A stretch of DNA of 64,000 bases, taken from contig NC_086097.1 in NCBI RefSeq assembly GCF_963921235.1, positions 111,354,001 through 111,418,000 on the forward strand, written 5' to 3'. The DNA is from Mobula hypostoma (Eukaryota). Both the position numbers and the translations under genes were made by a program. Each line of letters opens with the position of its first letter. Positions within the stretch are counted from its first letter, which is position 1. Below the pieces are notes generated by a model. That model did no database searches and was not told the DNA's origin. It saw nothing but the letters and a program-made list of their open reading frames with translations. This document shows positions 1-64,000 of this stretch, one piece after another.

Positions 1-829
1 CCATCTACAACCACCATCTGTCTTCTATGGGGAAGCCAATTCTGAATCCACACAACCAAATTTCCCTGGATCCTATGCCTCCTGACTTTCTCAATGAGCA
101 ATTACATAGGGAATGTTATCAAATGCTTAAGAAAGGCTGAAAGGACAAGTCAGGAAACCACAGGCTGGTGAGTGGTAGGAAAGCTACTGGAGGGAATTCT
201 GAGGGACAGAATCTTCCAGTATTTTAATAGACAAGGTCTGATTGGGGATAGTCGGCATGCCTTTGTGTATGGGAAGTCATGTCTCAGCACAGAACTGTTG
301 CACGGCAAGCCATGATGCATCCAGATGGAATGTTTCTATGATGCATCTATAACATCTGGTGAAGGTCGAAAGGATCATGCCAAATTTCATTAGCCTCCTG
401 TGGAAATCAGAATCGGATTTATTTTCGCTGACAAATCATGTGAAATTGGATGTATTGTAGCACCAGTACACTGCAAAGATGTACAAATCTATAAAGTATA
501 GAAATAATTAGTGCTTTAAAAAATAGGAATAATTATGTAGTGTTAATTAACCATTCAGAAATCTGGTAGTGGAGTGTTTGGAATATTGGTGTGGTTTTTC
601 TGACAGAACATCTACGTGATTTGACCAGGTGTGTTGGTGATTTTTGCTCTTCGGAAATTGAAGCTCTCAACCATCTTCATCTTAGCACTGTTGATATAAA
701 CAGGATGTGCAGTGCACTGCCTGGCTTCCTGAAGTCACTGACTAAAACTTGTTCTTACCTCAACAACTTCTCTTTTGAATCCTCTCTTTTTGTAAAACAA
801 AGGTGTAGGCGTTGACACTCACATAGGTG

Positions 830-1990
830 TCAACTTTTGTTGGTTTTGTGGATTAGTCCTTGTTCCTAACCTACTCTGGCACACTTCGTTAATTCTTTCT
901 CTGTGACATAGACAACTGCATTGGTGCTGCTTCTTGTATTCAGATAGAACTTCTTTATTTTTAATACCTCTGCTACTAACTTCCACCGTGACTTCATATT
1001 CACATGGACCATTTCTGACACACCTCTATCTTTTCTGGATCTCCCTTTCTCTGTCTCAGGAGACAAACTATCCCCCAAATCTTCTGTAAATCCTCTGACT
1101 CCAACACCTACATCAGCTACACCTACACACACCCTACCTTCTGGAAGGATGCCATCCTGTTCTTTCAGTTTCTCTGTCTCTGCTGCACCTTTTCTTGAAA
1201 GAGTGTTTCCATTTCAGGAAATATGAAATATTCTCCTTTATCAGGAAACATGGCTTGCTCCTTCACTTCACCCTCATCATCACTTAGGTGAGGCAGAAAT
1301 TCACATGCACTTCCTACAAACTCATCTATTGCAATCAATCCTTTCACTGTAGATGAGGCTGCATCAGCAAGGCCAATCATAGACTAGGCACTTGTGCTCT
1401 GTTCACAGCAGCCATGTTGACTTACCAGTTGGATATCATTTCAACTCCCTTTCCTTTCATATTCCCACATTGTACACTGTCCTCTGCCTTCTTCACTGCT
1501 TCGGTGAGGTCAGAGACAAGCTGGAAAAACAACACCCCATAATCTGCTTGCCTCACCTGTGACCCAGTTTCAGGTAATCCATGCCCCTGGTGCTCCTTTT
1601 TCACTCATACAGGTCCACCCAAATTCTCTCTTCCTTTGTTTGTCTTTTCCAATCCTCAACCCCAAGCCTTTCCTTCATTTCCTAACTCCTCACCCATCTT
1701 GTTCTATTTGTCCATCATCTTTCCTATTTCTGGTTTCTGCAAGCCCCTTCTCCCTTCCCTTCTCTCCTCCTAATTAGCTATGTTGTCTTTTTTTTTTGTT
1801 GTTGGCTGTTTCTACCTGTTGCCTATCCACCTCTGTCTCACATCTCTTTATATTGGCTATCTTCGTTCTACACATAGGGGTTGAAATCCATAATCCTGAT
1901 GCAGGATTTTGGTCCAAAATGTCAATCATCCCTTTGCCTCCGTAGATGCTGCTTGACCTGTTTAGTTCCTCCAGCACTTTGTTTTGTCTA
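830..1990 (+). mobile_element. Degenerate Penelope-like element (RT and GIY-YIG remnants, pyrimidine tract, terminal repeat)
   Basis: IDNCIGA and TWTISDTPLSFLDL remnants. Ends with a decayed cctgatg...aaaatgtc motif and gatgctgcttgacctg...cctccagca. Confidence 0.7.
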
Positions 1991-3942
1991 TACTGACTCT
2001 AGTAAGGTCTTTGACAAGTTCTTACATAGTGGTCTGGCCTAGGTTAAGATACAAAAGATCCCAGCTGAGCTGAGCTGGCTGAATAGATCCAAAATTGGCT
2101 TGATAATGGGAAGAAGATGATAAAAATGGAAGAATAAAGACTTGGATGTGAATATAGACTGTATGATTAGTAGGTTTGCAGAAGTTGATGTTGTGGATAG
2201 CAAGGAAGGTTGTCAAGGACTACAGCAGCTTATAGATTCTTTAGAAAGGGACCTAAAGAACTCTTCCAGGTCAGGCAAAGGATCACATACTCCTCCTCCA
2301 CCTTTGGCTACTACTGTCAGTACTCTGTACCAGTAAGACCAAGTATAGAGCAGGTGGCCATTATGCAAAGCACCTGTGCTTTGATTGCTGTGGTCATTTT
2401 GGCCTTCCAATTGCATGTTATTTTAACCTCCTTTCTATTGCCACACCATCCTGGCTGTCTGGCTTTCTCTATTGCTACAGTGAGGTCAAATACAAATCTG
2501 AAGAACAACATCTTATTACCAAAGAGTATGAACATGTCAAGTAACCCATGTCCCTAAAGTTCTCGTCCCACACACACTGGCCTGTCCATCTAGGTGCTTT
2601 CTCCCTTTATTTACATTTCCCATCTCCTCACTTTCTCCCAGCTGGTCCTATCTGCCCATCATCCCTTACCTTTCTGGTTCCACTTATCCATTTACATACC
2701 CATTTCCATCCTATGACAAGCCACTGATTAGGTTATATTTAGTATTGTGTGCGGTTCTGGTTGTTATTCTATAGGAAGGATATGATTGTGTTTGAGAGTG
2801 GAGAGAAGCTTCTTTGTTAGACTAGGTGGGTGGTTAGTCCAGTTTCGTCTCCGAGTTTTACCATCACTATTGTGATACAAGTGGTTGGCTTGCTGGCTCA
2901 AGAACAAATCCCATTGTCATACAAATTTTCAATGTATTTTGTTCCTCTTCCCCTCATTCCGATTAACTTGCCATTAAGGGAGGGAATGTAAATAATTCAG
3001 TCCTCTTAACCTTTGTTCATATGACCATCTGTCATTTAAGGAATTAATTATGTAAATCTTTGTTGCATTTCTTCAGTTGCAAGATTTAAGGGATTAATCA
3101 TGTGAACCTTTTCTGTGTGTCTCTAATGTATTCTTAAATAGAAGGTCAGACCTATATGGATGTCAGTTTGCAGCACATCCTTATGTATTTGATGCTTGGC
3201 ATCTATATTACTCTGAACGTTGAGCCTTTGTACTTAGAATTTTGATTGTTATACTCATATCTCCTTGCAGTAAAGGCTATTTGTCTTATTTGCTTACTTA
3301 GCTGCATGTTAATTTTCACTGATTCATATGGAAGGATATTTGGGCCCCTTAGAACTAAAACATTCTTATTCCTTCATTCTTGTGGGGTCAAAGTTATGTA
3401 TTTGTTGAGAAAACGGCATTGTGGGAATACCTTTGCCAGAAGAACATTTTTAAAAGTACGTATAGCATCTGGGCTGGAGGGCTTGAGTTATGAAGAGAGT
3501 TTGGATACGCTTGGCTGTTTTCCCTGGAGCAAAGGAGATGAGGGGAGACTTAATAAAAGTATATAAAATCAAGAAAAACATGAATAATCCATAGCATTTT
3601 TCCCGGGGTAAATGAGCCAGAAACTAGAGGACAGAGGTTTAAGAGTGTGGGAAGGTTTATTGCAAGTCTGAGGGTCAAGTTTGATACTTAGAGTCTAGTG
3701 GGTATATGGAATGATCTGCCATTAGAGACAGGTAAAATTATAATGAATAAAAGATATTAGACTGGGACTATATGGCAAGTTAATGGGAACGTGAAGGGGG
3801 GGTGGGGGGGGTGCGGGGACCAATATACATAGTAAATTATCATGAGTATAGGATTGGGTTCTGGGCCAGCAAGCCATCTACTTGTATCATAACTGTGACT
3901 AAAAGACATTTGGACAGGTACATTGATGGGAATAATCTAGAG

Positions 3943-4017
3943 TAGGGGTTCCCAACCTGGGGTCCACAGATCTCTTGCTTAATGGTATTGAACCATGGCA
4001 CAAAGAAAGTTGGGAAC
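3943..4017. mobile_element. Very small hAT-Charlie-type MITE remnant
   Basis: TAGGGGTTCCCAACCT...AAGTTGGGAAC inverted ends, next to a TCTAGA target-like site. Confidence 0.6.
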
Positions 4018-4947
4018 TTAGAAGGGGTTAGATTCTAGAAGGGGTTCTAGAGGGAATACCCTTGGTGTAGAGGGTTACAGCTCAAATTTGGGAATAGATG
4101 GGGCCTTTTCTAGTCGGCAGCCAATGATTAGTAGTGTTCTGTAGGGGCTGTAGAGAAGATATTTCCCATAGTGGGGGAGTCACGGACCAGAGACCACAGC
4201 CACAGAATACAACGATATTCCTTTAGAACAGAGATGAGGAGGAATTTAAGTAGATGGTAGTGAATCTGTGGGATTTATTACCGTGGACAGCTGTGGAGGC
4301 CAAGTCACTGGGTATTTTAAAGTAGATGTTGATACATTCTTGATTAGTAAGGGTGTCAAATGTTACAAGTAAAAGGCAGGAGAAGGGAGTTGAGAGGGAT
4401 AATAAATTAGCCATTATAAAATGGAGAAACAGACTTAATGGACTGAATGGGATAATCCTGCTCGTATGTCTTATGGTCCAATGTAGGTAAATGGAACTAG
4501 CTGAAATATGTATTTTGCTTGGCATAGGCAAATTGCCCTGAAAGAGCCTGTTTCTGTGCTGTACAATTGAATGATTCTAAGAACTGTGTCTGTTCAAGGT
4601 GGATCACTGTCTGCATCTGCTGAAGGGCAATTATGGATGTGTAGTAAATGAGCAAATTCAAACAAATACTGCAAGTTTGAGAATTAAATTTGAGGATTAT
4701 TGGGGCAAGGCAGAAAGTGGAGTGGTGGCAAAGACAAAATCGGTGATGATTTATTTTATTGTATAGCAGAATGGGGTTAAGGACCTAATGGCCTAATTGC
4801 TACTTTTTATATTCTTGCTATTTTATGTTTTGTCAGGCTATGGGATCATACCATTCTTTGATGTCTGTTATTAAATAAATTAGTCTTGAAGTATTGTCTG
4901 GATGCAATTTTATTTAAATTGCTTATGTTTCTTGTTTATATTTATAG

Positions 4948-5052
4948 GTTGCCAGACTTGAAGGGCAGTTACATAGGTATAAAACAGCATCAGAGAACTC
5001 TGAAAAAATAGAGGATGAACTTAAAGCAGAAAAAAGAAGGTTACAGCGAGAG
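4948..5052 (+). CDS. LRRFIP2: LRRFIP2 penultimate coding exon (105 bp, phase 0/0)
   Basis: tttatag|GTT...GAG|gtatga. Translates [35 protein letters not shown], the LRRFIP C-terminal coiled coil. LRRFIP2 preferred over LRRFIP1 because of the RLEGQ..RYKT residues and convergent synteny with MLH1. Confidence 0.92.
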
Positions 5053-5409
5053 GTATGAGTATTTGGTTGCTGTGCTCACTTGATACTGCTATGTTTTTCA
5101 GCATTCCAGAAACAAGTAACTTTCAAGTAATCTTATAGGGAAATGGAACTAAAAGAGTATCTTTTTCTAACATTTAGTTCAAGTATATTGTGTTCTTTAT
5201 GTGCCTTGGTGACATCGTTCATTTCAGCTGAAAAGCTGAGTCATTTGAGTCATTTTTAGTGCAGATTTGGGTTTGTGAATAACTGCTTTATACAAAAATG
5301 CATTTCGTATATTTAGCTGATTGCAAATGCAGTTTAAAATCCAAACAGCTTAACATGATAACTCTAAATGAGATATGCCAGCAAACCAATCTAGATGGTG
5401 ATTCAACTA

Positions 5410-6125
5410 TAAACACGAGATTCTGCAGATCCTGGAAATCTTGAGCAACGCACAAAGTTTTGGAGGAACTCTGCAAGTCATGCAGCATTTATGGAGGGGA
5501 ATATACTGTTGATGTTTTGGGCTGAAAACCTCCATCAGGACTGGAAAAGAAGGAGCAGAAGCCAAAATAAGGTAGGGCGAGAGGAAGGAGTACAAGCTAG
5601 AAGAGGAAAGTAGGGGGTGGGAGAGAGGGATGTAGTGAGAAGCTGGAGGGTGATAGGTAGAATAGGTAAGAGGTAAGGAAGAAGAAGGAATGTCACTATC
5701 CTCCACTAATAGATTCCTTCCTCTTCAGCCCTTTATGTCTTCCATCTATCACCATTCAACTTCTGACTTCATCTCCCCTCCCTAACCCACCCACCTTCCC
5801 CCTCACCTAGTCTAATGTATTATCTGACAGTGTGTACTCCTTCCCCTCCTCCAACTTATTCTTGCTTTTCCCCCCTTCTTTTCCAGTTCTGATGAGGGGA
5901 TGTTGGCCCGAAACAGTGACTGTTTATTCTCCTCCATTGATATTGCATGACTTGCTGAGTTCCTCTAGCATCTTGTGTCTGTAAACAACAGGAATTCTGC
6001 AGATGCTGGAAATTCAAGCAACACACATCAAAGTTGCTGGTGAACGCAGCAGGCCAAACAGCATCTCTAGGAAGAGGTACAGTCAACGTTTCAGGCCGAG
6101 ACCCTGACTAGTCCTGACGAAGGGC
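5410..6125. mobile_element. Cluster of Penelope-like terminal repeats in alternating orientation
   Basis: Minus copy ~5410-5690, plus copy ~5695-5980 (hammerhead-like motif 5884-5922), second minus copy ~5983-6105. Confidence 0.75.
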
Positions 6126-6129
6126 CTCT

Positions 6130-6505
6130 TCTTTTACCTTCCGTTTTACCTAACATGAGAGTCTTCTCCAAGGAATCCTCTCTTCTCATGATGTGGTCAA
6201 AATATTTGAGCTCTTATCTCATAATCAAGCCTCCTAGTGAGCAGTCTGGCTGTATTTCTTCAAGTATTGACGTTGGATCTTCTTGCTGTCCAACGAACTC
6301 TTAACACTTTCCTCCAGCATCCACGTTCACGGGGATCGATTCTTTTGTATTCAGCCTTACTAATAGTCCAGCTCTCACAGCCATACATCACAACTGGAAA
6401 TGCCATAGACTTGACTATATAGATCTTTGTAGACAATATTATGTCTCTGATCTTCAGTATTTTATCTAAATTTACCATTGCTGCCCTCCTCAGAAGTAAT
6501 ATACC
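6130..6505 (-). mobile_element. RTE/BovB-like LINE fragment (post-RT region)
   Basis: ILLLRRAAMVNLDKILKIRDIILSTKIYIVKSMAFPVVMYGCESWTISKAE...CWRKVLRVRWTARRSN, then in another frame ILEEIQPDCSL...HIMRREDSLEKTLMLGKTEGKR. Confidence 0.85.
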
Positions 6506-6809
6506 AATTCTACATACCTGTTGATACCCCAAGTTCATCTGTCGTACATCTTGTATTGAGATAAATGTAATTTAATCCAGATGATTTTTCTTGCTCTTTG
6601 CCATACTCCTTCCATTCTGCATGTTCAATTTGCTTTTAGCATCTTCTCAATCCCTAACCAGCCTCTGAATTGCCTCACTTCTTCTTGGGATCCCATCTCC
6701 TTGCCAGTCTACTTTACAACTTCCCTAATAGCACTGGCAAATCTGCCTGCAAAACTATTGGACATATTGCACATGTCAATGTTGCCCCAAAAGAGATAAC
6801 AATAGTGAA

Positions 6810-9050
6810 AAATTTCAAGAGGATCTGAAGTGTATGTCTGGCATATTCTAAAAGCAAGATGACACAACCAAGGGAAGTCAAAGCCAACATAAAAGCCAAG
6901 AGAGGGCATGCAATAGAAAATTAGTAGGAAGTGAGAGGATTGGGAAGCTTTCAAAAACCAACAGAAGGCAACTAAAAAAAGTTATTAAGAAGGTAAAAAT
7001 GGAAAACAAAAGTAAGTGAGCCAATAATGTTAAAGAGGATACCAAAAGTTTCTTCAGATACATAATGGGTAAAAGAGAGGCGAGAGTGGATATCGAACCA
7101 CTGGAAAACAATCCTGGAGAGGTAGTAATGAGAGGGACAAGGAAATGGCGGACGAACTGAACAATTATTTTGCATCAGTGTTCATTTTGGAAGCCACTAG
7201 CTGTTCCAGGTATCAGGGGTCATGAAGTGTGCGAAGCTACCATTACTAGAGAAAAGGTTCTTGGGAAACTGAAAGATACAATAGACAATAGGTGCAGAAG
7301 TAGACCATTCAGCTCTTAGAGCCTGCACCGCCATTCTGAGACCATGGCTGATCATCTACTATCAATACGCGGTTCCTGCCTTGTCCCCATAACCTTTGAT
7401 TCCCCTATCCATAAGATACCTATCTAGCCCCTTCTTGAAAGCATCCAGAGAATTGGCCTCCACTGCCTTCTGAGGCAGCGCGTTCCACACCTCCACAACT
7501 CTCTGGGAGAAGAAGTTCCTCCTCAACCCTGTCCTAAATGACCTACCCCTTATTCTTAAACCATGCCCTCTGGTACTGGACTCTCCCAGCATCTGGAACA
7601 TATTTCCTGCCTCTATCTTGTCCAATCCCTTAATAATCTTATATGTCTCAATCAGATCCCCCCTCAATCTCCTTAATTCCAGCGTGTACAAGCCCAGTCT
7701 CTCTAACCTGTCTGCGTAAGACAGTCCGGACATCCCAGGAATAAACCTAGTGAACCTACGCTGCACCTCCTCCACAGCCATGATGACCTTCCTTAACCCT
7801 GGAGACCCAAACTGCACACAATACTCCAGGTGTGGTCTCACCAGGGCTCTGTACAAATGCAAAAGGATTTCCTTGCTCTTGTACTCCATTCCCTTTGTAA
7901 TAAAGGCCAACATTCCATTAGCCTTCTTCACTGCCTGCTGCACTTGCTCATTCACCTTCAGAGACTGATGAACAAGTACTCCCAGATCTCTTTGTATTTC
8001 TCCCTTACCTAACTCCACACTGTTCAGATAATAATCTGCCTTCCTGTTCTTGCTCCCAAAGTGAATAACCTCACACTTATTCACATTAAACACCATCTGC
8101 CAAGTTTCTGCCCACTCACCCAGCCTATCCAAGTCACCTTGAATTCTCCTAACATCCTCATCACATGTCACACTGCCACCCAGCTTAGTATCATCAGCAA
8201 ACTTGCTGATGTTATTCACAATGCCTTCATCTAAATCATTGACGTAAATCGTAAACAGCTGTGGTATGAAGGTAAATAGGTCACTTGAACCAAAAGATGT
8301 ACACCCCAGGGTTCTGAAGGGGGTGGCTGAAGAGATTATGGAGGCATTAGTAATGATCTTTCAAGAATCACTAGAATTTGGAATGGTTCTGGTAGAGTGG
8401 AAAATTGCAAATGCCACTCCGCTCTTCAAGAAGGAAAAGGCAGAAAAAATTATAGGCCAGTTAGCTTGACTTCAGTGGCTGGGAAGTTGTTGGAGTCAAT
8501 TATTAAGGATGAGGTCTCAGGGTACTTGGAGGCACATGATGAAACAGTAGTTTGAAAATCTTGCCTGACAAAGCTGTTGGAAATCTTTGAAGAAATAACA
8601 GGTAGGATAGACAAAGGATAATCAGTTGATGTTGAGTACTTGGATTTTCAGAAGGCCTTTGACAAGGTGACACACATGAGGCTGCTTAGCAAGCTACAAG
8701 CCCATGGTATTACAAGAAAGATTCTAACATGGAAAATACAGTGGCTGATTGGCAGGAGGCAAAGAGTGGGAATAAAGGGAACTTTTTCTGGTTGGCTGCT
8801 GGTAACTAGTGGTGTTCCACAGGTGTCTGTTTCGAGACCGATTCTTTTTACATTAGTGTCAATCATTTGGATGATGGCTTTATTGCAAAGCTTACAATAT
8901 GAAAATAGGTGAAGGGACAGGTAGTTTTGAGGAAGCAGGGAGGCTGCAGAAGGACTTAGATTAGGAGAACGGGCAAAGAAATGGCAGAGGAAATGCAGTG
9001 TTGGGAAGTGTATGGTCTTGCAGTTTGGTAAAATAAATAAAAGGGTTAAA
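6810..9050 (+). mobile_element. Older CR1 ORF2 fragment (host of the 7275-8265 insertion)
   Basis: HPRVLK..AEEI, DFQKAFDKV.H.RLL and VTSGVPQ motifs with stops and frameshifts. Confidence 0.8.
7275..8265 (-). mobile_element. Young 5'-truncated CR1 LINE with an open RT C-terminus (ORF 7362..8219), nested in an older + strand CR1
   Basis: SKFADDTKLGG, RPHLEYCVQF, LRGDLIETYKI with no stops over 285 aa; short (ctattgt)-type tail. The host CR1 resumes at ~8263. Confidence 0.9.
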
Positions 9051-12000
9051 AGGAACGTCCTTTTGGAATGGTAAAGAATTCCACAGATTCACCACTGTGA
9101 AATTCCTCCTCATCTCCATTCTAAAAGGATGTCCCTCTATTCTGAAGCCTTGTCCTCTGGTCAGACTCTCCCACCACAGAAAACGTCCTCTCCACACTCA
9201 CTCTTTTAAGGCTTTTCACCATTCCATAGGTTTCAATGAGGTCACCCCTCATTCTTCTAGTGAATACAGGCCCACAGCCACCAAACACTCTTCATATGAC
9301 AAGCCATTCAATCTTGGAATCATTCTCATGAACCTCCTTTGAACCCTCTCCAGTTTCAGCACATCCTTTTTAAGATGGAGGGCTTAAATTTGCTCACAGT
9401 ACTCCAAGTGAGGCCTCACTGGTGCTTTATAAAGTTTCAACATTACATCATTGCTTTTATATTCCAGTCATCTTGAAATGAATGCTGACAGTGCATTTGC
9501 CTTCCTCACTATGACTCAACCTGGAAATTAACCTTTAGGGGATCCTGCACAAGGACTTCCAAGTCCCTTTGCACCTCAGTTTTTTGTATTTTCTCTCCAT
9601 TTAGAAAATAGTCAACCCTTTAATTTCTTCTACTGAAGTGCATGGCCATACACATCTCCACACTGTAATCCTTTTGCCATTTCTTTGGATATGGGGAGAA
9701 GACAGAAGATTGAGGCTGAGAGGAAAATTGGATCAGCCACGATGAAATGGCGGAGCAGAGCTGATGGGCCTAATGGCCTAAATTTGCTCCTATATCTTAT
9801 GGTCTTGTGGTCTTTTATGGAATAACCTACTGGAGTTGGTAGTAGATATGGTTAAAATGAATGGCAGAGCAGACTCAATGGACCAAATGGCCAATGTGTC
9901 TTATGGTCATAGAGAGAATCATGGAGCAATACAGCAGGGATATAGGCTCTTCTGCCCAAAGAATCCATGCCAACCAAGGTGCCACCCAGCTAGTTGGAAT
10001 TTCCTACATTTGGCCCGTAACTCCCTGAGTCATACTCCTCCATGTTCCCTATCCAACTGCTTCTTAAATGATACCATTGTACCTGCATCAAACACTTCTG
10101 TTAGTGCTTACACTATAGAGAGCACACTCTTTGTGACAAGGTTGCCTCTCGGGTCCTTTTTAAATCTTTCCCTCTCATCCTAAGCCTCTGCCCCTCGCCT
10201 AGCATTTGCACTCCCCTGCCCTAGGGAAAACACCTTAACAAAAAGATTTAAAGTTTAGCTTTATTTGTCATGTGTACATCGTAACATCAAAGTACACATT
10301 GAAATACATTGTTTGAGTTAATGGCCAATGTAATCTGAGGATTGTGGTGGGGTTAGTCCACAGGTGTGATCACTCTTCCCAGCGACAACACAGCTTGCCC
10401 ACAACTCACTAACCCTAACCCTAACCGTGGGATGTGGGATGACACCTGTGGAATAAAACTGGAGTACCTGGAGGAAGCCCACCTGGTCACATAGAGAATG
10501 TACAAACTCCTTACAGACAGTGGTGGAAATTGAAACTTGATTGGTGATCACTGACGCTAACCAGTGCTACGCTACCGTGTCGCCTATCTGTGCCTCTCAT
10601 GATTTTAAACATTTGTAGAAGGTTGCCCCACGTTCTCATACTTTCCAAGGAAAAAAGACCCAGTCTAGTCAACCTCTTTGTATAACCGAGGCCTTCGTGT
10701 CCTGGCAGATTCTTGTAAATCCTTTGTGCACTCCTCTTCGTTTAACCACATCAAAACTGTAATGGATGACCCAAACAGTACACAGTACTCCCAAATGTGA
10801 CTTCACCAATAACTTACACAACTAGGATGTAATGTCCCACTTCCTATACTAAGTGCCCTGACTGATGAAGGATAGCAGGCATGATGCCTTTTTCACCACA
10901 CTGTCACGCTGATGCTGCTTTCAGTGACCTATGCGCTTGCACTCCTTGGTAAATTCTGATCCATTACACTCCCTAGTGCCTTATCATTCATAGTGTAAGT
11001 TCTGGTATGTGCTGGTTTATCTTTCCAAAACACATCATCTCACACTTATCCATTTGCCACTCTTCAGCCTACTTCATAAACTGAACAAGATACCCCTGTA
11101 ATCTATGATCTTCTTCACTACCATGTCATCCACAAACTTCCTGATCAAGTCTTGTGCATTTGTGTCCAAATCATTTACATAACTAATCAAGTTCAAGTTC
11201 AAGTTTAATTGTCATTCAGCCATACACAATTGCCTATGAATACAGCCAAACAAAACAGCATTACTCTGGGGCTAAGGTACAAAACAGTTTACCAACAGTC
11301 ATTCACAGCACAAGGCACATGTAGCACATGCTGAGTCGACACTGGGGGCAGCACTGACTCCAGCATGGACGCAGTGCCACACTGTATCCAGCACTCTTGT
11401 GGAGTGCCTGATTCCGACACCCATCCATAGGGGTGTCTGCAAACAGGCAACGCAGTGACTTGAGGACTGTGACTAAAGCCACTTAAATCCCACAACCTTT
11501 GTCCCTGCTGTTCACAATAAACTAATAAATTGGATTTACAACATTCCAAATCCAAGTTCCTGAATCCATGAATGTTGCAGCAGTCTTCAGTCAAGCACAA
11601 CACATCTAGTCTTCTGCCAAATGGACTCCCATCACTGATGTTAGGCTGACCGGCCTATAATTCCCTGACTTGTCCTTGCTACCCTTCTGAAGCAACAGAT
11701 CACTCTTCCACTCTCAGGAACTTTACCAGTGGAAAACAATTAAGCAAATATGTTTGCAACAGTCTGGGCAATTTCTTCTCTAGCTTCTCTCAACGTCCGA
11801 GAATGCACTTGTTCTGGCTCTGGGGATTTATACATCGTAATGTGCTGTAAGCTGCGAGTACCTCCTTCCTGATGATATGAAAGTCAACACTGAACATAAC
11901 ATAGAACAGTACAGTACAGCGCAGCACAGGAACAGGCTTGATGGCACATGATGTTGTGCAAAATGGTAATCAAATGGCCAACTAAGCTAATCCCCTCTGT

Positions 12001-12521
12001 CTACACCATCTCCATATCCTTCCATTTCCTGCACATTCATGTACCTATCTAAGAGTCTGTTGTATTTGCTTCCACAACTCCCACCTCAGAAGCATATTCC
12101 AGGCACCTGCCACTCTCTGTAAAGAACTTGCCCTGCACATCTCCATTGAACTTGCCTCTTCTCACCTTAAGTGTATACCCTCTGGTATACATTTTCTGGG
12201 AAAAAGATGCTGACTGTCTGTGCCTCTCATAATCTCATAAACCTCTATCAAATCTCCCTCAGCTCTGCTGCTCCAAAGATCAAAGTTCAAAGTAAACCTT
12301 ATTACAGAGTACATTCATGTCACCACATAGAACCCTGAGATTCTTCTTCTATGGGCATACTTAGAAAATCTATCAAACAGTAACTGTAAACATCAGGAGC
12401 TGTTAACTGTAAACAAACTGTGCAAATGCAGATATAAATAACGAGCATGATATAACAAGATAAAAGTCATTAAAGTGAAACTATTGGTTGAGAGAACACC
12501 AGAAGTAGAATGATTGTAGTT

Positions 12522-12673
12522 ATACACACAAAATGCTGGAGGAACTCAGCAGGCCTGGCAGCATTTACGGAAAAGAGTACAGTTGATGTTTTGGGCTGAG
12601 ACCCAAAGCAGGACTCCTCCAGCATTTTGTGTGTGTTGTTTGGATTTCCTGCAACTGCAGATTTTCTCTTGTT
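12522..12673. repeat. Inverted pair of Penelope-like ends
   Basis: acacacaaaatgctggagga ... tcctccagcattttgtgtgt. Confidence 0.75.
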
Positions 12674-12679
12674 TATGAT

Positions 12680-13810
12680 TGTAGTTATCCCCTTTTGTTC
12701 AAAAGTCTGATGTTTGAGGGGTAGTAACTGTTCATGAACCTGGTGGTGTGAGTCCTGAGGCACTTGTACCTTCTAGTTGATGACAGCATCAAGAAAAGAG
12801 CATGCCCTGGGTGGTGAAGATCTTTGGTGATGGATGCTACTTTTCTATGGCAAAGTTTCATGTAGATGTGCTCAATGGTTGGGAGGGTTTTATCCATGAT
12901 GTACCGGGCCAAATCCACTACCTTTTGTAGGATTTTCCGTTCAAAGGCATTGGTGTTCCCATACTAGGCCATAATGCAGCCAGTCAGTACACTTTACATC
13001 ACACATCAAGGCTTTTGATGACATGCCAAATCTCTGCAGACTCCTGAGGAAGCAGAGGCAATGTCCTGCTTTCTTTCCAATTATATTTAGATTAGATTAG
13101 ATTATGAGGACACGCAGTCCTCTTTTATTGTCATTTAGTAATGATGTATCTAGGATAGGTCCTTTGAGATAGTGGCACCCAGGAATTTAAAGTTACTGAC
13201 CCTCTCCACCTCTGATCCTCCTATGATTACTGGCTTATACACCTCTGGTTTCCCTCTCCTGAAGTCTACAACCAGTTCCTTGGTCTTACTGACATTGAGT
13301 GAGAGGTTGTTGTTCTCACACCACTCGCACAAGTTTTCAATCTCCCTCCTGTATGCTGATTCATCACCACCTTTGATACAACCCTCAACAGTGGTGTATC
13401 TGCAAATTTGTAAGTGGTGTTGGAGCTGAACTTAGCCATATAGTCATAAGTGTAAAGCGAATCGAGCAGGGGGGTTAAGTACACATCCTTGCGGTGCCCT
13501 TGTGCTGATGAAGATTGTGGAGGAGATGCTTTTGCCAATTCAAACTGATTGAATTTTGCCAATTCAAATTGTCAAATTCAGCTAGATTTGCCAATTTAAG
13601 TCTAGGATCCAATTGAACAATGAAGTATTGGGGCCCAGGTCTTGGAGTTTTCTGATTAGTTTTGAGGGGATGATGGTGTTAAATACTGAGCTGTAATCGA
13701 TAAGAGTATCTTTGCTGTGCAGATGTTCCAGGGTTGAGTGCAGAGCCAATATGATGACATCTGCTGTGGACCTGTTGCTTTGGTAGATGAATTGGAGCAA
13801 GTTGTTTCTC
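12680..13810 (-). mobile_element. Rex1/Babar-like LINE fragment
   Basis: [50 protein letters not shown]. Confidence 0.8.
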
Positions 13811-14154
13811 AGACAGGACAACAGCCCACATTTGTCCAACCTCTCATCGTACAGACCCTTTAATCCAGGAGGCATCGTGGTAAACCCCTTAAGTACCCTC
13901 TCCAAAGCCTCCACATCCGCCTTGTAGTGGGACCATCAGAATTGAATGCAATACTTCAGATACTGCCTAATTAGAGCTTTGTAATTTCCCTGCTCTTGAA
14001 CCTAGTTCCTTGATTATTAAAGGCAAGCATGCTGTGTGCCTTCTTTACCACCCATCAATCACAAGATCCCTCTTCTTATTAACACTGGGCATTGCCAATA
14101 ACATGGAACTGCTTCTTTATATTTGGTTTGCCAAAGTGCAGCACCTCACATTTG

Positions 14155-14403
14155 ATAAACACAAGAGATCCTACAGATGCTGGAAATCCAGAGTAACATA
14201 CACAGAATGGTGGCAGAACCCAGCAGGACAGGCAGCCTGTATGGAAACGAGGGGGGGAAGAAGCTAAAATAAGAAGGTGGGGCCCTCTTATTCTGACATT
14301 TTTCTGCAGTCCTGATGAAGGGTCTTGAGCTGAAATGACAACTGTTTATTCATTTCTGTAGATGCTGCTTGACCTACTGAACTCCTCTAGCATTTTGTGT
14401 GTT
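14155..14403. repeat. Inverted pair of Penelope-like ends
   Basis: Minus end followed by a plus end containing cagtcctgatgaagggtcttgagctgaaa (14307-14335). Confidence 0.7.
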
Positions 14404-15505
14404 ACACTTCACATTTGGGTGGGTGAAACTCCATCTGCAATTTCTCTGCCATATCTGAAACTTCTCTATATCCCGCTGTATCCTTTGCCAGTCTTCTACA
14501 CCATCCTAAACACCACCAATCTTCCTATCATCTGCAAACTCACTAACCCACCCATCTATGTTTCCATGCAGATCGTTTATATATATATATATCATTAACA
14601 GCAAAGGTGCCAGTCCTCAGAGGTCCCTGAGGAACACCAGTCACAGACCTCCAGCTAAAATAAATCCCATCGAACACTGCCAACCCTGGATCCAAAGGGC
14701 TAATTCAGCCTGGATCCCATGAATGTTAATCTTCTGGATTAGCGTTTAAGCACAGGAACAGGCCCTTTGACCCATGATGTCTATGCACATTATAAGATCA
14801 AACTAAATTAATCCATTCACATGGTTTATATCCCTCCATCACTTGCCTGTTTATGGCCTGCCTATATGCTATTGTATCTGCTTCCACCACCTCTCCAACA
14901 GCGCATTCAAGATGTTAAAAAATGGTTTTGTAAATATCCTGTAAACTTCTCTAGAGTAGGTTACATGGTTGGTATAACATTGTGGGTCAAAGGGACTGTA
15001 ATGTGCTGTAAATTTCTATGTTCTGTATTATTTTTAATATATTTTATATATAATATTTATAATAAAAATAGTAATATTTCTATATTACAGGAAGGATATT
15101 AATAAGGTTGAAAGAGTGCAGAGAAGGTTTACAAGGATGTTGCCAGGACTTGAGAAACTGAGTTACAGAGAAAGGTTGAATAGGTTATGATTTTATTCCC
15201 TGGAGCGTAGAGCTCACTTTTAACATTTAAGAAAAACTTGGACAGGTGCATGGATGAGAGGTGTATGGAGGGATATGGTCCAGGTGCAGGTCAGTGGGAC
15301 TAGGCAGAAAAATGGTTCGGCACAGCCAGAAAGGGCCAAAAGACCTGTTTCTGTGCTGTAATGTTCAACAGTTCTATGTTCTATATTCTCCCCTCTGGCT
15401 TTATATCAGTTTAAATATGGCACCTTTTTCTGAGAGTTCCAGTTTTTTTTAGATTTTCTATGCAACTGCTGTTTGAGTTAACGTGTCTTCTTTCCTTCTT
15501 CACAG

Positions 15506-15616
15506 TTGCGATTAGCATTGGATAGAAATGAGGAAATGGAAATGACCAATAGCCACTTGGTGAAGCGATTAGAGAAAATGAAAGCCAATCGAAATGCACT
15601 CCTCTCTCAGCAATAG
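15506..15616 (+). CDS. LRRFIP2: LRRFIP2 last coding exon, including TAG stop
   Basis: Polypyrimidine tract + cacag|TTG. Translates [36 protein letters not shown], in frame with the upstream exon across a 10,453 bp intron. Confidence 0.93.
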
Positions 15617-16600
15617 AGATCAAAGAGCTAATGCACTGCATCTTAAACTAACAAAACCTCCAGATGTTCCAACTTATAGACCTTTTCTATTGGCCCAGCC
15701 ACTATTAAATCCCGAAACATGTTTATCTATATGGCTCTGGATTTATAAATGTAGACAAACTTTTGTAATTTATGAGAGAACGAAGACATCACCTAATGTC
15801 TACATGTTTGATAATAGTTAATTATGTAACCTTGTAGCTCACTGGGTTAATTATACTCTTTGAGTTGGGATGTGTTCTTGATATGACTAATTAGCATGTA
15901 AATATGAATTGTTATAGCTTTAGTACATCAGAATGATTTACCTTTCTGCTGCTGAGAAATGATAGTGGTTGCTTAAAGACCTTGAAGGACTGTATGAACA
16001 GAACTGATACAGAAGAAAACTTCACAAGCTCCTTTTGAAAAATCGGCTACTGTTTAGTGGCCATAATAAATCACCACTACACATTTCAAGTGCCTTTTCT
16101 ATGGTGTAGTGAAGATTATCTTGCTTTTGTTACCTAATCAACAACATGTATGGACTGTTCATTTGGTCTAAAGTAATATAATCTGTCTTTTAAAAACTAA
16201 ACATGCAAATTTCTGGAACAAGTATTTGCCAAAAGTGACACTTGGTTTTCCATAATTAACATTCTAAAGAATTATATGCAACTTATTCTCATAAATAAAT
16301 GGACTATAGGTAAGTGTTGAATCAGTTTCAACCACCGTATTATGTATTTCAAAACACAAAAGTGGCAACACTCTACTCCTTACTATGTTCATTAAAGTAA
16401 AGCAAATGGAAAATTATATCTTTTGCTCTATAAAGCTATTGGACTGCATCTTCAAAACATTGCTTATGTTCCTTGTTTGTAAATGTTTGGTCTTTTCAAG
16501 AAAACAGGCTTGTGAATGAGGGTTTTGACATTAAATGTAAACGTGGACACTTTATATGGCATAACTAATGATGTTTTTTATCATTGCTGTCTGTGTCTTC
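15617..16600 (+). other. LRRFIP2: LRRFIP2 3' UTR (approximate) with candidate poly(A) signals
   Basis: Repeat-free AT-rich stretch after the stop. AATAAA at 16065 and 16294; ATTAAA at 16530 followed by T/GT-rich sequence. Confidence 0.55.
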
Positions 16601-19600
16601 ATGAAATGGGTGCACATAGGAAGGAGGCTGTAAGGCACTTAATGACTAAACGTTTGCTTGCTTAACAATGTTAAGTGGTCAGTGAGAAAGATACACAAAT
16701 GTGTAGAAATAGCAGAAATATTGTAGAAACTTTGTGGGCAAGATAGAAACCAATTAATTGTAAGAGGAAAGTAAATGGTAGGACCATGAGGAGCACTGAG
16801 GTAGAGAGAGAGAGATCTTGGGGTGCAAATCCATAGTCCCTGAAAATGACAACATGCTGAAAGTGACCAAACAAATAGATAAGGTGGTACAGGCAGCATG
16901 CCTGCCTTCATTGATTCAGCCACGGAAATATATGAGTCAGGTTGCAGCCATATGAAAATGGTTAAGCTGCACTGGGTGCGTTGTGTGCAATTTTGCTTGC
17001 CCCATTGAAGGAAGGATATGGAGGCTTTGGAAAGGATGCAGAAGAGATTTATCACGATGCTGCCTGGATTAGAGGGGATGAGCCAAAAGGCAAGGTTGGA
17101 CAAACTTCAAGTGTTTTTTAGAGAGGTTTGAAGACTGAAGGTCAAAGGGGATGTGTGGGGCAAATGTTTGGTTTTACACAGAGAGGCAGTGAGATGATGA
17201 TAATGAGAAGAGGACATGTTCTGGATGGTGAGGGTCCTTATGATGGATGCTACATTTTGAGGCACCAGCTCTTCAAGCTGCCTTCAGCAGTAGAGAACAT
17301 GGTGCCTGTGATGGAACTTGCTGTGTCTATAACCCCTGGAGCCTTACTTGTGGTGAGTAAGTGTCAGATTTTAAAAATGACTGAAGCCTTTTGTGAAATT
17401 CTGCAGAGATTGAGATTGTTTAGGTTCTTCAGTACTTGGCAATGGCCAATACAAAGAATTTAGGTTTTAGTGGAGTCGCCATTGTGGGAATGGGACAGAG
17501 TTGGAGTGAAGAACTGAAGCTTTGCTGAGAAGAGGCAGAGGCACGGTGAGGCTTTGGTTTCTTTATTTATGTAGCTACAGTAGCAAGAATGGATCCCAGG
17601 GTAGTTTTGTGCTCCTATTGCAAGAAGTGGGAGATTGCTATATCTTCAATGTGCATCTTGGTGCAGTTCCTCACAGAGTGTGTGAGGGAACTGGAGCTCA
17701 AGCTGGATGACCAACGGATCATTCTGGGGAATGAGTTCATAGATGGATGCAAAAGGAAGGCAGTGACATCTACGTTGCAGGAGTTGGGTAGCTGGGTGAC
17801 TCAGCAGAAGGATAAGCGGATGGTGCAGAGTACCCCTGTAGCTGTTCCCCTAAATAATAAGTACTGTATACGGTTGGGATAGAATCATAGAAAAGTACAG
17901 CATAGAAATAGGCCCTTCAGCCTATCTAGTCCATGCTGAACTATTTAAACTACCTAATCCCATTGACCTGCACCAGTACCATAGCCCTCCATACCTCTAC
18001 CATCAATGTACTTATCCAAACTTCTCTTGAATGTTGAAATCGAGCTTGCATGCACTACCTGTGCTGGAAGTTCATCCTACACACTCACAACCCTAAGACT
18101 GAAGAAGTTTTCCCTCATGTTCCCCTTAAACTTTTCACCTTTCACCCTTAATACATGACCTCTGGTTGTAGTACCCCCTCCAACCTCAGTGGAAAAAAGC
18201 CTGTTTGCATTTACCCTATTTATACCCTTCATAATTTTGTATACCTCTATCAAATCCCCTCTCAATCTTCTACATTTACAAGGAATAAAGTCCTAACCTT
18301 TTCAATCTATCGTTATAGCTCAGGTCTTCCTGACCCGGCAACATCCAAAAGCTTTCTTTATGACCCTATTTACCTGTGACACTACGTTAAATGAACTATG
18401 GACCTGTATTCCCAGATCCCTTGTTCTACTACACACCTAAGTGGTCTACCATTCACTGGTTGGTCCTATCAAAGAGCAAAACCTCGCACTTGTTTGCCTT
18501 AAATTCCATCTGCCATTTTTCAGCCTATTTTTCTAGTTGGTTCAAACCACTGCAAGCCATGATAGCCTTCCTCACTGTCCACTACACCCCCAATATTGGC
18601 ATCATCCGCAAATCTGCTGATCCAGTTAACAATATTATCATCCAGATTGTTGATATAGATGACAAACAACAGACCCAGCACTGATTCCAGCTGCACTCCA
18701 CTAGTCACAGGTCTCAAGTCAGAGAGGAAACCAACTATTGCCACTCTGAATTTTCCCACAAAGCTAATGTCTAATCCAATTTACTACCTCATCTCGAATG
18801 CCAAGCTAATGAGCCTTCTTGACCAACCTTCCATGTGGGACCTTGTCAAATGCCCTGCCAAAGTCCATGTAGACAACATCCACTACCTTGCCTTCATCAG
18901 CTTTCCTGGTAATTTCCTCAAAAAGCTATAATATTGATTAAACATGATGTACCACCAACACAGCCATGCTGACTATCCTTAATTAGTGTACATCTATCCA
19001 AATACTTATATATTAGTCCTTTAGAATAATACTTTCCAATAACTTTCCCACCACTGATGTCAGGTTCACCAGTTCTATAATTTCCTGGTTTATTTTGGTG
19101 CCTTTCTTAAACAGTGGAACAACATTGGCTATTCTCTAATCCTCTGGTACCTCACCTGTGCTAATGATGACTTAATTTCTGCACTTGCCTCTTGCAGGTT
19201 CCGAAGGAACAACTCGTCAGGCACTGGGAATTTATCCATTGTAATTTGCCACCTCCTGTAATCTGTACAGTATACGGTTCATGAGGATGATGCCAATTTG
19301 CCTCATTTCTATAGACGCTATATCTGTCTCCTGAATGAATAAATGCAAAAGAACAATCATTTAAGACCCCCTCCCCATCTCACTTGTCTCTATACATGGA
19401 TTACCATTCTGATCTTCCAGAGGACCAATTTTGCTCCTTGCAATCCTTTTGCTCTTAAAATATCTGTAGAATCTCATGCAACCTCATGCCTTCTTTCCTG
19501 GTTTCTTGCATTTCTTATACTCCATAAGCAACTCGTTTGTTCCTACCTGCCTATACCTGCTATGCACTTGCTTTTTTTTTAACTAACCAGGGCCTCAATA

Positions 19601-20359
19601 TCTCTTGAAAACCAAGGTTCCTCACACTTATTGTCTTTACCTTTTATTCTGACAGGTACATACAAGCTTTGTAAAGGCATTATGATCACTAAGTGCAAAG
19701 TGTTCCCCTACATAAACTTCTGTCACCTGCCCTGTCTCATTTCCCTAATATGTGATAATAGAGGATCAGGTATCACATGCTGTCTTGTTGGGACTTCTAC
19801 GTGTTGATTAAGGAAACCTTCCTGAACACATTTGACAAACTCTATCCCATCTAGTCTTTTTACAGTATGGGAGTCCCAGTCAATATGTGGAAAGTTAACA
19901 TCAACTGCTACAACAACTTTACGTTTCTTGTAACAATCTGCAATCTCTCTGTAAATTTGTTCCTCTAAATCCCTCAGATTATTGTGCCTAATATAGCCTC
20001 ATTAATGTGGTCATATCTTTCTTACTTCTCAGTTCCACCCTTATCGCCTCACTAAATGAGTTCTCAAGTCTATCCTGACTGAGCAACACCATGACATTTT
20101 CCTTGACTAGTAACACCACCCCTCCTCCTTTAATCCCTCCTGCTGTGTCGCATCTAGAACAACAGAACCCTGGAATATTGAACTGCCAGTCCTGCCCCTC
20201 CTGCAACCAAGTCTCACTAATGGCTACAGTATCATAATTCTAGGTGTTGAACCATGCCTGATCTCATCTGCCTTTCCTGTGATACTCTTTTTATTGAAAT
20301 ACATGCAGCTCAGGACATTGGTTCCAACATTATCAACCTTTTGATGGCAAAACACACAG

Positions 20360-20497
20360 ATTCCTGATGAAGGGTCTCGGTTCAAAATGTCGACTGTTCA
20401 TTCATTTCCATTGGTGCTTCCAGACCTGCTGAGTTCCCCCAGCATTTTGTGTGTTTTGCCTTGGATTTCCAATATCTGCAGATTTCTTCATGTTTGT
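20360..20497 (+). repeat. Penelope-like end inserted in a CR1
   Basis: cctgatgaagggtctcggttcaaaatgtcgactg...cagcattttgtgtg. Flanked by tcaaccttttgat on both sides. Confidence 0.7.
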
Positions 20498-21411
20498 CAA
20501 CCTTTTGATTCCTGATTTTGGCTGAGGTCTTAACAACATCTGTGTCAGCAACCTCTCCACTATCTGTCTGGGCACTCTGGTTCCCATCCCCCTGCAACTT
20601 TAGTTCAAACCCTACCATGCAGCATTGGCAAACCTCCCCTTCCAGTTCAGGTGCAAACCGTCTCTTCTGTATAGGTCCCACCTTCCATAAGACCATAAGT
20701 TGTAGGAGCAGAATTAGCCATTTGGTCTATTGAGTCTACTCTGCCATTTCATCACAGCTGATCCATTTTCCATCTCAGCCCCAATCCCTGTACCCTTTTA
20801 TTCCTTGTCCAATCAAGAGTCTTATCAACCTGGTGAAGGAAATTCCTCTTACTCTCTGTTCTCTATTTTGAGCCCATGTCCTCCGGTCTTAGACTCCCCC
20901 ACCAATCCCCCCATTCTCTCCACATCTACTCTATCGAGGCCTTTCGACATTCCATAGGGTTTCAATGAGGTCACCCCTCATTCTTCTGAATTCCAGTGAG
21001 TAGAGACCCAGAGTCACCAAATGCTTCTCAAATGAAAGTTTTTCAATCCCGGAATCATTTTCGTGTACTTCCTTTGAACCTTCTCCAATGTCCCTGGAAG
21101 AGAGCCCAATGATCCAATAATCTTATGCACTCCCTTCTCCACCAACTCCTCAGCCATGTGTTAAACTATATAATCTTCCCATTTCTAGCCTCGCTAGCAT
21201 GTGGCATGGGTAGCAATCCTGACAATGCTGCAGGTCCTGCTCCTTAACCTAGCACCTAGCTACTTGAACTCATTTTACAGAATCTTGTCTCTCTTCCTAC
21301 CTATATCTTTGGACCACAACCCCTGGCTGTCCACCCTCCTACTTAAGAATGTTGAGGACTGGATCTGAGATGTCCCAGACCCTTGTATCTGTTAGGCAAC
21401 ATACCATCCAA

Positions 21412-22372
21412 GAAACGTAGAAACATAGAAAACCTACAGCACAATACAGGCCCTTCGGCCCACAAAGCTGTGCTGAACATGTCCCTACCTTAGAACTACC
21501 TAGGCTTTACCCATAGCCCTCTACTTTTCTAAGCTCCATGTAGCCATCCAGGAGTCTCTTAAAAGACCCTATCATTTCTTCCTCCACCACCGCTGCCGGC
21601 AGCCCATTCCACGCACTCACCACTCTGTAAAAATACTTACCCCTGACATCTCCTCTGTACCTACTTCCAAGCACCTGAAAACTATGCCCTCTCGTGCTAG
21701 CCATTTCAGCCCTGGGGAAAAGACTCTGACTATCCACACGATCAATGCCTCTCATTATCTTGTACAACTCTATCAGGTCACCTCTCATCCTCTGAGGCTC
21801 CAAGGAGAAAAGGCCAAGTTCACTCAACCTATTCTCATAAGGCATGCTCCCCAATCCAGGCAACATCCTCGTAAATCTCCTCTGCACCCTTTCTATGGTT
21901 TCTATGTCCTTCCTGTAGTGAAGCGACCAGAATTGAGCACAGTACTCCAAGTGGGGTCTGACCAGGGTCCTATATAGCTGCAACATTACCCCTCTGCTCT
22001 TAAACTCAATCCCACAATTGATGAAGGCCAATGTACTGTATGCCTTCTTAACCACAGAGTTAACCTATGTAGCAGCTTTGAGTGTCCTGTGGACTTGGAC
22101 CCCAAGATCCCTCTGCTCCTCCACACTACCAAGAGTCTTACTATTAATTCTATATTCTGTGATCACATTTGACCTACCAAAATGAACCACCTCACACTTA
22201 TCTGGGTTGAATTCCATCTGCCACTTCTCAGCCCAGTTTTGCATCCTATCAATGTCCCGCTGTAACCCTTCACAGCTTCCACACTACCCACACCTCCAAC
22301 CTTTGTGTCATCAGCAAATTTACTAACCCATCCCTCTACTTCCTCATCTAGGTCATGTATGAAAATCACAAA
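21412..22372 (-). mobile_element. Young 5'-truncated CR1
   Basis: ORF 21507..22055 (LYRTLVRPHLEYCAQFWS...), KFADDTKVGG, (catagaaa) tail. Confidence 0.9.
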
Positions 22373-23249
22373 TCTCATCCTCGTCCACAGAACCTCCTTT
22401 CTGTTTCTCTAACTTGAATTCCCCGATCACCCTAACTTTAAGTTTTAATTTCCCCTATCACCACCGCTGAACTCTTTTCACCCCTCCCCCTTCCCTTCCC
22501 TTCTAAGTTGCAGAGTCAGATTCAGTGCCAGAGACTGGATCACCATGATGCTAGGTGATGCCCCGCCAGTGGTATGCAAAGTGGTATACCTGTTGTTGAG
22601 GGAGATGGTCACAGGGGTACTCTGCAGTGTCACTCCTGTGTCCTGCACTTTGGGTGTTACTACTATGTTCTATCTATCACCCCTTCAGTCTCCCAAATGA
22701 TCTGGAGTTCATCCATTTCCAGCTCCAACTCCTGAATGCAGAGTGGTAGAAGCTGCAGCTGGATAGATGCACTTCTTGCAAGTGTAGTCAGGGACACTGG
22801 AGGTCTCCCTGCCTTCCCACATCCTGCAAGAGGAGCATTCCAATATCCCACCTGGCATCTCTACTGCTCTAATTGCAAATAGAATGAAGGAAGAATAATG
22901 AATTGTTGGGGGAACTCTACCTACAGATTTTTTGCCTTCTCTCACTGAAGCCTTGTAGAGCTAAAGCCTAAAAAAAAATTCCACTCTAACCCTGACCACT
23001 CCAATGAGAGCCGCTCCGCTTGTCCCTGCTTTAATCTGTTCTTGCCAATCAATCCTGATCTCCAATTGAGCACTGCTCAAAGCACTAAACTGCCGTGTGT
23101 CACTGCTATTTCTGCTCAATCGGTGAACCTGAGTGATCTATGTCTTCTTAGGCCTCCGATCTCCAACTGCATGCTATTCAAAGCTACTTTCAGCAGCATT
23201 GGGTGGGGGGGGGGTCATTGTTGGAGGGGTGGAGAACATACCAGGGGAA

Positions 23250-26200
23250 AGCCACAGTGGTGACCAGCTGACAGTATTATTATCATCTCTGGCACTGAGT
23301 CTGGTTCTGTGGTTCAGAAGGGAAGGGTGGAGAAGAGGAGAGCTGTGAGGATAGGGGATTCAGGTAAAAGACATCCAGATGGTATGTTACCTCCCAAAGT
23401 GCTAGGGTCAGGGATGTCTCAGATCGAATCTGCAGCATTCTTAAGGGGAAGGGTCTCAGCTGTAAGTCGTGGTATGTAGTGGTGCCAATGAAAGAGGTAG
23501 GAAAATGGATGCAGTCCTGGGCAATGAATACAGAGATCAAGGTTGGAAGCTGAAAAGCATAACCTCAAGGGTAGCAATCTCAGGGCTGATGCCTGTGCCC
23601 ATAGGATCATATGGCAGATGAATGTGTGGTTGAAGAATTGGTGTAGGGGGTAGGGTTTCAGATCTATGGATCTCTTCTGGGGAAGCTATGACCTGAACAA
23701 TAGGTACATATTACACCTGAGCAAGTGGTCAACCAATATCCTTGCAGGCTGGTTTGTGAGAGCTGATGGGGAAATTGGTGTTCCCTTACACCAACTGCTC
23801 CATCCTCCAACCTGTTGTCTTAGTTCTCTTCCCCACCCCACCCCCACCCTAAACTAGGTCAGATAATGGAGCATTTGGTATAATGGTTGATGCAATGTGT
23901 CGGGAGAATGTGAGAAAGGATAAGCAATGGATTGGGTGTAATTGAAATCAGTTGGATGGGTTAAAATGTATCTATTTTAATGTGAGAAATTGAGCATGAA
24001 TCAATGCATGGAATATATGATGTGGCCATTACAGAGATTTGCCTGTCACAAGGGCATGATTGGCTGCTGGTTGTTCTAGGGTTTATATGTTTCAAAAGAG
24101 ACAGGGAAGGAGGTAAAAGTATTGTGAATCAGAGATAGTATCACAGCTGCAGAAAGGGAGGAGATCATGGAGAGATTAGCAGGTTTGTGGATGACACCAA
24201 GATTGGTGGTGGAATTTAATGCAGACAAGTGACAGGTGTTGCACTTTGGGAGGACAAAGCAGGGTAGGACTTGCACAGCGAGTGGTAGGGCACTGAGGAG
24301 TGCGGTAGAACAGAGGGACCTGGGAATACCAGTCTATAATTTCTTGAATGTGGCGTCGCAAGCACATATGGTCGTAAAGAGAACTTTGGGCACACTTGGC
24401 AGTTCGGACTTTATATATCAGAGATAAGGAGTAGGGAAGTGCATGAAGTGTAGGTGAGGCCAAATTTGGAGTACTGTGGGCAGTTATAGTGATCTAACTA
24501 CAGGAAAGATAGCAATAAGGTTGAAAACGTACAGAGACAATTTGCAAGTATTTTGCCGTGACTTGAGGACCTGAATTATAGGGAAAGGTTGAATAGGTTA
24601 GGACTTTACTCCCTGTAGCATAGGAGATTTAATGGTGGTACACAAAATTATGAGGTATATTGATCGGGAAAATGTAAGCAGGCTTTTTCCACTGAGGTTG
24701 GGTGAGACTAAAACTAGATGTTTTGCGTGAAGGGTGAAATTTTTTAGGGGAGCTTTAGGGGATTGTCTCCACTCAGTGGTAAGAGTGTGGAATGAGCTGC
24801 CAGCAGAAGTGGTGGATGCAGGTTTGATTTCAATATTTAAGAGAAATTTGGATCAGTACATGAATGGGAGAGGTATGAAGGTCTATGGTCCAGGTGCAGG
24901 CCCATGGGACTAGGAAGCATGATAGTTCAGCATGGACTAGATGGGTTGAAGAGCCTGTTGTGCTGCAGTGTTCTATGACTTTATGAATGTCTGTTGAGTC
25001 ATTGTAGATGGAAGTCAGTAAAAAGGAAGGGAGCGATGGGTCTATAGACAACCCATTAGCAATAGATATACAGAGTGAATCAGGAGGCAGATTCCAGAAA
25101 AAGTAGGGTCTAAAAATAATAGGGTTGTTGTCAGGTTTGACTTCAACTTCCTGAATATTGACTTGCACTTTCTTAATGCAAGAGTTTCAGATTGGATGGA
25201 ATTTGTCCAGGAAGGATTCCTGACTCATCATGTGGACAGGCTGACTAGAAGAGAGGCCATATTGCATCTGTGACAGAATTTTGGTGAGTGAGCAGCTTAG
25301 AGACAGTGACCACAACTCCCTGACATTTACTATCGCCTTGTACACAGATAGGAGCAAACAGTATGGGAAAGTACTTAACTGGGGGAGGGTGAATTATTGA
25401 GAATAGGTATTCAGGTAAATGCACAATGGAAACATTGAGGATGGACACTTTTAAGGGGTTCTGAATAGGTTTGTCCCACTGAGGCAGGGACAGGATGATG
25501 GGAAAGAAACCATGTTTGACAAGTGATATGAAACATCTGATCAAGAGGAAGAAAGAAGTGTACTTAAGGTTCGGGAAGCAAGGATCAGATGGGGCTCTGG
25601 AGGGTTATAAGGTAGCAAAGAATGAGATTAAGAATAGAGTTGGGAGAGCTAGACGGGGAGACAAGAAGTCCTGAGTGAGTAGGATTAAGGAAAGCCCCAT
25701 GGTTTTTTGCACGTACAGGAGGATGACTGAAGTGAGGGTACAACTGATGAGAGGTGAAAAGTTAAACATACCTGGAGTCAGAAGATATAGGTGAGGTCCT
25801 TAATAAACACATCAGTGACAGGAACCTTGACAAGTGTGAGGACAGAGCAGAATAGGCTAATATGCTGGATCATGTGAATGTTAAGGAAAAAGATGGTACC
25901 AGAACTTTTGAAAAACTTTTGATAGACAAAAGATCCTGGAGCCAGATGGGATATACCCCAGGTTACTATGAGAAGTGAGGGAAAGAGATTGTTATGCCTT
26001 TGGCAACGAACAAGGGTGGTGAATGATATTCCTTTCTTCAAGAAAGGTACAGGCTTTATGAGCATTTGGAGTAGTGTTGGCTGATTATGGTTAGTCTGCA
26101 TGGCTTTGTGAGGGGCAGGTTGTGCCTCACAAGCCTGACTAAGTAACAAAACAAATTGAAAATAGAGCAGTGGATACGGTGTATAACGTGTGTGAAACGG

Positions 26201-29200
26201 TTTCCAATGGTAGGCTCTTTGGAAAGTCACGCGGCATGGGAACCAGGGAGACTTAGCTGGGTGGATTCTGAATTGGTTTGCCCACAGAAGACAATAAGAT
26301 ATATAAGATGATAATGGTCTTTGATAGAGTGGGCAGCCAATGCCTGTTTCTCCCAGGGTGGAAATGTCTAATACGAACATAGAACTTTACAGTAAGTACA
26401 GGCTTTTCAGCCCATGATGGTGCCGACCTTTTAACCTACTTTGAGATCAATCTAACCCTTTCCTCCTACATAACCCTCTAGAAACTATCATCCATGTACC
26501 TATCTAAGACTTTCTCAAATGCCCCTAATTTATCTGCCTCTGCCACCACCCCTGAAAGGGCTTGCCATGCACCCACCATTCTCTGTGTAAGGAACTTGCA
26601 TCTGACCTCTGCCCCTGTACCAATCACCTTAAAATAATGCCCCCTTGTATTATCTATTCCTGTCCTGGGAAAAAGTCTCTGAATATCCAATCTATCTGTG
26701 GCTCTTATAATCTTGTACTTCTGTATAAAGTCACCATTCTTTCCTCCTTTGCTAGAGAAAAGTTCTAGATCGCTCAAAGTATAGCAGGGGCCATTGCAGA
26801 GTTATTTAAAAAGCTTTAGCCACGGATGAGTTGCTGGAGGATTGGAAGATAGCTAATATTGTTCCATTGTTTAAGAAAGGCTCTAAGAATAAGCCAGGAA
26901 ATTATAGGCCAGTGAGACTGACGTCAGTAGTGGGAAAGTCAGTAGAAGGTATTCCGAGGGACTGGATATGTCGGTATTTGGATAGACATGGACTGATTAG
27001 GGATTAACAACATCACTTTGTGCATGGTAAGTTGTGTCTCGCCAATGCTAGAGTTTTTCAAAGTTACAGGGAAATTGATGGCGGTAAGGAAGTAGATGCT
27101 GTCTACATGGGCTGTAGCAACGATTTTGACAAGGTCTCATATGGGAGGTTGGTCAAGAAGGTTCATTAGCTTGGCATTCAAGATGAGGTAGTACATTACA
27201 GTAGACACTGGCTTCTTGGAAGAAGCCAGAGAGTGGTAGCAGATGATTGCCTCTTTGACTGGAGACCTGTGATGGATGAATGGTGCGCCGCAGGGATTGG
27301 TGCTGGGTCAGTTCTTGTTTATCATATTTATCAATGATCTGAGTGATAATGTAAATTGGATCAGCAAATTTGTGAATGATCTCTAGATTTGGGGTGTAGT
27401 GGACAGTGAGGAAGATGATCTGGACCAGCTGAAAAAATGGACTTAAAATTGCCAGATGGAATTTAGTGCAGACAAGTGTGAGGTGTTGCAGTTTTGGAGG
27501 ACAAAGTAGGATAGGACTTGCTCTGTTGAGCAGTAGGACACTGAGGAGTGTGATAGAACAGAGGGATCTGGGAATACAGATCAATAATCCGTTGAAAATG
27601 GTGTCATGGGTAGGTCCAAAAAGAAAACTTTTGGCACATTGGCCTTCATAAATCAAGGTACAGGAGATGGGATGTTATGTTGAAGTTGTAAAGGACATTT
27701 TTGAGGCCTAATTTGGACTATTGTGTGCAGTTTTAGTCACCTACCTACAGGAAAGATGTCAATAAGATTGAAAGGGTGCGGAGAAAATATACAAGGATGT
27801 TGCCAGGACTTGAGGACCTGAGTTATAGGGAAAGGTCAAATAGGTTAGAACTTTATTCCCTAGAGCATAGGAGAACAAGGGGAGATTTGATGGAGGTGTA
27901 CAAAATTATGATGAGTATAGATAGTTTAAATGCAAGCAGGCTTTTTCCACCGAGTTTGGGTGAGGACTAGACTAGAACTAGAGCTCATGGGTTAAGGGTG
28001 AAAAATGACATTTTTACGTGGAACTGGAGGGGGAACCTCTTCACTCAGAGGGTGGTGAGAGTGTGGAATGAGCTGTCAGTGGAAGTGCTGGATGTGGGTT
28101 TGATTTCAATGTTTAAGAGAAAATTCGATAGGTACATACATGGATGGGAAGGCTATGTATGGGCAGGTCAATGAGACTAGGCAGATTAATAGTTTGACAT
28201 GAACTAATGGCCGAAGGGCCTTTTCCTCTGTTGTAGTGTTCTATGACTCTATCTTCATAAGACATGCCCTCTAGTCCAGGCAATATCCTGGTAAATCTCC
28301 TCTGCACCCTTTATAAAGCTTCCACATCATTCTTATATTGAGACGACCAGAACTGAACTCAATATTCCAAGTGTAGTCTCGCGAGGGGTTTGTAGAACTG
28401 CAACGTTACCTTGGAGTTCTTGACCTCAATCCTGTGTCTACTGAAGGCCAATATACTATATGCCTTCTTAACAGCCCTATCAACTTGTGCGGCATCTTTG
28501 AGGGATCAATTGGCCATGGTCCTCAAGATCCCCCCGTTCCTCCACTCTGCCAAGAATACTATCATTAACCCTGTAGTCTGCATTCAAATCTGACCTTTCA
28601 AAATGAATCATTTCACTCTTTTACTGGGTTGAACTCCATCTGCCACTTCTCAGCCCAGCTCTGTATCCTGACAATGTCCCACTGCAGCCTGCAGCAATCC
28701 TCCACGCTGTCCACAACTCCCCCAACCTTTATGTCATCTTCCATCTTACCTTCCCACCCATCTACTTCCTCCTCCAAGTCATTTCTAAAATTAATAAAGA
28801 GCAGGGGTCCCAGAGCAGATCCCTGTGGAACACTACTGGTCACCAACCTCCAAACAGAATTATCTCCATCTACCACTACCTTCTGCCTTCTGTGGGCAAA
28901 ATCAAAAAGGATGACAGATACAGGACTGAAGGTTTTATGTGAATGTATGCAATATATTAAATAAGGTATATTGTAGAGCAGTTAGAGATTGGCAGATATG
29001 ACATAGACATCATGAGTCGTGGCTGAAACAAGATTATAATTGGGAGCTTAACATCAAAGGATACACATTGTATCAAAAGTACAGTCAGATAGGCAGAGAG
29101 GATGGGGTGGCTCTGTTGGTAAAAAATTGAAATCAAATCCTCAGAAAGAAGTGACATAGGATGGGAAGATGTAAAATCCTTGTGGGTAGATTTAAGAAAC

Positions 29201-29700
29201 TGCAAGGGTAATAAAGATCCTATTAGGAGTTATATAACAGGAACAGGAGCCAGGATATGGGCTACAAATTACAATGGACATGTCAAAAGGGAAATGTTAT
29301 GTGGTATTTCAATATGGAGGTAGATTGGGTAAATCAGGTTGGTGCTATGTCCCAAGAGAGAGAATTTGTGGAATGCTTACAAGATGACTTTTTAAGAGCA
29401 GCTTGTGGTTGAGCCCGCTAGGGTATCAATTATTCTGGATTGGGTGTTGTGTAATGAACTGAATTTGATTAGGGAGCTTAAGGTAAAGGAACCCTTAGAA
29501 TACAGTTCTCTAGTATGATAGAATTCACTGTGCAATTCGAGAGAGAGAAGCCAAAGTCAGATGTTTCAGTATTACAATGGAGTAAAGGGAATTACAGAGG
29601 CGTGAGAGAGGAGCTGGCCGAAGTTGATTGGAAGGGGACACTAGCAGAGATGATGACTGGAGTTTCTGGGAGTAACTCTAAAGGTGCAGGATAGATACAC
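23250..29700. mobile_element. Mosaic of degenerate CR1 fragments in both orientations
   Basis: Repeated DDTKIGG, RDLG, EYCVQF and RGDLIE motifs plus endonuclease and ORF1 remnants. Confidence 0.75.
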
Positions 29701-29726
29701 ATTGGTGCTAGAAGCAGATACTATAT

Positions 29727-30238
29727 ACACACACACACACAAAATGCTAGAGGAACTCAGCAGGCCAGACAGCATCTATGGAAATGAAATAAAAACAGTT
29801 GACATGTTGGGCTAAGGCACTCCTCAGGAGTGGAAAGGAAGGGAAAGGAGGAGCAGTTAGAAGGTGATAGGTGAATGGGAAAGAAAAAGGGCTAGAGAAG
29901 AAGGAACCTGTTAGAAGGAGAGTGGGCCATGGGAGAAAGGGAAGGAGAGGCAGCAGGGGAGATGATAGGCATATGAGGAGAAGAGATAAGAGGCCAGAGT
30001 AGGGAATAAAAGAAGAGACAAGGGGAAGGAAAAAGAAACTGTAAGGAGAAATTGATGTCCATGCCTTCAGGTTGGAGGCTACCTCGATGGAATACAAGAT
30101 GTTGCTCCTCCACCCTGAAGGTGGCCTCATCATGGCAAAAGAGGAGGCAATAGACTGACGTGTCAGTACGGAAATGGTGATAGGAACTAAAATGCTGGCC
30201 ACTGAGAAATTCCACTTTTGACAGATGGAACAGAGACG
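29727..30238 (-). mobile_element. Penelope-like 3' fragment
   Basis: Minus ORF with HDEATFRVEEQHLVFHRGSLQPEGMDINF (endonuclease C-terminus), plus the terminal repeat. Confidence 0.75.
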
Positions 30239-30368
30239 TTCCATTGGAGATATTTAAGGGAGTTTTAGATAGGCACATGCATAAAGAAAAACGTAGGGCT
30301 ATGCAGGAGGGAAGTGTACATTGATCTTGGAGGTTAGCACAACACAATGGGCTGAAGCGCCTGAACTA

Positions 30369-30980
30369 CAAGGGGTGAGTTCTTGGCCTAAGGTAGAAGG
30401 AGTCAATTTTAAAAAACCTAGCACATTTATTTTTCAACATAGCCCCCTCCTACATGTACACACTTAGTCCAGCAGTCATGGAGCATATCGATCCCTTCTT
30501 TGCAGAAGTGGTCCACAGCAGGGGTGATTGATAAGTTCGTAGCCTAAGGTAGAAAGAGATGAGTTATTACCTTCAAACTTTCTGCATTATCACTCAGAGT
30601 TGAACTGCACATGCATGTAACGAGAGCGTCTTGGACCTCCAGGTGGTCCACAGCAGGGGTGATTGATAAGTTTGTGGCCTAAGGCAGAAGGAGATGTGTT
30701 ATACAACTCTCGTTAAATGCACATGCAGTTCAACTCTTTTGAGTGAAAATGCAGAAAGTTTGAAGTTTCTCTTCATCTCCTACCGTGGGCCATAAACTTA
30801 TCAATCACCCTTGTTGTGGACCACTTTCTGGAGGTCAAAGACACTGACTTCTACAAAGAAGGGATCTGTATGCTCCACGACTGCTGGACTAAGTGTGTAA
30901 ATGTAGGAAAAATAAATGTGCTAGGTTTTCTAAAATTGACTCCTTCTACCCTAGGCCACGAAGTTATCAATCACCCCTCA
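30369..30980. mobile_element. Mariner-derived non-autonomous element (MITE) with TA duplication
   Basis: TA|CAAGGGGTGA...TCACCCCTCA|TA. Inverted arms of ~140 bp carry the mariner transposase C-terminus (FYKEGICMLHDCWTKCVNVG). Confidence 0.88.
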
Positions 30981-32699
30981 TATCTACGTTCTCTTGCAAT
31001 CCTGTGCATTGCACCTTGTAGACCAGGTTGTGATGCTAGCTGTAAGAATCCTCTCCACAGTATGTCTATGGAAATTTGAGCATCAGGGAGTTGTGGTCAC
31101 TGTCTCTGAGCTGCTCACTCAACAAAATTCTGTCACAGATCCAGCATGGCCTCTCCTCAAGTCAGCCTGTGCACATAACGTGTCTTTGGGATTGCATCAA
31201 CATTTTGGGCCCAGAATTCTGACATCCAGGAACTTGAAGCTGCTCAGCTTTCCACCAAACCTCTCAATGAGGAGTGCTGTGTGTTCTCCCAACTTCCACT
31301 TCTCAACCAGCCAATCTGACTCCTCTATGTCACCTTGTCTCTATCTGTGATTCTACAAACAACACTGGTGAATTTATAGATTGTGTTTGAACTGTGCTTA
31401 GCCACACAGTTGTGATTGTACTGTTCAAGAGGCTCTTAGATTGACACTGGTCAGTACAGATCCTGGGCTGGAGAGCCTGTTCCTGTGCTTTACTGTTCTA
31501 CATTCACACCATATAGGATGTGACACATTTGTCTACATTAGAGCATCGGGTATAAGTGCAAGATCATATTGCAGCTGTGTAAGACTTGTGTAAGTATAAA
31601 ACTGTAAATGTCAGAGTATCATATGCAATCCTGACCTCTGCATTATAGGAAGGATGTATAGGCTTTCAAAAAGGTGCAGTTAGAAGGTGATAGGTGAAGC
31701 TAGGTGGATGGGAAAGAAAAAGGGCTAGAGAAGAAGGAACCTGTTAGAAGGAGAGTGGGCCATGGGAGAAAGGGAAGGAGAGGCAGCAGGGGAGATGATA
31801 GGCATGTGAGGAGAAGAGATAAGAGGCCGGAGTAGGGAATAAAAGAAGAGACAAGAGGAAGGAAAAAGAAACTGTAAGGAGAAATATTGGCTCTGGATTG
31901 GAGAATATTAGGTTTTAAAAAAACCCAACAGGTTGGACAAATTTATATATTTTTTCCTCTGGAATGTCAGACCTGATAGAAAGTACTTGATGGCTCTGGC
32001 TCTTAGAGCTTAGAAAACAAGAGGGGTGGGGAATCTCATTAAAACCTACTGAATCTGAAAGGCTGAGGGTGAGTGTACTTGGGAGAAGATGTGGGAGACC
32101 CTAGGACCAGAGGGCACAGCATCAACATAGAGGATGTCTGTTCAGAACAGAGATCAGGACCTTCTTTTGCCAAACAGTGTTGAATCTGTGGAATTCATTG
32201 CCACAGATTACCATGGAGGCCAAGTCATTGGATATATTTAAAGCAGAGATTGATAGGTTCTTGATTAGTCAGATCATCAAAGGTTGCAGAAAGAAAGGAG
32301 AATGGGCTTGGGAATAAAAATAAATCAGTCATGACTGAATGGCAGCGCATACTTGATGGGCCACATGGCTTAATTCTGCTCCCATGTTCTATGTTCTGCT
32401 CTGTTTACATAGGGAATTAAACAAATTTTAATGATAGGATGAAAATCAAGGTAGTGGGAAAAGATATACAGTATTGGGAAAGAACCTAAAATGATCAAAG
32501 TACAGGAAATAGTTTGCATAATGTAGACAAGTCCTTATGCTAGCAAAGGAAAGCAATAATTTATGCATACCATAATTACCACAAACTGCAATGTGATATT
32601 GACTAGTTTCAGACACTTGAATACCCTGATGTACCCTGCTCTTGCTCTCTATCAAAGCACAGGGAAATCAAGTATCAAGAGCTCAATGTATTTTTTGTC

Positions 32700-33620
32700 A
32701 AAACCAGAGTAAAAATCTTTATTATTATTACAAGATCAATTACAGCCTCTGATGTTGTTACAGATAAATATCCCTTCAGCATACAAGCTTTTTTTAAAAA
32801 AATGTAGAGACCCACTTAAATGTGAATCAAATAAAACTTTGTTCAGCTTTTTGAGCAATATTGTTCAGTTTTTTTTAAGTCAAAGGCCGTTATATAGATC
32901 AGTGCAAGAAAGTGACTGCCCAAGGTAACTTCATTAATAATTTGTGCTTATGCTTACAGAAGATCAGACAACATTGTGGCTCAAGCAACTTCCACCACTC
33001 AATTAACATGCAACTATCAAATAGAAACCCGCAAAAAACTGAATTGCTGCTGCTCTGCATATAAATTGTTCATTTCAGTCTGTTCAACTGTGGGAAGGGA
33101 ACATTAGCCAAGTGCAAAATTATCATAATGCAAATGCATTGCTGCTTATGGTAGGATGGCACAAGATAGATTAGGGTTGTCGTTTATTGAGTTCAGAAAC
33201 AATGAATGAATGACACTGGGTTGTGCATTTAAAAATTAAATGGTTAGAAAAAATTTATTACAGCATATGATTACACCACTTAAAGCTTTGAAGAAATGTT
33301 TGATTTATTTGAAGATTTATGTACAACTGAAAAAAACACTTTGCCTTGAGGGAAAATCAAGGTCGCTCAATTTAGGACCCTGAATGAACTGACAGGAATT
33401 ACAAGAGGCAGAAACAATTACAGCATCCAGAAAAGCATTTGGGCAAATAAAGTCCTAATTGGATTACTGTAAGCATCACATATGGCATAGACAAATGAGT
33501 TCATTGTCATGCTGTACAATTCTACGGACTTGGAATACTACTGGCATAATGAATATTACTTGCAGCACTTAAAATCTGTTTATAAACAGATATTTAGCTC
33601 TGTCTCCTTGTAGTAATTGA
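32700..33620 (-). other. MLH1: MLH1 3' UTR (approximate) with candidate poly(A) signals
   Basis: Mostly non-repetitive AT-rich sequence. Minus-strand AATAAA (tttatt on +) at 33304, 33254, 33183 and 32718. Confidence 0.5.
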
Positions 33621-33785
33621 TCAACATCTCTCAAAGACTTTGTACAAATCAGATAAATTGGCAAGCTGCAGGATAGATCCATTTTCTGCAAACTGCTTTG
33701 GTGGAAGGAGCAAAGTCCTGAAAGCTTTGGATATAATGTGTTCTACAGACCACTTCCAAGACTTGTCACTGCCAAGTTCTTCATG
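33621..33785 (-). CDS. MLH1: MLH1 last coding exon (exon 19 equivalent), including TGA stop
   Basis: ttctag|CAT... Translates [54 protein letters not shown], ending in the conserved FERC motif. Confidence 0.97.
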
Positions 33786-33909
33786 CTAGAAGGAATAATA
33801 AAAGAATCAAGTAATAATTTATTAAAGATTAAACAATCATACTCATGTCAGAAAGAAATCTGCAAATAATTCTTGTTTCCACTGTTCATTTTCTTGTCTT
33901 CCCATCATT

Positions 33910-35100
33910 TCATAGAAACACAGAAAACCTACAGCACAATACAGGCCCTCTGGCCCACAAAGCTGTGCCAAACATGTCCTTGCCTTAGAACTACCTGGAC
34001 TTACCCATAGCCCTCTATTTTTCTAAGCTTCATGTACCCATCCAGGAGTCTCTTAAAAGACCCTATTGTTTCCGCCTCCACCAGCCCATTCCACAACTCA
34101 CTACTCTGTGTAAAAAAGACATACCCCTGCCACCTCCCCTGTACCTGCTTCCAAGCACCTTAAAACTATGCCCTCTCGTGCTAGCCATTTCAGCCCTGGG
34201 AAAAAGCCTCTGACTATCCACACGATCAATGCCTCTCATTACCTTGTACACCTCTATCAGGTCACCTCTCATCCTCCGTCGCTCCAAGGAGAAAAGGCTG
34301 AGTTCACTCAACCTATTTTCATAAGGCATGCTCCCCAATCCAGGCAACATCCTTATAAATCTCCTCTGCACCCTTTCTATGGTTTCCAAGTCCTTCGTGT
34401 AGTGCGGTGACCAGAACTGAGCACAGTACTACAAGTGGGGTCTGACCAGGGTTCTATACAGCTGCAACATTACCTCTTAGCTCTTAAACTCAATCCCACG
34501 ATTGATGAAGGCTAATGCACCGTATGCCTTCTTAACCACAGAGTCAACCTGCGCAGCAGCTTTGAGTGTCGCCTCTGATCTCGGCTGACATTTACATGCC
34601 GGGTGATACCTAATTAATTAGCTTGTTTATTTCGGCTTTGACTTAAAGATGTGTTAGGTGCGTTCCGACTACTGCTGCACCACTGCATTCTTCGTGGCAA
34701 TGTATCGGTCTGCGGCCCGGAGGTTGGGGACCACTGCTCCACACTGCCAAGAGTCTCACCATTAATGCTATATCCTGCCATCATATTTGACCTGCCAAAA
34801 TAAACCACCTCATACTTATCTGGTTTGAACTCCATCTGCCACTTCTCAGCCCAGTTTTGCATCCTATCAATGTCCCGCTGTAGCCTCTGACAGCCCTCCA
34901 CACCATCCACAACACCCCCAATGTTTGTGTCATCAGCAAATTTACTAACCCACTTCTTCATCCAGGTCATTTATAAAAATCACGAAGAGTAGAGGTCACA
35001 GAACAGATCCCTGAGGCACACCACTGGTCACCGGCCTCCATGCAGAATATGACCCATCTACAACCACTCTTTGCTCTTTACCTTCTGTGGGCACAACCAC
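33910..35100 (-). mobile_element. Young 5'-truncated CR1 (same subfamily as 21412-22372), interrupted by a hAT fragment
   Basis: ORFs 34063..34389 and 34614..34970; strong similarity to 21420-22370. Confidence 0.9.
34569..34736. mobile_element. hAT-Charlie-type non-autonomous element, one end only
   Basis: Ends in GGTTGGGGACCACTG (reverse complement of a CAGTGGTCCCCAACC TIR). Homologous to 42203-42394. Confidence 0.75.
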
Positions 35101-35264
35101 TCTTTGCCTTCTGATTTCAATCTTATTCAAGTGGTAGCCACCTGTGTATGAACCTCAACCATCAGTCAACAGATTATTCTTCAAACTTTTGGAAGAAAAC
35201 AGTAACCAAATGCAGAATTGTCAATGTAGATCTATAGTTGCCTATGGTAGAATGTGCAAGGTAG

Positions 35265-36574
35265 CTCACACAAAATGCCGGAGGAGCTCAACAAGTCAGG
35301 CAGTATCAATGGAAATGAATAAACAGTAAACATTTGGGCCAAGACCCTTCATCAGGACTGGAAAGGAAGGGGGAAGAAGTCAGAATAAGGTGGTGGGGAA
35401 AGGGGAGGGAGTACAAGCTAGAAGGTGATGAATTCAGAATCTGGGAGGTGACTGGAGAAGAAGGAATCTGACAGGAGAGGAGAATAGACCATGGGTGAAA
35501 AGGAAGAGAGGGGCAGCACCAGAGGGAGGTGATAGGCAAGAGAAAAAAAGAGGGGGGGGGGGAGGGAGAGAGAAATGAAGAAGGGAATGGGGAGTTGGAA
35601 GAATTACCAGAAGTTGGAGAAATCAATGTTCTGCCACTAGGTTGGAGGTTACCCAGACAGAATGAGGTACTGCTCCTCCAACCTGAGAATGGGTAGAGGC
35701 AGCAATGGACTGACATGTTGAAATGCAAATAGGGATTGGAATTAAAATAGTTGGCCACGGGGAAATATTGCTCTTTGCAGAGGGAGTAAAGATGCTCGAC
35801 AAAAGAGTCCCTCAATCCATGTTGGGCCTCACCAATGTAGTACAGGCCGCATTGGGAGTACCCAGTACAGTAGACGATCCCACCAGATTCACCAGTGAAG
35901 TTTTGTTTCACCTGGAAGGACTGACTGGGGCCCTGAATGGAGGTGAGGAAGGAGGTGAACGGGCAGGTGTAGCACTTTTTGCACTTGCTGGGTTAAGTGC
36001 CAAGAGGGAGATGAAGGGAGATTAGGGGGGTGGAACAAATTGACAAGGGAATCGCAGAAGAAGCAGGAAGTGGAGAGTAGTGGGGAAGAAAGAATGATAG
36101 GCCGGATCGCAGAGGTTCATGGGATGGTAGGTGAGAACAAGAAGAACTCTATCCCTATTAATGTGGCAGGAAGATGGGGCAAGGCCAGATGTCTGAGAAA
36201 TGGAGATGTGGGTGAGGGCAGCATCAATGATGGAGGAAGGAGAAACCATTCTTCAAAGGAGGACATATCTGATACCCTGAAAAGAAAAGCCTCATCCTGG
36301 GAACAAATGCAACAAAGACAAAGCAACTGAGAAAAGGGTGGGAAGTGGTATAGTCAGATAGTCATGGAAGTTGGTAGGTTTGTAAAAGAGATCAGTACAT
36401 GGTTTGTCACCAGAGATGGAGACAGATTACATTGATAACAGCAGTGCTGTTTCAGGCACCCGTGCTGAGCTCACCAGTTTCATAAACTTTGCCTCCAGCT
36501 TCCACCCTGCCCTTAAATTCACTCGGTCCATTTCTGACATCTCTCTCCATTTTCTCTATCTCTGTCTCCATCTC
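35265..36574 (-). mobile_element. Penelope-like element, 5'-truncated with an inverted 5' segment
   Basis: GIY-YIG-like GIVYC..SQCGLYYIGEA...EH (ORF 35306..35911). The RT piece YIDN...FINFASSFHPALKFT lies on + at 36427-36574. Confidence 0.85.
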
Positions 36575-36660
36575 CAGGGGTCAGTGCCAGGCCCACTGCT
36601 ATTTGTCAATCACTCAGATGGGGCTGTACAAGGCATGGTTAGTAAGTTTACAGATGACAC

Positions 36661-37599
36661 TGTGACGAAAGAGGGTTACAAAGAGTACACATAGATTAAG
36701 ATGTTAACTGTCCTGTGCTGGCACCAGTGGGATCAACAGTTGATCTGCCACCTGTCTTCAGGAGAAAGAGAGATAAGGAAGACAATGGAGCAGCATTTGG
36801 AAATGTTAATGAAGAGACGGGAGAGTTTAACGGAAGGAGACACGGTCTGAGAACTGTCAAGATCGGCTCCTTTTTGAACCCTGAACTGTTTGAAGTGTGA
36901 TGGACAGGCGATACCCCAGCAGGGGGATAAAAAGGAACAGGTTCGCTAAGGCAGGACACACACGACACCACGAGGTAACGAGACCCTGGAAACGGTGCGC
37001 CTTCCACAAGTCGGTGGGAGTTTTTGGAGGGCTGGTCGCGGGACCAAGCCATAGACGCACAGGGTGGAAAGGTACGATCGGCGGGAACCTGGTGTGTGTC
37101 CGCCCTTGCCTGGGTGCCAGGTTCACTGCAGAGGAACGATCGTATCTGAAATGGAGGGGTCACAGTTGGTGACCTCAGAAGACATTACAAAGGGCTCGCC
37201 CGAAAGCTGACTGCGAAGAATATCGAAGGTCTGTGTGGAAGCCGTTTTGAATAATCATTCGCTTTCGCTCTGTCTCTCCTTCCCCCCCTCCCCGCCCCCC
37301 CCGTCCACCGCCACAGCAGTGATTACTGTGAACTGAACTGAACTCAATTGAACTGAACTTTGCGTCACTTTGAAACTGGTCATTTACCCCTAGACGACGA
37401 TAGAGCTTGATTGATCCTATTATCCTAGTTCTGTGTACATGTGTGTTTATCATTGCTGAATTGTTGCATTTATATCCTTACTATTAGAGTACTGTGTTGC
37501 TTGTTTCTTTAATAAAACTTTCTTAGTTCCAGTAATCCAGACTCCAACTGACTGATCCATTTCTGCTGGTTTGGCAACCCAGTTACGGGGTACGTAACA
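36661..37599 (+). repeat. 5' LTR (939 bp)
   Basis: TGTGACG...CGTAACA. TATA-like GATAAAA near 36926, AATAAA at 37511. Direct repeat of 40673-41602. Confidence 0.95.
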
Positions 37600-37603
37600 T
37601 AAG

Positions 37604-37621
37604 TGGGGGCTCGTCCGGGAT
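37604..37621 (+). promoter_or_regulatory. Primer-binding site complementary to the tRNA-Pro 3' end
   Basis: TGGGGGCTCGTCCGGGAT, 4 nt after the 5' LTR; this is the standard tRNA-Pro PBS sequence. Confidence 0.93.
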
Positions 37622-37697
37622 TTTGAATACTAAATTTGGGACGGAGTAAATTGATTGGGTTAAAATTCCCGAAAGAAAGAAAAGGCAAACAGCAGAA

Positions 37698-39803
37698 ATG
37701 GAGATTGAGGAATTTCTAAAGGTGCTGACCTTGGAGGCATTAGAGGATGCCAGGAAAGCGGAATTGGCAGCTGTGGCCAAACGATTGAACCTTGTTAAGG
37801 GGAAGTCGACAATGAGGAGAGAGGAGATGCACAGAGCTATCATAGAGCACTATGTATCTAAAGGTGTGTTTCCCCAAGGGGAGCTGGAGGTGGTGCAGAT
37901 TGAAAAACTGAGACTCGAGCACGAGTTCCGGGTACGGCAGCTAGAACACGAAGAGAAGCAGTTAGAAAGGCAGGAGAAAGAGAAAGAGAGGCAGTTGGAG
38001 CGAGAAGAGAGGCAGAGGGAAAGGGAATTTGAGCTGGAGAAGTTAAAGATGATGGCAGAGCAGGGGCCTATGCTGAACCAAGGTGGAGGGTTCAAGGCGA
38101 CCCAGGAGGTTAGGCTGGTTCCCCCATTTGACGATACCGATGTGGATCGGTACTTTCTCCATTTCGAAAAAGTTGCTACAAGTCAGGACTGGCCGAGGGA
38201 TAAGTGGGCTGTTTTGCTTCAGAGTGTACTTAAAGGAAAAGCCCAACAAGCTTACTCAGCTTTGTCCGCGGAAAATGTCCAGAGGTATGAGGTGGTGAAA
38301 GAGGCCATCCTCAGGATTTATGAGTTGGTCCCGGAGGCATACCGGCAGAGGTTCCAGAATGAGAGGAAGCAGTGGGACCGCACGTATTTAGAGTTTGCCC
38401 GTGAGATGCAGACATATTGTGAGCGTTGGTGCGCCTTGAAGGGGGTAGATGGGGATTATGACAGACTGCTACAGCTGATCCTGATTGAGCAGTTTAAAGG
38501 TTGTGTCCCTGAGGGTATGAGACCCTACCTAGATGAGAAAGAGGCAGCCACGTTAGCCGCAACTGCTAAGTTAGCGGATGAGTACACGTTGACGCATAGA
38601 ATGAAGTTTGTCCCGAGTAAAGGCCACCAGAAGGGTAGTCAGGACGGTGGGGAGAGTCCGCCAGAGAAGTCAGAAAATAAGCCAGGGACTAGTGAGAAGG
38701 ATAAGGTAGACCGGGAGCAGTCTGGTAGGAAGTCTCCTGGGGTCGTCTGTTATAATTGTGGGAAAGTCGGACACTTTGCGTCCAGGTGCTTTGCCCCAAA
38801 GAAGGAGACGGGGAAAGGAAAAACGGCGATTTTGACTGGCTGTATCGAGCTGGTAAACGAACTGCTAGGAGAGGAAAGGTCTGCCAAAGTTCAGGAAGGG
38901 CGCAAGAGGTTTATCTCGGCCGGATTGGTGTCGATGAAGGAGGGGTTAAACCCAGTTCCAGTGCGGATCTGGAGAGACACGGGAGCGTGTCAGTCATTGA
39001 TATTGAAGAGTGTATTAGAGTTCAGCTCAGAGACCCAGACTGGGGAGGTCAAAGTCAAAGGTATTGGGGAAGGGACAGAGGCAGTCCCTTTGCACCAGAT
39101 ACACCTACAAAGCAACTTGGTCTCTGGACCAGTCACGATCGGGGTGAGGCCCGAATTACCGATAAAAGGCGTGGAAGTCTTGCTCGGTAATGACCTCGCT
39201 GGAGGAATTGTGTTCTCGACAGTGAGATTGACAGGTCAGCCTGCCAGCATTGAGGCCCCGCCCACGGACTCACAGGTTCATCCTGGGACTGCCGAAGTAA
39301 ATTTAGCTGAGACGTTTCTACCAGCCTTGTACCAGGGGGAAGTAGAAAGTGAAAAGAAGGAGTGTAGTGAAACAAGAGGTAGTGAGGGAGCTGAAACCGA
39401 CTTAGCATTAGAAAAGAAGGACTTTATACAGGCGCAGGAGCGAGACGAGGAAACAGCTCGCTGTGAAACAGAGTTAGGAAGAGAACCAGTAGGCTATGGT
39501 GTGAAGGGGGAGGTGATAAGGAAGGAAGGGAGACCAAGTACCACAGATAAGGAATGGGGGATGGTGCCAAAAATCTCTTGGGGTGAGATTTTTAACCTGG
39601 CCCACAAGGTACCCCTCGGTGGACATTTTGAGGTGCTGAAGGAAACAGTTGGCGGAATCATGAAAGAGGTTTACTGGCTGCACAGGAGGAAGGATGTTAT
39701 TGATTATGGCAGACGCGAACTGAGACGGTCTCAGGCTTTTGATATGCTAACAAACCTAGTCGGTGTTAGCGCGGAAATCAACGAAGCTAGGGTCCCCCGA
39801 TGA
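37698..39803 (+). CDS. Gag (coiled coil, SCAN/capsid-like region, CCHC knuckle), aspartic protease and truncated integrase N-terminus; 701 aa
   Basis: Uninterrupted ORF. Motifs: VPPFDDTDVDRYFLHFEKVA..W..W; YELVPEAYRQRF; CYNCGKVGHFASRC; protease RDTGACQSL...LLGNDL; integrase-like LAHKVPLGGH...YW..RKDV with the two Cys absent. Confidence 0.9.
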   Translation: MEIEEFLKVLTLEALEDARKAELAAVAKRLNLVKGKSTMRREEMHRAIIEHYVSKGVFPQGELEVVQIEKLRLEHEFRVRQLEHEEKQLERQEKEKERQLEREERQREREFELEKLKMMAEQGPMLNQGGGFKATQEVRLVPPFDDTDVDRYFLHFEKVATSQDWPRDKWAVLLQSVLKGKAQQAYSALSAENVQRYEVVKEAILRIYELVPEAYRQRFQNERKQWDRTYLEFAREMQTYCERWCALKGVDGDYDRLLQLILIEQFKGCVPEGMRPYLDEKEAATLAATAKLADEYTLTHRMKFVPSKGHQKGSQDGGESPPEKSENKPGTSEKDKVDREQSGRKSPGVVCYNCGKVGHFASRCFAPKKETGKGKTAILTGCIELVNELLGEERSAKVQEGRKRFISAGLVSMKEGLNPVPVRIWRDTGACQSLILKSVLEFSSETQTGEVKVKGIGEGTEAVPLHQIHLQSNLVSGPVTIGVRPELPIKGVEVLLGNDLAGGIVFSTVRLTGQPASIEAPPTDSQVHPGTAEVNLAETFLPALYQGEVESEKKECSETRGSEGAETDLALEKKDFIQAQERDEETARCETELGREPVGYGVKGEVIRKEGRPSTTDKEWGMVPKISWGEIFNLAHKVPLGGHFEVLKETVGGIMKEVYWLHRRKDVIDYGRRELRRSQAFDMLTNLVGVSAEINEARVPR

Positions 39804-40555
39804 AAAAAAAAAATTTTTTTGTAAAGATGAGGATGGTATCCACCAGATGGGAGAAGGCTATTGTTTTGGCCAGCTCTGCTGATAAGGTCTCTCCCTTAAT
39901 CCCCGAACAAAGTGACTCTTTAGGAGAATTAATTAAACGGCTCGCACACCTGTGTTTGATTGTCCTGAGGCGATGCAAAGAACTGGGACGTTGGGTGGTG
40001 TTTGTCATGCGAGGTCAGCCTAGTGAGCAACACCCCTATAGAATGAGTAATTCAGTGACGAAAGGGCTAACGAACACATAAGTGTATATTGGCGATGTAA
40101 TACGGCTGTCTGAAGCCAGCTTGATAGTGAACCTTAAAAAAAATGAGTTCGGCCACACGAAGGTCACTTATCTGGGGATTGTGGTAACACAGGGGCAGCT
40201 GGCAGCGATGCAAGCTAAGGTGCGGGCTATCTCTGACATCCCAACCCCGACAGACAAGAGGGCCCTCAGAAGGCTCTTGGAGATGGTGAGGTACTGTAGG
40301 AAGTTTTGCAATAACTCTGCGGTTACTACCCCTCCCCCTCCTACTAAGCCCTTGCGAGAGAAAACTAAGTCGGATGGGACGACCCTTGTTATCGTGGTCC
40401 GGGACGAAACCCAATGAGAGGTTATACTGATCGCAATTCATCAGTGTTTTCGGCCACTATGAAGTTTGCTAAGTTGGAGCCTGGTTTAGGGGATTATTAA
40501 TAACACATATAAAAGGAACAGAAAATGTGATTGCTGGCTGTCTGTCAGGTGTTGA
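39800..40555 (+). pseudogene. Heavily deleted pol remnant (RT and RNase H fragments)
   Basis: QHPYRM | NSVTKGLTNT*VYIGDV | RLSEASLIVNLKKNEFGHTKVTYLG...YCRKFC. RNase H end HIKGTENVIAGCLS near 40507-40548. Confidence 0.85.
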
Positions 40556-40660
40556 CAACTTAAAATTCTCTCTATTAGCCAAATAGCTGATGAAGATGTA
40601 TATTTGTGTGTATCTAATAATGTATTCATGTTTGTAATTTTTACCCCGGTAAAAATCCTT

Positions 40661-40672
40661 AAAGGTGAGGGG
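40661..40672 (+). promoter_or_regulatory. Polypurine tract
   Basis: AAAGGTGAGGGG immediately before the TG of the 3' LTR. Confidence 0.85.
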
Positions 40673-41602
40673 TGTGACGAAAGAGGGTTACAAAGAGTAC
40701 ACATAGATTAAGATGTTAACTGTCCTGTGCTGGCACCAGTGGGATCAACAGTTGATCTGCCACCTGTCTTCAGGAGAAAGAGAGATAAGGAAGACAATGG
40801 AGCAGCATTTGGAAATGTTAATGAAGAGACGGGAGAGTTTAACGGAAGGAGACACGGGCTGAGAGCTGTCAAGATGGCTCCTTTTTGAACCCTGAACTGT
40901 TTGAAGTGTGATGGACAGGCGATACCCCAGCAGGGGGATAAAAAGGGACAGGTTCGCTAAGGCAGGACACACACAACACTACGAGGTAACGAGACCCTGG
41001 AAGCGGTGCGCCTTCCACAAGTCGGTGGGAGTTTTTGGAGGGCTGGTCGCGGGACCAAGCCATAGACACACAGGGTGGAAAGGTACGATCGGCGGGAACC
41101 TGGTGTGTGTCCGCCCTTGCCTGGGTGCCAGGTTCACTGCAGAGGAACGATCGTATCTGAAATGGAGGGGTCACAGTTGGTGACCTCAGAAGACATTACA
41201 AAGGGCTCGCCCAAAAGCTGACTGCGAAGAATATCGAAGGTCTGTGTGGAAGCCGTTTTGAATATTCATTCGCTTTCGCTCTCTCTCTCCTCCCCCCCCC
41301 CCGCCATCCACCGCCACGGCAGTGATTACTGTGAACTGAACTGAACTCAATTGAACTGAACTTTGCGTCACTTTGAAACTGGTCATTTACCCCTAGATGA
41401 CGATAGAGCTTGATTGATCCTATTATCCTAGTTCTGTGTACATGTGTGTTTATCATTGCTGAATTGTTGCATTTATATCCTTACTATTAGAGTACTGTGT
41501 TGTTTATTTCTTTAATAAAACTTTCTTAGTTCCAGTAATCCAGACTCCAACTGAGTGATCCATTTCTGCTGGTTTGGCAACCCAGTTACGGGGTACGTAA
41601 CA
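40673..41602 (+). repeat. 3' LTR (930 bp)
   Basis: Copy of the 5' LTR with scattered substitutions and an indel in the C-rich tract. Confidence 0.95.
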
Positions 41603-43560
41603 ACACTAAAAGAGGTGATGTTTCTGACAGGGAAAACATTTATCAAGATTTACAGAGGTATCTTCATCAGCTGGGTAAGAGGCCCAAGGAATGGCAAATG
41701 GAGTTTAATTCTGAAAGTTATGAGGTGTTGCATTTTGAGAAAACAAATCAGAGTGGGACATTCAGTCAAAAGTAGACCCCTGGGTAACATTTTAGAATAG
41801 AGGGATCTAGGAGTACAAGTACATGATTTCCTGAGGGTGGCATTGCAAGTAGACAGTGGCTTTTGGCATATTGCCTTCATCAGTCAGGGTATTGAGTTTA
41901 GAAGGTGGGATGTCACGTTGCAGCTGTACAATACACTGGAGAGGTTGGATTTGGAATTTGTGTAAATGTTTGGGAACTCTGCAATACAGAAGGTGGTGTT
42001 GGAAAGTGTAAAGAGGATGTTACCAGCATTCGAGAGACTGAGTAATGGTAAACATTTGAGCAGGATGAGGCTGTTTTCAGTTGAGAATGAGGGTTAATCT
42101 TATAAAGGTGTATAAAATCTGAGGGACATAGCTAGGGTGAATACACTACCCCCCATCCCGCCAGGGTTGGGGAAATCAAGAACTTGAGGGCACAGGCTTA
42201 AGGTGGGTGGCGATTACCGACTGCGTTGCCTCTGATCTGGGTCGACATTTACGTGCCGGGCAGTACCTAATTAATTAGCTTGTTTATTTCGGCTTTTTTC
42301 TTAAAGATGTGCTGGGTGCGTTCCGACTACCGCTACACCGCTGCATTCTTCACGGCAATGTATCGGTCCGCGGCCTGGAGGTTGGGGACCACTGACAAAG
42401 GAGTGTCAGTGGGTGCTGTATACTTGGATTTTCAGATGGCCTTTGACAAGGTGCCACACATGAGACTGCTTAACAAGATAAGAGCCCATGGTATTACAGG
42501 AAAGATACTAGCATAGATAGAGCATTGGCTGAGTGGTAGGAGGCAAAGAGTGAGACTAAAGGGGGCTTTATTCTGGTTGGCTGTTGGTGATGAGTGGCAT
42601 TCTGCAAGGTTTGGTGTTGGACTGCTTCTTTTTATGCTGTGTCAATGATTTGGACGACGGAATTGAAGGCTTTGTGGCTAGGTTTGTGTATGATATGAAG
42701 ATAGGTTGAGGGATGGGTCGCGTTGAGGAAGCAGGGAGACTGCAGAAGGACTTAAGACAGATTAGGAGAATGGGCAAAGAAGTGGCAGATGGAATAAAGT
42801 ATCAGGAAGTGTATGTTGGTGCATTTTGGCAGAAGGAACAAATATATAGACTTTTTTTTAAACTGGCATAAAATTTAAAAATCTGGGATGTGAAGATACT
42901 TGAGAGCCCTTATGCAGGTTGAGGCTGTGGTGAGGAAGGCAAAAGTCATGTTAGCATTCATTTTGAGAGACAAGAATATAAAAGCAAGGATGTAATGCTG
43001 AGGTTTTATTAGGCACTGACAAGGCCTCACTTGAGTATTGTGAGCCATTTTGAGCTTCTTATCTAAGACAGGATGTGCTGACATTGGAGAAGGTTCAGAG
43101 GAGGTTCATGAGAATGAAAAGTTTAACACACTAGGAGGGTTTGATGGCTCTGGGCCTTTACTCATTGGAATTTAGAAGGCTGGGGGGAGTACCTTATTGA
43201 AACTATTGAATGCTGATAGCGTGGATGTGGAGAGGACATCTTCCAACAGTGGAGGAGTACAGGACCTGACGGCACATCTTCAGAAGAGGGACGACCATTT
43301 AAAACAGAGATGAAGAGGAATTTCTTTAGTCAGAGGGTGGCGAAACTCTGGAATTCGTTGTTCCAGGCAGCTGTGGAGGCCAAGTAATTGGGTTCATTTA
43401 AGGCGGAGGTTGACAGGTTGTTGACTAGTTAGGGTGTGAAAGATTATGGGGAGAAGGCAGAAGAGTGGGGTTGAGGGGGAAATGGATCAGCCATGATGAA
43501 ATGGCAGAACAATTACAATAGGCGAATACCTTAATTCTGCTCCTATATTTTATGGTCTTA
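41603..43560 (+). mobile_element. Degenerate CR1 RT fragments; the first continues from 36575-36660 across the LTR element
   Basis: SKFTDDT|K split by the LTR element; YLDFQMAFDKVPHMRLL at ~42420. Confidence 0.8.
42203..42394. mobile_element. hAT-Charlie-type non-autonomous element, one end only (second copy)
   Basis: Same ~170 bp sequence ending GGTTGGGGACCACTG. Confidence 0.75.
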
Positions 43561-44504
43561 CGAATTAAATCTCTACTTATTGTAAATTTATAGTGTCCTT
43601 TTATAACTATGCATTTCTGCATTTAAGAATTTTTGCAGCAAGAGGAAAGCAGTAACTGTTTATAGCACATTGACAAGTAAAGATTATCTATTTGTCTAGT
43701 TCTTTCAAGTTTGTTCTTATGTTGGAAACAAGTACTTTTAATTAATACATCCAATTAGCTAAGGATGGATAAGTATTGAGAGGAAAACTAATCAAAATGC
43801 TCTTCATCATATTTACCCTATGTGTACCTTGGCTCTTTGCTAATTTTACACTACTTTGAAGAGGAGATCCCTTAAATTTGTCATTAACACTTCTGGTTGA
43901 ATTTTTGGTGAGTTTTAATGCAAAATTAGTATACCTAACTTAAAACTGCTAGAACATCAGGAAAATTGCTTTGGTGTATTTAGATCCTTGTGTCTACATT
44001 CTAAATTAGAGATGTTCATGGTATTTTAATATACAAAAGGACTGAAACTTCACTCTCAAAATTTCAGGTAAACATTCCCTCCCATCCCATTTTCCCTCCT
44101 AAACTAATTGTCTTTTCTCTTTCCCACCCTCTCCATCTGCCCATCACCCACTCACTCATTCCATGCTCCACTGTCCTATCAGATTCTAGCTTCAGACCTT
44201 TGTCACTTCCACTTAAATTCTCTCTCATCCTTCACATGCCTATCAACACTACCCCTCACTTGGATCAACTTATCACCTGCCACCTCTTTATACTCGTTAT
44301 CTCCCCTCTTTCTTTCCAGTCCAGATGTATGGTCTGAACCCAAAATATCAACTATCAATTTTCCTCCACGGAATTAAACCTGTACAAGCTCCTTCTTTAA
44401 CAAATTATCATCCAACTAAGGACAAAAAATGGGACAAAAACATGATTATAGTTTTCTGAGTGATATCATATTCAACAGTCCTGAAACGATCTTTACAAAT
44501 AATC

Positions 44505-47500
44505 AATAATAGACAATAGGTTCAGGAGTAGGCCATTCAGCCCTTTGAGTCAGCACCGCCATTCACTGTGATCATGGCTGATCATCCACCATCAGTATCC
44601 AGTTCCTGCCTTATCCCCATATCTCTTGACTCTGCTATCTTTAAGAGCTCTATCTAATTCTTTCTTGAAAGCACCCAGAGAATTGGCCTCCATTGCCTTC
44701 TGAGGCAGAGCATTCCACAGATCCACAACTCTGTGTGTGAAAAAGTTTTTCCTCAACTCCGTTCTAAATGGCCTGTGCCTTATTCTTAAACTGTGGCCTC
44801 TGGTTCTGGACTACCCCAACATTGGGAACATGTTTCCTGCCTCGAGCATGTCCAATCCCCATCTTATATGTTTCAATCAGATCCCCTCTCATCCTTCTAA
44901 ATTCCAGTGTATACAAGTCCAGTTGCTCCAATCTTTCAACATATGACAGTCCCACCATCCCGGGAATTAACCTCGTGAACCTACGCTGCACTCCCTCAAT
45001 AGCAAGAATGTCCTTCCTCAAATATGGAGACCAAAACTGCACACAATACTCCAGATGTGGTTTCACCAGGGCCCTGTACAGCTGCAGAAGGACCTCTTTG
45101 CTCCAATACTCAACTCCCCTTGTTATGATAGCCAACATGCCATTAGCTTTCTTCACTGCCTGCTGTACCTGCATGCTTACTTTCAGTGACTGATGAACAA
45201 GGACACCTAGATCTTGTTGTACTTCCCCTTTTCCTAACTTGACACCATTCAGATAGTAATCTGCCTTCCTGTTCTTGCCACTAAAGTGGATAACCTCACA
45301 TTTATCCACATTAAACTGCATCTGCCCACTCACCCAACCTGCCCAAGTCACCCTGCATTCTCATAACACCCTCCTCACATTTCACATTGCCACCCAGCTT
45401 TGAGTCATCTGCAAATTTGCTAATTGTTACATGCTCAAGGAGATGTGTTTTTTTTTGTGAGAATGATGTAATGGTCTTTTGGAGGTCACCTGATGTGATT
45501 TTCCCGCCAATGTGAGGTCACGGGATGACATGCCCCGTGACTGTACAAGGGTTGACCCAGGTGACGCAGTTAGTTTTTTTTGAGTTTGTAGATTTCCAGG
45601 TAGAACGTGTTGTGCCTCCGTTTCTGCTGCATCTGTTTTTTGTGACGCAGTTTCATTTTTAAAACGGTTGTACGTTCTGTTGAAAGTTTCCATATTACTT
45701 GGACTGGAAATTTGCGGCTGGAAGTGCCAATTTACTCAATTCTGACATTTGAAGGGAGTGTGAAGAATTCATCGAAGGATCGAGAGAAGTCGGCATCGTT
45801 TGGCAGTTTAATAAAGAATCGACCTTATTGAGTCTTCGTTGGAGAGAACCTGCATTGAGATAACTCTTGCAAAAGGGCAATGAGTTCATGCAAACAGGTG
45901 CCCTCTCTCTAAAGGAATTTAAGGTCAGTTGATTTAAACTGTTTATTTTCGGCATCGGGAATCCCATGGACAGAACCAGCAGTAAAAGTGCATCGGTGAA
46001 GAAATCTTTCTCCAGACAAGTCTCTCCCAATTGAATGTGTAAAACTGTTGGACTTTCGAAGTTATCACTTTAAGAACTATATCTGACTGTATCGCTTTAA
46101 GATCTGTTTTCGCATTTAACGCTTTAAGAACCAGAGCCGAGTGGTGAGTTGGTGAACAACTGCATACCTGTAAAACTCCGGTTAAAGTTTTCCTTTGTTT
46201 TTTTTTCCCTTATCGTTTATACGTGTTTAATAAATGTTTGGTTGTTTTTATATAACCTGTCTTGATTAATATTCATTGTTGCTGGTTACGTAACATATTA
46301 CTTTTAATCCCTTTATCTAAATCATTAATGTATATTGTAAATAGCTGCGGTCCCAGCACTGAGCCTTGCGGTACCCCACTAGTCACTGCCTGCCATTCTG
46401 AAAGGGACCCGTTAGTCCCTACTCTCTGTTTCCTGTCTGCCAACCAATTTTCTATCCACATCAGTACCCAACCATCAATACCATGTGCTCCAATTTTGCC
46501 CACTAATCTCCCCTGTGGGACCTTATCAAAGGCTTTCTGAAAGTCCAGGTACACTACATCCACTGGCTCTCCCTTGTCCATTTTCATAGTTACATCCTCA
46601 AAAAATTCCAGGAGATTAGTCAAGCATGATTTCCCCTTTGTAAATCTATGCTGACTTGGACCGATCCTGTTACTGCTATCCAAATGTGCCGCTATTTCAT
46701 CTTTTATAATTGACTCCAGCATCTTCCCCACCACTGGTGTCAGGCGAACTGGTCTATAATTCCCTGTTTTCTCTCTCCCTCCTTTCTTAAAAAGCAGGAT
46801 AACATTAGCTACCCTCCAATCCACAGGAACTAATCCTGAATCTATAGAACATTGGAAAATGATGACCAATACATCATCGGGCCCTGGGGATTTATCAGCC
46901 TTCAGTCCCATCAGTCTATCCAACACCATTTTCTGCCTAATGTGAATTTGTTCAGTTACTCCGTTACCCTAGGTCCTCTGGTCACTATTACATCTGGGAG
47001 CTTGCTTGTGTCTTCCCTAGTGAAGACAGATCCAAAGTACCGGTTCAACTCGTCTGCCACTTCTTTGTTCCCCATAGTAAATTCACCCGTTTCTGTCTTC
47101 AAAGACCCAACTTTGGTCTTAGCTAACTTTTTTCCTCTTCACATACCTAAAGAAGCTTTTACAACCCTCCTTTATATTCTTGGCTAGCTTACCTCATCTT
47201 TTCTTCCTGTAATGCCTTTTTAGTTATCTTCTGTTGCTCTTCAGAAGTTTCCCAGTCCTCTGGCTTCCCACTCATCTTTGCTATGTTATACTTTTATTTT
47301 TATACTGTCCTTGACTTCCCTTGTCATCCACGGTCGCCCCTTACTTCCCTTAGAATCTTTCTTCCTCTTTGGAATGAACTGATCCTGCACCTGCTGTATT
47401 ATTCCCAGAAATACCTGCCATTGTTGTTCCACTGTCATCCCCGCTAGGGTATCTTTCCAGTCAACTTTGGCCAGCTCCTCCCTCATGGCTTCATAGTCCC

Positions 47501-48665
47501 CTTTGTTCAACTATAATACTGACACTTCCGATTTTCCCTTCTCCCTCTCAAATTGTAGATTAAAACTTATCGTATTATGGTCACTACCTCCTAATGGCTC
47601 CTTTACCTTGCATACCCTTATCAAATCCGGTTCATTGCACAACACCAAATCTAGAATTGCGTTCTCTCTGGTAGGCTCCAGTACAAGCTGTTCTGAGGAT
47701 CCATCTTGGAGGCACTTCACAAACTCCCTTTCTTGGGGTCCAGTACCAACCTGATTTTCCCAGTCTACCTGCATGTTAAAATCCCCCATAACAACCGTAG
47801 CGTTACCTTTGCTACATGCCAATTTTAACTCTTGATTCAACTTGCACCCTATACCCAGGCTACTGTTTGGGGGCCTGTAGATAACTCACATCAGGGTCTT
47901 TTTGCCCTTACAATTTCTCAGTTCTATCCATACTGACTCTACATCTCCTGATTCTATGTCGCCCCTTGCAAGGGACTGAATTTCATTCCTCACCAACAGA
48001 GCCACCCCACCCCACCCGCTCTGCCCACCTGTCTGTCCTTTCAACAGGACGTATACCCCTGAATATTCCTTTCCCAGCCCTGGTCCTCTTGCAGCCATGT
48101 CTCTGTTAATCCCACAACATCATACTTGCCAATTTCCAACTGAGCCTCAAGCTCATCCACTTTATTTCTTATACTTCATGCATCCATATTTTAATCCACT
48201 ACTCCTCTCACCTTTCACATCGATTCCTATTGTACTTGGCCATACTCTCCGATCCCTTCCTGAGCTTTCTGCCCTGTTAATTCTGTTGTCTTTCTTAACT
48301 TTTCTTATTCTCTCATTCCCTTTAACTCCATCCTTATATTTCCAGTTCGTCCCCTCCCCTTCCCCCCCCCGCCCCCCACTACTTAGTTTAAACACACCCG
48401 TGTAGCAGTGGCAAACCTGCCTGCCAGAATGCTGGTCTCCCGTCTGTTAAGGTGCAACCCGTCCCTTCTGTACAATTCATCCTTACCCCAAAACAGATCC
48501 CAGTGGTCTAAGAATCTAAATCCCTGCACCAGCTCCTCAGCCACACATTCAGATCCCCTATCTCCCTGTTCCTACCCTCACCAGCACGAGGAACTGGAAG
48601 CAAACCCGAGATAACCACCCTGGAGGTCCTGCTTTTCAGCCTTCTTTCGAGTTCTCTGAAGTCCT
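44505..48665 (-). mobile_element. Long, fairly young CR1 (ORF1 3' part, endonuclease, RT), split by a solo LTR
   Basis: ORFs 47511..47840 (VMGDFN, SDHN), 46273..46929 (LDFQKAFDKVP, GVPQGSVLGP) and 44764..45351; (ctattgt)-type tail. Confidence 0.92.
45425..46295 (+). mobile_element. Probable solo LTR (871 bp) interrupting a CR1 RT
   Basis: TGTTAC...GTAACA inverted termini, AATAAA near 46229, CR1 sequence resumes on both sides. TSD imperfect (TAAT/TATT). Confidence 0.75.
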
Positions 48666-49146
48666 GCAGATTACAAAGCAACCTCAGTAATTAGGAATGT
48701 GTGTATATAATGGTACTTCCATCGACTTTTGGGGGTGGGGGGAGAGAAGAGGGAACAAATTTTTATCTTTTTTCTATACCAGTACCAGTTCCCACTACTT
48801 ATCCCAACTCTCCAGATTCTGCTTCTAAGGTACTCTGGGTTAAATGCAGAGGCTGATGTCTTACATGTACATAGCTTCTAAGCAGGACGTAGATGCAGAT
48901 GCAGATCCTACCTCCAAAGCAACAGAAGCAAGTCTACTACCATGAAGCATTAACAGTATCCACTACATGGTAGAGATCCATGCTTGGTCTATGCACAACT
49001 TCAGGACTTGCTCCCTTCCAAGTAACTATTTACTTATACACCAAGTACTAACACAATGTATTAAGACAATGAACATGTGTGCTGCCATCAATGCTGAGGA
49101 CAGTGGGACAAATTTTTTCAGTAAGTTTAGATATTTGCATTTTTAC

Positions 49147-49260
49147 CTGTTGTAGCAAGACTGGAGAATTATACAGTGTGTATTCTTTTCTGATGGAATA
49201 AAACATACTGCATTCCTTGCTCAATGTTTCAAAGCACTCCTTTTCTTCATCCCAGTTCAC
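49147..49260 (-). CDS. MLH1: MLH1 exon 18 equivalent (114 bp)
   Basis: AG/GT bounded. Translates [38 protein letters not shown] (within ORF 49048..49260). Confidence 0.96.
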
Positions 49261-50584
49261 CTGTAGAATAATACAGCTTGGGTAGTCAAAGGAACTTTAC
49301 ACAAAGCTTCCATATTATTTTATTATATTACATTACTATATTACAATTATTTATCAAGTCATCATTGTTTAATATTGGAGTATTCAACTTCAAATTGACA
49401 GTGTCACTATATAACAGCAATCCATGATTGAATTTTACAGCAATGGACAGGCCATTTGGTCCACAATGTTATGCTGATTTTGATGCCAATTAACAATTGA
49501 AATATTAAAAACTAAACTGGATCAGAAAATTTGCAGATGACACCAAGATTGGGGGTGTAGTGAACAGCGAGGTAGACTATCAAAGCTTGCAGTAGAATTG
49601 AGACCAGCTGGAAAAATGGGCTTATAATTGGCAGATGGAATTTAATGGAGACAAGTGTGAGCTGATGCACTCTAGGAGGAGAGGACTAACCAGGGTAGGT
49701 ATTACACGATGAGTGGAAGGGTACTTAGGAGTGTGGTAGAACAGAGGGATATAGGAATACAGAACCACAATTCTTTGAAAATGATTGAACAGGTAGATAA
49801 GGTTATAAAGAAAGCATTTGGCATATTGGCCTTCATAAATCAAAGTACTGAGTACATGAGTCAGGATGTTATGCTGAAGATGTTGCCAAGGCCAAACGTG
49901 GAGTACTGTGTGCAGTTCCTGTCAACTACCTGAAGGAAAGATGTCAATAAGATTCAAAGAGTGCAAGGAACATCTGTAAGGATGTTGCCAGGACTTGGGA
50001 CCCGAGCTACAGGGAAAGGTTGAAAAGAGTTAGACATTATTCCCTAGAGTGTAGGATACAAAATTATAATCATATAAATAGAGTAAATGTAAGCAGGCCT
50101 CTTCCACTTAGGTTGAGTGAGACTAGAACCGGAGGTCATGGGTGAAAGGTGAACTGTTTAAAGGGAACAACTTTACTCAAGAATGTGGACGAGCTGCCAG
50201 CTTAAGTGGTAGGTGTGGGGTTGATTTCAACATCTGTAATCCTGAATTTATGAATTTGTAACTTTTGTAAATTGTAATGAAATCAAATGGGGGTTTATGA
50301 AATCCTAAGGTGCTTTATGACCAAAGGGGATGTTTGATATCTTAGGGGGTGGGGGAGGAGGGTGGATACAGGATGGAACTTCTAAAGCTCAAATGTTTGA
50401 ACAAGGATTATGATAACAAAGGAATGTAATGTTATAGAATGGAGCAACCTAATCACTGGTCTTTGTGGAAAAAAAAAGGTATAAAAGTACTTTGGTTTAA
50501 ACAGAAGATAGAAGCCATATTTCCAGAGGAAACTTGGTTGGAAGTACATCTCCCCGCGCAAGTAAAATAATACATGCCCTAATA

Positions 50585-50970
50585 TTGTCATAGTCATACT
50601 TTATTGATCCCAGGAGAAATTGGTTTTCGTTACAGTTGCACCATAAATAATTAAATAGTAATAAAACCATAAATAGCTAAATAGTAATATGTAAATTATG
50701 CTAGGAACTAAGTCCAGGACCAGCCTATTGGCTCAGGGTGTCTGACCCTCCAAGGGAGGAGTTGTAAAGTTTGATGGCCACAGGCAGGAATGACTTCCTA
50801 TGACGCTCTGTGCTGCATCTCGGTGGAATGAGTCTCTGGCTGAATGTACTCCTGTGCCCACCCAGTACATTATGTAGCGGATGGGAGACATTGACCAAGA
50901 TGGCTTGCAACTTAAACAGCATCCTCTTTTCAGACACCACCGTCAGAGAGTCCAGTTCCATCCCCACACG
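50585..50970 (-). mobile_element. Rex1/Babar-like 3' fragment
   Basis: SHPLHNVL...TERHRKSFLPVAIKLYNSS (ORF 50725..50976). Confidence 0.75.
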
Positions 50971-52539
50971 ATTCAATCTGCATTTGTTCTAGCTTGTTTC
51001 TTTATATTGGAAGACTGTACATGACACAGGAGAAAGGTGAAATGTTTAAGGGGAACAACTTCACTCAGAGTGTGAATGAGCCGCTAGTTTAAGTGGTAGG
51101 TGTGGGGTAAGAGAAATTTAGGTAGGTAACATGGATGGGAGGGTATGGAGGACTATGGTGCAGATGCAGGTCAATGGGATTAGGCAGATTCCTAGTTGCG
51201 CATGGACCAGAAGGCCCAAGGAACTTGTTTCTGCGCTGAGGTGTTCTATAATTCTATCTTCATAACCTATACCTTCTCATCTAGGCAGCATCCTGGTAAA
51301 TCTCTGCACCCTCTCTAAAGGTTCAACATTCCTCCGATAAATGAGGCGACCAAAACTGAACACAATATTCTAAGTGGTCTAACCAGGATTTAATAGAGCT
51401 ACATTATCACACTGTTCTTGAACATAATCCCCTGACTAATGAAACCAACACAGCATACGCCTTGAATACTGAAATGTCCTCCTCCTGTGTACCATCTATA
51501 TCCCTCCAATCAGTTAATTTTTATGTGTCTATTTAAAAGCTTCAAACTCCACTAAGCTGCCTGCTTCCACTACTACTTAGTAACCTATTGTTTAAAAAAA
51601 ACTTGCTGCTCATATTGCCTTTAAGCTTCCCCACGTCTAACCTTAAAACAATGTCTTCTGGTATTTGACATTTCTACCCTGGGAAAAAGATTCTGATGGA
51701 GCAAAAAAAAGGGCTCAAGAACAGTAATCTAAAAAATCAATTATACAAAAAATAAATAAATGAATATTAATTTAAGTAATGTCAATGAGAACATGAAAGC
51801 AGAGCTAGCTGAATGCAAAGTAAATTAGGTAAGAGATTTTTCAATTAAAATTAAGCAGCAGATAATATACAATCTTTCAGAATACAGTGAAACTCTATCC
51901 AGCATGCTCAGGATTTAGGGGTAATCCAGAAAAATGAACTAATCTTGCTGAATTAGCAGAATTTTTAGACTGTTGCATGTTATTTCTACCCCAACCTATT
52001 TATAATTCAGTTTTTAACTCAATGTTGCGCCTGGTGAGTTTAAAGCAAAGGAATGGAGTGTTGCAAACATGTGATGGTGTGCCAGATGCTAAAAGCATCA
52101 GCATCTCCATATATTCACATTATGGAATACTGGAGTTGCTAACATGCATCTTGGAGCATGAAAAAAATGTTCAGAGTTAAGTGAAAAAAATTAAAGATAT
52201 GAAACTTGGAAGCAATTATTTGCAACGTCAGGTGGCAGTTCTAAAGATTGGACTGATTATAAACAGATATTTATGGAAACTTATGGTTATAAAAGTTAAA
52301 GCACTCATCCTGAAGAAAGTCTGAATTAACAAAGAAATGGGCGATGAGTAAAAAAAACACTAACACTGTGCAATATTTCAGAATTGACCATAAGTTAAAG
52401 TAGAGGGAGGAATATGGGACAGTTACACATCATCAGGCAAGTGGCACAGAACAAATTGTTGGAGTTGTGGGCTGACATGTCTGCCATCACGACGGGCTTC
52501 ATTCCAAGGATGACATTATAGAGGTGCACAATATAGAGG

Positions 52540-53020
52540 TCGCCTAGCAGTTAGTGAAATGCATCTATAGCTTGAGGTGTTCCAGAGTTCGGAGTTAAAT
52601 TCCAGTGCCGTCAGTAAGGAGCTTGTACGTTTCCCCCATGACTACAAAGGTTCTCTGGTTTCCTCCCATAGTCCAAAGACATAGTGATTAGTAAGTTAAT
52701 TGGTCATTGTCCTCTGATTGTTGTTCCTCTCCACGCATCGTGAAGCATTGGGCAATTTCTTCAGTATTTGTCTGTTTTTTTTAAAAAATGAGGTTGAGCT
52801 GTTAGCTCGACATTCAACCCAGCATGGATGGAAAGCACGTAAGGAGCTGGCCAGATTCAAACCCAGGAAGTCCAGTGCGGATGCCCAACACCACTGGCCG
52901 GCCAGGGTCAGCAGGTCCTGTCATTAGATTAGGCTATAGTTAAATAGATATGTTGCTGGGCGGTGTGGCTCGTTGGGCTCTCGGGCCTGATCCGTGCTGT
53001 ATCTCTAAATAAAAATAAAC
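52540..53020 (+). mobile_element. tRNA-derived V-SINE-like element, interrupted, with a LINE-type tail
   Basis: Core ggtttcctcccatagtccaaagac; ends ctgtatctctaaataaaaataaa. Confidence 0.55.
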
Positions 53021-54433
53021 ATGACAGGCATAGATAGAAATTATGCAGTCTTCCTCCCGAGAGAAAGGTAATAAAAAACTAGAGGACTTTAGTGTGAGAA
53101 GGGAAAGGTTTACAAAAAAAGGACCAGTGGGGCAAAATGGAGTACAGTGCGTCCATGGAACGAGCTGCTCGAGGCTAAGGCATCATTTTAACATGTTTGG
53201 ACAGGTACATCGATAGGAAAGGTTTAGGAGGGATATGTGCTCAACACAGAAAATAGGACTAGCTGAGGCATGCAGCTTAATCGATATGACAAGTTGGATC
53301 AGAAGTTCTTTTTCTGTGCTGTAAAATTCTATAAAGCTTTATAAATTTGTTGGAGAGATGCATGGAGAAATTTCACATCTGGACAAATATGAGGTACGAC
53401 ACTTTGGGAGGTTAAACACTAGAGGAAAGTATACAATAAATAGCAGGACCCTTCGGAATATTTGCATACAGAGAAATCTTGGGGTACAAGTCCACAGCTC
53501 CTCGAATATTGCAACACAAGTAAACAGGGTGGTAAAGGTGGCATACAACATACTTTCCTTCATCAGTCACAGCAATGAATATGAAAGCTGTGAACTGACA
53601 TTTGGAGTATGTGTGCAGTCCTAGCTGCCACATTACCATGAGAGTTAGTAGCAGAATTAGGGCCATTCAGTCTACTGAGTCCGTACCGCCATTCCACCAC
53701 TTCTCAACTTCATTCTTCTGCCTTTTTCCTGTGACCTTTGATGTTCTTACCTATCAATAAAACTATTAACCTATGCTTTAAATATAAATTATTAATAAAT
53801 TATATGAAAGATGAAGCAGCTTTGGAGAGAGTGCAGAGGAGGTTCAGCAGGATGATGCCTGAATTAGAGATAATGAGAATCGGCTAACTTGGACTGCTCT
53901 TTTTCCTGGAGCAGTGGCCAAGGGGGCATATTCAGAGAATTATGAGGGGTACAAATAGGGCAGATTGGTCTTCTTCCCCAACATCCAAGAACGGAAATGT
54001 CAAACACAGACAGCATAGTTTTAAGAGCAGAAAGGGGAATATTAAAGGGTGTGTGTATATATACACACACGAGTGGTACATGCCTGAAATGCTCTGCTAG
54101 TGGGTTGGGGGTGAGTGGGTGATAAGGGGGTTGTGGTGGAGGCGGATTTAATGGTGTTCTTTAAGAACATTTGGACAGGCACATGAAATTGCAGGGAATG
54201 CAATGATACGGACCATATGCAGACCGACAGGGTTAGATTAATCTGTCTACGTGGTCAGAACAGCACCAAGGGCCTATTCCTGTGCTGTACTGTTTGGTAT
54301 TCTTAAGGTCCTGAATAGTGCAATTGTCCTGAAGGTTAAATCACATAGTATACAAAGTAAAACAGCCAACTAGATACAAAATTGGTTTAGTGATAGGAGT
54401 CGGAGGGTGGTAAGTGAGGCGTTTTAAGATTGG

Positions 54434-55411
54434 TCAAGTCAAGTCAAGTCACTTTTTATTGTCATTTCGACCATAACTGCTGATACAGTACACAGTAAAA
54501 ACGAGACAATGTTTTTCAGGACCATGGTGCTACATGAAACAATACAAAAACTACACTGAACTATGTAAAAACAACACAAAAACTACACTAGGACTGCATA
54601 AGGTGCACAAAACAGTGCAGGCATTACAAAAAATAATAAACAAGACAATATGCACAGTAGAGGGCAGTAGGTTGGTGTCAGTCCAAGCTCTGGGTATTGA
54701 GGAGTCTGATGGCTTGGGGGAAGAAACTGTTACATAGTCTGGTTGTGAGAGCCCGAATACTCGGTGCCTTTTGCCAGATGGCAGGAGGGAGAAAAGTTTG
54801 TATGAGGGGTGCATGGGGTCCTTCATAATGCTGTTTGCTTTGTGGATGCAGCGTGTGGTGTAAATGTCAGTGACGGCGGGAAGAAAGACCTCGATGATCT
54901 TCTCAGCTGACCTCACTATCTGCTGCAGGGTCTTGCAATCTGAGATGCTGCAATATCCGAATCCGAACCAGGCAGTGATGCAGCTGCTCAGGATGCTCTC
55001 AATACAACCTCTGTTGAATGTGGTGAGGTTGGGGGGTGGGAGATGGACTTTCCTCAGCCTTCGCAGAAAGTAGAGACGCTGCTGGGCCTTCTTTGCTATG
55101 GAGCTGGTGTTGAGGGACCAGGTGAGATTCTCTGCCAGGTGAACACCAAGAAATTTGGTGCTCTTAACGATCTCTACGGAGGAGTCGTTGATGTTCAGCG
55201 GAGAGTGGTCGTTCCGTGTCCTCCTGAAGTCAACAACCATCTCTTTTGTTTTGTTCACATTCAGAGACAGGTTGTTGACTCTGCACCAGTCTATTAGCCG
55301 CAGCACCTCCTCTCTGTATGCTGACTCATCGTTCTTGCTGATGAGACCCACCACGGTCGTGTCATCGGCAAACTTGATGATGTGGTTCGAGCTGTGTGTT
55401 GCAGCACAGTC
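54434..55411 (-). mobile_element. Young Rex1/Babar-like LINE, 5'-truncated, inserted in a CR1
   Basis: HIIKFADDTTVVGLISKNDESAYREEV...AQQRLYFLRRLRK; (cttga)n tail at ~54434-54450. Confidence 0.88.
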
Positions 55412-55791
55412 GGTAACCAGTGGTGTGCAACAGGGATCAGTGTTGGGCCCACTGTTGTTTGTCATCTATGTTAGTAATTTGATTGATAGTGTAGGTGGCA
55501 TGGTTACCAAGTTTGCAGATGACACCAATATTGGAGGCGTTGTGGACAGTCAAGGTGACTTTCTAAGATTACAATAGGATCTATAAATCAGCTGAGAATG
55601 TTGCCCAAAGAATAGCATATTGAATTTAGTGTGAATACAGTTAGACAGGGGCAGAACTTACATCGTAAATGGCAGCGCTCTGAAGACACAGAACAAATAA
55701 ACCTTGCACTATAAGGACACAGTTCCCTGTAAGTGATGACATTGGTCGATAGGAGGGTAAGAAGGCATATGGTAAGCTTGAGTTGATGGGG

Positions 55792-56196
55792 TGTTAGAGC
55801 GATTTTTGGGTTTAGCACATTAACATTTAGCAAAGGACTTCTCAGCCACTGATTTTCAAATCTGAATGCAAACTGTAGATTTAAATTAAATGAATAGCTC
55901 CTAAAAGCTGTGTATCATAAACCAGAAAATGCTGATTAAAATTCATTAGATGTCTGTGGTGTGGGTGCGAATCAGGAAGTGTGAAGTTTGTGTGTAGTCC
56001 CAAAGAAAGCATTGCAAATATGGAATTGTCTTTTGACGTTTAGTACACAAAATAGTGAGCCCCACATTAGGCCAATGAGACCTTTCTACCAAAAGTGTCT
56101 CCATATGCCGGCTGCTGTATCTTGTTCTGTCGAATAAAGGGGCTGTTTCATATCTACCAGTACTCTTTCTCTAGTGACTTCTTCCATGCAACAACA
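55792..56196 (+). mobile_element. Probable solo LTR (~405 bp) inside a degenerate CR1
   Basis: TGTT...AACA ends, AATAAA about 60 nt before the end, flanks TGGGG/TGGGT, CR1 sequence on both sides. Confidence 0.55.
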
Positions 56197-56967
56197 TGGG
56201 TCAAGGCATGAGCTGGAACATCATGCTACAGCTGAACAGGATATTGAGGCATCTGGAATATTATGTGCAATTCTAGTTGCCAAGCTCTAAGAAGAATACC
56301 ATTAAGCTGGAAAGGGTGCAAGGACATTACTAGAACCACAGGATTTGAGTTATTTGGGGGGGGGAAAGATAGGCTGTTGCATTTCCTCCCTGTAGGAGGC
56401 TAAGGCATGACCTTATAGTGGGTTTAAAAATCATGAGAGTAGAAGATAAGGTTGCTGTTTTCTTCCTTGGGTAGAGGAGTCTAAAACTAGAGTACAAGGG
56501 GAAGTATAAAGCACACCTGAGGAGCAACTTTTTCCACATGGAGGTTGCTGGGTACATGGAACACAGTCAGAAGTGTTAGAAGCAGGTACAATTACAAAAT
56601 GTAAGACAACTGGATACATGGATAGTAAATGTTGAAAGAAATATGGCTAAATACAAAAACCACTAGCTCAGGTAGGCAACTTGATCAACGTAGATGAGTT
56701 GGACAAAAGGGCCATTTATGTTTAGTATGATTAACTCACCAAACTTCCTTAGACAGCAAAGGCTTTGGAACAAAACCATCAGGAAATTGTCCTTCAAGCC
56801 TTCCTGACTGGTAACACACGACTGATTCCTTCACCATTGCTGGGTTAAAATGCTGGAACTCTCTCTCCATACCTCAAGGACTACAGTGTTCAAGGCAGCA
56901 GCTCACCCCCATCTGGCTCAGCCTGCAAAACCCATATTCCTTGAATTAAGAGTGTAAAAGTACCTAC

Positions 56968-57060
56968 CTCTGTAGCTAGACGCAAGATGAACATCGGCAA
57001 TCCCTCAAGGGCTGGAATATAATTTTCTAAAAGCAGAGGTAATCCAGTTAAGTTTCCCTC
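56968..57060 (-). CDS. MLH1: MLH1 exon 17 equivalent (93 bp)
   Basis: AG/GT bounded. Translates [31 protein letters not shown]. Confidence 0.96.
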
Positions 57061-57122
57061 CTGTGAATAACCACAGTAAATCCATTTTGAGAATGCTTAA
57101 CCTCAAGTTTGCTGCAAAACGT

Positions 57123-57530
57123 GAGCAACACACACAAATGTTGGAGGAACTCAGTAAGTCAGGTAGTATCTTTGGAGGGTAATAAATAGTCTATGTGCAA
57201 GCTGAGACCCTTCGTCAGAAGTGGAAAGGAAGGGGGCTGAACCCAGAATCAGTAAGTGGGGGAGGGGAAAGATAGGTAATAGATGAAACCAGGTGACGGG
57301 GATGATGGGTAGGTGTAGGAAGGTAAGGATGAAGACAAAGCTGGGACGGAATGGGTGAAGAAAGTAAAAGAATGAAGGAGGAATCTGACAAGAAAGGACA
57401 GCGGACCATGGAAGAAAGGGAAGGAGGGGAACCAGAAGGAGGTGAGCGCAGGTAAAGGGAAGAGAAAGGGTAACAGGAGAGCCAGAATGAGGAAACGAAA
57501 AAAAGAAAAAAAAATGACTGAAAGTTGGCC
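57123..57530 (-). mobile_element. Penelope-like 3' fragment
   Basis: acacacaaatgttggaggaactcag...gagacccttcgtcag followed by a purine-rich tract. Confidence 0.7.
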
Positions 57531-58156
57531 CTCAACAATCAGGCTCTTGAACCAAAGGGGATAACTTCACTTACCACAACACTGAAGTGTTCTCACAACC
57601 TATGGACTCACTTTCAAAGACTCTTCATCTCATGTTCTTGTTATTTATTCTTTCTTTCTTTCTTTTTGTACTTACACAGTTCATTGTCTTTTACATACTG
57701 ATTGAACGCTAAATTAGTGTAGTCTTTCATTGATTCCATTATGGATTTATTGAGTATGCCCGCAAGAAAATGAATCTCAGTGTTGTACATGGTAACCTAT
57801 GTACTTTGATAATAAATTTGCTTTGAGCTTTGAAATCAATCTTTATGCAATCAGGATGAAGACTCTCCAATATAAGATTGGCCTCATCACGGCAGTAGAC
57901 ACCATGGATAGACATATCAGAATGGGATTGTGAAATTGAATTGAAATAGGCAGTCGCCAGGAGATCCTGCCTTTTATGGTTGATAGTTCAAAGGTCCTTG
58001 AAGAATTGTTTCCCCAGTTTGCATCCTCCAACAAGTTGAGAGTGTAAAATTAGATACCTTGCTATTTTCTTTTTATTGACTTTCAGCAAGGAATCGACAA
58101 ACTACTTCAGATGGAGAATAATGTTAATATTAAGTCAGCTTAAGTTATATACTAAC

Positions 58157-58321
58157 CTCATCAATACCAAGGGAAAAATAATCTTGCAGCATTTCAGATT
58201 TTGTCTTCAGGAAGTCCACAATATACTCTGCTAATCCTTCTTTAGGACCATCCTCCTCTGTCCATCCACTTTCTGGACTATCCAGTGCCATCATGGCCAG
58301 TTCATACAGTGGGGCTGGGGT
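58157..58321 (-). CDS. MLH1: MLH1 exon 16 equivalent (165 bp)
   Basis: AG/GT bounded. Translates [55 protein letters not shown]. Confidence 0.97.
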
Positions 58322-58407
58322 CTGAACACAAAGTGAAAGAACAAATTTAGTGTCTTCAACTGGTGACTAAACCCATGGGAAAAAAAACGTCCACCAGACA
58401 TACTTAC

Positions 58408-58471
58408 CGATAACCTCAAAACTCCAAAATTGCCAAAGTCATAGATCAAGATTTGGTGAAATAATTCCTGA
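58408..58471 (-). CDS. MLH1: MLH1 exon 15 equivalent (64 bp)
   Basis: AG/GT bounded. Translates QELFHQILIYDFGNFGVLRLS. Confidence 0.96.
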
Positions 58472-59669
58472 CTGAAAAATCACACATTTTGTTCAGAAAA
58501 CGGTGTATAAACAAGATATTTCACAAAAACAAAGTTGCTCAGCCCCACAGTAATATTTATACTCTGCACTCCATACTTCTCTAAATTATAATTGATAATC
58601 ATATCAATAACATGAATAAGCAGCTCTGCTGTCTTTCATGATTTCTCCATAATTGAACAGTAATCTGCTTTATTATACACCTTAATCAGTGAATTTTCAA
58701 CTTGTTATCTTGCCTCCACAGCATCTCATATTGTTATTGATGGTGTCTCCAACGTGGGTGATTGTTCCTTCAGCTGGAGATACAGCAGAGATCCTATGGA
58801 TGATCGTTTTCTCAGAAACCAGTGGATAGCTGCCAACAGTGAACACTAATCACTAAAGCCCTACAAGTGAAGACAGATCCATTTCTAGCAGGGGCAAAGT
58901 TTTCTTATAAAATGCAGGACTACAATTCAAGACTCGAGCAAACTATTGGACTAAGCGTGCTAACCAAGAGGTCTGAAGAAGAATTTCCAAGCTTTCTTAC
59001 CCCCTCCTTGCTTCTGTTATCTGCTTTTTTTTAAGAAAAAAAATCCCCATTGTGACATGGAACAAACTGGGTGAACCACAATTGTTTATAATTACTGTTC
59101 GTATCCTCATGTACATATCAACGACTGTCAATTCTACAAAATAACACAACTTTTTAGTGTAAACCTAAATATTTGTTGAGGTTTTATAGCAACCCAGGAG
59201 AAGGCCATTTGGCCCATAAGGTTCAAATCAGCTCCTAAGGGTCCAATCCCCTCTGTCTTATTCCCAACCCTCATTTGCTTCTACATTTGTAACTTATTCA
59301 GTCTCACAAATAACCAGTAAATTCTGATTTTTCCCCACATTAACTTGTACCAAAGGTAGCCAATTATTGTACCAGAACTATTTTGAAATGTGGGAGGAAA
59401 CCCATAATCATGAGTACGTGCAAATGGCACACAGACAGCATTTGAAATCAGGATTTAACCTGGGTCCATGGATCTAAAGCAGCAGCACTGTATGCTGCAC
59501 CACCTTCTTGCAATTGATCAATTTCTTCTAAAAAGACATTTCTAGCAGTGAAATTTTCATATTATTCCAATTTTTAAAAAAAGTTCCTTGTCATCACTGG
59601 CATGGAAGCTATTGATGGCCACATCTACATTAAACAGTACTCTCTCGGTTGTGTGCATGTTGAAAATAC

Positions 59670-59778
59670 CTGAGTTTAGTAGTGTTGATCAGGTAAAGTT
59701 TAGTTTGGTACTGCACCAATGCCCACTGAGGATTCACACAACCTATAAATACATGATTCTGTAACATATCTTGGAGGC
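59670..59778 (-). CDS. MLH1: MLH1 exon 14 equivalent (109 bp)
   Basis: AG/GT bounded. Translates [35 protein letters not shown]. Confidence 0.96.
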
Positions 59779-60691
59779 CTTAAAAATAAAAGACTCAGAG
59801 TTAGTATCTGCAACACAATGATAATATCTCCTTACATTGTCAAGGTGCATACCACGTGATTGTATCTGACATGTATTAGTTTCACAACACAAGTACAAAC
59901 AAATCATTCTAAATTCTTAGTAGCTGATTCATGACCCAAGCCCTGAATTTCTTGGCATCAATCTTGACTGTTCCTTCTGATCCCAGAAATCAATAACATT
60001 TATAAAATTATGATAGACAGCTGGCATTTCTCCCCACCCCCAACACTCCCCTCACCACTAGTCAAAATGTCTAATACTACTGGGCATGAATTTAAGGCAA
60101 GAGGGGGAAGTTCAAAGATGATGTGCGGGGCAAGTTATGTTTCTCTCCCTCACAAGCTAAGTGGCAGGTATATGTAATGCAATGCCTGGTGTTGGAGACA
60201 AATACAATAGAGGCATTTCAGTAGGCCGAAGGGCCCATCCCTATCCTATACTGATTTATATTCTAATATTTAGGAAATAAAATGCAACAATAGAAGTAGA
60301 AAAACCTCACTGGCAGATAGTGAGAATCTGAAGAAATTGCTGGTAAAGTGTAGATCACTGTGACACTGAATGCTTCAGATCAGTAAATCTCTCTCTCAAT
60401 GAATGTCCATTGCCTGTTTTGTATTTCCAGTGGAAAAATGAAAGGGCAAGGTGTGGAGCACATGCTCACACACTGACCATCTGCAGTCAATCTCTACTTT
60501 CACAGAATATTGTACCTAGACATGAACGAGTTATCTCCACAACAACTCAATGGTGATGTTTTATGTCCTGATCTTATGCTCCATTCCACTCCCTTGTCAA
60601 CCCATGCCCATAAGACTAAGTGTAAAGCTGCTTTCTGTCATTTAGCACATATTTCTAAAGGCCCATCAATCAACAGAAAAATACAATTCTC

Positions 60692-61303
60692 TAACAACAG
60701 GAATACTGCAGATGCTGGAAATTCAAGCAACACACATCAAAGTTGCTGGTGAATGCAGCAGGCCAGGCAGCATCTCTAGGAAGAGGTACAGTCGACGTTT
60801 CAGGCCGAGACCCTTCGTCAGGACGAACTGGAGGAAGAGTTAGTAAGAGATTTGAAAGTGGGAGGGGGAGGGGGAGCTCCAAAATGATAGGAGAAGACAG
60901 GAGGGGGAGGGATGGAGCCAAGAGCTGGACAGGTGATTGGCAAAAGTGATATGAGAGGATCATGGGACAGGAGGTCTGGGGAGAAAGACAAGGGGAGGGA
61001 GGGGGAACCAGAGGATGGGCAAGGGGTATAGTCAGAGGGACAGAGGGAGAAAAAGGAGAGTGAGAGAAAGAATGTGTGTATAAAGATAAATAACGGATGG
61101 GATACGAGGGGGAGGTGGGGCATTAGCGGAAGTTAAGAGAAGTCAATGTTCATGCCATGAAGTTGGAGGCTACCCAGACAGAATATAAGGTGTTGTTCCT
61201 CCAACCTGAGTGTGGCTTCATCTTTACAGTAAAGGAGGCCATGGATAGACATGTCAGAATGGGAATGGGATGTGGAATTAAAATGTGTGGTCACTGGGAG
61301 ATC
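60692..61303 (-). mobile_element. Younger Penelope-like 3' fragment
   Basis: CpG-retaining terminal repeat with the hammerhead motif, purine tract and endonuclease C-terminus. Confidence 0.85.
60789..60830 (-). ncRNA. Minimal type I hammerhead ribozyme motif in a Penelope-like terminal repeat (best-preserved copy)
   Basis: Minus strand reads GUC-CUGACGA-AGGGUCUCGGCCU-GAAAC-GUC^GAC: core CUGANGA/GAAA, stem II, palindromic ACGU in place of stem III, GUC cleavage triplet, GUC/GAC stem I. Confidence 0.8.
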
Positions 61304-61429
61304 CACTGGGAATACAATTCTCTTCCCATTCTTCCTTATGGAATACTGAACTTATGGCCTCAGGCTCCTTCTCACAGTCAATTTAATGCTATAAATTTGT
61401 TGACAACACAACTATTTTTGACAGAATTT

Positions 61430-62215
61430 CAGATGGTGACAAGGTGGTGTACAGCAGCTAGATAGACGGCAGTGGAGTGGTGTTGCAACCTTGCACTCAA
61501 TGTTAGTAAGACTAAGGAACTGACTGTAAACTTCAGGAAGGGGAAGTAGAAGGAACCAGTCCTCATCAACAAATCAGAAGTGGAAAGGGTGAGCAGTTTC
61601 AAGCTCCTGGGTGTCAACATCTCTGAAGATCGATCCTGGGCCCAGCATATTGATGCAATTACAAAGAAGGCATGACAGAAGTTATGACAGCATTAGGAGT
61701 TTGAGGAAATTTGCTATTTCACCAAAGATTCTTGCAAATTCCCACAGATATACAGTGGACCGCATTCTAACTGGTTACATCACCAACTGGTATGGAGGGG
61801 CCACTGCACAGGATTGGAAAAGGCTGCAAAAAGTTGCAAACTCAGCAAGTTCCGTCGTGGGCATTAAACTCCCCAGCATCGATGACACCTTCAAAGGGCG
61901 ATGCCTCAAAAAGGCAGCATCAATAATCACCAAGGACATAGCCTCTTCGCATTGTTACCACTAAGGTACAGGCGCCTGAAGACATGCACTCAATGTTTCA
62001 GAAACAACTTATTTCCCTCTGCCATATTTCTGAATGGACAATGAACCCATGAACACTTCCTCACTATTTCCCCCCTCCCTTTTTGTACTATATATTTAAT
62101 TTATTTTTTGTTTATACTTTTTATTATAATTTATACATTATTGTTATGTATTATAATGTACTACTGCTGCAAAACAACACATTTCACAACATATATCAAT
62201 GATATTAAACTTGAT
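61430..62215 (+). mobile_element. Degenerate Rex1/Babar-like fragment
   Basis: LALNVSKTKELTVNFRK, ILTGYITNWYG, CLKKAASII. Confidence 0.75.
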
Positions 62216-62534
62216 TCTTCTCAGACAAATTTATGAAGTAAAAACAACTTTGATTTGCAACATGATGAACTATCAAGTAGTTTCTGAAAAGCATCAGCCT
62301 GTGTGGAGGTTCAAATGTGATACATCACAATCCCTTGTGAAAATAGGGATATTCTGTCATTTGTCAATGATATACACAAAATGCAGGAGGAACTCAGCAT
62401 GTCAGGCAGCATCTATGGTAAAGAATAAAGAGTCAATGTTTCAGGCTGAGACCCCAATGATGGGTTGAATACACGTGATATTAGCACACAACTTGTGTTT
62501 CTCCTTAAGAAAAAGACTCATCTAATAGCTGTAC

Positions 62535-62683
62535 CTGTATGGTTTTGACTGTTGATGTCCTCCCGCAAAGAGAGTATACTGGTAAGGTTAATAATTCGCC
62601 TCTTTGGAAGATGAGCAGCTGTCATATTATGACTGGAGTTCATTTCCTTTTCTTCATCTGGCAATTCGGCCCTTGATCGTTTT
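62535..62683 (-). CDS. MLH1: MLH1 exon 13 equivalent (149 bp)
   Basis: AG/GT bounded on -. Translates KRSRAELPDEEKEMNSSHNMTAAHLPKRRIINLTSILSLREDINSQNHT, containing the RRIINLTS motif. Confidence 0.93.
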
Positions 62684-62898
62684 CTGGCAAATAAAATTAC
62701 ACCCTATTCAGATATCAAACTACATTACTGTCAATATAATAGACTAACAATTTTATAAAACCCATTCATGATTATTTCCACCTCCATCCAACTTTCACAA
62801 CTGGGTGACTTCTCATTTCTTCTTTTGACAACCTGTTAGTTAGGCTATATGTTCCTGGAGTTTTCATGGCTTATCATACTAAAGTACTATGCCTAATA

Positions 62899-63640
62899 CA
62901 GGTGCACATTCCTTTATCCGAAATTCTGAAATCCAAAAAGCTCTGAAAACCTAAGTTTTTCTCGCCAACAGCTGATGTCACTCAGGTGTGCCTTGACAGC
63001 ACTAGCAGAGTCCACCAGATGTCAGTTGTGGCTCAGCGCTTATACTAGTTACACGTGCATTTGCTGTTCGCTGATATTTTGTGTTCACTGTTGACTTTGT
63101 GTTTAATTTCACTGAGAAAATGTCAAAAAGAGCTGCAGATACCCCTCGGGGTAACAATGAGAAAAGGAGAAGGAAACATCTGTTTCATTATCAATAACGC
63201 AGAAAGTGGAGTTACTGTAGAAGCTTGATCGTGGTGTGTCTGTGTAGCATCTTACTGAAGAAAATAGTGTTGGAACTACCACTGTATATGATTTAAATAA
63301 ACAGAAAGACAAGTTACTGAGGTTTTATAGTGACAGTGACAGTGACGTTCTACATTTATTCCAAAAACTCATTTACCTTGTGTTTGATTCGGTTCGTTTG
63401 AAGCTGTATATTTTTATGTTTTATTGAATGTTTTTGCTGGAAATAAAATTTTTTCTTGTCATTATTCCCTAAACAATACAGTATAACAACTATCTACATA
63501 GCATTTACATTGTATTAGGTATTATAAGTAATCTAGAGATGATTTAAAGTATATGGGAAAATGAGCGCAGGGTTGGTGCGTCGCTGGGTCCTAAAGACCA
63601 CCGCACTGAGCCAGATTAAATAAGAGACTTGAGCATACAC
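62899..63640 (+). mobile_element. Tigger (pogo-like) DNA transposon deletion derivative
   Basis: TA|CAGGTGCACATTCCTTTATCCGAAATTCTGAAATCC left end. Disrupted transposase N-terminus from ATG 63120 (MSKRAADTPRGNNEKRRRKHL...TTTVYDLNKQKDKLLRFY). Subterminal block CAATACAGTATAACAACTA...TCTAGAGATGATTTAAAGTATA. Confidence 0.85.
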
Positions 63641-63647
63641 GAGAAAT

Positions 63648-64000
63648 CATTTGAAAGTGGGAGGGGGAGGGGGAGATCCAAAATGATAGGAGAAGACAGG
63701 AGGGGGAAGGGATGGATCTAAGAGCTGGAGAAGGGAGAAGATAATCGGACGGGAAGCCTGGGGAGAAAGAGAAGTGGGGAGGGGAGCCCAGAGGGTGGAG
63801 AGCAGGCAAGGAGTTATAGTGAGAGGGACAGAGGGAGAAAAAAGAGAGAGAGAGAAAAAAAAGGGGGAAAAGAATAAAAAATATATAAGATAAATAAATA
63901 AGGGATGGGGTGTGAAGGGGAGGAGGCACATTAACAGAAGTTAGAGAAGTCATCAGCCATCAGGTTGGAGGCTACCCAGACGGAATATAAGGTGGTGTTC
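63648..64000 (-). mobile_element. Penelope-like fragment of the same subfamily as 60692-61303, running off the window
   Basis: tttgaaagtgggagggggagggg...ggttggaggctacccagac, matching 60850-61200. Confidence 0.8.

Follow-up and report, generated by a model that had tools for sequence, protein, structure and literature searches.

Gmr1-like elements of the Ty3/gypsy group (Metaviridae) are described as encoding a SCAN-like capsid followed by protease (PR), integrase (IN) and reverse transcriptase-RNase H (RT-RH), in this particular order (bioRxiv 10.1101/2025.03.03.638093, PMC4131045). Among non-autonomous LTR elements, the mouse IAP 1-delta-1 carries an internal deletion that created one gag-pol fusion ORF; it needs proteins provided in trans, and the fusion is reported to act in cis (PMC6466679). 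In wheat, the gypsy subfamilies Fatima 1.4 and 1.5 have ORFs for gag and protease only, and it has been proposed that they trade these products for RT and INT from a sister subfamily (bioRxiv 10.1101/363192). The non-autonomous LTR elements of plants known as TR-GAG have a single ORF, which encodes Gag, and their transposition has been shown (PMC8704663).

We have analysed a 64-kb stretch of DNA of the devil ray Mobula hypostoma (hereafter, the window), which contains one LTR element of this kind. It shares with Gmr1-like elements the SCAN-like capsid, TG..CA LTRs, a primer-binding site (PBS), a polypurine tract (PPT), a short target-site duplication (TSD) and the order PR-IN-RT-RH; the kinship seen in the RT tree described below is with IN-before-RT polyproteins, no named Gmr1 reference being included in that tree. 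The order had been recognised in a preliminary description of this DNA and was recovered when the remnants were mapped on the polyproteins P0125 and P0122 (numbers with P designate the proteins compared). Autonomous Gmr1-like elements possess an intact DDE integrase, YxDD RT and RNase H, whereas the ray family has none of the three intact and is unable to move alone.

The likeness to IAP 1-delta-1 lies in the way of working only: the ray family also has an in-frame fusion ORF, whole in five gene models of 939-1,004 aa. In contrast with the mouse element, nothing is missing from its gag and protease, and it underwent at least six in-frame cuts, which were made in steps and are common to two host species. 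Furthermore, IAP 1-delta-1 is of class II retroviral origin, which the ray family is not, as its IN precedes RT and its Gag is of the SCAN type. Fatima is a plant element, and the accessible part of its description mentions neither an open frame over pol remnants nor intermediates. TR-GAG elements encode Gag only, whereas the ray family retains the protease and ~400 codons of pol remnant. The ray family would work like these three systems and is a member of none of them. The family was not described in the literature searched on Gmr1, on non-autonomous gypsy elements in vertebrates and fish, on Mobula LTRs and on sharks and rays; repeat libraries (Repbase/Dfam) and subscription journals were outside this scope, and a library entry may exist.

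We consider it very likely that the locus is a recent-looking insertion from a non-autonomous Gmr1-like family of devil rays, itself old and present in high copy number, which produces capsid and protease and depends on borrowed RT and integrase.

Architecture of the insertion

The element spans positions 36,661-41,602 of the window (4,942 bp). It had initially been delimited at 37,698-40,555, which is correct for the coding part but not for the full element, whose ends lie further out on both sides. The features identified are listed below, where J1 to J5 denote deletion joints.

36,657-36,660, + strand: left TSD, 4 bp, ACAC, equal to 41,603-41,606
36,661-37,599, + strand: 5' LTR, 939 bp, TG..CA, with AATAAA at 37,511
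37,604-37,621, + strand: PBS for tRNA-Pro, 4 bp past the 5' LTR, identical in 18 of 18 positions to the MLV PBS probe
37,698-39,803, + strand: ORF1, 701 aa, comprising Gag, protease, linker, integrase zinc-finger remnant and a fused integrase C-terminal piece
38,331-38,600, + strand: SCAN-like capsid C-terminal domain, aa 212-301 (Pfam PF02023, E 3e-11)
38,745-38,789, + strand: CCHC zinc knuckle, aa 350-364 (Pfam PF00098, E 3e-6)
38,976-39,197, + strand: aspartic protease with intact DTG (starting at 38,976); weak Pfam RVP match, aa 427-500, E 0.09
39,600-39,716, + strand: integrase zinc-finger remnant, HH present, CC gone, ending at J1
39,793-39,821, + strand: frame break in a homopolymer-rich stretch, ending ORF1; tblastn of P0005 switches frame here and P0011 ends likewise
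39,833-40,045, + strand: integrase-RT linker and RT N-terminus, up to J2
40,046-40,330, + strand: RT palm end and thumb/connection remnant, ~95 codons, with YIGD at 40,085, containing J3
40,375-40,500, + strand: connection/RNase H remnant with J4, followed by the off-frame J5; family ORF stop at 40,498-40,500
40,491-40,547, + strand: RNase H C-terminal tip in another frame, mostly past the family stop (tblastn, 74% over 19 aa to P0125)
40,661-40,672, + strand: PPT, 11 of 12 purines, adjoining the 3' LTR
40,673-41,602, + strand: 3' LTR, 930 bp, TG..CA
41,603-41,606, + strand: right TSD, ACAC, repeating the left TSD

The LTRs, PBS, PPT and TSD, which had been called clean, were all found intact, the PBS being identical to the MLV tRNA-Pro PBS probe sequence (PMC4587795). 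The two LTRs are 98% alike, with 17 substitutions (12 transitions and 5 transversions) over 930 columns and 9 gap columns; the resulting K2P distance of 0.0185 applies to this single insertion only. No second copy of the element occurs within the 64-kb window. Other fairly young dispersed repeat pairs, 89-96% identical, are present there (21,418-22,086/33,913-34,570; 5,984-6,105/60,693-60,814; 29,849-30,052/31,672-31,885). The sequences flanking the element (36,386-36,660 and 41,603-41,775) read co-linearly across the TSD, which is located at an FxDD-like motif. They resemble a decayed, old LINE-like RT fragment and gave no match in Pfam and PDB searches.

The layout is that of a single gag-pol frame, and the element has no room for env. 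Translation of ORF1 agreed with the stop-free frame of 701 aa reported earlier, and the Gag part of it consists of coiled-coil, capsid and zinc knuckle. The Glu/Arg-rich coiled-coil repeat of Gag (37,914-38,040) differs greatly in length among copies. Compared with its sister copies, the window copy has small in-frame deletions in ORF1 at 37,892, ~39,450 and ~39,540 (~12, 6 and 2 codons), and read depth falls at 39,381-39,654, the region where this copy diverges most.

Past the protease, the integrase zinc finger keeps its HH pair (39,600-39,626), and both the CC pair and the integrase core are absent, exactly as first noticed; a weak match to Pfam Integrase_H2C2 covers aa 623-670 of ORF1 (E 0.02). 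The RT landmarks QHPYRM, SNSVTKG, YIGDV and IRLSE do share one frame, including the stop marked among them in the preliminary description, and the reported change of the catalytic YIDD to YIGD was located at 40,085. The statement that only the RNase H tip is left, on the other hand, does not hold, as the ~95-codon RT piece and 25 codons of RNase H (40,390-40,464) are also present. No Pfam match to rve, RVT_1 or RNase H was obtained in the frames of the window or in P0005 and P0246, and the pol remnant appears to be catalytically dead.

The frame of the window copy is broken three times (39,793-39,821, a stop at 40,079-81 and ~40,372-74), in no case at a large joint. The stop is private to this copy, as nearly all read depth differs from it in four of four runs. 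The window copy has decayed at these three places, at least at one of them after insertion.

Deletion joints and their distribution among copies

The joints were mapped against full-length IN-before-RT polyproteins (P0125 from sawfish, and P0122) and refined with the ray fragments P0013, P0015 and P0264. At J1 (39,716/39,717) ~290 integrase codons are missing, at J2 (40,045/40,046) ~128 codons of RT fingers and palm, at J3 (40,099/40,100) 18 codons just after YIGD, and at J4 (40,389/40,390) ~86 codons of RNase H. All four cuts are in frame, and their flanks share the frame in the window DNA itself. J5, a cut after 40,464, shifts the frame 11 codons ahead of the family stop; the anticipated deletion lengths in multiples of three are thus a property of the four large cuts J1-J4 and not of J5. 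Altogether, ~520 codons were deleted, corresponding to the integrase core, the RT fingers and catalytic region, and most of RNase H.

As had been supposed, the deletions are not private to the locus but common to many copies, their joints being shared by gene models of two Mobula species and by read contigs. The best protein matches are Mobula gene models (73-85% identity) that contain SCAN and CCHC domains and are without rve or RT. The J1 signature was found in 19 of the 410 proteins compared (17 from M. hypostoma and two from M. birostris), a count that, like those given next, rests on proteins and not on their DNA and is taken from gene models, which favour long ORFs. Eleven of the 19 end at the same family stop. 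Five are a single ORF starting from the Gag Met, are 95-98% alike and come from different loci, with different LOC identifiers and contigs of four sizes; their range of 939-1,004 aa is due to the varying length of the coiled-coil repeat. Eight end early, with end points shared between P0001 and P0002, between P0004 and P0014, and between P0011 and ORF1 of the window, which suggests that mobility may extend to copies whose remnant is closed.

Read contigs were available from four runs representing four organisms (4 of 24 listed runs), and in each of the four runs they covered all 30 bins of the element. Among the 32 contig pieces listed, gap-free pieces span J2 and J3 in three of the four runs (X1 record 6, X5 record 24 and X15 record 15) and J1 in one (X15 record 14); J4 is bridged by none of these 32, with 55,173 further pieces beyond them. 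Contigs leaving the LTR end into unlike flanks number 129 in X1 and 15 in X15 (agreement 0.35 and 0.43), counts that take in solo LTRs and any relative with the same LTR. The DTG and CCHC motifs are intact in most copies. An artefact or private decay is ruled out by joints common to many copies, and segmental duplication by the TSD and the unlike flanks. A protein search at 50% clustering returned, at E under 1e-30, only two representatives, P0263 and P0004, both from Mobula, and a metagenome scan with P0262 gave 105 pattern matches and no confirmed locus.

Two trees were reconstructed, with 24 and 20 rows, namely those from which the segment could be excised by motif. In the RT tree the family is monophyletic (100/99), with P0263 as sister (100/97) and the intact RT of P0264 outside. 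Measured from the autonomous node, the family lies at a branch length of ~0.32 compared with 0.06-0.09 for P0264, i.e., its RT evolved about four times faster; the RT stem branch measures 0.21. The family is monophyletic in the Gag-PR tree too (99/98), where M. hypostoma copies that are nearly identical form a recent burst (branches 0-0.016).

In P0263, from M. birostris, the cuts J1, J2 and probably J4 are present within a single frame, but the 18 residues that J3 removed from the family are still there, and so is a stretch of 7 residues that the family lacks after J1. This protein is an intermediate with fewer cuts, and the deletions accrued in steps. One X1 contig, in which 7 letters at J3 are replaced by 40 (net 33), would be another in-frame intermediate, known from this single contig.

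The element ORFs P0005, P0008, P0248, P0252 and P0264 bear RefSeq names of host-gene isoforms (MACC1, PISD, UBE2G2, PPM1Lb and HSPB1-associated protein 1), which reflect either LTR-driven chimeric transcripts or mis-annotation. Models named in this way, after MACC1, PISD, PPM1Lb and UBE2G2, could also be expected of a domesticated host Gag-protease gene, or of a host-favoured dominant-negative restriction element, that was spread by duplication. However, the near-identical LTR pair, the TSD, the 129 unlike flanks, the recent burst and the broken ORF of the window copy all speak for mobility and not for a fixed gene, and we give hardly any credence to this explanation.

Constraint on Gag, protease and the pol remnant

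Constraint was judged from protein identities between copies, not from dN/dS. Between P0005 and distant family members, the capsid is 92% identical, followed by the RT piece (85-88%), the protease (84-87%), the linker (76-81%) and the IN zinc finger (73-74%), whereas autonomous elements compared among themselves show the reversed order (RT 76%, IN zinc finger 69%, capsid 63% and PR 52%). This reversal against the autonomous yardstick points to a capsid and protease that are held and remnants that are relaxed; on the basis of these comparisons we are confident that selection maintains both the capsid and the protease.

A pure RNA parasite similar to ETn or VL30, for which the helper makes all proteins and Gag-PR is merely undecayed so far, would be consistent with the differences of the window copy in Gag-PR, eight non-synonymous and three synonymous, which look neutral. 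It is at odds with 92% identity in the capsid against 73% in the IN zinc finger across subfamilies, the opposite of the autonomous yardstick, and with DTG and CCHC intact in most copies, and is in our view very improbable. Taken together, the read variants give 21 non-synonymous and 11 synonymous differences against a neutral ratio of 2.4-2.9 (32 of the 40 listed rows, after removal of six non-coding rows and of two at break sites; 478 further rows lie beyond this listing). They are mostly peculiar to the window copy and so provide no family-wide dN/dS, and their neutral-like pattern is as expected for decay after insertion.

The preliminary description had also postulated some selection to stay translatable. 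In favour of this, the remnant of ~400 codons is open across two subfamilies and two species: for distances of 0.15-0.35, neutral evolution of 409 codons should have left three to eight stops, and none is present (chance 0.046-0.0002). Four of the five large cuts after the protease are in frame (p 0.045 with a null of 1/3), or six of seven together with two small cuts (p 0.007). On the opposite side, J1 and J2 each join two residues identical in the reference (RR and RM), and the frame could thereby persist mechanically, without selection. Given these in-phase microhomologies at two joints and the eight of 19 models that end early, selection for an open frame is likely, not proven. We favour, with moderate assurance, the reading that the remnant stays stop-free because translation to near the 3' end would help in cis, through RNA stability or packaging.

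The same non-autonomous family could, alternatively, have an open remnant frame as a mere by-product of template switches at in-phase microhomologies, with only Gag-protease under selection. The RR and RM overlaps and the early ends, some at shared points, agree with such an origin, as do the p of only 0.045 for the large cuts and the remnant without a confident fold: the AlphaFold model of P0262 (35-row alignment) had a mean pLDDT of 43 and no usable fold. This by-product is nonetheless difficult to reconcile with zero stops in ~400 codons of two subfamilies and two species, with the absence, at protein level, of any such overlap at J3 and the small cuts, and with the sole off-frame cut being situated just 11 codons before the stop. 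It is a possible explanation, albeit not one that we would expect to prevail.

Within the family, conservation of the RT piece is on a par with that of the protease, and the remnant may consequently not be uniformly neutral. One could go further and see the remnant, mainly its RT thumb/connection piece, as a working adaptor that binds helper RT or integrase and brings it into the particle, in line with 85-88% identity of this piece versus 73-81% of the neighbouring remnants and with thumb helices (residues ~271-290) as the only part of the P0262 model with pLDDT above 70. The difference in conservation against IN zinc finger plus linker is, however, not significant (Fisher p 0.05-0.09), the stem of the family in the RT tree is a long branch, and the low-confidence model leans on RT homologues in the alignment. 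An adaptor function is quite improbable.

Overall, the original proposal that the deleted form transposes as a family of its own, making capsid and protease, is upheld by the shared joints, the dispersed insertions and the stronger constraint on capsid and PR than on the pol remnants.

A putative helper and implications

LTR elements require RT and IN for reverse transcription and integration. If the family borrows both, as we think it does, the RNA of the element would be translated into a Gag-protease-remnant protein, and the family Gag would nucleate a particle on its own RNA and co-assemble with the Gag-Pol of an autonomous Gmr1-like relative. The RT of this helper would then use the tRNA-Pro PBS and the PPT, and its integrase would make the 4-bp TSD. 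The nearest relatives bearing IN or RT, P0015 and P0264, are single gene-model fragments, 56-85% identical per domain, and represent candidate traces of the autonomous helper. A search for proteins over 1,227 aa did not reveal a close autonomous polyprotein (best 43%).

As Gmr1-like Gag and Pol are made from one frame, the helper would be short of free Gag, a shortage known from copia and Tf1. The family might even act as a partner that supplies surplus Gag-protease to the helper, in effect a genomic subgenomic RNA, with translation of the remnant to near the PPT securing its own packaging; we regard this extension as rather unlikely.

Nine of the 12 stingray models examined (P0018, P0020, P0021, P0023, P0026, P0027, P0038, P0045 and P0052, from Hypanus sabinus and Hemitrygon akajei) consist of Gag-protease and a tail that is not pol and in which the end of the capsid is partly duplicated. 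They appear to be another pol-less Gmr1-like family, derived independently, and, if this is true, would show that such a sharing of tasks arose a second time in vertebrates.

Taken by itself, the copy in the window is ordinary, and its kind of element is already known. The family is a useful test case on account of its vertebrate Gmr1 background, of an in-frame erosion in several steps from which an intermediate survives, and of the parallel pol-less family of stingrays. For annotation, the finding is a warning that dozens of ray gene models, some of them named after host genes, are this Gmr1-like element.

The cis preference of LTR elements has been called unsettled (PMC13558583), and the question whether non-autonomous LTR elements must keep translating a dead pol, as reported for mouse IAP 1-delta-1, bears on it. 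In this vertebrate case one can still follow, step by step, how an autonomous LTR element became a hitchhiker with capsid and protease only, from the intact fragments through P0263 to the two later subfamilies, and these steps, together with the many copies, make the question of translation through a dead pol testable with public assemblies.

Follow-up and report, generated by a model that had tools for sequence, protein, structure and literature searches.

A minimal hammerhead motif in MLH1 intron 13 of Mobula hypostoma lies in a truncated Penelope-like insertion and is probably a neutral passenger

The window analysed here is a 64,000-nt stretch of the Mobula hypostoma genome (NC_086097.1, positions 111,354,001 to 111,418,000 of the forward strand). 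Within intron 13 of MLH1, on the sense strand of the gene, it carries a minimal type I hammerhead ribozyme motif at the 3′ end of a 612-bp insertion. The insertion is a 5′-truncated copy of a Penelope-like retroelement. Our analysis makes it highly probable that this copy is a neutral passenger, predicted to misfold and spliced out with the intron uncut, and its hammerhead is likely to be in MLH1 by chance. The features are listed in Table 1.

Table 1. Features of the hammerhead motif, its host intron, the insertion and related copies (window coordinates)
Feature	Position	Strand	Basis or remark
Minimal type I hammerhead motif	60789..60830	minus	sequence read; stem II register from folding
Stem I, 3 bp	arms GUC 60824-60822 and GAC 60793-60791	minus	
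Core C3-A9, CUGACGA	60821-60815	minus	
Extra A, bulged	60814	minus	
Stem II	60813-60802	minus	
GAAA	60801-60798	minus	
ACGU palindrome without loop	60798-60795	minus	
C17; scissile bond	60794; 60794/60793	minus	
MLH1 exon 13, 149 nt	62535..62683	minus	translation, splice sites, contigs
MLH1 exon 14, 109 nt	59670..59778	minus	Mlh1_C positions 19-56; contig-joined to exon 13
5′-truncated young Penelope-like copy, 612 bp	60693..61304	minus	92-96% identity to genomic copies
C-terminal GIY-YIG endonuclease remnant	61130..61291	minus	one stop in frame
Target-site duplication, 13 bp, upstream copy	61311..61323	minus	
Target-site duplication, 13 bp, downstream copy	60680..60692	minus	
Decayed relative, intron 13	62395..62454	minus	without CUGANGA half; ACAU for ACGU
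Decayed relative, intron 16	57124..57218	minus	GAAAC half destroyed
Decayed relative, between exons 17 and 19	35323..35358	minus	G12 and palindrome lost

A first-pass annotation of the window had claimed a full set of hammerhead core letters on the minus strand from 60830 to 60789, a loop-less palindromic ACGU in place of stem III and a short stem I. Direct reading of the sequence confirmed all three. The CUGANGA ... GAAA ... UH core of the minimal hammerhead (min-HHR) is present, loop 3 is missing and the palindromic 15.1-16.1 position permits a dimer. The unpaired base between positions 9 and 10.1 is A60814; all 43 young copies of the family and 98 of the 104 old ones have an A here. The core, the loop-less ACGU and this extra A bear out the minimal type I architecture that had been proposed. 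A relaxed hammerhead core pattern matched the window once and matched none of 100 dinucleotide shuffles. The Rfam scan suggested as a check, for example with Hammerhead_1, did not pick up the motif, giving no hammerhead match over the whole window at gathering scores, nor any within 60500-61100 at E≤10. Rfam matches to UnaL2 and PrrB_RsmZ, both far below gathering scores, were rejected as chance. We also rejected a retrozyme-type tandem repeat, since no tandem array spans the motif.

Two features set the MLH1 copy apart from a typical min-HHR. On folding, stem II is better with A60814 bulged (GGGU/GCCU with a CUCG loop) than in an AGG/CCU register, and the G60812-C60803 pair of the bulged register has a probability of 0.60 in the 48-nt fold. 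The pair at 10.1-11.1 is therefore a G·U wobble (G60813·U60802) instead of G-C, which is highly conserved in the min-HHR consensus although it lies outside the published search pattern (Cervera and De la Pena 2014, PMC4209133). Of the 43 young copies in the family, 13 have G-C at this position and 28 have G·U; of the 104 old ones, 47 have G-C. The second feature is stem I, in which 3 bp are followed by a C·U; helix I has 4-5 bp in the Schistosoma families of that paper, and 5 bp, the last of them U·G, in the majority of our family. It is the C at 60825 that leaves stem I with 3 bp in place of 5 bp, a variant shared by 1,164 of 45,139 exact genomic matches (2.6%). Judged by these letters, the MLH1-intron hammerhead reads as a weakened variant descended from the min-HHR type. 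The variant letter sits in the 5′ (enzyme) arm, and the substrate arm (GUC/GACUG) is undamaged and can form 5 bp with the majority enzyme arm of the family. The MLH1 copy would thus be a poor enzyme but an intact substrate for majority-type partners.

The Penelope origin suggested for the motif was corroborated by the boundaries of the insertion, its 13-bp target-site duplication and longer copies elsewhere in the genome that carry reverse transcriptase (RT) and GIY-YIG domains. The 612-bp insert comprises the end of the endonuclease ORF and the 3′ repeat (pLTR) with the hammerhead and a tail. It departs from the majority of genomic copies at 18 of 612 columns, the comparison copies having been chosen as best matches. 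Its GIY-YIG remnant is identical at 36 of 39 residues to the ORF of one genomic copy (L163), which matches PF01541 GIY-YIG above the cut-off. Related copies continue upstream of the insert into RT and GIY-YIG ORFs, and in the longer copies the RT lies upstream of a C-terminal GIY-YIG in one ORF. The longest frame among 11 extended loci is an uninterrupted RT-linker-GIY-YIG frame of 672 aa with DKG and RT motifs (L165:4076-6091, plus strand), and the insert is 94% identical to this locus over 612 nt. The RVT_1 match in the L165 ORF is below the cut-off (E 0.002); Pfam scores the RT and GIY-YIG domains of longer family copies weakly.

The translations of the longer copies, read by eye, contain a CCHH motif with two cysteines between GIY and YIG (L160, L163, L165, L168 and L169) and a C-X4-C-X2-C linker between RT and endonuclease (EN; L160, L163, L165, L167, L168 and L169), with one cysteine altered in L166. 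In the account of Craig et al. (2021, PMC8557442), a CX2-5CxxC linker between RT and EN occurs in Neptune and Nematis and is absent from Penelope/Poseidon, and a CCHH arrangement of this kind is a Neptune-type feature. The linker and CCHH features point to an EN+ Penelope-like element of Neptune or Nematis type as the source family and would exclude Penelope/Poseidon. Other hallmarks of such elements were also found in the family, namely 5′ truncation, inverted pLTR partners, a one-sided tail and a target-site duplication of variable length. Inverted partners cover the ribozyme end at 11 of 29 other loci and stop ~30-60 nt short of the direct copy; an inverted pLTR partner that ends short of the tail is a known footprint of these elements. 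Compared with the Neptune and Nematis EN+ elements described by Craig et al., the MLH1 copy consists of a solitary 612-bp 3′ stub and lacks an inverted partner. Six extra bases (61310-61305) that follow the upstream copy of the target-site duplication repeat a word near the 5′ end of the element. The RT/GIY-YIG protein of the element would have reverse-transcribed element RNA from the 3′ tail, stopped after 612 nt and left the duplication.

The location in intron 13 on the MLH1 sense strand, also claimed in the first-pass annotation, is secured by Mlh1_C profile matches on the minus-strand exons, by the exon 16 peptide, which matches PDB MLH1 chains (E 2.6e-26), and by the splice sites. The gene spans ~110 kb (G000:C1:111387624-111497633), with its N-terminal exons reaching G000:C1:111497633. 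Exon numbers in the ray gene are based on the exon sizes of human MLH1 and not on a count of all upstream exons. Because the sizes of 149, 109, 64 and 165 nt match those of human exons 13-16, the label of intron 13 stands. This intron runs from 62534 to 59779 (2,756 nt), and the hammerhead lies ~1.0 kb before the acceptor. An LRRFIP-family gene on the plus strand ends just ahead of the window, and a gene of this family presumably adjoins human MLH1 as well. Intron 15 is only 86 nt long (58322-58407, minus strand) in this 110-kb gene.

The two exons on either side of the insertion are joined in contigs from presumed RNA runs, which are sequence contigs that give no strand, level or RNA ends. 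Exon 13 is joined directly to exon 14 in three of four runs (X2, X3 and X5), free of mismatches in X2 and X3. Words of the repeat family reach summed depths of 3.0e5-6.7e5 at 60643-60839, against 10-57 in exon bins, although such depth is not a measure of expression. The end of an X1 contig at 60721 was rejected as a sign of cleavage, as the contig stops at the repeat. Mammalian polymerase II is reported to move at 3.5-4.1 kb/min (PMC10919898), at which 1.0 kb to the MLH1 acceptor would take ~15-20 s. According to the same source, citing Fong 2009, slow intronic ribozymes have no effect on splicing. Partners in cis are poor, the enzyme arm is weak and the 3′ splice site follows within ~1.0 kb, a matter of seconds. 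Cleavage would accordingly be too rare and too slow to matter, and we infer that the MLH1 copy is removed with the intron uncut.

The copy number of the motif makes a chance presence in MLH1 likely. The 34-nt motif, with two degenerate positions, has 45,139 matches in the 3.48-Gb genome, and its reversed control has none; a looser core-intact pattern has 74,619. With 45,139-74,619 copies genome-wide, a sense copy in a 110-kb gene of MLH1 length is expected by chance at a probability of 0.51-0.69. A co-opted, locus-specific ribozyme was rejected on the copy number, the target-site duplication and the absence of strand bias. A ribozyme co-opted by its host would be expected in few copies and with marks of selection at its site; we found 45,139 copies and a recent insertion only 18 of 612 columns off the majority.

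Strand bias was sampled in 1,445,600 bases of seven other genes. Their strand was set by profile matches (TIGR01472, TIGR01578, PF21034, PF09738 and TIGR00585), and their names and broad expression are presumed. A PF20652 profile search for another long gene gave no match. Sense and antisense copies were equal in number for exact copies (14 versus 14) and for the broad pattern (19 versus 19), and were close to equal for core-intact copies (20 versus 23) and for all family matches (155 versus 153). The core-intact share in the full seven-gene sample was 20/155 sense and 23/153 antisense (P 0.62). A first, smaller sample, made up of the 138 non-MLH1 matches that cover the whole motif out of 262 matches in all, had 11/75 sense and 17/63 antisense core-intact copies (P 0.09). 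This lean to fewer intact sense copies vanished after 269,600 more bases were added, the definitions differing between the two samples. The 95% interval of the sense share is 0.31-0.69, which leaves room for depletion of up to about twofold.

Changes in the core of young copies are also similar on the two strands, at 3/210 sense and 3/220 antisense letters outside CpG and at 17/168 sense and 15/176 antisense letters in CpG. Young copies lose mainly CpG letters (32/344, versus 6/430 at other core letters). The tail region was rejected as a neutral-rate control because its 15.5% differences come from alignment and subfamily effects. The equal presence of sense and antisense copies in introns suggests that these hammerheads are close to silent in host transcripts, and this bears on the question of what role the hammerhead has in Penelope-like elements. 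The idea that MLH1 is a special target found no support, as a sense copy is expected there at P 0.51-0.69 and sense copies are not depleted elsewhere (14 versus 14). If the 308 family matches in 1.45 Mb are typical, extrapolation gives ~700,000 remnants of the repeat end genome-wide. In one sampled gene, BCAS3-like (L120-L159, L191-L193), a single pre-mRNA contains seven exact sense copies, each with a stem I of 5 bp; this gene is a better place than MLH1 for testing cleavage by cis dimers.

A hammerhead of this type would act only in pairs. Cervera and De la Pena (2014, PMC4209133) report that a single min-HHR motif is not cleaved and that dimers and trimers show low cleavage; cleavage rates of min-HHRs are described as very low even for dimers (PMC6765202). 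The first-pass annotation held that dimerisation would be needed, and this is supported. A nested double-hammerhead structure can be drawn for copies paired through ACGU. In the active element, cleavage would occur only in such a double hammerhead, in which two copies pair via ACGU and exchange their stem I arms; the element protein would probably assist, as for the anole element.

Folding predictions are unfavourable to the MLH1 copy. The minimum free energy structure of the 48-mer monomer is a long hairpin in which the core is paired with CGUC. With 60-120 nt of context the probabilities of stem I and stem II are at most 0.002 and 0.009, and both halves pair with the flanks. In an energy model that leaves out tertiary, Mg2+ and protein contributions and is uncalibrated on a known active dimer, active hammerheads, whether one-site or double, come out 12.8-14.8 kcal/mol less favourable than free monomers. 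Predicted dimer occupancy is about 1e-8 or less at 1 uM partner, even if 5 kcal/mol per junction is granted. Majority-type copies also misfold in context and are penalised almost as much as the MLH1 copy.

The MLH1 pre-mRNA had been proposed as a possible self-cleaving dimer, with same-strand relatives at ~62431, ~57187 and ~35324. These relatives exist, but none of the three has an intact core, and they make poor partners (Table 1). An older Penelope-like ORF fragment (36338-35589) has the last of them at its end. Self-cutting through a double hammerhead in cis would have to use the only other core-intact copy among 14 family matches in MLH1 (L009:2149, minus strand, ~G000:C1:111470152). This copy is on the sense strand and offers a GUU triplet. 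It lies, however, 55,328 nt upstream, is separated from the intron 13 copy by no fewer than three exons and has an A·C mismatch at 10.1-11.1. The pair gives the worst dimer score of all, at +14.6 kcal/mol. Self-cleavage of the MLH1 pre-mRNA is thus barely credible.

Cutting in trans is the other route by which the copy could matter. Family RNAs together with the element protein might, in the germ line for instance and at times when the element is active, cut the nascent MLH1 intron often enough to reduce what the gene produces. The first-pass annotation had raised cleavage by family transcripts, which the intact substrate arm, pairing over 5 bp with the majority arm, would formally allow. The substrate arm of the MLH1 copy is complementary to the majority enzyme arm, its opening costs only 3.3-4.2 kcal/mol, and ~99% of the family depth in the presumed RNA runs has the majority letter at 60825. 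Protein-assisted cleavage is known for a green anole element (Frangieh et al. 2024, PMC11167929). On the other hand, the two RNAs would be held by just 9 intermolecular bp, the predicted occupancy at 1 uM partner is 5e-9 or less with the junction bonus of 5 kcal/mol already included, and intact copies show no strand bias in the seven other genes. Nothing distinguishes MLH1 from the other targets in this genome, which are as good or better and number in the tens of thousands; the RNA-seq described for the anole element contained no reads ending at the site (PMC11167929). We consider trans-cleavage of the MLH1 intron very unlikely. A broader version, in which ~75,000 core-intact hammerheads with a shared ACGU interface would let family RNA and protein cut many host pre-mRNAs in trans and transiently lower mismatch repair, is in our judgement most improbable. 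If true, trans-cleavage of host pre-mRNA would give retroelements a novel means of influencing host genes, with MLH1 as a striking target. As a neutral passenger, the MLH1 copy is one more truncated Penelope-like copy with an already described ribozyme motif and carries little weight alone.

It may also be asked whether the hammerhead works in the source element. The motif could be a relic even there, with its core kept only through a recent burst of copying; this proposal and the neutral-passenger reading agree on MLH1 and differ only about the source element. The excess of G·U over G-C at 10.1-11.1 in young copies (28 versus 13 of 43), the 1,164 recurrences of the 3-bp stem I variant and the misfolding of majority copies in context are consistent with a relic, as is the report that ribozyme mutants still insert in vitro (PMC11167929). 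Compensatory changes were not found among dead copies of one lineage. At the first stem I pair, a 3′ A occurred in 14 of the first 100 matches starting with T and in 9 of the first 100 starting with C (P 0.38), and the retrieved sample gave 10/9 versus 36/82 (P 0.07), in both cases among dead copies of one lineage. Dead genomic copies of one lineage are a weak place for a covariation test. Against a relic, the majority core letters are the same in old and young subfamilies and the stems can still pair in both, even as the flanks diverge. A sister subfamily (including L107:644) has loop II UCCG or UCCA in place of CUCG, two letters being changed in the loop and none in the stem, which may lend weak support to the hammerhead fold; it makes up 7 of the first 100 T-start and 4 of the first 100 C-start matches listed. 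A relic in the source element is unlikely on this evidence, yet it deserves to be taken seriously.

The neutral-passenger reading agrees with what is known of related systems. Minimal hammerheads have been described in the pLTRs of metazoan Penelope-like elements, including the fish elements Xena, Poseidon and Neptune, mostly as dispersed single copies from truncated elements (Cervera and De la Pena 2014, PMC4209133). The motif in MLH1 resembles them in its core letters, the missing loop 3, the palindromic 15.2-16.2 position, the extra base between 9 and 10.1 and its place in a terminal repeat, and its family likewise occurs mostly as single dispersed copies from truncated elements. Our counts of 45,139 exact and 74,619 core-intact copies far exceed the ~4,000 and ~9,000 min-HHRs given for coelacanth and Xenopus in that paper, where the search patterns differ from ours. 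The green anole's Poseidon element PAc (Frangieh et al. 2024, PMC11167929) also has a hammerhead in a vertebrate Penelope-like pLTR. It belongs to another clade, Penelope/Poseidon, without the linker finger. Its hammerhead activity has been measured and requires the element protein, whereas the MLH1-intron copy is known from sequence and folding.

Self-cleaving motifs on the sense strand of introns are also known from the CPEB3 HDV-like ribozyme, which cleaves with a half-life of 2-3 min (PMC10919898), and from ultraconserved amniote intronic hammerheads (cited in PMC6765202 and PMC10919898). Those ribozymes are conserved across species, whereas the MLH1 copy is a recent insertion of a high-copy repeat. 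The CPEB3 ribozyme cleaves unaided; the MLH1 copy depends on a partner and bears no mark of selection. Tandem retrozymes are under-represented in Xenopus introns according to a preprint (10.64898/2026.07.22.740005), which describes cleavage in 1 of 9 elements. By analogy, this deficit may give mild support to selection against active tandem forms, of which the MLH1 copy is not one. A literature search on shark Penelope hammerheads returned no published account of this family; the supplements of PMC4209133 or of the preprint may include it or relatives.

Other repeats in the window provide context. At 5984-6128, a young minus-strand copy without the CUGANGA half stands head to head with an 18-nt plus-strand stub that bears this half, and the pair is a small inverted insertion; older inverted pairs of this kind lie at 12524-12673 and 14168-14403. 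Reverse-transcriptase fragments matching RVT_1 are found on the minus strand at 7365-8360, 46276-46968 and 54554-55465, the first of which is unrelated to the Penelope-like ORF. An open frame of 717 aa with SCAN and zinc-knuckle domains (37650-39803, plus strand) runs antisense in MLH1 between exons 17 and 19 and presumably resembles the gag region of a Gmr1-like LTR retroelement. Upstream of exon 13, an older related Penelope-like fragment (63649-64000, minus strand; 75% identity to L165) ends before the hammerhead.
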